Source: Octopus sinensis (lineage: Eukaryota). Taken from it: a DNA stretch of 64,000 bases. The stretch spans positions 61,194,001 to 61,258,000 of the forward strand of contig NC_043006.1 in the NCBI RefSeq assembly GCF_006345805.1, read 5' to 3'. How positions within the stretch are numbered: position 1 is the first letter of the stretch; each line of letters begins with the position of its first letter. Position numbers and translations under genes: made by a program. Of the stretch, positions 1-64,000 are shown one piece after another. The notes beneath the pieces were generated by a model. That model saw only the letters and a program-made list of their open reading frames with translations, made no database searches and was not told the DNA's origin.

Positions 1-351
1 CTCGTACAAACAAAAAAGTCATTACGTTAAGTAGACTGAATCTGTTTTGTAAAATCAGAAAATTGCACTAAGAATTTACTCATATGAATATGATTGGAGT
101 GGAGTGATACGAATAAATCGCTCAAATTACAGAAACAATAAATTTTGTGCAATTAGCATTGAACCTAATAAACCGTGATCGAATCTAGGCATAGAACAAT
201 AATACAATGACGTGTATCATATTTCAAAAGCTTAGAACAATGATGTAATCATAGAAATCAAAGCTAAAAGACGGCACATGGGCACAAAATCAAGGTACAT
301 ATTGATATCTGTACTCAATGCCATATGTATATATACCTATACGTTTGTGTG

Positions 352-356
<5 letters not shown>

Positions 357-403
<47 letters not shown>

Positions 404-477
404 GTCAATGTATGTACGTGTATGTGTATGTTAATATATATATATATATTATATATATATATAATATATATATATGT
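357..477. repeat. (TA)n microsatellite, representative of dozens of (TA)n/(CA)n/(GA)n/(GATA)n tracts across the window
   Basis: Direct sequence; these tracts generate the [12 protein letters not shown] pseudo-ORFs in the ORF track. Confidence 0.95.
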
Positions 478-1220
478 TTCTCTGTTTACATCTATACGTA
501 CATATACATATTTTTCGTCATTTATGTGTTTCAATTTGTTGACTGCACACAGGTTATTTTGTATTTATCTTTCTACTGGGATGTGATCTTCATTCTGTAT
601 AAATACTGTTCCTGACACATTTCCAGCCAGCAATTCGTGCCAACTCTAACTTTACTCTTTGTATAATAATTTTAACAGCAAAAGAGACCTTGGGGACCAG
701 CTCTTAGTACGAACGATAAAATGAAAGTGTTTCATCTTCAGAAGAACACATGGATGACGTACTGACATCCAGTTGGTTATGAAATTTCTTGTTTGACAGT
801 CCCATCCTTATTATTAGGTGATTAGAGTTAACAATTTGGCCAACTCACCAGACGCGTGTATATGTGTATATTGGTGCTCAATTAATTGTACTAAGAGACC
901 AGGCATGTTTTCAACCGTTGGCAAAAAGCAAGATAGTATAAGTAATTGCTTGATTGTATTAGGATGATATATAAGATATAGATGAATAACTTTTAATGTA
1001 CGTAATCATACACACAGACAACTCACAGCACACACATGCACAAATCCACTCCAATGCACTCACGCACTTTTATATATATTAATTTAGATTATATCAGACC
1101 TCTGCGGGGTATGTAACTTTTCAATATATACATTAAAATAACATGAGTTGAAGTGAATTTAATGGATTAAACTGAATTACATTAGGCAATATGCGCTTAA
1201 TATTTTGTCAATTGGATTAT

Positions 1221-1545
1221 ATCTATATATATATATAAATCTGAGAATGTGTGTCTATGTGTGCATCTCTGTAACTCGAGAACTACCCAACCGATTTCAT
1301 TCATATTTTACACATACACTATTAAGAGTCTCTGGAGCGTCATAGGCAAAAAACTTTTCACCTTCCTGCCTAAAGCGATCCCGGAGCAGTCTCTTTGACT
1401 ACTTCTGTATTACGTGTCAAAAGTGAAACAATAACATCTCTATTGTAATGTGAGATAATAACTTCAGTTTTAATACTTTCACTATGTATATAATATATAC
1501 ATGATGAAACTATTAATAGTGAAACTATTATTTCACATTACATAT
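1221..1545 (+). mobile_element. Non-autonomous Helitron-like 5' fragment
   Basis: Starts ATCTATATATATATAAA followed by TGTGTGTC and CAACCGATTTCA, the same layout as the 5' end of the element at 63287; no 3' CTAG end found. Confidence 0.45.
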
Positions 1546-1550
1546 AATAT

Positions 1551-1597
<47 letters not shown>

Positions 1598-1657
1598 TCA
1601 TGTATATATCTGCACATATGTATGTTTGAATATGTATACACACACACACACACACAC

Positions 1658-1707
<50 letters not shown>

Positions 1708-3949
1708 CAAAATTTAGGGGACTGACCACTAAAAGTCGACAGCCTATATGCTAAACATAGACGTCAAATCGCCATTACCACGAAGAATGTGTTCTCAAGA
1801 AAAATCTCAGCAAAAAAAGCAAAATGTAAAAATAATGAAGACAAATGAAAATATACGAAACAAAAAAAACATTAACTATGTACCATTGGTTTCACTTGTT
1901 AATATTTACGTATATGGACACGCAAATCTCAAAGTGAATGCATTTGAAAGATACACCTAAATATAATTTGTAGAATTTCATACATGCTGGATTTCGGTTG
2001 AGCGTTCTGTATCTAGTTCTGGAAATTGTGTTTTGTATTGTACCGCCTTCCTCCCTTAACAAAGAAAAGAAGGCGTCCTTTTTCTGTGCAGTAGCCATAC
2101 TGAAACGCACTATGGATGACTCGTGCAAGGGTAATTGAGACAGGCAACTTTATCTCTGGACGCGGGTTGGTGAGTTATTTTAACTACCACCTTCCTTGTA
2201 AGATCCGCCGGGAGAAAAAGTGCCTCTCCCACGGAATGTTCATGAAAAGATGGATGACTGTTGTAAGGAAGCTGAGAGTAAATGGAACCGTGCTAGTATA
2301 GCCGGTCAAGGTGAAAAGAAGGAGAAGGTGAGGAAAATACGGAAGAAAGAAACAAAAAAGGAATTTAGAGGGAAAACAAGAGAAAACCGGCGGGTTAAAT
2401 AAGTACTCCAAGCTTTATATTTTTATTAAAATCATCCAATTTTAAAACTTCATTCGATTTCACCCACTCGATTTCATTGTACCGTATTAATCCTTTTGTA
2501 CCATGTTTGTAACTCTTCCCCTTTGTTATGGTTGTCCTTGTTTGTCCCCCTTATGTATGCCTGTATAGGCAATAAGAAATATAGTCAGTGAGGTACGCAG
2601 TTCGGGCCAGTCACGCAGACGAGGAAATACGTCGCCATATTTCGGAACATGAATTAGTGCATTTACATTGCCAAATAATGTAATAATATTTAGACATGAA
2701 AATGAATATATGAGTTTCCCTGACGTTTGTTTCAAGCAACTTTAAACTGAAAATAGAATGTGTTTACTATCATTGTTGAACTGGTAATGAGTTGGGAAAT
2801 TAGTCGTTGTATCTTGATTCAGTTTGGAATAATGAGAGAAAGGTAGAGATACATCTGTGCTTTAACAACCATCAGTGCTATTTAAAAGTACGATTAAATG
2901 CATGTTTAAGAAAATGCTTTACATGTATTAACGAAATTATGCACTAATTTGCTCTCACTGTAATCTATTAATTTAATGTTGTATATATATATATATATTG
3001 AGCATAAATATCTAAAATAACTGAATGTCACCCAAAAAATTCAATGTGGTTTTCTAAAATATATTAAGTTATCAAAAATATGATATTGCTGAAATCATTC
3101 TCAGTTCAAGTAAATTTTTATTCCTAGATTCTTAGATTTAATAAAATTAAACGCCAATAGTTAGCAAACGGAGTCGCAAAAGACGAAAACGAAACATCTG
3201 AGGTGGACTCAACAGCAAACTTTTTAAAAGCTAATATTCAAAGCTTTAGAAAATTCATTTTGAAACATGAATGTCTTGAAAAAATCGTTAATCGTAGTTT
3301 TATTGGAAACAAGTGTAATTAATTAAAATATGCTACAGATCTTTCTTGCATATTTTCTTTTATAAATATTTAACATAAAAAACAATTTATCTTAAACTTC
3401 CTATGCGATGTGTACCATTAATTTGTTTTGTGATCTTTAGCGCATCGCAATCAAAACCATTGAGACCCATTGAGATAACCTATGCTCTTTCCAGAAATTA
3501 AATGACAGCTTAGGTATCTCTTCTCATAAATAAGTTCTAAGCAGACAGACAAAATATAATAAATGCTTCGCCGGACACTGGACTATTACGAAAGCTGCAA
3601 GCCTGTTAAATACTAACTAGATTAATGTATTATTACCTGGCTTCGTCTTGCATGAAATATTTCTTAAATGATGAAAAGCATTCAATACAAATTGTTAATG
3701 AATTTAAGATAAACGGTTGATTCATGTATAGTTTTCTAGACATCAGGTTCTCTGCATCTATAAAAGATAAAATGATTACAGGACGGACATTTTTAGAAAA
3801 TACATTAACCGTAGATACAGATCTCCCCAGAAATGTTGTGGCCCATCGGAAATATTTTAACATCTCCAACAAATCACACAGAAAATAGACGAGAACAATC
3901 ATCCACTTGCGTCCAGAATTCCCTCTCCTGCATTGCACTTGATAGGTTA

Positions 3950-4900
3950 CTCTTTATAAGACTAGGGTCTTCAAGCACTTAGTCAATATATGTCTTTGTA
4001 GGACGACCCAGGAACGCTTTCCGTGAGTTGGTTCCCACATCAGCTTTTGAGAAACATTTTGAACTGTTCTATGAAGTCATTGTCTACGGAATCTCTTTTT
4101 CATTTATGGTAGAGATAACTCTTTGAAAATTATCATAAAAAACCTGGTTTCTAATATAGGAAAGCCATGTCATGCAATGTGCTGTTCCTAGATAGCTTTT
4201 GCATGTTTCATCAAGATTTCTCCCCAGTGTCTTAGGTAAAGTCCATGTAGTGCAGTTGTTTAAGGTACGGTTTCTGTTGCTGCTCGAAAGAAGCTAGTTA
4301 TAAGTTCTCTGTTTAGATTTAATTTCCAAATGGTGTCCATGCAAGTTCGAACGTTTTCCTTAATAGTTTGAAATATAGGAAACTACCTAGTTTTTTCTAA
4401 TTCGTATACATTCACAGTTAATAGGTAGCTATCTTTTTAGTTATAAGACATGGACATAGTTTTGTCTTCGTTGGTATGTAATTCACTGTGTAAAGCACAG
4501 ACGTCCTGTCGAAATGAAAGCAGTTGTACAAGTGCTATTGGTTCGCATGTTGACGTTAAGTCTTCAGTATAATTTGTATGTATGTGACGTACTGAATGAG
4601 GTCTCATGCTGCAAGCTTCTTAAAGTTTAAAACCGATAGATTCAGTAACTTCTGTTGCCTCTCTCATTGTATATTCCAGTAGTATTACGGGACAAGCACG
4701 TCAGCTTGAATAAATCTTGCTTGGATTTGAAAAGATCAAATGTAGCTGTCGTGAGACAGTACTGTCGCAGAGGTGTAATTGCAGAGCACTTCGATAGTTG
4801 AGAACATATTCATTTTTTTTGTTTGCCCAGAAGCGGTTTAACGCGAGACTTTATTCCATTCAGAAGCAATTTGCTGCAATTTATTGCAGCCACCACTACA
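3950..4900 (-). mobile_element. Highly degraded RTE-type LINE reverse-transcriptase remnant
   Basis: Minus-strand translations ..KLLLNGIKSRVKPLLGKQK.. and ..MDTIWKLNLNRELITSFFRAATETVP*../..CTTWTLPKTLGRNLDETCKSYLGTA.. resemble RT-entry and post-RT motifs of RTE-like LINEs; many stops and frameshifts. Confidence 0.6.
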
Positions 4901-5029
4901 AACGTGAAATAGATAAAAATTATAATGATTGATGGTATAAAGTAATTAAACCGGTTGAATAAAGAATGGAATGAGGTGAGTTAAGCATCGGAATTTAGTT
5001 TAACTGCTGTTTACTTTAAATAGGTAGTA

Positions 5030-5610
5030 TATAAATTATAAGCTAGGTGAGGTGTAGAAATAGGAATTAAGGAAATAGCATAAAAGCCAGTCCAGAAAAA
5101 AATTGATAATAAGGTAAACACACTATTTATATTTGAGTTTATATCATTTATGATCTATATATTTGTGGAAATAAAATGTTCGATATCCATACAGAGGTAG
5201 TCGTCTTACTGCATTTGGATATGTGGTGAAATCTAAAAGCCTTGGTGAATTTATGAACCCAATCAGAGAACTGTTTATGTAGCTTATTTAATAATTGTGC
5301 TGCACTGAATAGGTATTTCATAAATTAAGAGGTAGGTGAGATATAGAAATATGAATTAAGGGAGAATGATAAAGTGAGGATCAATGGAATAGAATAAAAT
5401 AGAAGAACATGATAATAAGGTAAATATACTAATTTAATTAAGTGATCTTATGCCATATCTGAACTACATAGCGAAAGTAAAGTGTCAGATAGCAATAGAA
5501 GGATAGTAGTCTTAATGCATTTAGATTTGTGATGAAATCTAAAAGTTTTGAAAACTCTATGAACACAAGCGGAGAAGGCTTCGAGTTGTTTATTTAATAA
5601 TTGTGTTCGG
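5030..5610. repeat. Old diverged tandem duplication, about 300-bp period
   Basis: Shared blocks TAGGTGAG..TAGAAATA..AATTAAGG, GATAATAAGGTAAA, TAGTC.T..TGCATTT, TGAAATCTAAAAG and TTATTTAATAATTGTG each occur twice about 300 bp apart. Confidence 0.6.
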
Positions 5611-5784
5611 TTATGCAATCATATTTGTATAAATTCTTTCAATCATAACTAACGTGGAGGAAGTGGAGGACGTGCGTCAGCGATGGACCATGATGTAGTA
5701 CAATACATGTGGCGAAATTTCTTTTTTGTCCTGAAGTAGTGTATATGTTCTGTTAGCGAAATAGATTTCCTAGGTTTTTCATAT

Positions 5785-6009
5785 TTAACCCTTTGATTAC
5801 TATATTTATTTTGATATGCTTTGTGTTTCTTTCAATTACTTTCAATATAATAAAGAATTTAGTAAAATAACTTAGTTATCATTTAGCTACTGTTATGAAC
5901 ATAAATTGTGACTAAAGCTTGTTGGAAGATTTTAATTCAAAACTTATGAAACCAAGACTTTTGTACTCAGAGTGCCTCTTTCATCTGGGTTGGTATCAAA
6001 AGGATTTAA
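5785..6009. mobile_element. piggyBac-like MITE remnant
   Basis: TTAA-CCCTTTGATTAC ... GTATCAAAAGGAT-TTAA: imperfect TIRs with TTAA flanks. Confidence 0.45.
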
Positions 6010-6198
6010 ATGCGCTGAGTATTATTGCTTAAAAATAGCAGAAGCTCCATTATAAACCTTACATGCAGTTTTCGCGTATGTTTAGGACTGAGCATTTATA
6101 TTCTACATTAAACCGTCTGCACTTATCTTGTGAAGTAGCTATCCCATTTCTTCAAGTTAGAGGTATTTGGTCTAGGAATATTTGTACTGAAGGTATTA

Positions 6199-6584
6199 AA
6201 GGGGGGTAAAGACCCCCTTCGGTCATGAATGACCATGGGATTGCACCTAGAAAGTTACCCTTCTAGACACAAGTCCGGGCAAAGTTGTTTATGGAAGACC
6301 AGCAGTCGCCCATGCATACCAGTCTCCCCTATCCACGCCACCAGTGTTATCCAAGGGAAAGACAAAGGTCAATACAGCTTGAAACCAGTGACGTCGCAAC
6401 TCATTTCTACAGCTGAGTGAACTGGAGCAACGTGAAATAAAGTGTTTTGCTCAAGAACACAACACGCAGCCCGGTCCGGGATTCGAGCTCACAAATCCCG
6501 GACCGGGCTGCGTGTTGTGTTCTTGAGCAAAACACTTTATTTCACGTTGCTCCAGTTCACTCAGCTGTAGAAATGAGTTGCGAC
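6199..6584 (-). mobile_element. SINE insertion with a 5' fold-back duplication
   Basis: SINE-like body (..AAGTGTTTTGCTCAAGAACACAAC..CCGGGATTCGA); perfect 91-bp inverted repeat 6393-6483/6494-6584; TSD ACTGAAGGTATTA at 6186-6198 and 6583-6595. Confidence 0.85.
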
Positions 6585-6784
6585 TGAAGGTATTACTATT
6601 AGTATAATTAGAAAGTCTAAGGATTAATTTAGGTCTGTTTAATATGCCCTCTACATATGTGCTATTCTCCGTGACCAACGGATATTGTCACACACATCGA
6701 GAGGAAGTAATCCAGCATTATTAGCATGGATGGTGGTGTAATCCTTGTAATAGTAACAATTACTATTGTTCGTGTTATTATTGT

Positions 6785-6819
<35 letters not shown>

Positions 6820-7774
6820 GCACACATACATACATATATATATTCACCTTCTTATAGATGTCTCCTTATAATTAAAAATATACTACCACACCTACTATAA
6901 ATGAACCCCCCTCTGAATACATGCATACATACGTATACATACAAAATTAGTCTAGATTGCTCTTTAAATGCCGTATTCGATGTAAGTATGAATTTGAAAA
7001 TGTAAATATGTGTATATAATATATTTAATGCCTTACATATTATTTGATATATTTAGTATACTTCGCAGTTTGTCTAAACATTTAGTCACTAAGGTGATTT
7101 GTTATGCAAGTAAATATTTGCAGTTTTCCATTTAGTAGAAATATGACGATTATATCAAATTTAGCCACTTAAAGGAAATGTATTTCGCAACCATATCTCG
7201 CTTCAAAAATAGTTTCTAAAAGTATCTACATTTGATATTAACAAAGAAATTTTGTTTTCGATTCGTTGGTTATTCCAGTACATGATTTTCCACATGTGTG
7301 CGATCATTAGGGTCAAACCTTTTCCGAAGCATACTGGCTGTTTCCTTTCTTGCATGCAAGAGAATGAAGTTAAACTCGTCGAAAAATTTCGACAATGAGA
7401 GCAATCATTTGAAACATGGTAATAGATCACATTGCTGCAAATGTTATTTTCGTTCTTTTTCCGATTCTCATCTGTAAATAGTTTTCATTAGAAAAATGTA
7501 AGGAAAAGGAACCTTATGCATGATATACACTATAATGGTTAGGGTGTCCCAGAACGTTCTGTATGGGTTTTGCAATAGTACCTAACTAAGATTGTTTTTG
7601 TCTGGGTACTTCATGAAAGACTGAGCTGCAGTTCAAGTATCACATTCAGAACAGAACACGTTAAGATATTTTTAAACTTACTTAACAACGAACAGATTCT
7701 ATGTGCAGTTAAACCTTTCATAATTACTGAGCACTGGTTGTTATACAGCACAGAGTTTTTACATACATACATAT

Positions 7775-7836
<62 letters not shown>

Positions 7837-9849
7837 ATACATATATATACATACACGCATACATACATGCATACCTATATACATAAACAAGAGATGCAAA
7901 CATACCAACAAAACACCACGTTGTGATAAAAAATGTTTACTCTGCTAAACCAATGCGGAAGATATCACCCATTTCACCAGCATAGGCCCCAAAATGCCTA
8001 CGAGTTACTTCCTACGCATGGGACATGATATAGTTACAAAGACTATTTACAATGCTATTCGCGGGAAGGACAGCCCTGACGTATACATGAAAGATATGTC
8101 AGACCCAGCAACTGCTTAAAAACAAGAAACACTGGTCGAATACACCAATAAAATCCTCGGTTTAGTGCAAAGATAACAGACCCCTAAAGTGTTCTGTGTG
8201 ACAGAGAAGAAAAGTCATGCACTGCTGTAGAAGTCAGCTACCCAGCGGATGTGAATGTACAAGCACAATCCAGGAAAAAGAGAATATTTATGGCGAATGA
8301 ATACGGAACTTACCGCTCTTGCACCCTGATTATCTATTCTCACCACAGACGCATTAGTTTATATACCAACACATTTGTACAAAAACCTAGAAATACTCGG
8401 TTTCACGGAGAGAGAATAAAAGAAACTAACGTGGTTTCTCCAAATCCAATCTATTAATAGCGCTGTGAAGTTTTGTAAGACATTTCGAAAATTTTTCATC
8501 CGAGACTCTTATGTGAATAGATGAAAACATTTGGGTGTGTGCATTAACAGTTCAACCAACGCATCAACTTAACCACATAATTACAAACACTGGGAACTCT
8601 CTAAATTCACAAAGACTTGTCGCTTTATTAGTAACCGGCTTGAACTTTCTCACGAAGTACTTGGATTACACTTAAAGAAAACAAACATTCATACATATAT
8701 CAAGGTATAAATAATGGTCATTAAAAAGTCTTTCTTCCTTGCAGTAAAAATCGCTTACAATTGTTTCCAGTACTCATTATAGGATACTTACTGATAATTG
8801 TTTTACATTCTAAAAATGTATTGCTACTTTCGTCCATTATTTATAACTTGTCCTGTATATCACTCTTTGGGAGAACTAATATAAATTGAGCACAAACACA
8901 GATTTACAATACTGAATGATGATTTATAACTTGGACCCTCGGGAAATATTTTGCTCGGATTGATAATCCCTCACAGATAACTATAGAAAGAGAGAGAGAG
9001 AGAAATGGAGGAGAAAAGATCCCCGTAAATAAACATTTAAATCTGTGCCCCGGGAACAAATATTCAATATATATCAATGAATACGAAACACTTCAACCCA
9101 ATCACAATTATATAAGAATGTTGCATTAAAGAATATAAACACAACTAAATATTCTGTAACAACACACCAAAAAGAGAAAACTCAAATTATTCACGAAAAC
9201 CAAGAAACAATAGACAGAAAATAAAAGTTTAAGTAACGGGTTGTCTCCGAGATTCGAGACTTGACTCCAAATTGCAGTACAGTAACACTTTCCAATTTCT
9301 CAAACGCCAGTATCTGATGCCACTCCAAGCTTAAGCAATTAGATCTTTTCTAGTCAAAACAACGCTCAGAAAACAAAATGAAACAAAACATCAATGTGAT
9401 CGAGAGCACAGACTTCTTAAAGAATTCGACCAATCAGAACGCTGGCCGATAATCATACAAGCGACCTTTGACAAAATCAATTGACGAGTGCAAAAAGTCA
9501 ACCAACCAGTGTACTGTTCAGAAACAAGTGATAAATTAGTCAAGAAACAAATGACAACGCCAGGAAGCAATAAAGGAGATGAACTTCTGCCAAACCAAAA
9601 TATGTGACCAGAACATTCTAAAACCAAGTGACTTATTCAGGGACTCAGCTAGCCAAAATACTAGAGCACAAGCGTTCAAAAACAAAGGAACGTCATTATA
9701 TTTACAATCCCTCGGAACTGGAACCTTTAGCTTAAAAACCTACATATACAAAAGAATTTTAGCTTAACACAGCAACAAAGAATTATTCTTCAAACAATCC
9801 GACACATATGTGTGTGTGTAAGTATATATATATATATATATATATACAT

Positions 9850-9904
<55 letters not shown>

Positions 9905-10170
9905 GTATTGGTACACTCTTTCCATTTGTAATCACAAAATATGAACTCTTATTTGAATTTACATATCACGGAGAAGAATAATTTCTACCAATTCAGCACA
10001 CCACTTCCCTTCGATAATGGAACTGCAGCTATAATATATTTATATATTTTTGCTTTTAGTTTTATTCCTACATTCATTCTAATATTTCCCTCAATACTCC
10101 TTATTTTCGTCTTTTCCCAAATTGACTCATATTGAACTTTAATATTTCCTCCATTTAAACATATCACATC

Positions 10171-10218
10171 GTCTCTGATGAAAGAATATCTCTAATATCT
10201 CAGAAACAGCTGTAAGCT
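10171..10218 (+). ncRNA. Degenerate minimal type I hammerhead ribozyme (PLE pLTR-type)
   Basis: GTCT-CTGATGA-(imperfect stem II)-GAAA-CAGCTG (palindrome)-TA-AGCT; stems I and II partly decayed. Confidence 0.6.
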
Positions 10219-10529
10219 AAATGACTCTTAATAAATGTTCCGAAAATTCCATACAGTCTTGACTTTGTTGCCTCATTTTATTTAACACACACACACACAC
10301 ACACATAGAAAGAGAAAATATGAAGAAACACGTTTATTTTTGTGTTTCTTCATCCTTTCTCTTTCTATATATCCAACACATGTGTTTCCCCACTAACATT
10401 GTTTTACCATATCTATCCATCTATATATGGGGTCCTCCTCGGCCTCGGCGCACCAAGCGCCGCAGGCTCCTATCGGACAACCGAACACGCGTACCGGTAG
10501 ACCCAGCTCCCTTTGGAGGAGTGGTATCA

Positions 10530-10760
10530 GCGGCCGATGTCTTTAAAATGAAGCTGGATCTCTTCCTGTCAGGTGTCCCAGATGAACCAACTTCACGGCA
10601 GGAGGGGCAGATGAGGGCAGCTGCATCGAACTGTCTCATGCACCAAATAGCAGTTGCTAGAAAGCCTCCATGAAGTGAAACCAAGTAGCAACACCAAATG
10701 GCGGTGCCCCAGCATGGCCACAGCTCATAAGCTGAAACTAGAATCAATCAATCAATCAAT

Positions 10761-10762
<2 letters not shown>
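10530..10762 (+). mobile_element. CR1-type LINE 3' end with (ATCA)n tail
   Basis: Encodes ..DVFKMKLDLFLSGVPDEP.., a CR1-like C-terminus, followed by a 3'UTR and an ATCA repeat tail. Confidence 0.7.
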
Positions 10763-10800
<38 letters not shown>

Positions 10801-12299
10801 GTACATATACATAGAGGTGTAAGTGTGTGGTAAGTAGCTTGCTTACCAAACACATGGTTCCGAGACACCTTGGGAAAATGTCTTCTACTATAAACTTGTG
10901 AGTGGATTTAGTAGACAGAAACACACACACACTCCTCGAAATACGAGAGTAGAAAAAAGCCAACAACTGATGAAGGGACGTTCTTTATGTTGTTTGTCTT
11001 GTTTTCCACTTGTGTCTTTCTTTCATATTCCATGTATTTTTGTTGTACATGTTTCATGAGGACCTGTGTCCCCTCATATATATATATTATTGATATTATA
11101 TATATACAGCACGGATTTTTGTTAGTGAACAGGTCGCGGTCTTAAAGCGACGAAAATATTTTCACAGATTAAACTTAAATGTTGAAGTGAATCGAACGGC
11201 TTTTGTGTGTTTCTTAAATGGCTTCCAAACACCTTCCATGCTGCAATTGTTTGCGTTTCAGCACACGATCTCAGATCAAATCACTTGCTATGCAAGTACA
11301 TCTCCCTATATATATATATATATACTATATTATATATATACTTGTGTGTGTATTAATGTTTGCGTGTGTGTACGTGTGTGTACATATATATGTACACGAG
11401 GAGAGAGAAAGAAACAAAGACTGGAAGGAAGAGAGACTGGTATCAGTAGATATCATATTTAAAATAAAAATGCATATTTAATCTCATTTGTGCATAGCAG
11501 CAGATGGGAAATCAGGGACAGATTTAGCGCCTATAAAACTTATCACAGTACTTTTGCTCTTCGAACATTTAAATGAATAGGAACATTAAGATAAATTTTC
11601 AAATATGTACATCAAACATCATTTTCATAGATTACATTCTTTATCGGATGATGAATTAACTACATGCTTTCATATATACTTATACACATACGTGCATGCG
11701 TGTTTGTATTGGTGTATGCATCTATATGTACGTTTATATACATACATACATACATACAACTATGTATATAAATATATACAAAGACACACGCATACATCCA
11801 TACACACATATTCACACACACACACATATTCCCCCACACATACTCACCTAGTATGTGTTTTAAGGATGAATTGAGTAATATTTCTTAAATATGCTTTCTA
11901 TTTAAACAACAACTCAAGCCCATACCTACTTAAAACATGTACAGTGAGTTCATTATCAGAAAATATAATCGATTCATAATTTTTTTGATATTTCTAATAT
12001 CTCCGTTTATAAAAAGCATCCTTCGTTTTAAACGTTATCATCAAATCTAAATCTAAAACATCGTAACCATTATGGTAGACATATTTGAAAGTTGGCTCGA
12101 GGAAAGAAAATTTTTATTGGCCACAAGCACCCCGTTTAGTGCCTCTCTTTCTCTCAATGCATATTTCCGCTTATTTTCTTCAAACAATGCACACATTTTC
12201 CTTCATTTTGCACATTCTATTGCATCACTCACCCCTTTTTACTTGCATCATATTGAAACTACTTAGAGAGCTATTTCTTTAATTTATGAAACGCAATTT

Positions 12300-13740
12300 T
12301 GGTTTTTAATGTGGTCATTTTGCTCCTTTTATTTGGCAATATTACAGCCGCTTGGGTATGCGTTGAAGAGGTTCTCTTATCAAATGCCCGGTCTAGTGAA
12401 GTTTGTGTCGAATTTCAGTTTTAATGCCATCTACGCCAGCAGACTCTAATACTTCAGAATCAGACACTTTGTAAACACATTGATTTTCTGTAGAGAACGC
12501 AAACATCGCTGAAGAAATCGCTCAAATATGTTGGTATGTTTCCTACTATCTCATGCGAGTAAAGAAGGGATGAAAGCACACAAGCCCTGTACACTGTAAA
12601 GTTTGTGTCTCGATTCGGTTTACTATTCTAATTCGTTACCTAAAAGAGAAGCAGAATGCAGCACGCTTCCATGATACGTAAATGCACCTACAGTATTCAG
12701 TTATGTATTTTGAAGAAATAGCTTAGTTACTTAATATGAGTTGGAAGATAGTTGAAGTATAACAGCTATTTTATCTACACTTATTGGTAGCCCAGAAGCC
12801 ATATAGAATTTAAGTGTAAGCATTTGGTGCTGCATATCTCTGATTAAATAGGTAATCGTATCCACTCATCTGCATACAATAAACCACTTATTAGACATGT
12901 AATAGTCCTTGTTTTTGCTAACAACATTCCCAAATTAGTTTCTCAGCACACCTATAATGAATATATGCACGTTCCTGGCAAACATTATGCAAATAATATC
13001 TCTCTGCTTCATTCTACTTTCCCCTTTAAAATATTCTGTAGGAACTCATCCAATGTTAACGAATGTATCTACTTCATTGTGAATTACCTTATTACGTTCA
13101 CGAAAGGTAATGTTCGGTCAGCGTTACCGAAAACCTCCCATAATGATGACCTTTTCACTGTGTCAAAGATATTTCTTAAATCAGCATAATCTAGATTGAG
13201 TTCTTAACATTTTTCTATCTCCAGTCATGCAGAAATGATCGAATCCACTGTGCCTCGCTAGTTGCTCTAAAGCCACATTGAGACCATGAGAAAACATTCG
13301 GTGAAAGCTTATCGTTTAATCGTACAATGAGAACCGTAGCAAGTACTATCCCGCCAGAGGATAAGAGAGTGAATTCGCTTGGATGTGCACATTTAATTCG
13401 TACGCTTTTTTCCCCTTAGTAACTGGAAATTATAACACCATCACGCCAGTCATTTGGTGCTATTCCCATCTTCCTCGCATTGCAAATCATTTTATGCATT
13501 AATATTATGTTAACCTCACAACCAGAAAATCTCTCTGCCGTTTCATCTATTCCTAGTTCTTTTCCATCATCAAGTTTACTAATCGAGATTTGAACCTCTT
13601 CAGTTGAAGGAATAATTTCTAATTCATAAATGATTGGAATTTATTGAAGACTGAAGTTGATGTTATGTTTGTCATTAGAAATTTGGATACATAATTAAGA
13701 AAAATGCAGCTGCCATCATTTTACAATAATTTCTATTGAT
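12300..13740 (-). mobile_element. Degraded LINE (RTE-like) RT remnant
   Basis: Minus-strand ..QCGFRA.. and ..LDYADLRNIFDTV.. resemble QxGFR and FVDLxKAFDTV; heavily broken. Confidence 0.55.
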
Positions 13741-13999
13741 GTAAAGAGTGTTTCTTCATTGCTTCAGCGTTGCGATGTAATTCTTGTCACTTTAGGACAC
13801 TATGTTCTGTTTATGGGAGCATAAAACATATGATTTTCATGGCAATCGGCAGCTGAAGTGGTTTGCTCAAGAATATGATAGGACCACCCAGTCTAAGCAC
13901 TGAAGTCACTATCGCTAGATCACGAGTGCAACACCCTAACCACAAGGACATACACCCTTATATATACACACACACACACACATATATATATATGCATAT

Positions 14000-14525
14000 A
14001 GATATAAGACAAACAAGAGTGAAAAACGATAGAATACTTGTTATATGGTTAAACAATATATTTAAATCGTTATGTTAAAAAAGTTACAAAACTTTGTGTA
14101 TAGTAACATTGTTTTTGGAGAAATATCTGGTTTCGTATTTTCTTTTCAAATTTCTCAAATTTCTGTACCTATATTCTGCCATATCTTCGTTATGGTGAGA
14201 AGTATGAGAGTCCCAGAATAGGGGAAGGTTATCAGGGATGATTTCGGTGTAAGGGAGATAATAGAATATGATGGGAATGACTAGGTTTTATTAATTTAAC
14301 ATGATTTGGTTTAGAAAGAATAGAATGTTGGAATTGGTTAGGTTTTGCTTTATATTTTTTCAGTAAGTTTCCTTATTTAAAAATTTTGGAAATGGTTACG
14401 TTTTAGCTATTTATCTTTCAATGAAGTAGGTTTCCTTATTTAATCCAATTTGTGTTGGTGTTCGAATTGCACATTGATAAAACGGAAAGATTACAAATTG
14501 TGCTTTGCGCATTTCACAATGTATT
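14000..14525 (-). mobile_element. Penelope-like element 3' fragment (same family as 23926 and 28620)
   Basis: ..QFVIFPFYQCAIRTPTQIGLNKETYFIER matches the C-terminus of the two longer copies; followed by a pLTR-like tail with a decayed HHR at 14118-14156. Confidence 0.8.
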
Positions 14526-14794
14526 CCCGAAAGGGTATCATTCTGTATTCTGTGAATGCAATCTGCTATCGGTGCAGAGTACAACTCTGTCTGAGCAATA
14601 ATCCCGTGGACCCTATGTAGTTTTGGTGGCAGCCCAAGCATCTAATGGCATAAATCATTTTCTGAAGCACACGTAAAGTCACATTTGATTTTGAATTTTT
14701 GTTCCTCTTTGTAAAGTAATTCTAATCCTTCCATGATGAGTGTATGAATAACAATAAGATGTTTTAGTTTGACGCTCGGTAAAGTGAGAAAATG

Positions 14795-14832
14795 TTTTTA
14801 ATGTTTGAAGCCTACGCTCTTCAACAGAAAGG
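14795..14832 (-). ncRNA. Degenerate hammerhead-like motif
   Basis: Minus strand CTTT-CTGTTGA-A-GAGC GTAG GCTTC-AAA-CA-TT-AAAA; same layout as the motif at 28263 but the core is mutated. Confidence 0.35.
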
Positions 14833-15312
14833 AATAAGAGAAAATAAGCAGAGAGAATAAAGAAACTTGTTGATTTAGCGATCAAGTATACATACACATA
14901 TATGTTAAATATGTATATATAGGCTGAAGTACAATCGACACTAAAGTGACTAAGGATGCAAGTCAGCACCAGCATTGCGAGAAATAAGTGTCAAAACAAA
15001 TTTTAGCCATGAGCAATGCATTTGACTGACGAGGAAGAAATCTCCCTACTGCAAGCGAGAGTGTCAGATCATCGAAAATATCGGATTGAGTTGATCCTCA
15101 TTACTTATACTTACTCCGTTTCCTAGGGTTAAGGTAAACTGGCCTTGTCAGTTTATAGGAAATACAATACGAATCAGTGGCTGATTCAGTAAAATGGTAA
15201 GGTGAAAATTATAAATTATTAAGGTGGCCAGACGCACTTTAAAACGAAAAGTGCAATCGTCACGAAAGTGACTAAGGCTGCAAATCAGCACCATCATTTC
15301 TAGAAATAAGAG

Positions 15313-15371
<59 letters not shown>

Positions 15372-15385
15372 AAGTTATGATTACT

Positions 15386-15458
<73 letters not shown>

Positions 15459-15471
15459 TAGATAGATAGAT

Positions 15472-15518
<47 letters not shown>

Positions 15519-15754
15519 TATAATTACAATTGAGGGTACTGGAAAACAGCATCTACATGCTAGAAATAAACGCCAAAATCTTCAACGAACTACTGCAAAA
15601 TACACTCCATTAGTACAAGGATGGAAGCGGGCTAATGAACAAAATAGATATTTGCATATATACTAATTTGCCTCGTATATAAGTGTAGATATATGTATAT
15701 ATTTGCATACATACAAACGTATTAGTATGGGAATGTATCTATCTATCTATCTAC

Positions 15755-15850
<96 letters not shown>

Positions 15851-16218
15851 ATATATATATATATTTATGTACTTCTGGTATATTCTAGTAATGTCGGTAG
15901 AGTAATTTGTATTACTAAACCAGAAATCGGATGATCTAGAATTAAACTTAAAATTTTACTAAATTCATTTTGCTCAGTTACCCGCTTTCAGCCTTCTGTT
16001 AATGCAGCGTAATTTGAAGTAGTCCTTTAGAGTCTTTTCGTGCCTGCTTCTAGCGTGTAGGTGCCGCCTGTCAGTACCCTAAATTGTAATTATATCTATA
16101 TAATAATATATTTATATAAATGTTTACGTATAACAATTTTTACATGCTAGCCACTAACAAGATCATTAATTCATTTTAATTATATATGTATACACACACA
16201 CACATAAATATATAAATA

Positions 16219-16294
<76 letters not shown>

Positions 16295-16446
16295 AAGAAA
16301 ATTATAATAATAGTGCAATACAGAAGTATTGCTTTCCAGTAAAACAAAGCACAATCTGGTTAAAGTAAGATAATGGTACACCAATGCATCAATATTTACT
16401 AGAGATACAAGTCGATAATATACGACGTTATAGTAAGGTTTCACTG

Positions 16447-16484
<38 letters not shown>

Positions 16485-16933
16485 ATATATATACATATAC
16501 TTTTACTGGAAGGCAATACTTTGTATTGCATTACTGATATTTTGAAACTTCTTCACCGTTTCTCGTACTGTTAGCGTTCCGTATTTCAGTCGAGTGTGTT
16601 AGTATTAATGTGGTAACATCGTAGATTTCGTCTTGGTATATGTTTGGCTGAAGAAGGTAGAGCAAAATATGGGTGAGAGACATATCTTGCAAAACCTGAA
16701 ACCTGCAGGTACCACATTATCCATTTTCCGGGTGTTTCATCTTTCAGATGTTCTCCCTGGAGGTAAGACGGTTTTTTTTCTCTATTTTGTTGCACACACG
16801 CATTTTTGCTAATACATACGCGGTGAAGCTACACATTAGCGTCGTAATTTTACGTTCGATATTTCCAGTAAATATCGGTACTTAGTTGTGCCATTTATTT
16901 ACTAATTATATATATATATTATATATATATATA

Positions 16934-16976
<43 letters not shown>

Positions 16977-17284
16977 ATATATATACATATATATATAAAT
17001 ATATATATATTTATATATATGTATATATATATATATGCATATGTGTGTGTGTGTGTGAGTGTGTGTGTGTATATGTGTGTGTATACTGGCAAAGATGATT
17101 GCGGGCAGCGACCATAAAAAATTTCATATTACTTATAGGAAGAACATTAAATATATGTATATACCAGATGTGGATAATCTACGACCTAGATTTTGAACTT
17201 TACAAATTATGATATTGTACCAATACTGACAAATGAATATACGCACATATATACGTACAAACAAACAAACACGCATATATAAAC

Positions 17285-17334
<50 letters not shown>

Positions 17335-17464
17335 TATATATATATAAACAGTACTCGAATACTGGAAGTAGAAAAATGTTCTTATTATTAAAGCTGCAAG
17401 CACATCACAAAAACATCATTTTGTGTTATTTTTGTGATGTTTTTGCCTCTATAAGCATATATAT

Positions 17465-17868
17465 ATTGTGTCATCCCATAAATATTCCGGTTTACCATTT
17501 GCATCAACTAAAAGTTGGGGTAAGATGGCATAAATTACCTGCACCAACTTGTTTTAAAAGCAGGTAGTAATTTTACGTTTTCCCTATTCCTAGTGAAAAT
17601 TTTGAAGAGTGCAGTTCGATTTTATTGGTTATATTTTCAAAGCTATAATGGAAGTGGCAAAGGACCATATTCGGCATATTTTGCTTTATGAGTTCAATAA
17701 AGGCTACAACGTAACAGAAAGTGCAGGAATATTAATGCAGTGTATGGAGACAATAAACGTAAGCGAGTGTCAACGGTGATTCCGGAAATTCAGAGCCGGA
17801 AGCTACAACCTAGAAGACGAGCCTCATCCTGGAAAACATGTAGCGCTCGACGATGACATCCTGCGAAC
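17465..17868 (+). mobile_element. Mariner transposon 5' fragment
   Basis: From 17648: MEVAKDHIRHILLYEFNKG.. then ..QR*FRKFRAGSYNLEDEPHPGK.., the mariner transposase HTH region, truncated. Confidence 0.85.
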
Positions 17869-17939
17869 TCATATGAATGAGTGTGTGTGTGTGAGAGAGA
17901 AAGAGAGAGAGAGAGAGAGTATGTATTTGTGTGTTGCTG

Positions 17940-18092
17940 TGTTTGCATCCTCATAGCTTAGCAGTTCCGCAAAAGAGAGCGATAGAATAAGCACTAGGTT
18001 TACAGAAATAAGTCCTGGGGTCGATTTGTTCGACTTCAGGCGGTGCTCCAACATGGCCGCCGTCATATGACTGAAACAAATAAACGAATAAA
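17940..18092 (+). mobile_element. SINE fragment (abundant family)
   Basis: TTAGCAGTTCCGCAAAAGAGAGCGATAGAATAAGCACTAGG..GTCGATTTGTTCGACT..GGTGCTCCAACATGGCC..GACTGAAACAA; homologues at about 20980-21260, 25520-25930, 32555-33150 and 33590-33730. Confidence 0.75.
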
Positions 18093-19376
18093 GGAGTATA
18101 AGAATATATATAAATAAGTATAAATAAGCATAAGATCTTGACGCATTGTAGTGCAGGAGTAAAAAAAAGGAGAAGGAAATGAGGAAAGCTTCCAATAATT
18201 AAAAAAAGTTTATGAAACGCGCGGAGACTCATATTCAGAAGGAAGCAGTGTAAAAATTATTTAGTTACATTGATTTCATTATATAATTTTAACTGCTCGG
18301 TGTTTAGCTCAACAGCAGTAGCAACACCTCTCCGACTGCTGGTGCAAGCAACTTTTTAAACTGCTGCTAACCCAAATGCAGAGAGGCTTAAAATGAAATT
18401 TAAAATTCGAGGTATCTAGACATTTTTTAGACGGTTTCCTTCCGAGAATGGGCTTTGCGCCTGAAATATAAAGGATTTTGTGCATGCCTGTAGATGTGTG
18501 AATATTCATTTATCATCGTCTGTATTATATGCAGTAACAGCAATTCTTAACTGCATATTAATCTATTTCGTTAATTATACTATTGTGTTTTACTGTAATC
18601 GTGGGCGCTAGTGAATAAGCCTATACTTTAAAATGTTGAATCATTCTAAGTACAGGCGTTCTTATATGTGTTTCAATATTATTGTTTCCCACATATCAAT
18701 ACATAAAACAGAAAGGACGAAATTTCTATTGTCAATTTCGTAGGCAAATAAAAGGAAGTTAGAAAATATTAGCTTATATAAAAACGGATGTCTTAAAGAT
18801 TAAATAAAGAAGAGAGTAATTTCAATGTAACGCATGACATTTTTGTAAAACGTGTGTTAAATAAAGAACCACAGACTACTTTGAACAATAGCATTCGGGA
18901 AGTGACATGGAAGGCTATTGTGCGCAACAGACTTGAAATTCAATACTGCACTTTATCTCACGTTGCAAATTGAAAAATAAAGGAAGTATAAAATTTGTGG
19001 AGTCGAACATAAAAAACAAGCAGTCGAGTATAAAAAACATGAAATACTACTAAAATGTTTTAAGTCTTAATATTTATATCAAAAAGATAAATTCACAGCA
19101 TAAATGTCTGTTGTCTTTGTCGAAATTTCAAACAGTCTATGGTCTTGTTGTCTATATCGAAACGCTCAGATAGTTTTCAAGACTGAATGGTAGACAAAAA
19201 ATATTTAATTATACACAAAGATTGTTAACTAACTAAAAGTATTTTTAAGGAAACATACCTAGTACAAATCTATAGTCAACTCCTTATATTCATTACAAAA
19301 GATATACTTCCATGCACTCATTGACTAATGATTGTATGAATATTATGTACCAAAATAATTTAGTACATAAACGACA

Positions 19377-19640
19377 CTAGCAGAAATACCACGCTCCGAG
19401 CGGTTTGGTGAAAGCCACTCGATAATATTTCCATATTTGATTCCCAATTCTAACAATTTTTTAATGTTTTACGTCTAATTATTTCTTTGTATACTAATGC
19501 TCACTTGCTTAGTAAATATTGGTTTCATTATTTTATGAGTCATATTCTCTCTTTTTTAAAGAATCAATCTCTTATTTATATTTATCATTAATAATTGGTA
19601 GAACTTACTTAGGTGTGCATAGATAGATAGATAGATAGAC

Positions 19641-19718
<78 letters not shown>

Positions 19719-20875
19719 GTAGGTAGGCAGGTAGGTAGATGGAGGGAGGGATATACACCCACTTACACAAAAAGTCTGGTGATGTGAGAAAACATGAGAA
19801 TGACTTTTTCAAATATACCCAAATTTAAAATGATCTAATATAACGATATCATTCATTCAGCATGTGTTGAAATATGCCAAAACAGTTTAATTCCACTCAA
19901 ATATATGTTACTTTACATATAGTTTATGTGTTAATTCCTTTTACTGAAACTTGCTACAATCATATTTTGCTTTAAAGTAGTATCTTCTTGTAGACAAAAT
20001 TGTCAGCAATCATACGGTTTCCATTTCTCTCAGCCAATATTTTTACATTAGCCTAGATAATGCAACATACAGCTGGCCATGTCAGAAGAATTATGTCGGA
20101 AGATATATTCTAATTTGTTTAAAAGTCTGCCCCTATGCCTTGTTGCACATCAAAGCAAAAGCTGGCTTGACAGGAAATTGTTTGCGTGTAAACGGAAATT
20201 CTATTTCTTGAGATGCACGTGGTATTCTTGAGATTAACAGAGTTGATCCTAGATAAGGACCGGAAGCAATCCCAGTCTTAATAACATGATCATGTAAACT
20301 GACAATGATATAGCGTGTGCCATTACAATGCCCATTAGTAGCGTCTACATTTCTCAGAAGCCTTATGCATCCCTTTTTATTCAGTTTGCGAATTTGTGAT
20401 GGAAACACTGATGATGTAAGTTTCTTGATGAATTAGAATGAGTACAGCGTTTCATTATCAACTGTATCTGAGCTTCTGTATATTCTTAGCTCACTAGGCA
20501 TCCTGGCCAACAGAAGATCATTCACAAACTGTGCTGTTTCATTTGTTGGTGTAAGGATGGTTCTATTTGCAAGTCACACAGGATTTGTGAAGTTATTTTT
20601 GAGGTCAGCATATGCAAAATCACATAGATATGAAAGTGTGCCTCTTTTAATGCAAGGGTCATTGGGTGGTCTGATTTTGAATTTACCTAGGCTTTGTTCA
20701 ACAGAAATGTTACCATTTCCTACATGAAGAAGGTAAGTAGCAAACTCTCTTTATCAAAATGACCTTCTGTAAGAAGTCTTCGTTTGGTTGCCAACTCCAC
20801 TACTTCCACATGACCGCAAAGAAAAGATCTCTTTAGTGTTGCATCAACAATTTGTGATCTGATGCCATTATTTTG
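19377..20875 (-). mobile_element. Helitron remnant with PIF1-like helicase C-terminal pseudogene and 3' end
   Basis: Minus-strand LLRN..NGHCNGTR..RIP..FTRKQFPVKPAFALMCNKA*GQT..HGQLYVALS (helicase motifs V/VI); 3' hairpin CGCTCGGAGCG then CTAG at 19377-19380. Confidence 0.9.
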
Positions 20876-21259
20876 AAGTAGAATATATTCTCCTATCGAG
20901 ATACCCTATCCAGTCGGTCATGTGTATCAGAAATAGAATCTTATCTGAATCTCTGCATATTCAAGCATCTGTTTAAGTCTAAGGGATGATTTCTTCGACT
21001 AAAAAGGCAGTGCTCCAGCATGGCCAAGTCAACATGACTGAAACAAGTAAAAGAATGAAAGGATATATATATATGTATATGTTTGCGTGTCTGTGTTTGA
21101 CCCCCCGCCCTCGATTGACAACCGGCGTTGGTGTGATTAGGTCTCCGTAACATAGCAGTTCCACAAAAGAACCGAAATATTAAGTACTATGGTTAGAAAC
21201 AATAAATTCTGGACTCGATTTATTTCAGTCAAAAGACTGAAACAAGTAACAGAATGAAA

Positions 21260-22740
21260 TCGTCTAACTTTGGTATGCCGAACATTTCACATCCAGGTGT
21301 TCTCTGAGGTATGTCACTCCGTCTGTTTTAGGGTTGCAAGGGAGATCATCAAGAAGAACGGTGCGAAAGACGTTGCTCTATTCACTTTTCAACACTAAGT
21401 TTATATATCTATTCCTGCTGGTGTTGTGTAGCAGGGCTTTCTCAGAGACAGACTATGCCGCATTGAGAAGGTGTATGCATTGATCACATAACTCAAACTT
21501 CTTCATGTATTCTTAGATAGATCCTGTCGATATTACTGTGTCTATGGAAGTTTCTAGTTGATGTCAGAATCGTATGGGTTTTAATTTCTGTGGAGTGGAT
21601 TTCACTTTAAGACTAGTCAAGTAACCCACATATTATAATCAGCACTGGTACTAAAAATGCATTATGGAATATTGTCTTGTTGTGAGTTCCGACTGCCATA
21701 TTGTGTTAGTCTGGTGTAATATTGCCGGACTTTCCTATCTCTATTCACAGCACATTCGCATGATAACTTTTCATCAATGATCAGGTATTTGTAGCATTCT
21801 CTGTGTGGAGCAAGACAAATAATGAATGTCGAGGCACAGTTTTGGATCTGGTGGATTGATTTCCAATTTTGACGAACAAATATGAACATTTCTAATGGCC
21901 AACTTCCATTCTTGTCTCAGCTGAAAGTGTTGTTATTATCTTGTTTTTCATTGTTAACAATTTTAGCATAAATCTTCAGGCCATCCACAAATAATGTTTG
22001 GGATACATTAACATCTCAAGTAGATTGTAAATCCTTGCATGCAGCCATTTAAATTTTGCTGCAGGAATGATAAGCTGAAAGTGTAAAAATTGTTGCCAGT
22101 TCTACAGCAACTAATATATGTGCTTTTGACATATGTAGACACTTCAGCTACGAGTGGAATGATTTTCGACGGTGTTTTGTTTTTTCAGATAGTACTACGT
22201 TCTTCATCGAAAGCTGCTCGACACAACTGCACATTCTCTTCTTTCTAACTACCTTGATCATCAGTTGTCCCGAATGAATAGTGTGAGACAGCTTGTGTAC
22301 TAATACCAAACTATTAGGTGTCTTCAAGGTGCCTTTCCATAATACAGTTTACCAACAGCCAACGGTGAAAGATTCTGGGTTAATCGGGCTTATTTTACTG
22401 CCGATGGTTGTACGCTTTTTCTTTTTATTCCCGAATTTTTAATAGAATAATTCAATGTCTCCCTGGGAGGAAATAATTTATGTTTCCTTCAGGTTTTGTT
22501 TTCCATACATGCTGCTTCGTTTAGTTACTTTATTTCCGTGTGCATTGTTGATTTCTCCTAGGTGTTCTTTAAGAATGATAGCCGTTGCATGTTTGAGAGA
22601 ATTAATGTTCTAGTAGTTAGCACCATACGATAACTTTAAATATTTTAGCAGTTTAATTTCCTCTTAAATAACTTGTTCAGTGATAGTTTCCAAATTGGAG
22701 AAATTTTTTTTTACACACTGAGGTCATCTATGTTGACTCA
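21260..22740 (-). mobile_element. Degraded CR1-like LINE remnant
   Basis: Decayed minus-strand RT-like motifs (..IICGWPEDL.. near the YADD position) and C-terminal similarity to the CR1 fragment at 23440. Confidence 0.4.
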
Positions 22741-23173
22741 ATAGGATTTGGAGATACATGATCAGTGCCGGATTTTAGTAAAAAATGAAGCCCTGTGCTA
22801 CTTAAGTTACGAGGACCCTTACGTGGTTATAAAGGCATGCATGGTCGGGAAATTAATCCTACTTTTGGTGTGGGGTAGGAAGATAGATGTGCTTAAGAAT
22901 AGCGACCCGTTGATCGAGGGCCTAAAAACAATGGTAAATCAAGCATTTAGTGATAGCGTCAAAGCTATATTTACATTATTTCTGATATCTCTTGTGGCAA
23001 ATTTTTCGATAGTTCTCAGTAATTTGAGACAATCAATTAGCATCACGAAATCTAGCATTTTTTTTTTGCAAAGTATGATGCTTGTTGCATGAAATATTAT
23101 TTGTCCACTTTACACTGAATTTTTTGTAGTTCTTCTGAATGTAGGCGAGAGAAGAGAACCCTAAACATCCGGT

Positions 23174-23252
23174 GTTAGGGTTAGGCGTTAGGGGTTAAGG
23201 GTTAGGGGTTAGGGGCTAGGGCTTAAGGTTAGGGTTTACGGTTAGGGTTTGG
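23174..23252 (+). repeat. Short degenerate interstitial TTAGGG-like array
   Basis: GTTAGGGTTAGGCGTTAGGGGTTAAGGGTTAGGGG..GGTTAGGGTTTGGG. Confidence 0.8.
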
Positions 23253-23439
23253 GATGTGTTACACCGAAAACGACTGGTGTACTTATTCTTTACCAGCGCC
23301 AAAATTAATACCATAGAAATACGTAGAGGGCCGCACAACAACGTGTCGATGGCTGCAGCTTCTCCGTGCATCTGGTACCTTTTAGTACGCATATTTATTG
23401 ACTCTCAGTTGTGTTCCAAAAGTATCATGTAGGAACTTT

Positions 23440-23920
23440 CCAAGTGCACGTTACCAAGATGGCGACAAAGCGCAGGTGGATGGCTGGATTCTGAGAACCT
23501 TCAGAACTAGAGAGAAGGAAACCACAATAGTCCTCTGGAAGACATTCATCTTCAGCAGCCTGGATTACTACTCCCAAGTATGGTCACCCCACTGTGTATA
23601 ATTAACTGCTGAACCTGAAGCAATCTGCCGAAACTACACATCGAAGATCGTCTCATTGCAATAGCTCAGCTACAGGAAAAGGCTTAAAGAACAATGTTTC
23701 TCCTCCCTGGAGCGAAGGCAGGGCACATATGCAGCAATATACATCTGGAAGGTCCTGGAAGGGATTGTGCCAGATTTTAGTACTGAAAGCCACACAAATG
23801 CCAGAACGAGTCGCCACTGCGCAGTGCCAAAGATCCCAACGTCACGCTTCAGGACCAATTACTTCAACGTCCTGGGTTTCAAAGGCCCACAGATTTTTAA
23901 TATTCTCCTGAACGGCTTAG
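23440..23920 (+). mobile_element. CR1-type LINE ORF2 C-terminal fragment
   Basis: GWILRTFRTREKETTIVLWKTFIFSSLDYYSQVWSPH..LSYRKRLKE..SLERR..IYIWKVLEGIVP. Confidence 0.85.
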
Positions 23921-23925
23921 GGACC

Positions 23926-25500
23926 TACACAATAACCACTTCATGTTTGACAATACATTTTACCGTCAAAAATCCGGAATTGCTATGGGTACAAGGGCAG
24001 CACCAGTCATTGCGAACTTAACAATGGGATACATGGAAATAATCATTTACCAGGAATCTCTATCAATCTTTGGAAACTCCCTCTCTCAATACATAAAAGA
24101 GAATTGGAAACGATTCCTAGACGATTGTTTCATTCTCTGGAATGAAAACATAGATAAACTCCTAAAATTAAAAACCTATTGAACAGCATAAACCCAAATA
24201 TGCAGTTCACAATGGAATACAACCAAAAGGAGCTCCCGTTCTTGGATATACTAATTAAAAAATTAACCTTAAAATAGAAACAGACATTTTTTACAAAGCC
24301 ACAGACGCCAAACAATACCTTCTTTTTATTCATGCCACCCAAGACACACTAAAACAACATCCCCTTCAACTTGCAAGAAGGATATGCACAATAGTGTCAG
24401 AACAAAATACCAGGAACTTTAGACTGCAAGAACTCAAAAACACCCTAATTGACAGACATTACCCAGCTCAACTCATAGAGGATGGGATCAGACGTGCAAC
24501 AGAAATCAACATAGAAACTTTAAGAAAAGTTCAACACAACAACACACCTTCCCCGAAAATACTACCTTACATAAATACAACCCCAGAAACAAAGAAGCCT
24601 TCACCATCATCACCCAGAATTTACCAATACTTCATAAAAACCCAAAATTAAAGGAAATTCTAAACATACACCAAATCATTAAAAGCTACAAACAGCCTAA
24701 ATCACTTAAAAAGATTCTCACAAAGGCAAAATTGTCTTCTAAAATTACGGATGCAAAGTAAAAAAATGTGGTAGATCGAACTGTGCAACATGTCCTAACC
24801 TATTGAAGGATCAGAATTCTTCTTTAAAGAGGGACAGAAATTTAAGATCAAATCTAACTTTACTTGTGCCTCTGAAAACATAATTTATGTTATTAATGCT
24901 CGGGCTGCCACCAAGACTACGTGGGTTCCACGGGACTATCACTCAGGCGCAGATGCACACTGTATCGACAACAGATTGCATTCCCAGAATATAGAATGAT
25001 ACCTTTTAGTGAGCACATTGAGAAATGCGCAAAGCAACTACTGCCACAATTTTTAATCTTCCCATTTTACCAATGTGCTTTGGATCATCAACACAAATGA
25101 GACTGAACAAGGAAACATTCTTCATTGAAAAGTACAACCATCCGAACATACTGACACAGAGAAATTAACAAGGAAAAGGGAAAAAAAATTTTAAGCGATT
25201 ATCTCCCCTACACCGGAAAAAATCACTCACTACCTCCCCTTATTAGAAATCTCCTGGAAATAAAAAAAACGATAATTCCATGCAATATAAACATAACGTC
25301 ACAAGAAATTTGAAAAGCTACACGCGAAACCGGTAGTTTCTTTAAAATTTTAAAATTATGTCATTTTAAGGAAGGGGAAAAAAAATTTTTCCAATATTCT
25401 CCAGACATCTTGACACAAATATATATATTTTTTAACATTTAAGCCTTCTGTCGTTTTTTCACACTTTACTATTTTCTTATATATTCACCCACGTGCTTTA
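23926..25500 (+). mobile_element. 5'-truncated Penelope-like retroelement (Neptune-like), RT plus GIY-YIG pseudogene
   Basis: FYRQKSGIAMGTRAAPVIANL, WKRFLDDCF, LPFLDILI, CGRSNCATC linker, ENIIYVI..CHQDYVGSTG (GIY-YIG); frameshifted; HHR in the 3' tail. Confidence 0.92.
25303..25342 (+). ncRNA. Minimal type I hammerhead ribozyme with UUGAAAA core
   Basis: AAGAAAT / TTGAAAA / GC-TACAC-GC / GAAA / CCGG / TA / GTTTCTT; 7-bp stem I, palindromic stem III, GUA site. Confidence 0.7.
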
Positions 25501-25513
25501 CCAAACAAACTTT

Positions 25514-25548
<35 letters not shown>

Positions 25549-25959
25549 ATATATATATAGATATATAACGACGGCTCTCTTCAGTTTCTGTCTATTAAAT
25601 CCTGTAAGATGTTACGTGGACGTAAACACACCAACATCGGTTATCAAGCGATGGTGGAGTCGGTCTTTAGTCGAAGAAATCATACATATATATTCATACA
25701 TATATATGCATGTATATATGTATGTATTTATTTGTGTGTCAGTGATTCTCCACCCACCATCGTTTGACAATCAATGTTGGTGCATTTACGTCACCGTAAC
25801 TTAACGGTTAGACAATAGAAACCGGTAGAATAACCATTTGTTTTTAAAGAATAAGTCCTAGAATCAATTTGTTCGACTAAATGCACAGTGCGCCAGCAAG
25901 GCTGCAGTCAAATGGTAAACGATTAAAAGAATGTTTTATATATATATATGGGTAATATA

Positions 25960-26028
<69 letters not shown>

Positions 26029-26704
26029 TAATATATTGCAATACAAAAGTATTGCTATCCAGTAAAACAAAGCAATATAAGTTTAAACTTTTTCTCTGTC
26101 CTCGTTCTTTTAACGTCTTAAGCGTTCAGGCGAGTTTACTGGGTCTGATGTAGCAACCTTCAATCTAGTTAAGAAAAACAATTAATCAAATTTACGTTAA
26201 CAAACGTATTTGGGATATTTAGAAACCTAGGTCCTATATTTTTCACATCTGGGTTCTACATTTATCTAATCTTCTTCCAACTGGCAAGATGAAATTCTGT
26301 ATATTCGCCGCCCGGAAATATCATTGCCAGTATATACACACTGAAGATTTTCTATAGTCTTTTACATTATCGATTGCTATTTCCAGTAAATATTGGTGCA
26401 CTGTTGCACCACTAATCTACACACAGACACACAGACACAGACACCACACACACACACACACATACACACACACGCACACACACACACATCTATATATATT
26501 GGAAACTGTGTGAGACCCTTGGTTCAGTTAAGTATGTATGAAAAAAGAAAAAGAATAACTTCAGAGGTAGTTCTAATCAGTTTAATTAATTATTTTAAAA
26601 TATTTTATTATATAAATTTAACACTTTAGGTAGTAGATTTAGAGGCGAGAGGAGTGGCTACGAACTAACATGTAGAATTTATATCATAAAATATTATATA
26701 TATA

Positions 26705-27605
26705 TATATAAATTAATAAATAAAACATATGTATATATACATACATATATGTACGTACCTAACTCCACTTGTATATATACACGCATATATGGGTACAGGA
26801 GACCAAAAAACGTCCAACACAATGAGAAACGAAAACATAAACACAAAACCAAGGAACTGGACATTTTTCTTAAACAACAAAAAATAGAGTACAGGACAAA
26901 TAACACAAGGAAAATTCCCCTTCTTCAGTCGCCATGGTTTCATCTACTCTGCGTTTCGAAGGTGAAGGCGATACGCATCTTCGATAGACACTTTCCTTCC
27001 AGCGAAAAGCAAATTAAATAAAATTTGAGATTTTTGCGGAGGGGTAAAAATGGTAACAAAAACAGGACAGTAACGACAGTACAAAATATTAGCTGTAAAA
27101 GACAGGACAAGGAGAATAACAAGACAAGAAGGGCTGTTAAGCCGAAAGAGAAAAAGTATTACGAACGCTATTTTTGAGAACGGCAAAGGAGCAACAGAAA
27201 ATGCCGTCCACACTTCAAAGAAGTCAGGCCAGAAAGACAGTAGCAGAGCTCTCATCGCGGGTCAATGACGGTGGGGGGGGGAGAGCAAGAGAAAACGAGA
27301 GAAAAAAGGGAATTGTTGTGAGGAAACCAGAAAGAATGAAGAATGAGAGAGACGGAGAGACAGTAAGGTAGAAGAAAAGGAAACCAGAAAGAATGAAGGC
27401 TGAAAAAGTGAGGGGGACAGAAAGGTCAAGAGTGCGCATCATTATTAATATCAAGAACAATCTTACTTTGAAATGGATGCATTCGCTCCGTCATATAATA
27501 AATTAATAAATAAAACATGCATATATACATACATATATGTACGTACTAACCTCTACATGTATATATACTCGCATATATGGGTACGTAGCACCAAAAAAAT
27601 CGTCG
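26705..27605 (-). mobile_element. Non-autonomous element bounded by diverged direct repeats (pLTR-like)
   Basis: About 105-bp direct repeats at 26708-26815 and 27498-27605 (ATAAATTAATAAATAAAACAT..ATATATGGGTAC); a related copy lies at about 53010-53170. Confidence 0.55.
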
Positions 27606-27800
27606 AATATATAGGTAGAAAGATAGATCGATAGATAGATAGATAGATAGATTGATAGATATATGTATGTCTATATGTATATATATGTAAATAAATATCT
27701 ATATATTAATAATAGTAGGAAATATGATTCCAAAATTTATAGGGAAAAATCAATTTAACAATTTTAAATCAAATTTCACAATATAAAATATACATATAAA

Positions 27801-28169
<369 letters not shown>

Positions 28170-28262
28170 ATCCAAACAAGAAAGCACAAAAAACACAACA
28201 ACTCGAGGACGTGGAACAAATATAGTATTATTGGACGCTCAGGAAAGAAGGAAAGAAGGAGG

Positions 28263-28297
28263 GTTTAACGTTTCGAGCGGAGCTCTTCGTCGGGAAC
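28263..28297 (-). ncRNA. Degenerate minimal hammerhead ribozyme
   Basis: Minus strand GTTC-CCGACGA-A-GAGC TCC GCTC-GAAA-CG-TT-AAAC; core U4 is changed to C. Confidence 0.5.
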
Positions 28298-28398
28298 ATA
28301 GGAGAAGGAAAGATCCAGTGAAGGGAAGACAGAGGAAAAAAAATCGCCAACGGTACACACGAGGTCATATTTTGAAAGACCGGCATAATAATGTATAT

Positions 28399-28453
<55 letters not shown>

Positions 28454-28619
28454 ATATGTATATATATATGTATATATAATATATATCTGTATATATAATT
28501 ATATATATACATATATATATTTATGCATGTATGTATATACATATATATATATGCATATATATAGGCATACATATGTATATACATATATATATTTGTATGT
28601 ATGTATATGCATATGTAAC

Positions 28620-30520
28620 ATTGTGTATATCTATATATTAAACATATCAATAGCCAGAGATGACTTGGATATGTTCACCTCCAAAAACACATCAAGGAAG
28701 AACAATCAGATTTTATTTGATGTGATTAATTTATATACGAGTATACCTCGTAAATATTGCCTGGACCAATTTCCGGAAGATATTCCAGAAAGGATCAGCA
28801 ACGAATTTATAATTGAATTCGTTGAATTCATCCTACAAAATAACCTCTCCCACTCCATGTTTGACAATACGTTTTAAGACAAAAATCCGGAATTGCCATG
28901 GGCACTAGGGCAGCCCCAGTCATTGCGAACGTAACAATGAGCTATCTGGAAATAATAATACACCAGGAATCTTTAACTACCTTTGGGAACCCCCTTTCCC
29001 AATACATAAAATATAATTGGAAAAGGTTCCTAGACGACTGTTTCATACTCTGGAATGGAAACACAAACACGTGAAAATCAAAAGACTATTGAACAACGTA
29101 AACCCAAACACAGTTCACAAAGGTGTACAACCAAAAATAGCTTCCATTCTTGGATATACTAATTAAAAAAATCAACCTAAAAAGAGAAATGGACATATTT
29201 TACAAAAGCACAGGCGCCAAACAATATCAACTATTTCATTCATGCCACCCAAGACACACTAAAACAAACATCCTCTTCAACATTGCAAGAAGGATATGCA
29301 AATAGTGTCAGAAAGAAATACCATAGACTTTAGACTCCAAGAACTCAAAAACACCCTATTTGACAGATACTACCCAATTCAACTCATAGAGGATGGAATC
29401 AGACGTGCAACAGAAATCGACATAGAAACCTCAAGCAAAGTTCAACACAGCAACATACCTTCCCCGAAAATACTGCCGCACATATCTCCATACAACTCCA
29501 CAAACTAAGAAGGCTTTACCATCATCACCCAAAAATTACCAACGTTACATAAGGACCCCAAATTAAAGGAAATTTTACACACACATACGATTATTAAAAG
29601 GCACGAACACCCGAAATCACTAAAAGAGGTCCACACAAAAGCAAAATTATTTTCCAAAATAAGGAATGCAAAAGTGAAACAAAATGCGGTGGCCCAAATT
29701 GCGCAACATGCCCAAAACTTATAGAAGGACTAGAATTTCTTTTCAAGGAGGGACAAATATTCAAAATCAAATCTGACTTTACTTGCCCTTCAGAAAATCG
29801 GATTTATGTCATTAGATGCTCGGGCTGCCACCAAAACTACGTAGGGTCCACGGGATTATCTCTCAGACGCAGATGCACTTTGCATCGAGAGCAGATTGCC
29901 TTCCCAGAATACAGAATGATGCCCTATAGTGAATATATTGAGAAATGCGCAAAGCAACTACTACCACAATTTGAAATCTTTCCATTTTATCAATGTGCCA
30001 CTGGAACGCCAACACAAGTTACATTAAATAAGGAAACCTACTTCATTGAAAAATATAAGCCAAAGCTTAAACATTTCTGTCATTTTTAAATAAGGAAACT
30101 TTCCTCATTGAAAAAAATATAATGCAAAAGCTAACCACTTTTAACATTAATAAATCATTAAAACCTTGTCTTTCTGAACCAAATCATGTTAAATTAATAA
30201 AACCTAGTCATTCCCAACATATTCTATTATCTCCCTTACACCGAAAAATCCCTGATTACCTTCCCCTGTCTGGGACCGTCGTACTTCACAACATTGCGAA
30301 ATGATGACACAATATAGGTAAATAAATTTGAAAAATTTGTAAAGGAAATACGAAACCATTTTTTTCTCCGAAAACAATGTTACTATACTCAAAATTTTAT
30401 AACATTTTTGTAGCATAACGATTTAAATATATTCTTTAACCTTTAACCATATAACGCAAGCGTTCTGTTTTGCCGCTCTATTTTGTCTTTTATACATCCA
30501 ACCACGTGCCGACTCTTTCA
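28620..30520 (+). mobile_element. Penelope-like retroelement copy 2 (Neptune-like), pseudogene
   Basis: [62 protein letters not shown]; colinear with 23926-25500; decayed HHR at about 30330-30368. Confidence 0.92.
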
Positions 30521-30557
30521 GCTATATATATATATATATACAACTTGTATACACACA

Positions 30558-30622
<65 letters not shown>

Positions 30623-32452
30623 CTTGTATACACACACACATATAAGGTAAACAGTAATTGGTGAAATATCGATCAGCAATAATTGACTAACATCGATTAT
30701 TACTTTCTAATGAAAATAAATTTGATCTCATTTAAAAGCTGTTTCTGCATCCATTGTTCCACAGTATTGCTACTGAAAATTATGAAAATAATATTCATCA
30801 TATTTGGTAACACATCCGATCTGGAACATGGAGCTTCATGAGAGTAAAGAAAAAGACGTAATAGAAACGAAAAGAAAAGAAAAGAAGACTATCAAGTAGA
30901 AGAATACGGCTTAATATATTTCAATAATACCATCTTGCGTACGTGGCGCTTTAGGATGTTGAGTAAATGGCTAAACTTAAAATATTAATTGGTTAATTAT
31001 TTTTTCTATGGGTGTAACAGGGTGTATAAGTAATAAAGAAAGTAAAATATAAATTATACCATATCAGGATACGCAAATAGGTCTAGAAAAATAGGGAGTG
31101 ATAGTGCCATAACGTTTTGAAGTAATCATAATAGTTCTTAAAATTATGTAGATAGTAGTAATTAATAGTTTATACTAATAAAATGCTCATCAATTAATTA
31201 CAATTATTCACTTACTGTTAATAAAGACCAAACACCTATTATAAAGACCAACCACCTGTTGCCCGTAATGAGATTGACCAAAGTTCAACTTCCGATATAA
31301 CTGTTAAGTTAAACTTAAAATCAAAGGGCACGCTATTAAGACCGTTATTCAGGAAGATATAAATGAATAAATATAAACGTATGGAGATATAGTATATGTT
31401 GTATCCGCTTATGAAGTTGTAAATGAACACAAGCATGTAAACAAGCACCGTGTGAAGGAAAGAACAGCGCCCAAGGTGTCATTAAATCTAGAAATGTCCC
31501 TATTTGGACAATTGGCGGTTTGTGGGGAGAGGGAATTTGGACAAATGCTTTATAAAATAAGAGTGAGGAATTAGTAGACAAAGAAAGTAAATTAAATAGT
31601 AGGAATGCCTAACTTCTGCACTAACAGCCACAGTACCGAAGCAGTGGTCTTCCTAGTCAAACAACCAGTAATTGGTTAAATATTCCTAAACAGATTCATC
31701 CTAGTGGGCCGATGGAATAGTATAAGTAAAATCTCCAAATTAATTAAATGATTACAATTTAATTACTTGCTAATTGCTACTATTGTTGCCGATGCAGGGC
31801 CATACTACAGTTTACTTAATCATACTTAGTATATATATTATTATATTATTATTATTACTAACATTGTCGATATATCAACCCTTGTTTGGGTGCATACATA
31901 TAGGGACTACCACAACTGCACTTCCATGCATGCTTTGATGCGCCTAATAACAATAATATTTCATAGGAAAGCGCCAACTACTATACAAAGTACAAGCAAA
32001 TACAATCTAAAGAGTTGTAAAGTTAATATTAAAGTGTTAAATTTTGTTATACGGGGTTGGGAGGTGGAATGGGGATCCTTAAATGGGTAAATCTGATAGG
32101 TCACAAATAAATGGCGGTAGGCCCATGCTGCCTGAAATTAGGTCCAGAATGAAATTAAGTTAAACAAGCTAATGCATGGTGCGGAAAGAAAGTTAGTTGC
32201 AAATAAAGCCATTGCTAAGGTGGCAGGTTCAGGCTCAATTTAGGTGGGGGGTAATTGTGGGCGAATGAGTATTTATGTTTTTTATTTTCCAAATTAGGTC
32301 CATATATATATGTGTGTGTGTGTGTGTGTATGTGTGTGTGTGTGTGTGTGTGTGCGTGTGTGTGTATCATTTGTATTACAATCCAATGTCAGTGCATGTG
32401 TGCGTGTGTGGGTAGACGCATACTGAATGTAGCCCGTCGTATATATATGTAC

Positions 32453-32548
<96 letters not shown>

Positions 32549-33928
32549 TTGTGTGTCTTTGCTTGTCCCACCACCATCGCTTGACAACCGATGCTAGTGT
32601 GTTTACGGCCACGTGAACTAGCGGTTCGGCAAAATACAACGATAGAATAAATACTAGGCTTACAAGCAATATGTTCTAAGTCAATTTCTTCCACTAAATG
32701 TGGCCCCCATCATCGCTGGGCAACTGATGTTTGTGTTTTTACATCCACATAACTTAGCGGTTCGGCGTAAGATTCAGATAGAATAAGTACTAGGATTAAA
32801 AAGAATGAGTCCTAGGGGAATTTCTTCGACTAAAGGCGGTGCTCCTGTATAGCCACAGTCAAACGGCCGAAACAAGTAAAAACTTTGTTTTTTTCTCTTT
32901 TACTTATTTCAGTCATTATACCCTGACGTTGTTGGTGTACCACCTAGAAGAATTTGTTGTTGAACATATCGACGCCAGAATTTTTTCTCTGTTTACTTGT
33001 TGTAATTATTAGACTGCGGCCATGCTGGGGCAACACGTTGAAGCATGTTTTCCCGACTGTATGGAACCCAGATTTTTCCTTAAGGCGGCTCTCTTTTCTC
33101 CTTTGTACTTGAGCACCGCCTTCAAAAAAAATTACCTGAATATATTGACCCAGAATTTTGTTAGGTGATTTTCAACCAGCGCATGAATTTAGAACTAGAA
33201 GGTATCTGAACATGCTAGAAATATCAGACAAATTTCTTCAATTTCTTTTAATAAAAAATATCAGCCAAATCTCTTCAATTTCTTTTAATAATTTCACATA
33301 AAGATAAATGGTAACCGCGTTTGTAAAAGAAAATAAATTATTTTCCAATTTCCAATCTTTAAGTAAACAAAAATATATTAAAACGAAAATAAGAAGTTGA
33401 ATAGAATAACTGAACATAAGACTCTTTATCACTCAACTGAAGATCAATTTCCTTTCTTTCGCTGCCTACCTGCACAATAGAAACCGTACAAGATCATTTT
33501 CATTTCTTTCCTCTCTAACTTCAGAATAGAAACTCTAACTTAGCTTTTACTCCGACATTTTCTTTTCTTTCACATTTACCATATAATAATGTTCGATGTT
33601 GGTGAGTTTACGTCCCCGTATGTTAGCGGTTCGGCAAAAGACACCCAGTGAATGAGTACTACACTTACAAGAAATAAGTCCTGCGGTCTATTTGTTTGAC
33701 TAATGGCAGTGCTCCAGCATGGTCGCATACCTTCATAATATAAACCGTAGACGATCACTTTCGTTTTTTTCCCTGCCTACGTTCCGAATAGAAATCGTAA
33801 CATAGATTTCACTCAGGCATTTTTCTAGGTGTCGCTCATACTACATCAGAATTTATGAGGTTAGCTCTCATTTTCCTATCTCACTTCCTTAATTTATTCA
33901 ACTCAAACAATGACGGGTGTTTCTGCTA

Positions 33929-33979
<51 letters not shown>

Positions 33980-34420
33980 TAGACAGACAGACAGATAGGC
34001 AGACATATATACTACGTAGATTTAACTTACCTAGAATTACCATCATTAATACATACGTCTGAATAAATTTTGGTAGCAACCACACTTATTCCCAGCCCAA
34101 TAGTTTGAAAGCAATAGCATATTTAAATAGTAATTGCTTCAATTGTAATAGGTTTTTATATCCCCTGGTTACTAGTTTTAACCACTACTGTTGATTGTTT
34201 ATAATCTTAGGAATTCGTGGTAATTATATAGATTTTGATACTTCAGTTTTAAAATAAGAAGTTGTATTTTGTTTTGTATTTTTGAAATAGCTAACTCACA
34301 TTTTTCTAAAATGTAGTTGTAATTGCCAACACCCTGCCAATCACTACCTGGAAATTGTAGTTTATCAATTGTGTGTGCATGTACGTGTGTACGTGGGCCG
34401 CACATGCCTGTGTCTGCGTG

Positions 34421-34460
<40 letters not shown>

Positions 34461-35830
34461 CTGCTGAAATGAATTGATAGGCCCATATATATCATGCAAA
34501 GGTACATCTTTTTTTTCTCTGTTGAAATTATACTCATGTCACCTAAATGTAAATTTAATGTACACATTTTAATTAAATCATTGAGTGTTAATTTAAAGAG
34601 CTGTAATAAGCGAAAATGATCAATTTCTTAATAATAAACAATTATCAACTTCCTTATATCCAGTTTCTTTCCTTGTTTTAAAGGGGTATAAACTATATGC
34701 TTAATATATACCTATTGTTTTAAGGGAATTTCTTTCCCCTACAGTCATTTATTAATGATTCATCAGTGGCCAGCGTACAAAAAACCATATGGGTTAAAAA
34801 TGTATTTATAAATATATAACTATAATTAAAAGTGCGGGGGGGGGGGTAGCGCCGGTTAGTTGGAAATAGAGGTGAAATTATTACAAATCTCTTAAGTTAG
34901 CGCTCTGTTTACCACAAGGGTGTAATGGAGGAAAATGGAAAAAGCGAATTATAAGGATATTGTGGGCAACCATATATCTCAAGAGTTCATGTTTTGTAAT
35001 ATTAAAATATTTCGCATATTTATTTATTTATTTATTTATTTTCGGTCAGTGTAACCTACTGATAATTCTAAAGCAATTTTAATATTGCAAAACATGATAT
35101 TAAAAAAAAATCTTTTGTCTATTTTCCTCGCATACAGCCTCGTGATAAACGGAGTGTTAAGTTAAGTGGTTTATATATGTATGTATATGTGTGCATGTAA
35201 AATCAATTAATTTCAGCGACGAGACTAGAATTGACACAAATATCACGAACGTTTCCGTTAATGAGTGCCGTTTATCCAATATAACTTATAAAGTTATGCA
35301 ATACATGCAATACAGGTGACATATAATAACTTTGCTGTTCATTTTCCGTCTGAGATATTCCGATGGAAATGTAGTCAAATTCTGAAATGGATCTGTTATG
35401 CAGGATAAATTTATATAACTTCATGGGTGTGACAACAGCATGCAAAATGACCAAAATTAGGCAATTCATCATCATCAACACCGATTGTAATTCCAACGAA
35501 GAAAACGGGCATAACTCTTTCTTATATCCCCACCATGAATTTTGCGACGTTTTCCTTCTCAGTACGTTTCTTCTTTCGTTCTTTCTTGTTCACTTCCGTT
35601 TTTTTTTCTCACAGACTGGCCGTATTCTGTTTTCGCTTGATATTGAAAGATTGTAAGATAGTACATGCAACAGAAGATTATCCGACTGTTGCACTATCAG
35701 AGTATGAACCTTATAGTAGCTCACATGTAAACGCTGTGGATATTAAATCAGATTTATCTCTCATTGCATGAAACACTATCACTAATAGCAGAATATATTA
35801 TGTATATACATACATAAATAAATAAATAAA

Positions 35831-35866
<36 letters not shown>

Positions 35867-36562
35867 TCCCTTCTTTCTCCTTCTCTCTTGGTCACTGATT
35901 CTGTCCCCTGCCTTCCACCCTCTTTGATTCCCTCTCTCTCTGTCTCTCTTTCTCTCTCTCCCGCGACCTGCTGCTTCTTCAACCATTCTGTTGGCCTTCG
36001 TATCTCGACCAACATGTGTCCCCGCTACCGAAACGGTAATTATTTCTACGCCAGCTGCTATGTTGTTGTTGTTTTGTCTCATTTGGTCTAAAGTCGTATG
36101 ACAACCACCGTATATAATATTTTGTTTATTCATTACTGTTTTCAATTTCGTTTTCGTCTCTTGTATTCACATCCGTCTTGTGCGTTCACATTCCTGTCTT
36201 CTACCAAGAAATCTAATGCTTACAGCTTAGTTTTTTTTTTCTTGGGGCTGGCCGAGTTGGAGCAAATATCAGAATTGAACAGCCGAAATTTGCTATGATG
36301 ATTCGGTGTCTGACTGAAGATTGAAGGCTTCGAATGATTTGTCTGTGTTCCGTGTTCGTCCCTTCCTGTATTTCACGTTCATTATATATAAAAACATTCA
36401 TTCTTATATATATATATATATATATATGTGACCTGGAACCCACAAGTGTAAACAAGAGAGACAGAGAAAGTCAGAAACAAGGAAAATGCCATTGATATTT
36501 GAACACTATATTCCCTTAAAAAATCTTTTCTTTTAATTTTTCTAAATTTAATTACTTAATCC

Positions 36563-36606
36563 TTACAGTTGAAAAGGTCTCAAAATGGCCGAAACCGGTA
36601 CTGAAA
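36563..36606 (+). ncRNA. Minimal type I hammerhead ribozyme with UUGAAAA core (solo pLTR-like)
   Basis: TTACAG / TTGAAAA / GGTC-TCAAAAT-GGCC / GAAA / CCGG / TA / CTGAAA; downstream tail resembles that after the HHR at 10171. Confidence 0.7.
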
Positions 36607-36947
36607 TGTTCTTTATAAAATTATTTTGGTATTTTCTATCTTGACTTGTTTTTTCATATATATATATATAGTAGGTACTGTAAATTTATCCTTTGTGGTC
36701 TGATTTTAATTTATATTTGATATATATATATATGGGGGAGTTGTAAGCATGTATGTATCTGTATATATATATATATATATATATACAAAAAGCAATAAAG
36801 ATTCAAGTCAATTTTAATGAATTTACTTGAATATGGTACCTAACTTAGATGCACCAAAAAACTATACGGTTTTAACAATACAGTAATGTGGGGTGATTAT
36901 AAGCGAGAAATAAGCAACAAGAATGTTCTTGTTGCTTCTTTCTCGCT

Positions 36948-37036
<89 letters not shown>

Positions 37037-40013
37037 TATATACCTATATATATACATATATATATATATAAATTTCAGAATGCTTCCATATCTAAAAATG
37101 AAAAATACCATCATGCTTTGTGTTTCTGAATGATCGTGTCCAATTGATCCTTCATTGATGATATTCAGATATTAATATGTCACCAGGAATGCAACATAAG
37201 TGCATGTAAAACATGTGATAGTTTAATGTTCGCTTGTATAGATTTTTAAAAATATTCCAACATTTTAATAACCTTATTCTCATAATTGCTTAATGTCACG
37301 TCGCTTAATTTTGTATCTGTAAAGCATTTTACATGTACTCATTTAAGTGTTTGGAATTATATAACAGGTTAATGTTATTTGAATATGCAAACACAAAAAT
37401 TAGATTCTGTAGCGAAACTGTTAAACATTTCTAAATATTTGAGAAATATAATATTAAGTTATATCATAATGCCACGGGAAAAAAACCTTTTAATCTACAG
37501 AATTTAATCATATCTGTATTCAGTTTATCTCAACATGCTTGCTTCTGATATTGCTTGTTCAATGCATATGTACATAGCTCATGTCGATGTACAAATAAAT
37601 GAACACGTTGTTAGATGATTTTTTTTTTGTCACTGACAGGTTAAATCTTATAATTTCAAAAATATTCGTGATTTACGTTAATGACTCTGTGATTGATCAA
37701 CTATCAAATTATAGTATTGACTCAATCGATTTCCACATTTCTACATATTTGTAGAAATGCTGAGATAGTACCCAGAATTAACGTTTCATTTTTTTATTGC
37801 ACTCATTAAAATTTCATTTCCGTTGCTGGTGATCATGACATTTCTATAGTATTGATATACTGATTTCCAATTCGTTGCACGGTAATGGTGAAAACAGCCC
37901 TGCATGAAAATAGATATGTTTAAGTGATTTGAAAAGTGAAAAAGAACTAATTAAATGTACCACTATGGATACCGACTGAAGGTCATCCTGTTTTTTTTTG
38001 CTGCTCTCCATGCTGGGCCTACTCTTTGAAATTATCGTTTGATTGAAACCAATAATCTATTAGCCTATAATATGAAAAACGAGAGACCTCCTCAAGGACA
38101 TTCTGACATGCAACTATCGCAACCACTAACGCTGAAAAACTGAGCATTGGTTGATTTTCATTTGAAGTAACGGAAGAGAAATTATCTGAAAATTATTTAC
38201 CCACAGCACTGGTATTTGAATTTTTATCTTCCCCGGAAAGGGTTAATTTTACCGTGACATGAACAGTGCTTTCAATGTTATAAAGGCCACAAGGGTGTAC
38301 AGGGGCGTTCACTAATGTGAAGTAAAAATTATTTAGAATATTATTCTACTTTTCACGGGAGGACTCAGACTATTAAGCTTAAGTATGGAACTCTATTGGG
38401 AAATCAATACTAATCGTGACGAAAGAATAGTGTAGAGATCTTTAAAGTTATATATGAAAGTAGAAATGAAAACATTTCTAAAAAGATGGAGTTCTTAATA
38501 TCTTGCTAGGAAATATGAATATGAGCAGAAATAAAAATATTGTTTTGCATTTTATTTTTATAAATAGTGGCTTCTAATCTCAAATTACAAAGGAAAAGCT
38601 AAATAAATATAATGGACTCAGGAAGGAATCGAGTCATATACTTTTTGCGAATATATTATACGTGTCAGAGGAGCAAATGTAATAATCATTTTATTTCGAA
38701 AATCTTCATATTTAGAAAGTAGGAGCAGTGATAAGAAATGATAATTAATTTGAATATTAAATATTTGTCTACATCCTGATGAATTAGTTCTCTAGATTGG
38801 TGACCTCAGGCTATGTATGGCTTCAAATATGATGGCTTCAAATATAACCCAATAGATACATTACCTCATTACTTGTTGACATATATATATATACATATAA
38901 TTATGTTTACATATTTACTTATATGTATGTGTGTATCCCTGTGCCTCACATTACATTACAAAATTATTATATATGCATTAAGTGCGAATATATTAGATGT
39001 TTACGTCATATAAAACGTTCCAGTTACACATGTATAACTTTTTTATTGTCTAATGTAAATTGTGTCAAATTCCATAGCAACATGGCACACATATTAGATT
39101 AGTGGAAATCTCAGAAGACTGTTATTCTCTATAACATTTATGTTTAAATACTCCAATTATTTTGGTATCGCTAACCACCAAAAGTTTACTAAAAATTTAT
39201 TAATTGCACTTTTGTTTCTCTGGTCCGTCTTTAGACAATGCCTTCTAGACTCTGAAAAACTCATATAAATGAGAACTGCATAAAACAATGTCCCCAATTA
39301 TATTTTCATCAAATAAACTATTCCATCTCTGTAAAATACAAACTATATAATTGGTTATAAATCAGAATTTTCAGACAATGAAGTGCATTTTAGAATATTT
39401 TTTCGTGAAAATATTTCGTTTTATAGTCAAAAATGTTTTCATGGAAACAGTTTGCTGTGATGGACCTATGAATAGATGGTTTCACCACACAGGACATCCT
39501 TGCATGTTGCCTGTCCGTCACATTTTTCGTAAACGGAAGTGATATATTAATAATTATTTTTTCCTTTAAGTTATCTTGATACACATAAAATATGTAGAGA
39601 ATGGCCCACTTCAAACATATGACGTCCGGGCGCTTACATTGTTTTTCACGCTATGATAACGTTAAAAATGCGGTATATTTTGCTTAAATTTCAATCAACT
39701 GACAACAAAAGGACACATATACACACTTTCTATATATTGTTGAATTAGTATGCATTATTTGTATAGCTAATTGCATAGCTAATTATTGTGTCGAGGAGAT
39801 ATCGCCAAGCTTTTGACCAAATTTGATGCAGATTCTCAGTTCAACTCTCACTGTTAATGCTTAATGCTACGATCACGCGCTATATGCATTCCTTCCAAGT
39901 ACTGCTGCAAACAGCGGGAGTGAGCTAGAACGTTAAAACTAACTGCTCATGCATAGTAGAGTTGAAGGTCATTAGTCTGTGCCAAGTGGCTTCACCTTGC
40001 GTGATTTAGCTTC

Positions 40014-40027
40014 GTTACTATGGCAAC
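40014..40027. promoter_or_regulatory. Candidate RFX X-box motif
   Basis: GTTACTATGGCAAC matches GTYNCY-AT-RGNAAC; lies in non-repetitive-looking sequence; function unproven. Confidence 0.25.
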
Positions 40028-40544
40028 AGTCCGGATACTTATTGATCAGTTCACGTTTGGTCAAGAAGGCTTTTATGAATATCAACACGGTTCAATGAAA
40101 GGGAGCACCAGGAATGAATATTAAAAGCGTGTTAGAATGGTATTGAGTAATGAGCTGAACACCTTGAACAGGATTGAAACTATAAACTTCCTGGTGGTTC
40201 CATTCGTCCTGTATAGCTTTAATGGCAACAACTGAAATTTGAGGGCCTCCAAATTATGGACATAAAAACCAGGAAACTAGTGATATTAGGAAGGATGCGT
40301 TATCTAAACTCAGACGCTCACAAGTTCTATCACCCACGAATTTGAAATGTCCTTTAAAACAACCATGATAGGACACTAGATGTACTTTCAACTCTATGTA
40401 AGTTCAGTCTGGTAATATATATTCATCATCATGTGTACATGTAAATATATTTTGTGTATAAAATCCAAGCCGTCTTTTTAGCTTATTCACATAAATGTGT
40501 ATATATATGAATATGACTTATTTCCTTAAGTTTTAACTTCACAT

Positions 40545-41255
40545 ACTTCGGAAAAGTCAGCTTGCTCAGCAATATATCGTTCCACACATTCCATCCGCTT
40601 TTGGAAACCGGCCAGGAAATCGTTTTTAATCAGCAAATCGATGACCTACTCTGATTCTCTTACGATCTCTATAACTGTGTTAAAACGGCGACTTTGACCT
40701 ATATTTTCCTCCTGAAGAAAACGATGGAAGTCTGCAGGTGCGAAATCTGGCGGGTGAGGAAGAGATGCCATGCTGTTTTGGGCGAGAGAAGCACGAGAAT
40801 AGAGCTGGGTGACAGGGCGTATTGTCGTCGTGAAGAATCCAGTTGCTCTCACGCCACACATCCGGTCACTTTCGCCGCATCTCCTACCTCAAACGCCCCA
40901 AAACGTCTCAGTAGGGCTCCCGATTGACGGTCTAGCCCCGGGAAAAGAATTCTCGTTGCATCCTCTTGATTTAACTGCTTCCCTGTCGCGCATTTTGAAG
41001 CGCCAATGCATCTCGTTGCCGTGTGCTTACCGAAGGATGTTGAACGTCTCTGTAGCAGACGTCCGAATCTTAACGCAAGATTTCACGTTGGCTGCTTATC
41101 CCAAATTCAAGCCCATGCGAAAAATCACAACTTGCCAAATAAACACAGAAATGTCACTCAGCGCACTGCCTCATCTAGATGACTGCTAACTCTCATTGCG
41201 CACGCGATCGTATGCTGCCATCTGTTAATGCGCTACAGAACTTATCCGGGAACTC

Positions 41256-41257
<2 letters not shown>
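40545..41257 (-). mobile_element. Internally deleted mariner remnant
   Basis: Minus-strand ..LPHPPDFAPADFHRF.. (YSPDLAPxDF-like), a decayed HHDNA region and a C-terminal FQKRMECVER. Confidence 0.7.
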
Positions 41258-41300
<43 letters not shown>

Positions 41301-41301
<1 letters not shown>

Positions 41302-42336
41302 TAGCAGTATCACCCGGTGTTGCTTGGGTTTGTTTCGACCCTTTATAATTGGAATTTTCGAAAAGTAAAATTTGTGCATTATGGAACTTGTTATTCCCTT
41401 CAAGTGAACATTTTTCCGGTTGAAATACACCGAAAAATGGTGACACATCAGTCAAAAATCGTAAAAAATAGGGATTTTCATAGAAAAAAGCACCTTTTTG
41501 ATGTAAATAATTTTTGGTGTTAACATGGTCCGATTTGAATTTTATCTACTACAGAATGAAGAGCAAGCCTTCTTCTATCATACTCTCAATTTTGGTTAAC
41601 TTGCACTGCAGGGTCTCGAAAGAGATAGTGTTAGTTGAAGGCTACGAAACCTGCCACACACAGACAACTTCAGCTTTATATATAGAGATTTGCTACACAC
41701 TACTTCCCATCATTAATAATGAAACTTCGTAGATCCAAAAGTTAAACACACAGACACACACACAGATACACAGAAGTTGTGTTTTATATATAGATTTCTC
41801 ATCGGAGATTTCAGGGGAGGGTTTCAAGGAGTCGCTGGCGATGTATCGTGATGATCATAAATCCGGCCTGCTAAAATTTGGTTAAAGTGATTCAAACTAC
41901 AGACTCAACGCAAAATGGTCACATTTAATTCAAAGCGTTAAAAATGTTATGAAAGCAAAGTACAAACGATTATTACGAAAAAACCCTCAAGGCTACATAC
42001 CGAAAATTCATTTCTTTGCCGAATTTCTACAATGTTTACGGCGATTCGTTTTTATATCTTGATTTTTTATTTTTCATGCAATTTACGCATGCTTGCACGC
42101 GTGGTGAACACAGTTCACGTCAAACAGCTGACTGAGTAAAATTCACTATTCAATGCATGGGATAAGGCCTAAACAAACACATTATGGATTTTTGCCCTTG
42201 CGAGAGAAATTTCGGAACAGAAATAGAGCAGTTCAATTTTCATTCGCTTAAGCTTTAAGTGACCCATTTTTGGTGCTTCTACGATTTGTTGGCTAGGAGG
42301 AGATGTGCCGTGAAGTTAAACACACAGACACACAAG

Positions 42337-42392
<56 letters not shown>

Positions 42393-43398
42393 CTAGCAGT
42401 ATCACCCGGTGTTGCTTGGGTTTGTTTCGACCCTTTATAATTGGAATTTTCGAAAAGTAAAATTTGTGCATTTTTCCGGTTGAAATACACCGAAAAATGG
42501 TGACACATCAGTCAAAAATCGTAAAAAATAGGGATTTTCATAGAAAAAAGCACCTTTTTGATGTAAATAATTTTTGGTGTTAACATGGTCCGATTTGAAT
42601 TTTATCTACTACAGAATGAAGAGCAAGCCTTCTTCTATCATACTCTCAATTTTGGTTAACTTGCACTGCAGGGTCTCGAAAGAGATAGTGTTAGTTGAAG
42701 GCTACGAAACCTGCCACACACAGACAACTTCAGCTTTATATATAGAGATTTGCTACACACTACTTCCCATCATTAATAATGAAACTTCGTAGATCCAAAA
42801 GTTAAACACACAGACACACACACAGATACACAGAAGTTGTGTTTTATATATATAGATTTCTCATCGGAGATTTCAGGGGAGGGTTTCAAGGAGTCGCTGG
42901 CGATGTATCGTGATGATCATAAATCCGGCCTGCTAAAATTTGGTTAAAGTGATTCAAACTACAGACTCAACGCAAAATGGTCACATTTAATTCAAAGCGT
43001 TAAAAATGTTATGAAAGCAAAGTACAAACGATTATTACGAAAAAACCCTCCAGGCTACATACCGAAAATTCATTTCTTTGCCGAATTTCTACAATGTTTA
43101 CGGCGATTCGTTTTTATATCTTGATTTTTTATTTTTCATGCAATTTACGCATGCTTGCACGCGTGGTGAACACAGTTCACGTCAAACAGCTGACTGAGTA
43201 AAATTCACTATTCAATGCATGGGATAAGGCCTAAACAAACACATTATGGATTTTTGCCCTTGCGAGAGAAATTTCGGAACAGAAATAGAGCAGTTCAATT
43301 TTCATTCGCTTAAGCTTTAAGTGACCCATTTTTGGTGCTTCTACGATTTGTTGGCTAGGAGGAGATGTGCCGTGAAGTTAAACACACAGACACACAAG

Positions 43399-43402
<4 letters not shown>
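41301..43402 (-). mobile_element. Tandem head-to-tail pair of a composite non-autonomous Helitron (about 1.04 and 1.01 kb)
   Basis: Near-identical units 41301-42340 and 42393-43402 separated by (TA)n; minus-strand 3' end ACCCAAGCAACACCGGGT hairpin then GATACTG-CTAG; internal ATCTCTATATATAAA 5'-type ends. Confidence 0.85.
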
Positions 43403-43429
<27 letters not shown>

Positions 43430-44239
43430 AATTGATAGAAATGGCAAAACAGCAAAAGAATGAACGAAATCTCGATATTATGTAAATAGAAGAATTTATT
43501 TGAAAATATGAAATGTGACAATTATTCGGTAGCCATGATAAAACTCCGAGTTTTTAATGTCAGGGCGGTTTTTAACTGCTAATTTATTATTTCATGCAGC
43601 CATTCCGCTTCATCATTATGCTCTACAGCTCAGTGGGGTTGCTGGCTAAGTCACCGATGACTCGTCGGTTTCACAATGCCACTTGTTAATCATTCTGGGT
43701 AATAATCTATCTGGGAAATTTTTTGCTTGTCCATATCATAATTTCATTAATTACTATTATAATCCTTATCTTACTTACTTGTTCACAACTATAGTTTCAC
43801 TATTATTACTATAATTATAAATTATAATTATATTACTACTGTAAGGTCAAGAAGTTCTAATATTGTCTTTCCTGATTTCTTTAGACAACAAATAATTGCA
43901 GATTTACGGCTGTTGGTTTAGCTACAGATGATGCCGCAGTGCCAAATAGAAGAGCGGGCTTGTTGTGTCTACTAACATAGGCTACTCGATTAGTCTGGTA
44001 GTTGACATACCTGGCGGTTTGAATGGGAGTGTGGGAGTGTATTTTTGAGAGGAGGAAAAACCTTGTATACCTGACATTTGATCCGCATAGGAACATGCCT
44101 ATTTTTCTGCAGCCACTATAGTATCCTGTCAAATGAAGAACTAACTCTTCTTATTCGGTTTGTGATTTTCAGGTTCAGTCGTGCATTATCTGAGTACATA
44201 CTGATAAATTATTTCAGTGCTTTGCACTGAAATAATTTA

Positions 44240-47200
44240 GTACTTCATATCTAAGCACTTCATATCTAAGCGCATCATATCTCAGCACTTCATAACTAAG
44301 CGCATCATATCTCAGCACTTCAAATCTAAGCGCTTCATATCTGAGCACTTCATATCTAAGCGTTTCATATCTCAGCACTTCATACCTCAGCACTTCATAT
44401 CTAAGCGAATCATATTTCAGCACTTCATATCTAAGCACTTCATCTCTGAACACTTCATAACTGAGCACTTCATATCTAAGCACTTCATATCTAAGCACTT
44501 CATATCTTAGCACTTCATATCTGAGCACATTCATATCTAAGGACTTCATATCTGAGCACTTCATATCTGAGCGCATTATATCACAGCACTTCATATCTAA
44601 GCACTTCATATCTGAGCACTTCATATCTAAGCGCTTCATATCTCAGGACTTCATATCTAAGCACTTCATATCTGAGCAATTCATATCTAAGCACTTCATA
44701 TCTGAGCACTTCATATATCAGGACTTCATATCTAAGCACTTCATATCTCAGCACTTCATATCTGAGCACTTCATATCTGCGCACTTCATATCTAAGCGCT
44801 TCGCATCTCAGCACATCATATCCAAGAACTTCATATCTAAGCACTTCATATCTGAGCACTTCATATCTAAGCACTTCATATCTAAGCACTTCATATCTAA
44901 GCGCTTCATATCTGAGCACTTCATATCTGAGCGCATCATATCACAGCACTTCATATCTAAGCACTTCATATCTGAGCACTTCATATCTAAGCGCTTCATA
45001 TCTCAGGACTTCATATCTAAGCACTTCATATCTGAGCACTTCATATCTAAGCACTTCATATCTAAGCACTTCATATCTGAGCACTTCATATATCAGGACT
45101 TCATATCTAAGCACTTCATATCTGAGCACTTCATATCTGAGCACTTCATATCTAAGCACTTCATATCTAAGCACTTCATATCTAAGCGCTTCATATCTAA
45201 GCACTTCACATCTGAGCACTTCAATTCTAAGCACTTCATATCTGAGCACTTCATATCTAAACACTTCATATCTAAGCACTTCATATCGGAGCACTTCATA
45301 TCTAAGCGTATCATATCACAGCACTTCATATCTAAGCACTTCATATCTGAGCACTTCATATCTAAGCGCTTCATATCTCAGGACTTCATATCTAAGCATT
45401 TCATATCTGAGCACTTCATATCTAAGCACTTCATATCTAAGCACTTCATATCTGAGCACTTCATATATCAGGACTTCAGATCTAAGGACTTCATATCTCA
45501 GCACTTCATATCTGAGCACTTCATATCTGCGCACTTCATATCTAAGCGCTTCGCATCTCAGCACATCATATCCAAGAACTTCATATCTAAGCACTTCATA
45601 TCTAAGCACTTATATCTAAGCGCTTATATCTAAGCACTCATATTAATCACTTCATATCTAAGCACTTCATATCTGAGCACTTCAATCTAAGAGATCATAA
45701 ATATCCAGCACTTCATATCTAACACTTCATATCTGAGTACTTCATATCTGAGCAGTTTTTTTTTTTTTTCATCTAGCATTCATATCTCAGGACTTCATAT
45801 CTAAGCACTTATATATCTGAGCACTTTATCTAAGCACTTCATATCTAAGCACTTCATATCTGAGCACTTCATATATCAGGACTTCATATCTCAGCACTTC
45901 ATATCTAAGCACTTCATATCTCAGCACTTCATATCTGAGCATCATATCTGCGCACTTCATATCTAAGCGCTCGCATCTCAGCTCATCATATCTGAGAACT
46001 TCATATCTAAGCACTTCATATCTCAGCACTTCATATCTAAGCACTTCATATCTAAGCACTTCATATCTAAGCACTTCATATCTAAGCGCTTCATATCTGA
46101 GCACTTCATATCTAAGCACTTCATATCTAAGCATTTCATTCTAAGTACTTCATATCTAAGCACTTCATATCTCAGCACCATATTAAGCACTTCATATCTA
46201 AGCACTTCATATCTGAGCACTTCATGTCTAAGCCACTTCCTTTCTAAGCATTCATATCTGAGCACTTCATATCTGAGCACTTCATATCTGATCACTTCAT
46301 ATCTGAGCACTTCATATCTAAGCACTTCATATCTGAGCACGTCAATCTAAGCACTTCATATCTAAGCTCTTCTATCTGAGAACCTCATATCTGAGCACTT
46401 CATATCTGAGCACATCATATCTAAGCACTTCATACTGAGGACTTCATATCAAGCACTTCATATCTGAGCACTTCATATTTGAGCACTTCATATCTAAGCA
46501 CTTCATATCTGAGCACTTCATATTTGAGCACTTCATATCTAATCACTTCATATCTGAGCACTTCATATCTGAGCACTCATATCTGAGAACTTCATATCTG
46601 AGCACTTCATATCTAAGCACTTCATATCTAAGAAAATTCAGAACTTCATATAAGCACTTCATATCTAAGCGCTTCATATCTGAGCCACTCATATCTAAGC
46701 ACTTCAATATCTGAGCACCATATCAAGCGCTTCATATCCAGGACTTCATATCTAAGCATTTCATATCTGAGCACTTCATATCTAAGCACTTCATATCTAA
46801 GCACTTCATATCTGAGCACTTCATATATCAGGACTTCATATCTAAGGACTTCATATCTCAGCACTTCATATCTGAGCACTTCATATCTGCGCACTTCATA
46901 TCTAAGCGCTTCGCATCTCAGCACATCATATCCAAGAACTTCATATCTAAGCACTTCATATCTGAGCACTTCATATCTAAGCACTTCATATCTAAGCACT
47001 TCATATCTAAGCGCTTCATATCTAAGCACTTCATATCTAATCACTTCATATCTAAGCACTTCATATCTGAGCACTTCATATCTAAGCGCATCATATCACA
47101 GCACTTCATATCTAAGCACTTCATATCTGAGCACTTCATATCTAAGCACTTCATATCTAAGCACTTCATTTCTGAGCACTTCATATATCAGGACTTCATA

Positions 47201-49050
47201 TCTCAGCACTTCATATCTAAGCACTTCATATCTCAGCACTTCATATCTGAGCACTTCATATCTGCGCACTTCATATCTAAGCGCTTCGCATCTCAGCACA
47301 TCATATCTGAGAACTTCATATCTAAGCACTTCATATCTGAGCACTTCATATCTAAGCACTTCATATCTAAGCACTTCATATCTAAGCACTTCATATCTAA
47401 GCGCTTCATATCTGAGCACTTCATATCTAAGCACTTCATATCTAAGCACTTCATATCTAAGCACTTCATATCTAAGCACTTCATATCTCAGCACCTCATA
47501 TCTAAGCACTTCATATCTAAGCACTTCATATCTGAGCACTTCATATCTAAGCACTTCCTTTCTAAGCACTTCATATCTGAGCACTTCATATCTGAGCACT
47601 TCATATCTGAGCACTTCATATCTAAGCACTTCATATCTGAGCACTTCATATCTAAGCACTTCATATCTAAGCTCTTCATATCTGAGAACCTCATATCTGA
47701 GCACTTCATATCTGAGCACATCATATCTAAGCACTTCATATCTGAGGACTTCATATCTAAGCACTTCATATCTGAGCACTTCATATTTGAGCACTTCATA
47801 TCTAAGCACTTCATATCTGAGCACTTCATATTTGAGCACTTCATATCTAATCACTTCATATCTGAGCACTTCATATCTGAGCACTTCATATCTGAGAACT
47901 TCATATCTGAGCACTTCATATCTAAGCACTTCATATCTAAGAACTTCATATCTAAGCACTTCATATCTAAGCGCTTCATATCTGAGCACTTCATATCTAA
48001 GCACTTCATATCTGAGCACTTCATATCTAAGCACTTTATATCTAAGCACTTCATATCTAAGCACTTCATATCTGAGAACCTCATATCTGAGCACTTCATA
48101 TATGTGCACATCATATCTAAGCACTTCATATCTGAGCACTTCATATCTAAGCACTTCATATCTGAGCACTTCATATTTGAGCACTTCATATCTAATCACT
48201 TCATATCTGAGCACTTCATATCTAAGCATTTCATATCTGAGCACTTCCTATCTAAGCGCTTCATATCTGAGCTCTTCATATCTAAGCGCTTCGTATCTGA
48301 GCACTTCATATCTAAGCACTTCATATATGAGAACTTCATATCTGAGAACTTCATTTCTGAGGACATCATATCTAAGCACTTCATATCTAAGCACTTCATA
48401 TCTGAGAACTTCATATCTAAGCACTTCATATCTGAGCACTTCATATCTAAGCACTTCATATCTGAGCACTTCATATCTAAGCACTTCATATCTGCGCACT
48501 TCATATGTGAGCACTTCATATCTAAGCACTTCATATCTAAGCACTTCATATCTAAGCACTTCATATTTGAGCACTTCATATCTGAGCAATTCATATCTGA
48601 GCTCTTCATATCTAAGTACTTCATATCTGAGCGCTTCATATCTAAGCACTTCATATCTAAGTACTTCATATCTGAGCACTTCATATCTAAGCACTTCGTA
48701 TTCGAGCACTTCATATCAAACACTTCATATCTGAGTATTTCATATTGAAACACTTCATATCTGAGGACTTCATATCTAAGCATTTTATATTGAAGCACTT
48801 CACATCTAAGCACTTCATATCTGAGCACTTCATATCTGAGCACTCCATATCTAAGCACTTCATATCTCAGCACCTCATATCTAAGCACTTCATATCTAAG
48901 CACTTCATATCTGAGCACTTCATATCTAAGCACTTCCTTTCTAAGCACTTCATATCTGAGCACTTCATATCTGAGCACTTCATATCTGAGCACTTCATAT
49001 CTAAGCACTTCATATCTGAGCACTTCATATCTAAGCACTTCCTATCTAAG
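44240..49050. repeat. 15-bp tandem satellite (GCACTTCATATCT[A/G/C]A), about 320 units, with higher-order blocks
   Basis: Direct sequence; reads (YEVLR)n on minus and (STSYL)n on plus. Confidence 0.98.
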
Positions 49051-50349
49051 TGATGTTTTCTTCTTTCACGGGGAGAGGTAGATTTTCCGCACGATGGTAA
49101 TGGTATTCAGTTTTACTGATGTTAATATTTAAACTCAAGCGTTGTACAGTTCTTGATCGGAGGAAGGAAAGACGCGAGTTGAAGATACGAGGTCATTTTT
49201 TGATAAAGAATTATTTTCGTCTCGCCTTGGAAAGATGTTACTGAGTGGTCAATCATCGCTCCCTGTCAGTGGCCAGGAAAATATAATCGCTATGATAAGT
49301 TTCATTATTCTCTATAGATTAATCTTTCACCCATGTTTCAAGATAAATCCGCCAGTATATTAACATTCAGTAACATTTCTCGTTCTGCAAATTTCACCAA
49401 AGGTAATATTTTAGTCTTTCCGCACATCATGGATAATGAAATTTGAAGTGTTGAGTGTCAGTCTCATTAACAATGCAGCACATACACAAGAAGAGTTGCC
49501 AATAAGTACCAATTATACTTACAAATTAGATAGGCATCTACAACCTCATCTATATATAATTGAATTAGTCCTGTGTTGTGAATTTGCTTCGGAATCATAG
49601 CTACCAAGAAGTATCTTGAAAGACATATGCCATCGCTAACTTCATTTGTCTTCTCTGAATTTCCGGCAATTTGGATCTAATCATATATCATGTATCATTT
49701 TTAATTACTTCGTCATTCAGAAATATGTATAGCAAAACAAATTGAGAAAATTAATAAAAAAAGAAGAAGACATTTAAAAATGCTTACACAAATACACGTA
49801 CCCACGCCTAACAGAAACTCTTCCACGCGCACATATTTACGAATAACTACATGTCTGATAATTAGATTACTGTAGCAAAATTACAGCATTATACTGTAGT
49901 TTACGATCATGTTAAGAATAGCCATTGAACAATTTACAAAATTAAATGTTTCCTGGAGCTAAATAACAATAACATTCATCCTAATCAGGACTGCCGCAGT
50001 ATGACAGCATATAATCTTTACTGTAGAGTACTGTTACTGAAAGTCTCTCGTTCAAGAGATGTAGAAATAATAATTATTCTCTTGTTCGAAGGTTATATGG
50101 ATACAGTTTGTGTATCAAATAGCTAACTTAAGGCGATGGCCTCATGGAGCTAATAAGCGGACAGCTTTTTTCTTATTTTTATAAGAATGCCATATTAGTA
50201 TGGCGATAACTATTATTTTCCGGGAACGCTGCCGCTGTTCTCTTTTAGAGAGACTTAGTTATTTTAATATTTCTATTATTGAAAACAAGTGGATGTATTC
50301 CACCGAAACTAGGTAAATAAAACCATCGAACAGAGATTGTCGGAAGCGA

Positions 50350-50428
50350 CACCTACTGGCTGGCTACGCTGCATTGAAAAGGGGCAATACTCCGAAACGC
50401 GTCTGTAGCTGCCGGTCAAGTAGTGTGG
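50350..50428 (+). ncRNA. Type I hammerhead ribozyme, U3:A8 core variant (copy 1)
   Basis: Stem I GCTGCA/TGTAGC extended by GGCTGGC/GCCGGTC and CTACT/AGTAG; core TTGAAAA 50374-50380; stem II GGGG-CAATA-CTCC; GAAA; CGCG; GTC site, predicted cut after 50403. Confidence 0.85.
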
Positions 50429-50711
50429 AGCGACTGACCTCCCTTGTTCGAAGGTTATATGGATACAGTTTGTGTATCAAATAGCTAACTTAAGGCGATG
50501 GCCTCATGGAGCTAATAGGCGGACAGCTTTTTTCTTATTTTTATAAGAATGCCATATTAGTATGGCGATAACTATTATTTTCCGGGAACGCTGCCGCTGT
50601 TCTCTTTTAGAGAGACTTAGTTATTTTAATATTTCTATTATTGAAAACAAGTGGATGTATTCCACCGAAACTAGGTAAATAAAACCATCGAACAGAGATT
50701 GTCGGAAGCGA

Positions 50712-50790
50712 CACCTACTGGCTGGCTACGCTGCATTGAAAAGGGGCAATACTCCGAAACGCGTCTGTAGCTGCCGGTCAAGTAGTGTGG
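50712..50790 (+). ncRNA. Type I hammerhead ribozyme, U3:A8 core variant (copy 2)
   Basis: Identical to copy 1 at +362; predicted cut after 50765. Confidence 0.85.
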
Positions 50791-51835
50791 AACGACTGAC
50801 CTCCCTTGTTCGAAGGTTATATGGATACAGTTTGTGTATCAAATAGCTAACTTAAGGCGATGGCCTCATGGAGCTAATAAGCGGACAGCTTTTTTCTTAT
50901 TTTTATAAGAATGCCATATTAGTATGGCGATAACTATTATTTTCCGGGAACGCTGCCGCTGTTCTCTTTTAGAGAGACTTAGTTATTTTAATATTTCTAT
51001 TAATAATTATTCTATTTACGAGAAATATTAATGCTATCTTTCTAAGTGAACATTTGTTCCTCCTCATCAATCACCAGTTTTACGAGGAATGCCTTTCATC
51101 AAATTCGTGCTAATTCCGGACTAAGATATCGTTTTATTGCCCCATTCTTTGATCATTACACCTGTTGTTACTGCCTCAATTACTGAATTTCATTGGCTCT
51201 GACAGAAATATGAGTTTATTTGGACCGAATATTTAAGCAAATATATTGTTTGTACCATTCGAATCTAAATTGATGAGCATTTCAACGTAATAAAATTCAG
51301 ATCTTGCCGTCCATGCACGATAAGAGGGATCCAAATCTATTTTTCATTTTCCGTTAAATATCTCCAATCTCGAAGTTCATATTCGATTGTTACTCTGTTA
51401 ATATCCATCCTTTTTACTGCGACCATTCTATCGGCTTATCCTTCCTAATCCTTAATTTCCCTCAGTCTTTAATTTCTATCTTGTTCTCACTGAACTTCGC
51501 TATTTTTTCTCCCACTTCTGGTATAAATTCCTATCATTTGGTTTTTTTAAATTTCTCTCTTTCATACTTGCCTTTCTTTTCCTCAGTTACTATTCCTTCA
51601 TCCTGCTGCAAACATCCCCGCTGCGGTCTAAGTTACCAGGGCCTACATTCCCATTCTTTCGTATTGAAATTTTCATCGACAGCAGGCGCCTTCTAATTCC
51701 CTTCTTTTCCACGTGTTAACACCAGACAAAAGTTTCTTCTTTCATTTCTCTCACTCATTCTCTCCTTCTCTCTCTCTCTCACACACTCTCTCTTTCTCCA
51801 CACACACAAAAATACACACTTATACACACAGGGAC

Positions 51836-51921
<86 letters not shown>

Positions 51922-52188
51922 GGAGAGAGGGAGAGAGATAAATAGATAGATAGATAGATATCAATTTGCATACGAACATTTTCACAGAAGTTGGCAACTA
52001 TAGTTTTAATATATTACTATTTAATATTTAAAATTAATATCTAATATGTTGAACCAGAAGCCAATATGAGAGTTTCTCTCATGGTATCGACCGCAATAGG
52101 ATTTGTTCTAAAACAACATTCACATTTAAGTAGAGATAAATCTTACGTCTCGGTATTAGTATTCCTTCTGTCACTAATATATATATAT

Positions 52189-52241
<53 letters not shown>

Positions 52242-53451
52242 TGACAAATTCAGTGGCTGACGGCCACACATTTTGGGTTTGCTACTGGTTTTTTATGTGT
52301 TGTTGGCGGGGAGATGTGTCGCTGCTATATCTTGCGGTTGAACGTCCATCATTAATAAGACCAAGGAAAGTCGAAGTCACGTGATCTGGTTGTCCCAGCT
52401 CCACCCATCCATATTACTTCCACACCTCAATCTCCATATGACTACCATTCCTTCCTCTACTCCTGTTACCCAGATCACCTTATCAAGTACATACGGCAAT
52501 ACCAATATAGCCAGATTGGACTTCATATTGGCAAGGAGGGATGAACATCCCTCTTTGGTTCATCCAATAATACAATATCGCCCGATGAAATGAATCCATG
52601 ATGATGATTAACCGAATGCTCACGGATAGTACGGTTTATAATGTACTAATCCCCAAATCATGCGATCTGTGGAAACGTAGGTAGCGATGTATTAAATATT
52701 TATAAATTCCGTCCTAGAATTATTCTCATTATATTTATCCTACATTATATCGGTATAACCGTGATGCAACACAAAAATCCTGACTCACTAGTCAGTATCA
52801 TCAGACGGTAGCCGTTTTCATACTTGATGACAAACCGCAACTCCACCCCACTATTTGGCACATGTAATTGTTGATCCACTCACAGGGATAAACCTCTTCA
52901 GGTTTCGAAGCAAAGAAATACTCATCATAATTTTAAACTTTTTCCAAATGAAAAATATATTTGATTATACATATATATATATATATATGTGTATAATATA
53001 TATATAAATATATGCATATATACATACATATATGTACATACCTACATCTACGTGTATATACACATGCATATATGGGTACAGGACATAAAATAAAACGTTG
53101 AACACAATGAGAAACGAAAACACAAATATAAAAAAAAATGGAAACGAACTTTTTTTCAAACAACGGTTATACAAAGCAACCTTCAATAGCAGTGTTTGAT
53201 AGTTATCTTTTCAAATTTATGACTGATCCAGAGAAAGTAGTTTCCGTTCACGTCTCTGTACCAACCATATTTTCATATCAAATGTAATATTATTTTGAAT
53301 TTGTAATGAAAAATGGTTCTTCCTCCTAAGCCTGATCATGGGGTTACTTTCTTCGGGTTTGAAATAATTCCTACTTGATAAATTACATCATGTATAATTC
53401 GTGCGTTATGCATCCATGATATTTCTGATGCTATTTATAAATATAATGCTA

Positions 53452-54716
53452 CGAGGGACGTTCAATAAGTAATGCCTCTGACCCACTTGCAGTTGTTTGA
53501 TTATTTATATCTCTATAGATTAAGTGGCAAATTACAGCTCTGAACTTATTGTGGTTTCTGATTTACAGGTGTTTGAACTGAGTCAAATGTGAAATGGAGC
53601 CTGTTGAGTGTCGAGCAGTGATCCGGTTTTTGTATTTGAAAGGACGCACACCACGGGAGACTTTTGATGAAATGAAATTAACTTATGGTGATGATGCCCC
53701 ATCATATGACCTTGTAAAACGCTGGCATCGTGAATTCAAACATGGTCGGAACTCTGTGGAAACAGCTCCCAGATCTGGTCGCCCCCTTCTGCCATTGATG
53801 AGGCATCTGTCCGTCAAGTTGGGGCTGCCATTTTGGAAGATCGACGCATAACTATTCGCCAAATAGCCCATGAGGTCAAGATTAGTACCGGGTCTGTGGA
53901 AACTATCATTCATGACCATTTGCATATGCAAAAGGTGTTTGCCAGATGGATTCCCAGGCTGCTCACACCTTTCCAGAAGCAGGAACGCATCGAGTGCTTT
54001 GGATGAGTTTGGAGATGTGCCAAGGAAAAGTGTCAAAATTTTTCAAAAGACTGATTACACAGGATGAAACCTAGGTCCATCACTATGATCCAGAGACCAA
54101 AGCCCAGTCAATGCAGTGGAAGCACCGTGACTCACCTCCTCCAAAGAAGGCAAGGGTGCAGCTCTCCGCTGGCAAGGTCATGCTCACAGTCTTCTAGAAC
54201 CAGGACGGAGTAGTGATGACATATTTCCTGGCAAAGGGTACCACAATTACAGGAGCCTATTATGCTTCACTTTTGAGGAAATTAAGAGAAGCTATCAAAA
54301 TCAAGGGGCGGGGCAAGATCAGCAAAGGCATCCTCCTCCTGCAGGACAATGCTCTGGTCCACAAATCGCGTCTCGCCAGATCAGAAGCACAGGTGTGCGG
54401 CTATGAACTCCTCCCCCTTCCCCCTACTCTCCTGACCTTGCACCTTCTGATTTTCACCTCTTCCCAGCCATGAAGTTGTTTTTGAAAGGAAAGCGTTTCC
54501 CGGATGATGTAGCCTTGATTTCTGAAGTCACGTCGTGGTTGTAGGACCAAGCTGGGGTCTTCTACAAAAACGGTCTTCAGAGCTGTATCAAACGATGGGA
54601 GAAATGCGTAACTCTGGGTGGTTCCTATGTAGAAAAAGACAAATAACTGTGCCAAGTTTCGTTGCTCTACTGCTATGGGAAGTGGGTTAGGGGCATTACT
54701 TATTGAACGCCCCTCG
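53452..54716 (+). mobile_element. Full-length mariner transposon (irritans-like TIR), inactive
   Basis: TIRs CGAGGGACGTTCAATAAGTAATGCC / GGCATTACTTATTGAACGCCCCTCG, TA flanks, 1265 bp. Confidence 0.95.
53594..54646 (+). pseudogene. Mariner DD34D transposase pseudogene
   Basis: MEPVECRAVIRFL..PRSGRP, ARWIPRLLT, TQDET*VHHYDPETK, LLLQDNA, PYSPDLAPSDFHLF; frameshifts and stops. Confidence 0.93.
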
Positions 54717-55172
54717 TATATCGTTATCACATAGTGGAAATATAGAATTAAAACTTTCATTTTCATCAGCTACTTCTACGGAACAACGAAATAGTGAACA
54801 TAATTGCTGATTACGTGTTACATAGAATATACCTGTAGGATATGATTTCGATGCTTCTCTTACGTATAGATTATATCATATTAAATTATATTATAATACA
54901 TTATATATATACATGTGTGTGTGTGTGCGTGTGTGTATGTATATGTATTTACGTATGTATATATTTTTGTTGGTATGTATGTACGCACGTATGTATATAT
55001 ATTGTGTTTCCATTTTAATAGCAAAATGCATGAAGTTCGTATAATAAATGAAACCTAACGGAAATTACATTGGCTTTGGCGATAGGAAGAAACAATCACT
55101 CTCCATGGAGTGGATCCATGCTTCTATTCATAATTCCAGAAGATTACCAGTGTGTGCATATATACATACATG

Positions 55173-55246
<74 letters not shown>

Positions 55247-58040
55247 GTGTGTGTGTGTGTGTGTGGTGTGTGTGTGTATGTGTGTGTGTGTGTGTGTGTG
55301 TATTTGTGTATGGGTGTGCTTATGTATGCATATATGTATCTATCTATATATATACACATACACACACACATATATAACACGCACAAGTACACGCACACAA
55401 ACACACACACTCTCTCACACATATATATTCAAAATCTTTATTGCCTGAAGAATGTCGCAATCCATGGTACTCTTTCTTAGCAGCTATGACGTGAATCAGT
55501 AATGCTTAACGAATAAAGAAAATGATGTGTGTCTGCTTATTTTCATACGTGTGGAGAATAGCCATAAAACACGTTCGTGCGTAAGAAATGAAATTTATGT
55601 ATCCCCAAAAATTCGTAACTTAATGAACGAAAATAATAATCCTATTGAATTATGCCGAACATCGTGTAGTTGACATCGATAAATATTTGATGAAACCACG
55701 CAATGAAGTGTTTAACAGATGAGCTCTATATTCTTTTGAGGGGTTAATAATGGCAACATATCGGCCGTTTTTCAGCTAATAAAACTGAAATCTTGTCCAT
55801 ATGTTTTCTATAAATTCATGTTCAGGAGATGTGTTACCATCTTAGATGGTAACTCTCCAATGAGTTACGATAACCATCGTTTTTCTGTAATGCGCAATTT
55901 ATTATAGAGTTTTGCAGTTTCTCATATGCTTTTAATTTTCATATTTTTGAAATTATTGAATGTCGTTCGCCTGATATAATTCGAATGCCGTGGGCTCATG
56001 TAATATATCTTACTGTATCCATTTATTTTGCATGAATACAAACATAAACGCACACATATACACATGCTTAATGACGCAGAAGAATTTCATCTCCATCAAA
56101 ATCATAGTCTTTAAATTGTTACTTATGAAGAAAAAATTGATGGATCATATTAATCTAATCTAATACAGAATAGTATATTATATCTTTCAGCATTCCGTAA
56201 TTCATATATATTGAAGCCAGACAAGTATTTGTAGAAACATACGCATTCATGTGTTATATTGTAGGTTGTTACGGTAGCAATTCTTATTCTATCTCTCTGC
56301 AGATTAAGCTTATCGCTGCCTTCATTTCGGAATACACATTTCAATTTTAAATATCATCATTCCCCTGATGTGATTGCAGAGAAATGCACAATCCTTGAAC
56401 GAAATACTCGATTGTTTGTTGAAATATGACCTTAATTGTTTAGTTTTAAAAATTAATAATTACTTTCAAATTGATGTCTATCTCAAAACAGAAAGAACGT
56501 GAAGTGAATGTTTTTTTTTATTTATTGAAAATAGCAAAGCTTATTATCATATCATGCGATATGGGTATATTTCAATATAATTAAAGCATTGTAAACATTC
56601 AAAAATATTCGCCTAGTCATATATCCAAGACAATGAGAAAGAGGTGAAACTATACAATTCTTAATTAGGAGAGCTGTAATTAAATGACAATGCCGGAGAG
56701 ATACACAGGCATACATATCCCTTCCACTAATTAGCGTGTGTGTGAAAATTAATATTAGAGTGATATTTCCTTGCGCCTTCATTGCGTATATTTTGATAAA
56801 GTATTGGTTTCTACAATTTGAAAAATTAAACTAAGAGCGATGGCTTTCGAATTGTTTAAAACAAAATATATGTTGCAAAATATTTCAAGCAATTTCAGAA
56901 GAACAAAGCGAAAACTGTTTGACCACACGAATCTCTCACAGGAACTCACTGAAATATTTTTGTTTTTTAAATTAGTATCATAGCAATTGCGAAAGTATTA
57001 CACCAATACCTTTGTTAAAATAAATAATTACGTGAGATATTACGAAAATAACATGAGATATTACAATTAAATAATCGGTGATTAACGCTATAACCCTTAA
57101 ATGTTTGCAGTTAATTTTGAATATGATAGAAGCTTGATATCTGTGAGGTTATAAGAATGGAGTATACCCATTGCAAGATGCTGATATGTGTGTACAGAAG
57201 TTAAAATATTCTACACATAATTACAGTATTATTATAAAATTACACAAATTTAGAATAACGGTAATAAAAGGCAAAATCGATATGTAAAACAGTAGACATT
57301 AGAGTACAAAAAGGATTTTTAAACATTTTAAACGCAGAGTTTCCGGATGAAGTTCACAAAACATTATTCTGAAAAGCCATTGTAAACCTTAGAATTTAAT
57401 TATCGCCTATTCTGTCAATTTTTTAACGTGAGATTAAAATATGTCTGTTTATTTGAGTATATATTTTTGTGAGATCATCTATGTTTGATATATGTGTTTG
57501 CAATTAGCTATATTTAAGTGTATATTTAAAGGAGGCATGCTGGCAGAGCCGTTAGCAAACCATATAATATAATGAGTGCATTTCGTACGGGTTTACTTTT
57601 TGACTTCAAATTCTACCAAGTTCGACTCTACCTTTCATCCTTTAGCACCGGAGACGTTGTAATTGACTATCATCCATCCCCCAGAAAACCATTCATGGCT
57701 ATTTACCGATAACAGGAAGAAATACTCCACTGTAACTTGCAAATGTTACCTTAGTTCCTTGGACACACATTGGCAATTACCTGGCGAGACGCAGCTTACC
57801 TGTACTTGTATAAAACTATCTTCTGCCTATGTTAGCTATGGGAGCAATAGCGTTTGTACTGCGTCTGTTGCCTACATTAAGGTTATTTGTAATAAAATCT
57901 ATAATATTTATAGTGCACATGAAAGGATGCGATAATAATTATGTTAAATTCCAGGCAACATTGGAATCAGAAATGTAAATTATATGAGGTATTTTCTATA
58001 ATCTATTTTGTTTCCTATCTATGCCAATAAGAACATATTC

Positions 58041-58227
58041 AATATCCTTTTCTACTCTAGGGACAAGGCTCGAAATTTTTTGGTGGGCACTCGATTAGAT
58101 CGACCCCGGTACGCAACTGGTACTTAATTTATTTACCCCGTAATTTGAATTCAGAACGTAAAGACGGACGAAATACCGCTAAGCATTTCGTCCGGCGTGC
58201 TAACGTTTCTGCCAGTTTGCCGCCTTC
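58041..58227 (-). mobile_element. tRNA-derived SINE with TSD
   Basis: Minus head AAGGCGGCAAACTGGCAGAAACGTTAGCACGCCGG..GTTCTGAATTCAAATT; TSD AACATATTC at 58032-58040 and 58228-58236; older relative at about 57530-57690 (+). Confidence 0.75.
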
Positions 58228-59010
58228 AACATATTCGAAAGAAGTAGATCTGTAACCAGCTGAAAAAAGAACTTCAGCCCTAAAAACACATAGGGATTTC
58301 GTTTCTATTAGTTTAAAATCATTGTTTAATTTGCTATATTGGCAGAATTTAGCACTTACTTTTTTTTTAATATTTCTTCCTATAATCTGGTATCTGTGTG
58401 GATCGTTCTAGGTAATTGTCCTGCATCGACATTTTTATTCGCCTGTTTATCTCAATGTAAATGTATAGCGATCGATGAAGTGGAAATTTCCTTTGTTCAC
58501 GCTCTCTCTGTGCGGCTGGAAATTGTTAATAATACCGAAATCCCCCCTAGGCGGCATTTCATATCGATGTGCATTTTCAGCTTTGTAGATGAAAGTAGCT
58601 ATGTTTATTCAGTTTTTCATTGTATAATTTTAGATACTCACCATGCATGCCACTTATATTTCTATTTTTCTGGAATGATGCATATATGACTCTTGCAAAT
58701 TTATTTACATTCTGGTGAAGAACTTTGTTTTAATTACTCCTGATCTCTCTTGCTGATTTTATCCGCCTTATCATACTTTCTGCTGTACTCATTATTATAT
58801 TGATATTATCTTCTTCATTTCATATATTCAGTTAACGTGTTTCCTTTCAAATTCCAATTTCGGGTCGGTACAATTCTTGCTTAAAACTCAAATTATTGTA
58901 TATATTTCTTTGATGCAAAAAGAAAAGAGGGTTAATAAATTTATCTTTATCCATTTCGCTATTTCGCTACCTTACGGCATATGTTACCTCAACGACAGAA
59001 AAGTAATATA

Positions 59011-61095
59011 CAGGCATACCTTACCTTACGTCGTTAATTGATTCTTAAATCGAATTAACTGGTCTCTAGGCTAGGCTTGGCCAAATTTACTTGTCTCTAA
59101 GCTAAACCGATAATAACCGTTCCCATTTCTGTACCATATTTACTAATGCATTTTCAATAATACATGGTTAATAAAAACCTATTTTAAAGCTTACAATCAA
59201 ATAATTTTTATTTTTTAATACAGTACAGTGAAAAAAATTAATCTAAATTTACGAATGCAATTTACGAATAGGCATTGGCGTACCGTCGGCGGTTTGCAAT
59301 AAGTCAGGGGCCTTTTCTATGCTTAAAAAACAAATTCAGTAATTATTATTGTTTTGCAGTAATAAAAAATGTAAATCATTTTAAATTTACCAATGTGTAC
59401 ATACAATTTGGTGGTTTAGATCGCGGATGTATATGGCTGTGGATCGTCAACATCAAAGTGATTGTAATTACTTTTGTTGTTCGATGCGCCTAAAATACTA
59501 GTTGAGGGTTCCTTGAAATGTGTTCTTCTTTTCCACAAGGATTACATTATAAGGAGCGAAAGCATCATGACAAGCACCCATAATCTTGCAAAAGCTTTGA
59601 GCATTTGGATCCATATCCTCGAATATAAAATGTCCTTTTTCGATATATGCAAGTGCTTGCTGCATTTTCTTAATGGGGAAGTGACGCGGCTCAGGTTCGC
59701 CTTCACTTCATCTTTATATTGCACCTCGTGAAATCCTCCCCCTACAAATCTAATTCCAGTACTTTGCACGCAGTCGCCAACGTTTTGTTGATTGTAACAT
59801 TATCAAACTCCTTAAAATCATTTACGAATTGCGGGTAAAGCTTCTTCCATACACCATTCATAACCGTGCTATATACATCATTCCATGCTGCTGCTATGTT
59901 CTGTACAGCTTTGTAGGTATCGTATCTCTTCCGAAGGTCTTGAAGTGTGATAGACTCATCAAAATCAGTTGCAGTTATTGTTTGAAGGTAGCAATAATTT
60001 CCTGATCCATTGACAGCAGAAAAGACGTGGTGGTCGGAGGGAGGTATCTGACGGTAACGTTGGGATTAAAATCTACAGTGTTTTGCGGGTGACCAGGAGC
60101 ATTTTCTGACATAAGTAAAACCTTAAAAGGAATCCCTTTTTCCTTACAGTACTTCTCTGCTACTAGGATAAAATGATTGAAGAACCAATCTTCAAAAACA
60201 ACAACAGTAACCCATACTTTTGAATTAGCCGTCCATATAACAGGGAGAGATGTCTTGGGAATGTTCTTCAGTTATGACTTTAACTTAAAAATCTTCTGCA
60301 CAATTACCACCAAACTTAATGAATGAACAGTCTGGCAATTTTTTCCAATAAAATCCAGTTTCTTCTACGTTAAAAATCTGTTCGGGAAGACACCCGTTTT
60401 CTTCAATGACTCTATTTAATGCATTAGGAAATCCCGCTCCTGCTTGTTCGTCAGCTATTGTACTTTCACCATGCTTTTCAATGGAGTGATAACTTCTTCG
60501 CTCCGTAAATCGCATTAACTTTCCCTGACTTGCCGTGAAATATATATCTTTCTAATCAGGATATTTTTCTTCAGGTCCTGAAACAAATACAACGCTTTCT
60601 CATGAATGAATTCTTGACAAATTGTAGCACGCTGACAATTCAATCTAAGAATGCAAAGAGAAGGCTTACCATTTCTTCAAAGAAAGTAGCCGATAAAAAG
60701 ACGTAAACAAATCTGAATTCAAAACAATCGCTTGAATCACGAGTGACAACGGCACCTAACGATAGATATTCGAACTCCGAAAGACCGATAAATAAGACAA
60801 CACAACTGATTTCATGATTTCGTTCACTAAGCTACACTACTTTATGGTGTGTGTCTTAACATTTACTTAACGTATTTTAATATTATTTTATATGCTTTTA
60901 TTCTTATTTATTGTACAGTAACGTGATTTTATGTGTTTTTCAGGGGTTTCTAGTGATTTTACAATTCCAATATTTGTGGCGAATAGACGTAAAGTCGAGT
61001 AAAATGACTTAACTTGATTTTTATTCTTCTATATAATATTTTTGAAAGCCGACGTATAATCGAGAACGACTTAAATCGAAGCTTAGGTATGCCTG
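59011..61095 (-). mobile_element. Tigger/pogo DNA transposon, degraded
   Basis: TIR CAGGCATACCT at both ends with TA flanks; minus-strand PEQIFNVEETGFYWKKLP, LPVIWTANSKVWVT..FEDWF, KVLLMSENAPGHP, LPPTTTS..MDQEII. Confidence 0.9.
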
Positions 61096-61315
61096 TATTT
61101 ATTAACCTCAGTCATTTCATTGTCATGCATTAAATATATTGCAAACATCATTTACTCTCGTATTTCAACAAGTCTTCCATTATATCAGGCTGGGTTTGAA
61201 CATAAGATTGTTGATAAATATACTACACCAATCCCCTCACTTGAAAACGCGTGGGTGCACTCACACACAAACATACATATACACATAGACACACAGATAT
61301 ATTTTTTCTACATCA

Positions 61316-61480
61316 GGAGCAGGCGTGGCTGTGTGGCAAGAAGCTTACTTCTAAACCACATATTCATGGGTTCAGTCCCACTGTGTGGAATCTTGAGAAA
61401 GTGTCTTCACCTGTTATATTGGGTCAACAAAATCCCTGTGTGTGGATGTGGTAGACAGAAACTTCACGGAATCCAAGGTT
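61316..61480 (+). mobile_element. SINE fragment
   Basis: GGAGCAGGCGTGGCTGTGTGGCAAGAAGCTTACTTC..GGGTTCAGTCCCACTGTGTGG; relative at about 10812-10920. Confidence 0.65.
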
Positions 61481-61494
61481 TATATCTATATTGA

Positions 61495-61780
61495 TGCTAG
61501 ATCACGATTTGTGAAACAAAGGAGAGCTAAACATAAAAATATAGCGACAAAATAGATAGCACTGATCTAAGTAAGCTAATTTGGTCGCTGAAAGATATCA
61601 AGAAACTCCTTTCAATATACTGAGATGTTACTAGTAGAGCTAAACTATATAGAATTAGTGGTAGGATCTGCAACCTAGGCGTAGAGGAAATGTATCAAAT
61701 ACTCACTTCAAAATTTAATCTAATAAACACAAAGCAGGAACGGGCATTAGATGCCTTCACGCAAGAAGATATATATTAAA
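61495..61780 (+). mobile_element. PLE endonuclease C-terminal remnant (different family)
   Basis: STDLSKLIWSLKD..RAKLYRISGRICNLGVEEMYQIL..LINTKQE resembles the STxLSKxIWxLK..CxLCxxEKxxIL..LNxRxE motif. Confidence 0.6.
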
Positions 61781-61794
61781 TAAACACATACCAC

Positions 61795-61884
<90 letters not shown>

Positions 61885-61886
<2 letters not shown>

Positions 61887-61957
61887 AGACGGGTAGTCAT
61901 GATGGGTATATGGGCTTCGTATGTGTCACTTTGATGGCATGAACTGCTCTCTCACTC

Positions 61958-62003
<46 letters not shown>

Positions 62004-62480
62004 CCCTGGGGAAGTACTAGGCAGTGGCTTTCATGCCTTCTGATATTATTTGATTGGAAGCATTATTATGTATATTACTTTGTCTTGGTATAAATGTTGG
62101 AATAAAGCAAATATTCGGCTTAATACCACTGATTTGCTTCTCATTTGTTTGCCTTAACCAGATGAGCATGTCCCTTAATGGATGACGATATGTGCATGAG
62201 CATCATAGCCATGTATTCAGAAGAATTCTTTGCAGTTTGGTAAATTCACCTTTGGAAAAATAACCCTTAAATAACCCATATTCAGGGACCTTTTGAGCGG
62301 GAAAATTTTACCTGAGACCCACCAGCAGGATCATGCCCTGTTTATCTTGATGTCACGTACATATGGTTGTGATGCATATGCATGGTATACCCTTATCAGG
62401 CGGGTAGTTATGATGGGTATAATGGGCTTCCTATATTTTACCCCAGTGACACTTTGATGGCATGCACTGCTCTCTCACTA
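61885..62480. repeat. Repeat with two direct copies of a terminal segment, each followed by a trinucleotide microsatellite
   Basis: CGGGTAGT.ATGATGGGTATA..CACTTTGATGGCATG.ACTGCTCTCTCACT at about 61890-61957 and 62401-62479. Confidence 0.7.
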
Positions 62481-62485
62481 AGTAA

Positions 62486-62528
62486 CAAGAAGAAGAAGAA
62501 GAAGAAGTAGTAGTAGTAGTAGTAGTAG

Positions 62529-62560
<32 letters not shown>

Positions 62561-62756
62561 GTTGTAGTAGTAGTAGTAGAAGAAGAAGAAGAAGTAGTTG
62601 TAGTAGTAGAAGAAGAAGAAGTAGAAGAAGTAGTTGTAGTAGTAGAAGAAGAAGAGGAAGTAGTTGTAGTAGTAGTAGAAGAAGAAGAAGTAGTTGTAGT
62701 AGTAGTAAAAGAAGAAGAAGAGAAGAAGAAGTAGAAGAAGAAGAAGAAGAAGAAGA
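62486..62756. repeat. Compound (GAA)n/(GTA)n microsatellite
   Basis: Direct sequence; alternating blocks. Confidence 0.95.
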
Positions 62757-62814
62757 TTTGAGAAACCAAGAACCAAAATAATAGATCAGTTAATAGAATA
62801 ACTACAATAATATT

Positions 62815-63242
62815 GGGATCTTTTCGGTTTGAACGGCAGTTTTTTTCTAGCGGTGTCATATGAAATTGTCACCCATAATTATGACCCTAGCATCAATCTA
62901 TTGCATTTCAATCTGTTTTAGAGTTAGGGTTAGTTAGGGGTGGGGGGAAGGGTATCTTTTTTTCTTCACAAATGTAAATAAATCCAATCTGTTTCTTAAA
63001 CGAGGGAATATTCATACGGCACAGAATGTCTTTTTACCTCAACAGACGTCGTCAGTGATTGGTTGAAATTGCAGAAATTGAAGAAAAAGAAACAACAAAT
63101 ATCTTACAAACTATAGAATTTTCTCAATAAAGCCAAGAGAAAAAGATGTTTTATAAACACATTCTACCAGTATACGAAGTTTAAAATTTTTTAGTTACCT
63201 AGAAATTATGTTAAAAACTGCCGTTCAAACCGAAAAGATCCC
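62815..63242. mobile_element. MITE, 428 bp, 30-bp perfect TIRs
   Basis: GGGATCTTTTCGGTTTGAACGGCAGTTTTT / AAAAACTGCCGTTCAAACCGAAAAGATCCC, flanked on both sides by AATATT; internal GTTAGGGTTAGTTAGGGG. Confidence 0.9.
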
Positions 63243-63286
63243 AATATTGCACTCTTTGCAACGGGTGGAACAATAAACTGTTAGAA

Positions 63287-63768
63287 TCTCTCTCTATATA
63301 AATGGCAGTTTGTCTGTCTGTGTGTCTGTGTGTCCATCAGGTTGTACCCTTACCCTGACCACGGCTTTCAACCGATTCTGATGAAACTTGAAACTTGTGA
63401 GGGTACAATTTGCTGCCCAATGTCATAATTCAAAACTAACGCAGCGAATATTTAGAAAAGTTCCCCCAGTTCTGAAAATTTTTTATAAATTCGACATGGG
63501 GTCAAGAATCTAAGCTTTTTATTTGCAACACATTTTCTGTTGTAGTTTTCGCAACTTGCAATCGATTTTGACCAAACTCATGGTGAAGCTTAATGTTACC
63601 CTAAGAAACTTAATTCTGACATTTTGGGAAATCGCGTTCAAATTCAAGATGACATATTTTCGACAATATCTTTCACAAATTGTCAGGAATTTTTTTAAAT
63701 TCACAGCGAGCATCATGTCTGCTCCAGGGGCTCTTACATACCCGGGAAAATCCGGGCTATGCTGCTAG
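63287..63768 (+). mobile_element. Non-autonomous Helitron, about 480 bp
   Basis: A|TCTCTCTCTATATAAA 5' end; 3' hairpin CCCGGGAAAATCCGGG then TATGCTG-CTAG|T. Confidence 0.8.
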
Positions 63769-64000
63769 TTAATAATAAATCTACATAAACATTTAAACCA
63801 ATATTGACCTACTTTCAGGACCATGTTTCGCTTCACCTACAACGATAGTAGAGGTGAACCGTGGGTCAATATTCCTACGGCTAGTAATAGTAGCAGCCCT
63901 ACTTCCCACTGAACACCAAGAAACAGACACTTTATCCAGTTTATTGATCCCTTCAGTTTACTTCGAAACTGTCTAGCGTGGAGAACCTTCATGAAATCGC

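What the first reader, a model, noticed from the sequence alone, without database searches (positions are those of the whole stretch)
25303..25342. The Penelope-like family carries the same UUGAAAA-core hammerhead, a candidate autonomous partner
Seen: just downstream of the GIY-YIG ORF end lies AAGAAAT-TTGAAAA-GCTACACGC-GAAA-CCGG-TA-GTTTCTT. Decayed homologues sit at the equivalent position in the other copies (14118-14156 minus, with perfect 7-bp stem I GAGAAAT/ATTTCTC; about 30330-30368). Known: PLE pLTRs carry minimal HHRs, and PLEs are the proposed mobilisers of non-LTR retrozymes. Inference: the rare core is ancestral in this PLE lineage and links it to the 362-bp retrozyme as a helper/parasite pair.
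Basis: partly seen in the sequence, partly recalled or inferred. Interest (0 to 1): 0.75.

Follow-up and report, generated by a model that had tools for sequence, protein, structure and literature searches.

The report
Penelope hammerhead with swapped core pair
A young Penelope-type jumping gene carries a small hammerhead RNA motif, predicted to cut itself, in both of its end repeats; its swapped core pair is already published and is shared by many elements in this genome, so it does not single this gene out as the helper of the nearby 362-base repeat, which is likely copied by some Penelope-type enzyme.

Summary
The motif is real. It is a minimal type I hammerhead with a U3-A8 core, present in 41 of 41 aligned copies of a young Penelope-like element (PLE; family F1, 3.99-kb unit) and sitting in both pseudo-LTRs. 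The 14 kb and 30 kb relics belong to an older sister family that also has U3-A8. U3-A8 in PLE hammerheads was published in 2014. It is not rare here: about 20,900 matches above control, against 42,300 for C3-G8. At least five PLE families carry it, and related families use A3-U8 or U3·G8. The 362-bp retrozyme shows a PLE footprint: (TA)n targets, 5'-joined inverted arms and two fixed 3' ends (13 of 15 pairs). But it has no detectable homology to F1 outside the core and a different tail length (62 vs 42 nt), and a 73%-identical relative has U3·G8. PLE mobilisation is likely; F1 as the specific helper is unsupported. The scan earlier noted U3-A8 and A3-U8 PLE hammerheads in other genomes, and this footprint for other retrozymes in this genome. 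Cleavage is untested.

The parts
25303..25342 (+). Minimal type I hammerhead motif with U3-A8 core; predicted cut after 25335
   Evidence: Sequence; core in 41 of 41 copies; shuffle test; fold of a family-typical copy gives helices I and II
23924..25526 (+). 5'-truncated, frameshifted copy of young PLE family F1 (part of RT, GIY-YIG region, 3' pseudo-LTR), ending at the long 3' end and followed by (TA)n
   Evidence: 92-98% identity to other copies; no frame over 130 aa; 3' end 25526
25485..25526 (+). 42-nt PLE 'tail' between the two fixed 3' ends (about 150 and 192 nt after the predicted cut)
   Evidence: 41 of 45 alignment ends in 29 loci fall at 148-151 or 186-196; the other 4 run on into the next ORF start
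14002..14734 (-). Old copy of sister PLE family F2; broken hammerhead relic at 14118-14156
28832..30493 (+). Old copy of sister PLE family F2; broken hammerhead relic at 30330-30368
50078..51002 (+). 362-bp non-coding tandem repeat (2.55 units), a young retrozyme-type element
   Evidence: 99.3% unit identity; 905 candidates genome-wide, best copies 99-100%; boundaries
50368..50409 (+). Retrozyme hammerhead A: full-size type I architecture (6-bp helix I plus extension, 4-bp helix II) with U3-A8 core; repeated at 50730-50771
   Evidence: Sequence; fold; shuffle-test hit
50272..50321 (+). Retrozyme motif B: second U3-A8 hammerhead-like core with a longer helix II and a poor helix I; repeated 362 nt on; may be inactive
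   Evidence: Sequence; not a hit in the structured scan; only helix II folds

Best explanation
The 40 bases are the hammerhead motif of the pseudo-LTR of a young, (TA)n-targeting Penelope-like retrotransposon, predicted to self-cleave weakly and likely needing a partner copy or the element's own protein; the 362-bp retrozyme is likely copied by a PLE enzyme, but the shared U3-A8 pair does not identify which one. Shown: a full F1 unit is about 3.99 kb from hammerhead to hammerhead, with the motif after the stop codon and about 212 nt before the next start codon. Inferred: cutting at two successive pseudo-LTRs would release one unit-length RNA. Insertions end 150 or 192 nt beyond the cut site, so the template for reverse transcription must be uncut read-through RNA or a circle, primed at two internal sites next to short TA runs. 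The 3-8 pair behaves as a labile position that mostly keeps Watson-Crick geometry (U-A, A-U, C-G, occasionally U.G) and likely changed separately in PLE and retrozyme lineages.
For: Both pseudo-LTRs carry the motif in 5 of 6 fetched long loci: spacing 3,989-3,995 nt in 4, 3,480 in one shorter unit. RT (PF00078, E 2e-7) and a near-intact 706-codon frame. Core in 41 of 41 copies; no change listed at 25310-25335 in covering contigs of 4 of 4 runs with four organism codes. Compensatory changes between families: outer helix I pair A-U to G-C in F2, second helix II pair C-G to U-A in L223. Genome counts above the reversed-pattern control: C3-G8 42,309; U3-A8 20,876; U3.G8 3,077; C3.A8 2,915; A3-U8 2,371. 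Related PLE families with U3.G8 (L243) and A3-U8 (9 of 9 copies that keep the region, out of 12; also L269, L281, L286). Two-ended footprint in F1 and in the retrozyme (13 of 15 inverted pairs) matches the tail mechanism in PMC11167929. Retrozyme vs PLE-region alignments stay within shuffle range for 9 of 9 regions and for the 5 PLE or candidate-PLE rows of the 12. A 72.7%-identical retrozyme relative (L181) has U3.G8.
Against: No cleavage or expression was shown. Helix II is only 2 bp in F1 and 1 bp in F2, and the isolated motif folds no better than shuffles (z -0.03). Fixation in a family of 95-99% identical copies shows youth, not selection. The genome descriptors demand no stems and matches can overlap. 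The U3.G8 reading of the retrozyme lineage rests on one locus. The PLE tree is unrooted, with only 1 of 13 inner branches strongly supported, and most families were sampled by their core. The Pfam GIY-YIG model did not hit F1 and hit F3 below its cut-off.
Confidence: 0.78

Rival explanations
1. One reading: F1 (or its F1/F2 branch) is the specific autonomous helper of the 362-bp retrozyme, and both inherited U3-A8 from one ancestor.
For: Both are young (95-99%), insert in (TA)n with the same two-armed footprint and occur in the same 4 of 4 runs laid, chosen as holders of F1. The retrozyme has two U3-A8 cores. Retrozyme-pLTR kinship is published for Xenopus (10.64898/2026.07.22.740005).
Against: No homology outside the core (score 33 vs shuffles 29.8 +/- 4.5); tail 62-63 vs 42 nt; different hammerhead architecture; U3.G8 in a retrozyme relative; other young TA-targeting candidates exist (F3 with a 748-codon frame; a C3-G8 family with a 723-codon RT frame).
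Confidence: 0.15
2. The retrozyme is carried by another family of the same U3-A8 PLE clade, most plausibly the more abundant F3.
For: F3 gave the only hint of likeness: 25 nt at 84% between the retrozyme's long end and the stretch before F3's short end (E 0.30; score 37 vs 27.2 +/- 3.8). F3 is young, TA-targeting and two-ended.
Against: The score is below the best of 60 shuffles (41); the F3 tail is about 38 nt by eye, not 62.
Confidence: 0.2
3. The F1 motif is a vestigial, non-cutting remnant kept for another reason (protein binding, promoter or 5' UTR sequence) or simply carried along.
For: Tiny helix II; 1-bp helix II and a GUU site in F2; PMC4209133 reports low in vitro activity of PLE minimal hammerheads; PMC11167929 found the hammerhead dispensable for insertion in vitro and no RNA-seq reads ending at the site.
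Against: Core boxes, palindromic helix III and the U-H site persist across families about 50% identical in protein, while helices I and II and the 3-8 pair change in paired fashion. The Anolis PLE hammerhead does cut when protein is present (PMC11167929).
Confidence: 0.17
4. Chance match in AT-rich DNA.
For: The heptamer alone is near chance; the relaxed U3-A8 descriptor has a 45% background.
Against: 3 vs 0.02 in window shuffles; 5,973 vs 12 genome-wide; fixed position in pseudo-LTRs of many families.
Confidence: 0.02

Closest known systems
Minimal type I hammerheads in PLE pseudo-LTRs, including the U3-A8 variant of Schistosoma mansoni Cercyon (Cervera and De la Pena 2014, PMC4209133; parts 1-2 of 4 read, abstract to start of methods; supplements not seen)
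   Same: Position in both pseudo-LTRs, type I layout, G10.1-C11.1 pair, small palindromic helix III, U3-A8 covariation (about 1,300 hits reported there).
   Different: Helix II is 2 bp rather than 7-8 bp, there is no extra base between 9 and 10.1, helix I is 7 bp; related families here also use A3-U8 and U3.G8.
Natural U3-A8 hammerheads (Perreault et al. 2011, PMC3088659; passages read)
   Same: Same compensatory core pair, stated there to be active in vitro.
   Different: Here it is a family-level trait of animal retroelements, in thousands of copies.
Poseidon PLE of Anolis carolinensis (Frangieh et al. 2024, PMC11167929; parts 1-2 of 4 read, main text to start of methods)
   Same: Hammerhead near the pLTR-ORF junction, AT-rich targets, two 3' ends bounding a tail.
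   Different: C3-G8 core; its RT start sites lie inside the ORF and are not homologous to the target, whereas F1's two ends lie before the start codon at short TA runs.
Metazoan non-LTR retrozymes (Cervera and De la Pena 2020, PMC7229834, passages read; Li, Clavereau and Pollet 2026, bioRxiv 10.64898/2026.07.22.740005, parts 1-3 of 5 read, abstract to discussion; supplements closed)
   Same: Short non-coding tandem units with a type I hammerhead; PLEs proposed as mobilisers.
   Different: U3-A8 core, a second hammerhead-like motif per unit, a PLE-type inverted two-ended footprint, and no pLTR homologue found here (24 of 57 Xenopus families matched known elements, 21 of the 22 being PLEs).
Neptune/Nematis-type EN+ PLEs (Craig et al. 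2021, PMC8557442; passages read)
   Same: C-terminal endonuclease region, Cx2-5CxxC linker, partial tandems, inverted 5'-truncated copy, tail at one end.
   Different: Tail of 42 nt is at the upper edge of the 30-40 bp described; clade not fixed by a reference tree.

Membership tests
PLE minimal type I hammerhead | Conserved core boxes with a Watson-Crick 3-8 pair and a U-H cleavage site | tested here: met
   U3-A8 core in 41 of 41 copies
PLE minimal type I hammerhead | Helix I, G10.1-C11.1 pair, short palindromic helix III | tested here: met
   compensatory changes
PLE minimal type I hammerhead | Located in both pseudo-LTRs of full-length elements | tested here: met
   5 of 6 long loci have two same-strand copies flanking the coding region
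PLE minimal type I hammerhead | Long helix II with an unpaired base between 9 and 10.1 (common, not universal, in PMC4209133) | tested here: not met
   2-bp helix II, no extra base
PLE minimal type I hammerhead | Site-specific self-cleavage | not testable with these tools
   Needs an in vitro assay or RNA-end mapping
EN+ Penelope-like element, Neptune/Nematis type | RT domain followed by a C-terminal GIY-YIG endonuclease | tested here: met
   PF00078 above cut-off; the Pfam GIY-YIG model missed F1 and hit F3 below cut-off; motif visible in the translation; nearest Atlas clusters carry RT/GIY-YIG, score 0.98
EN+ Penelope-like element, Neptune/Nematis type | Cx2-5CxxC linker before the endonuclease | tested here: met
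   Cx4CxxC in the translation; definition from PMC8557442
EN+ Penelope-like element, Neptune/Nematis type | Partial tandem pseudo-LTRs, inverted 5'-truncated arm, tail at one end | tested here: met
EN+ Penelope-like element, Neptune/Nematis type | RT tree placement among named PLE clades | not tested
   No reference PLE proteins were in hand; one search holds only sequences of this genome
Non-LTR retrozyme (362-bp repeat) | Non-coding tandem units of 150-450 bp, each with a type I hammerhead, dispersed in many loci | tested here: met
Non-LTR retrozyme (362-bp repeat) | Expressed as self-cleaved circular RNA | not testable with these tools
   Only assembled contigs were available
F1 / retrozyme helper-parasite pair | Shared sequence at the 3' recognition region or pseudo-LTR | tested here: not met
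   Local score within shuffle range
F1 / retrozyme helper-parasite pair | Same target and insertion geometry | tested here: inconclusive
   Both use (TA)n and two-ended inverted arms, but so do other families; tail 42 vs 62-63 nt
F1 / retrozyme helper-parasite pair | Overlapping time of activity | tested here: met
   Best copies 95-99% and 99-100% identical; F3 also has near-identical copies and a long open frame
F1 / retrozyme helper-parasite pair | Direct mobilisation of the retrozyme RNA by F1 protein | not testable with these tools
   Needs an in vitro target-primed reverse transcription assay

The most novel reading that the evidence does not exclude
This PLE clade is a natural experiment in which whole families have moved the hammerhead's 3-8 pair through U-A, A-U and U.G states while keeping activity, and an enzyme of this clade (F1 or F3) copies the 362-bp retrozyme from a circle by priming at two fixed internal sites. 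Near-intact PLE reading frames, a young retrozyme and mapped start sites would then give a direct bench test of the PLE-retrozyme helper hypothesis.
Probability: 0.3. Interest if true: 0.6.

Novelty: new member of a known kind. Interest (0 to 1): 0.3.

Why it matters
The motif extends a published class rather than opening a new one. Two points have some value. First, searches that require C3-G8 would miss roughly a third or more of the hammerhead-like motifs in this genome, including those of the U3-A8 and A3-U8 PLE families examined here and of this retrozyme. Second, a shared core variant is a poor marker of helper-parasite pairing because the 3-8 pair changes between families; insertion footprints and 3' recognition sequences are better markers. 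The mapped ends make the open question of which enzyme moves animal retrozymes testable.

Tried and rejected
Rfam scan of the window: no hammerhead family among 137 matches at E <= 5. My early reading that U3-A8 is the genome-wide norm came from a tight descriptor (41 of 5,973 with C3) and was rejected by the relaxed descriptors. Tail length as a helper marker: weak, since it differs among families and may depend on the template. Search for a C3-G8 relative of F1: 0 of 31 loci picked by C3-G8 matches hit the F1 protein; flanks were short and some matches are chance. The C3-G8 motif in L249 is on the opposite strand from the PLE frame and is not its hammerhead. The L182 match lies in coding sequence. 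Expression: no RNA holder listed; runs were contigs only, so ends and circles cannot be seen. One recalled paper on 3-8 pair exchanges was not held. Literature searches for a cephalopod PLE hammerhead or retrozyme and for a natural A3-U8 core found none in the held library; subscription papers and supplements were not seen. No alignment or tree of the retrozyme's relatives was built, so the order of core changes in that lineage is open.

Full report
Setting. The window comes from a 2.72-Gb animal genome, AT-rich and full of microsatellites. Earlier scan notes call it an octopus; I did not test that.

1. The observation. The motif is at 25303-25342 as described: 7-bp helix I, core with U3 and A8, 2-bp helix II, GAAA box, palindromic helix III and a U-H site with the predicted cut after 25335. 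The heptamer alone is near chance (37 vs 25.7). A structured scan finds 3 hits in the window against a mean of 0.02 in 300 shuffles, and a tight genome descriptor finds 5,973 matches against 12 for the reversed pattern. Rfam has no hammerhead hit here.

2. The element. A search with the 3' region gave 1,677 candidates; the 40 scored are 95-100% identical. In 41 arms aligned from 30 loci (some loci overlap or are near-duplicates, and all are best matches) the core is invariant, and 40 have a U-A pair where the window copy has U.G. A family-typical copy folds into helices I and II, though no better than shuffles; the window copy's private G favours a competing hairpin. The window copy (23924-25526) is 5'-truncated and frameshifted, so it is probably inert. 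[quoted passage not shown] In 5 of 6 long loci the motif occurs twice on one strand, 3,989-3,995 nt apart in four, once after the stop and once about 212 nt before the start codon. It is thus the pseudo-LTR hammerhead.

3. The other window copies. The 14 kb and 30 kb copies belong to an older sister family, F2 (best relatives 82-85% identical). Of 32 aligned F2 arms, 25 keep the core intact, 31 have U3 and none has C3; helix I has a compensatory outer pair, helix II is a single pair and the site is GUU. Both window relics are broken.

4. Is the core rare? U3-A8 in PLE hammerheads is in print (PMC4209133), as is natural U3-A8 covariation (PMC3088659). With one relaxed, stem-free descriptor, matches above the reversed-pattern control are: C3-G8 42,309 (47,414 minus 5,105); U3-A8 20,876 (38,125 minus 17,249); U3.G8 3,077; C3.A8 2,915; A3-U8 2,371. 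The two common Watson-Crick states dominate, which supports a constrained pair, and U3-A8 is about 29% of the total. It sits in the terminal repeats of at least five PLE families: F1 with its variants, F2, F3, FA and FB, at about 49-86% amino-acid identity to F1. F3 is the most common in the tight list (56 of the first 100 vs 16 for F1, hand count). None of 31 loci picked by C3-G8 matches hit the F1 protein. Related families differ: L243 has U3.G8, and the L249 family, picked by protein and not by core, has A3-U8 in 9 of 9 copies that keep the region (12 examined); three more PLE-linked loci have A3-U8. In a 16-row protein tree L249 and L243 fall between the U-A families (support 83/96 and 91/93; unrooted; 1 of 13 branches strong). 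U3-A8 as the old state of this clade is plausible, but the pair is labile.

5. The retrozyme link. The 362-bp repeat (50078-51002) is young (905 candidates). In 30 loci (26 distinct insertions) most arms end in (TA)n at one of two positions 62-63 nt apart. Of 15 loci with 5'-joined inverted arms, 13 have one short and one long end, and none has two of the same. F1 does the same with ends 42 nt apart: 41 of 45 alignment ends fall at the two sites, and arms of one insertion again take different ends. This is the PLE tail signature, which PMC11167929 traces to two internal RT start sites, so PLE mobilisation of the retrozyme is likely; earlier scan notes say the same for other retrozymes of this genome. 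The signature is not specific to F1: F3, FA, FB and C3-G8 families show it too. The retrozyme has no detectable homology to F1 or to 8 other PLE regions, nor to 5 further PLE or candidate-PLE regions (5 of the 12 rows; the other 7 rows are not PLE loci and are not used). The only hint is a 25-nt, E 0.30 match to F3. Its main hammerhead has the full-size architecture rather than F1's minimal one, and a relative with 72.7% identity over 220 nt has U3.G8, which suggests the retrozyme lineage changed this pair on its own; this rests on one locus. For the pairing: both elements are young, and both are present in 4 of 4 runs laid, which carry four organism codes and were chosen as F1 holders.

6. 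Mechanism. Shown: position, fixation, paired changes, insertion ends. Inferred: weak self-cleavage needing a dimer or the element's protein (by analogy with PMC4209133 and PMC11167929) would trim multimeric transcripts to one 3.99-kb unit. Because insertions run 150 or 192 nt past the cut site, the copied template must be uncut RNA or a circle. Untested: cleavage, expression and the identity of the retrozyme's helper.

7. Verdict. Observation confirmed, interpretation partly supported. It is a new member of a known kind. The PLE-retrozyme connection is already proposed in print (PMC7229834; bioRxiv 10.64898/2026.07.22.740005), and the shared core does not pick out F1. The family-level switching of the 3-8 pair, including A3-U8, is the most interesting by-product; the scan has seen A3-U8 in two other genomes. 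Supplements of the cited papers were not seen and may list further core variants. Interest 0.3.

Noticed in passing
L249:1375-1420 (minus); L269, L281, L286 near 1500: PLE families related to F1 (36-63% amino-acid identity over the matched parts) carry the same small hammerhead layout with an A3-U8 core: 9 of 9 copies that keep the region in the L249 family, and about 2,400 matches above control genome-wide. Not found in the held literature; the scan noted A3-U8 in two other genomes.
   Followed up: partly
L243:4440-4490: PLE with 51% amino-acid identity to F1 and a U3.G8 wobble core about 205 nt after its coding end; similar motifs at L242 and L244.
   Followed up: partly
window 50272-50321: Second U3-A8 hammerhead-like motif in each retrozyme unit; the element's long 3' end falls exactly at its 5' edge.
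   Followed up: partly
window 50068-50080 and 51001-51013: 13-nt direct repeat around the window's retrozyme array, a candidate target-site duplication; this copy is unusual in having one arm and no (TA)n flank.
   Followed up: partly
L194, L207, L236-L241, L251, L255: Other short repeats whose hammerheads have C3-G8, U3.G8 or C3.A8 cores appear by eye to share 3' hairpin modules with the 362-bp retrozyme; no alignment or tree was built.
   Followed up: no
L101 (minus) near 1532: In family F3 the core is directly preceded by an AT-rich tract ending in AG, like a splice acceptor; PMC4209133 describes an intron ending at helix I in Drosophila virilis Penelope.
   Followed up: no
L229 (minus) 2175 onward: 723-codon frame with an RT that does not match the F1 protein (by eye Naiad-like), a C3-G8 hammerhead, (TA)n targets and a tail of about 72 nt: another candidate helper.
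   Followed up: no
window 44140-49000: Long 15-bp-period minisatellite that gives spurious open frames of up to 700 codons.
   Followed up: no
window 41256-43430: Near-identical direct duplication of about 1.1 kb (96.7%).
   Followed up: no
window 23170-23255: Degenerate telomere-like hexamer repeats upstream of the F1 copy.
   Followed up: no
window 6393-6584 and 27781-28097: Long perfect or near-perfect palindromes.
   Followed up: no

Follow-up and report, generated by a model that had tools for sequence, protein, structure and literature searches.

The insertion at positions 50081-51002 (plus strand) of the 64,000-nucleotide stretch of Octopus sinensis DNA analysed here (the window) is a young copy of a large, dispersed family of the animal non-LTR retrozyme type, and every feature that could be tested here places the family among the animal non-LTR retrozymes. 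Its units carry a hammerhead with a U3-A8 core, and its copies have two fixed internal 3′ ends, which is a signature of Penelope-type internal initiation. We consider it likely that the retrozyme is copied in trans by the reverse transcriptase (RT) and GIY-YIG endonuclease of a Penelope-like element (PLE), probably one of a young Hydra-clade family. The retrozyme class is already known; the strict rule of one site per strand, together with a possible donor whose frame is open, makes retrozyme mobilisation accessible to direct test.

Tandem Repeats Finder assigned the array a period of 362, 2.5 copies and 99% matches. The 2.55 units differ at two sites, 50156/50518/50880 (A/G/A) and 50430/50792 (G/A), and the longest ORF measures 46 aa among those overlapping 50000-51100 and 38 aa inside the insertion. 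A sequence-only reading had described about 2.5 near-identical 362-bp units without an ORF, and both points stand. No ORF for an RT with GIY-YIG lies inside the insertion, and the protein of the PLE discussed below (L186) had no tblastn match in the window. Exact copies of TAATAATTATTCT flank the array at 50068-50080 and 51001-51013 and are absent elsewhere in the window, as expected from the 13-bp target-site duplication (TSD) that had been proposed. The TSD and the array ends overlap by 2-3 bases (the first two bases of the 3′ copy are common to the insertion end), so the TSD length is 11-13 bp; TSDs in the family are mostly 12-13 bp. Units were numbered from the predicted cut, with 50404 as position 1; on this scale, the window copy is a single arm that starts at position 40 and ends at 237-238. 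The predicted 362-nt monomer between the cut sites (50404-50765, plus strand) is highly self-paired and folds better than shuffled versions of itself (z -6.24, 0/100).

The first type I hammerhead spans 50360-50415 on the plus strand. Stem I pairs 50368-73 with 50404-09 (GCUGCA/UGUAGC) and is extended by an outer stem (50360-64/50411-15); the core UUGAAAA (U3 U4 G5 A6 A7 A8 A9) lies at 50374-80, stem II (GGGG/CUCC, 50381-84/50390-93) is closed by the loop CAAUA, and GAAA (50394-97), CGCG (50398-401) and a GUC with a predicted cut after 50403 complete the motif. The second hammerhead (50722-50777, plus strand) is identical in sequence, with a predicted cut after 50765; the cut sites previously placed at 50403 and 50765 are thus predicted in the right register, with GUC in both hammerheads. 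A type I hammerhead in every unit had been claimed. The geometry, GUC, CGCG and 4-bp stem II all hold; the core is of the U3-A8 type and only two of the 2.55 units contain a hammerhead. An unpaired U after the six stem I pairs (U1.7, 50410) and the A closing loop II (50389) are invariant in 25 aligned rows, and we take these to be the positions of the tertiary contact in extended hammerheads. The motif CUGANGA is absent from both strands of the window, and an Rfam scan of 48000-53000 returned no hammerhead at E<=1 and no other ribozyme family, because the core is the rare U3-A8 variant. Such covariation is natural and the ribozymes that carry it are active in vitro (Perreault et al. 2011, PMC3088659); it is also present in Schistosoma PLE hammerheads (Cervera and de la Pena 2014, PMC4209133). 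The register was fixed by an older copy (L061, 91% identical) with stem I GCUACA/UGUAGC and core UUGANAA. A core read as CUG-CAUU-GA with insertions was dropped since this older copy shows the stem I register, and a CUGACGA in L061 is a chance match within the outer stem. Twister, HDV-like and pistol folds were dismissed by eye, again with no Rfam match.

A search for the family gave 772 first-look candidates, of which 40 were scored; units 98-100% identical were found across many contigs, together with older subfamilies at 83-97% and 66-82% identity. The pattern TTGANAA-N8-24-GAAACGCGTC has 1,994 matches in the genome versus 9 for a reversed control, and its canonical CTGANGA form has 68 versus 6. 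U3-A8 replaces C3-G8 throughout the retrozyme family. Both Rfam and CUGANGA descriptors miss about 2,000 hammerheads in this one genome, and retrozyme surveys therefore undercount. In 235 motifs from fetched loci, core position 7 is variable (A 175, C 46, U 11); loop III reads CGCG in 214, CTAG in 7, CATG in 4 and otherwise in 10. Palindromy is kept through these changes (CGCG/CTAG/CATG), and would suit dimeric cleavage as earlier suggested.

The hammerhead fold is almost certainly kept under selection. Across 25 distinct sequences and 19 pairs, 94.3% of cells pair, and changes on both sides were seen at 5/19 pairs (two pairs of inner stem I, one of outer stem I, 10.1-11.1 and the loop III centre). 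The covariation score was 0.297 versus 0.168 for shuffled and <=0.082 for slid alignments; the number of doubly changed pairs was reached by 260/500 shuffles and is not above chance, and one outer-stem pair forms in just 10/25 rows. These rows were hand-picked from 79 distinct haplotypes that represent few related subfamilies, and the search pattern had already required a hammerhead-like core. We predict that the hammerheads are probably active in cleavage; for comparison, one of nine predicted Xenopus retrozyme dimers cleaved in vitro in the account given by a recent preprint (bioRxiv 10.64898/2026.07.22.740005). The lack of a canonical CUGANGA and of an Rfam match would also be expected if the array were a local tandem duplication, or a satellite, whose apparent hammerhead was dead or had arisen by chance. 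We give this a negligible probability: the 1,994 versus 9 pattern matches and the dispersed near-identical copies with TSDs refute a single-locus duplication, in keeping with the sequence-only reading, and the compensatory changes and the conserved loop III palindromy across subfamilies also speak against such an origin.

We analysed insertion ends in 96 loci, sampled from perhaps 1,000; these remained from 115 locus records after 19 overlapping or duplicate records were dropped, and comprise 50 loci from the pattern list of one contig (C1) and 46 from best-hit searches, with pieces <50 nt ignored. Head-to-head arrangements of two arms account for 67 loci and single arms for 27, two are more complex, and no LTR-type arrangement was found among the 96. 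Arm 3′ ends fall at one of two sites in 155/167 cases, versus 6% expected. Site A (positions 170-180) accounts for 73/167 ends and site B (233-242) for 82/167; both sites read CTATTATT and they lie 63 nt apart. In the window (plus strand), site A is found at 50573-50583, with further copies at 50211-50221 and 50935-50945; it follows a GCCATAT/GTATGGC hairpin, and none of its copies forms the end of the insertion. Site B is found at 50636-50645, with a further copy at 50274-50283 and a third at 50998-51002, which is the 3′ end of the insertion, so that the window copy is a lone B arm. When both ends of a two-arm locus could be classed, one was A and the other B without exception (59/59; 0 AA, 0 BB); in the remaining 8/67, one end is unclassed. 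The C1 set of 50 loci alone gave 24/24 A+B, with 5 unclassed. Many pieces that seemed to span positions 1-50 were rejected as true ends, as these pieces extend to 175 or 238. The pairs L002/L008, L097/L098 and L066/L067 each show an identical insertion with identical flanks twice in the assembly, consistent with haplotigs or segmental duplicates.

Classed ends adjoin (TA)4 in 129/155 cases, and an exact TSD outside microsatellite sequence was found in 9/96 loci (12 bp in six, 13 bp in two and 23 bp in one). The junctions between arms mostly show a few bases of overlap. The 5′ ends are spread, with 27/167 at positions 37-54. Ends at the cut site are mildly enriched (10/167, P 0.004, in a window chosen afterwards; 3/83 versus 1.8 expected in the C1 set). 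Single arms start at positions 37-40 in 5/27 cases, including the window copy; this cluster may mark a transcript start or a stop of the RT at the foot of a long stem. Arms cross at least one cut site in 139/167 cases, a share that is inflated by the choice of loci, which implies that the copied RNA is often uncut at that site.

The prediction of dispersed multimers with TSDs and different phases was therefore borne out for dispersal, TSDs and 5′ ends, and not for 3′ ends, which occupy two sites. Rolling-circle reverse transcription of a monomer circle by an unspecified RT, starting in free phase, had been the proposed origin. Arms that reach 9.9 units in the longest single arm, varied 5′ phases and homogeneous loci agree with it, but the two fixed 3′ sites (155/167), the invariable A+B pairing and the inverted arms refute a free phase, and we hold this version to be very improbable. 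Ordinary LINEs (RTE, CR1, L1-Tx1) might instead have moved a SINE-like repeat, with inversions arising by twin priming of the L1 type. LINEs too can give TSDs of 12-13 bp and 5′ inversions, and LINE RT fragments were seen by eye within several fetched loci. However, neither a poly(A) nor a simple-repeat tail marks one 3′ end, two internal ends are used to the same extent, in 59/59 loci the inverted arm stops at the partner site whereas twin-priming sites vary, and an autonomous PLE in the same genome shows a matching A+B pattern. We find the LINE origin scarcely credible.

These ends resemble those of PLEs, which carry an inverted 5′ copy and in many cases a tail on just one of their ends (Craig et al. 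2021, PMC8557442). For the Poseidon element PAc in vitro, both strands are cut and extended, two internal initiation sites bound the tail, and a dimer is predicted (Frangieh et al. 2024, PMC11167929). The octopus retrozyme shares with such endonuclease-bearing (EN+) PLEs, as far as the published descriptions of the Hydra clade and PAc go, the inverted 5′ copy, the one-end tail, the two internal sites and the priming of both strands, as well as 5′ truncation, partial tandems, (TA)n or AT-rich targets and a type I hammerhead that precedes the initiation sites. Unlike PLEs, it has no ORF, its hammerhead is of the extended canonical rather than the minimal pLTR type, and the distance from the cut is 175 nt to site A and 238 nt to site B; the spacing of 63 nt between the sites compares with PLE tails described as 30-40 bp and with about 65-70 in the Hydra family found here. 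That PLE machinery mobilises the retrozyme family is very likely in our view.

A candidate donor was reached by searching with a GIY-YIG fragment. This element (L186; C5:61733000-61740000, minus strand) is full length, with two pLTRs and an open frame of 717 aa encoding RT and GIY-YIG. It is under 3 kb long, has (TA)n targets and carries a pLTR hammerhead, which are Hydra-clade features, and the protein contains RWK, DKT, a CxCX5C linker, CxxC and CxH, read by eye against the motifs given in PMC8557442; on this basis it is assigned to the Hydra clade as a putative member. The protein matched no Pfam family and nothing below E 0.09 among PDB sequences. Family copies are about 1% apart (median), near the youngest retrozymes. 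Of the two-arm copies listed, 16/16 have one end at pLTR positions 269-286 and the other at 334-337, beside (TA)n; 20 copies were fetched and about 11 were picked for their head-to-head look. No blastn-level similarity links the L186 pLTR to the retrozyme (best E 0.62). The PLE B flank was the best of 724 windows against the retrozyme B flank for 3/3 PLE copies, and the A flanks matched weakly (ranks 107, 3 and 30 of 724), in a comparison whose windows were picked after the motifs had been inspected. The L186 hammerhead has the core CCGAAGA (U4C) and a stem III unlike that of the retrozyme; related subfamilies have CTGAAGA or CTGATGA.

We lean towards an L186-type Hydra family as the donor. 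This choice is not firm, because other families with PLE-type hammerheads are present in the genome and one of them has the GCTACA stem I of older retrozymes together with a CGCG loop. Such hammerheads occur in L041, L048, L049 and L031-type loci, with a canonical C3-G8 core, a long stem II and a CGCG loop III; the L041 type shares GCTAC(A) in stem I with older retrozyme copies, and the two are possibly related. In the L031 type, the end falls in (TA)n about 150 nt past the cut and follows a hairpin. An old and mostly broken Penelope/Poseidon-like family was also found from L039 (L112-L131; 10,842 first-look candidates). In the 15 loci of old retrozyme subfamilies, no autonomous element was attached. 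A UAAC/GUUA stem is predicted to link sites A and B in the retrozyme fold; we rejected it as a recognition signal because it is absent from the PLE fold and broken by subfamily changes.

The proposed cycle would begin with transcription of tandem arrays. The hammerheads are predicted to cleave after GUC, probably in dimeric form by way of the palindromic loop III, which would yield 362-nt monomers, perhaps ligated to circles, and partly cut multimers. Judging by the insertion ends, the PLE endonuclease would then cleave (TA)n or other AT-rich DNA with a stagger of about 12 nt, and the freed 3′ ends would prime cDNA inside the unit, one strand at A (about 175) and the other at B (about 238). 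The same site was never used twice in an insertion; the priming chemistry is what we infer from these end positions. Each cDNA would cross at least one unit, uncut hammerheads included, and a head-to-head junction, often with a few bases in common, would then unite the two cDNAs. Where one strand receives no cDNA, a single arm would result, as for the B arm of the window. More tentatively, in a version that we would sooner doubt than adopt, a dimeric Hydra-clade protein takes up one circular RNA, primes both strands at the two fixed sites and rolls both cDNAs. If true, this would reveal which enzyme mobilises an animal retrozyme, and the one-ended tail of Penelope elements would be explained by a strict one-site-per-strand rule. 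The A+B rule (59/59), recurring on the PLE itself, constrains the mechanism of PLE integration.

As to the main template, we judge the chances of a circle to be even. A circular RNA, which is a predicted molecule here, is compatible with the data. Position 350 is polymorphic (63 C and 52 T units), yet it is uniform in 31/33 young loci versus a shuffled mean of 9.4 (maximum 18), and it agrees between arms in 18/18. Six variants are each private to a single sampled locus and fixed in every unit there, and three of them span both arms; a further 17 variants are common to some units and 154 occur in a single unit. This homogeneity suggests one reiterated template per insertion, as would be supplied by a circle; it may also reflect linear transcripts of homogeneous arrays, later conversion or smoothing by the assembly. 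In L023, 324G is found in three units of one arm and is missing from the other, which implies two templates or later conversion. Three loci with long arrays (L102, L103 and L151) show variants every two or four units or in a four-unit block, which may stem from dimer templates or from duplication after insertion. In public runs, 20 rows contain the queried stretch and none is recorded as RNA; the contigs of four runs, guessed to be RNA, cover only the repeat, and one contig of 392 nt equals 362+30, which a tandem array or a circle would give equally.

The same PLE machinery could instead copy linear multimeric transcripts that stem from a few homogeneous source arrays and have been cut in part or not at all, in which case circles, if made, would be side products and long arrays would lengthen later by unequal recombination. 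We place the probability of this linear template somewhat short of even. Five multi-unit arms end <=4 nt from the cut (L018, L028, L069, L072 and L146), which fits a linear RNA that has been cut at its 5′ end and whose inner ribozymes have stayed uncut, and the single arms that start at 37-40 resemble products of a fixed transcript start. The block-periodic variants of the three long arrays fit later duplication, and insertion of an anole PLE is unaffected by hammerhead mutants, with uncut RNA as the main substrate (PMC11167929). Against a linear template, the six locus-private variants fixed in all units suggest a single-unit bottleneck, where mosaics over generations would otherwise be expected; a variant that appears private among 96 of perhaps 1,000 loci may nevertheless come from an unsampled source array, and assembly polishing may also homogenise units.

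Compared with the animal non-LTR retrozymes described from coral, mussel and axolotl, the octopus family has the same tandem non-coding units (150-450 bp in those accounts, 350-390 in mussel, 362 here), a type I hammerhead of canonical size per unit with a 6-bp stem I, a 4-bp stem II and a short palindromic stem III, a GC content <50%, a TSD >4 bp, a self-paired monomer and PLEs in the genome. It differs in its family-wide U3-A8 core, which leaves the strict CUGANGA descriptor unmatched, and in the two fixed initiation sites, head-to-head arms and A+B rule; the portions of those reports available to us contain no end analysis. Homology to a PLE pLTR was not found here in the blastn comparison with L186, whereas the preprint reports it for 21 PLE matches in a set of 57 Xenopus families. 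Expression, cleavage and circles have been demonstrated for known retrozymes, according to the same accounts, and the octopus family is known from its sequence. The U3-A8 replacement of C3-G8 is shared with the variants of Perreault et al. 2011 and with the minimal hammerheads of Schistosoma Cercyon PLEs (PMC4209133). For Schistosoma, about 1,300 heterogeneous and mostly single minimal motifs are described; by contrast, about 2,000 extended-hammerhead cores stand in tandem units here and are kept down to about 75% identity.

PLEs have been named as strong candidates for moving retrozymes (Cervera & de la Pena 2020, PMC7229834), and Li, Clavereau & Pollet (2026; bioRxiv 10.64898/2026.07.22.740005) report PLE co-occurrence and pLTR homology and state that the mechanism is still to be worked out. 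As these two sources put it, in the text available, the enzyme and route of animal retrozyme mobilisation are an open question. The octopus family adds insertion-level evidence for Penelope machinery, and it brings together in one genome what a test would need: a 362-nt RNA on which both start sites are mapped, and a young PLE whose frame is open. Our literature search, which covered sources outside subscription papers, Repbase and Dfam, found no paper on retrozyme insertion ends or on a U3-A8 retrozyme family. In the octopus literature, we found no report of a hammerhead, and none of the words ribozyme, retrozyme and hammerhead appears in PMC13282606.

We note two further repeats in the window. 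A degenerate (GTTAGGG)n tract at 23174-23250 is telomere-like. A 15-bp minisatellite, ACTTCATATCTAAGC, occupies 44242-49050 in about 323 copies with strong GC skew, and contains stop-free runs of up to 700 codons that would read as repeats of TSYLS, FISKH or LRYEV.
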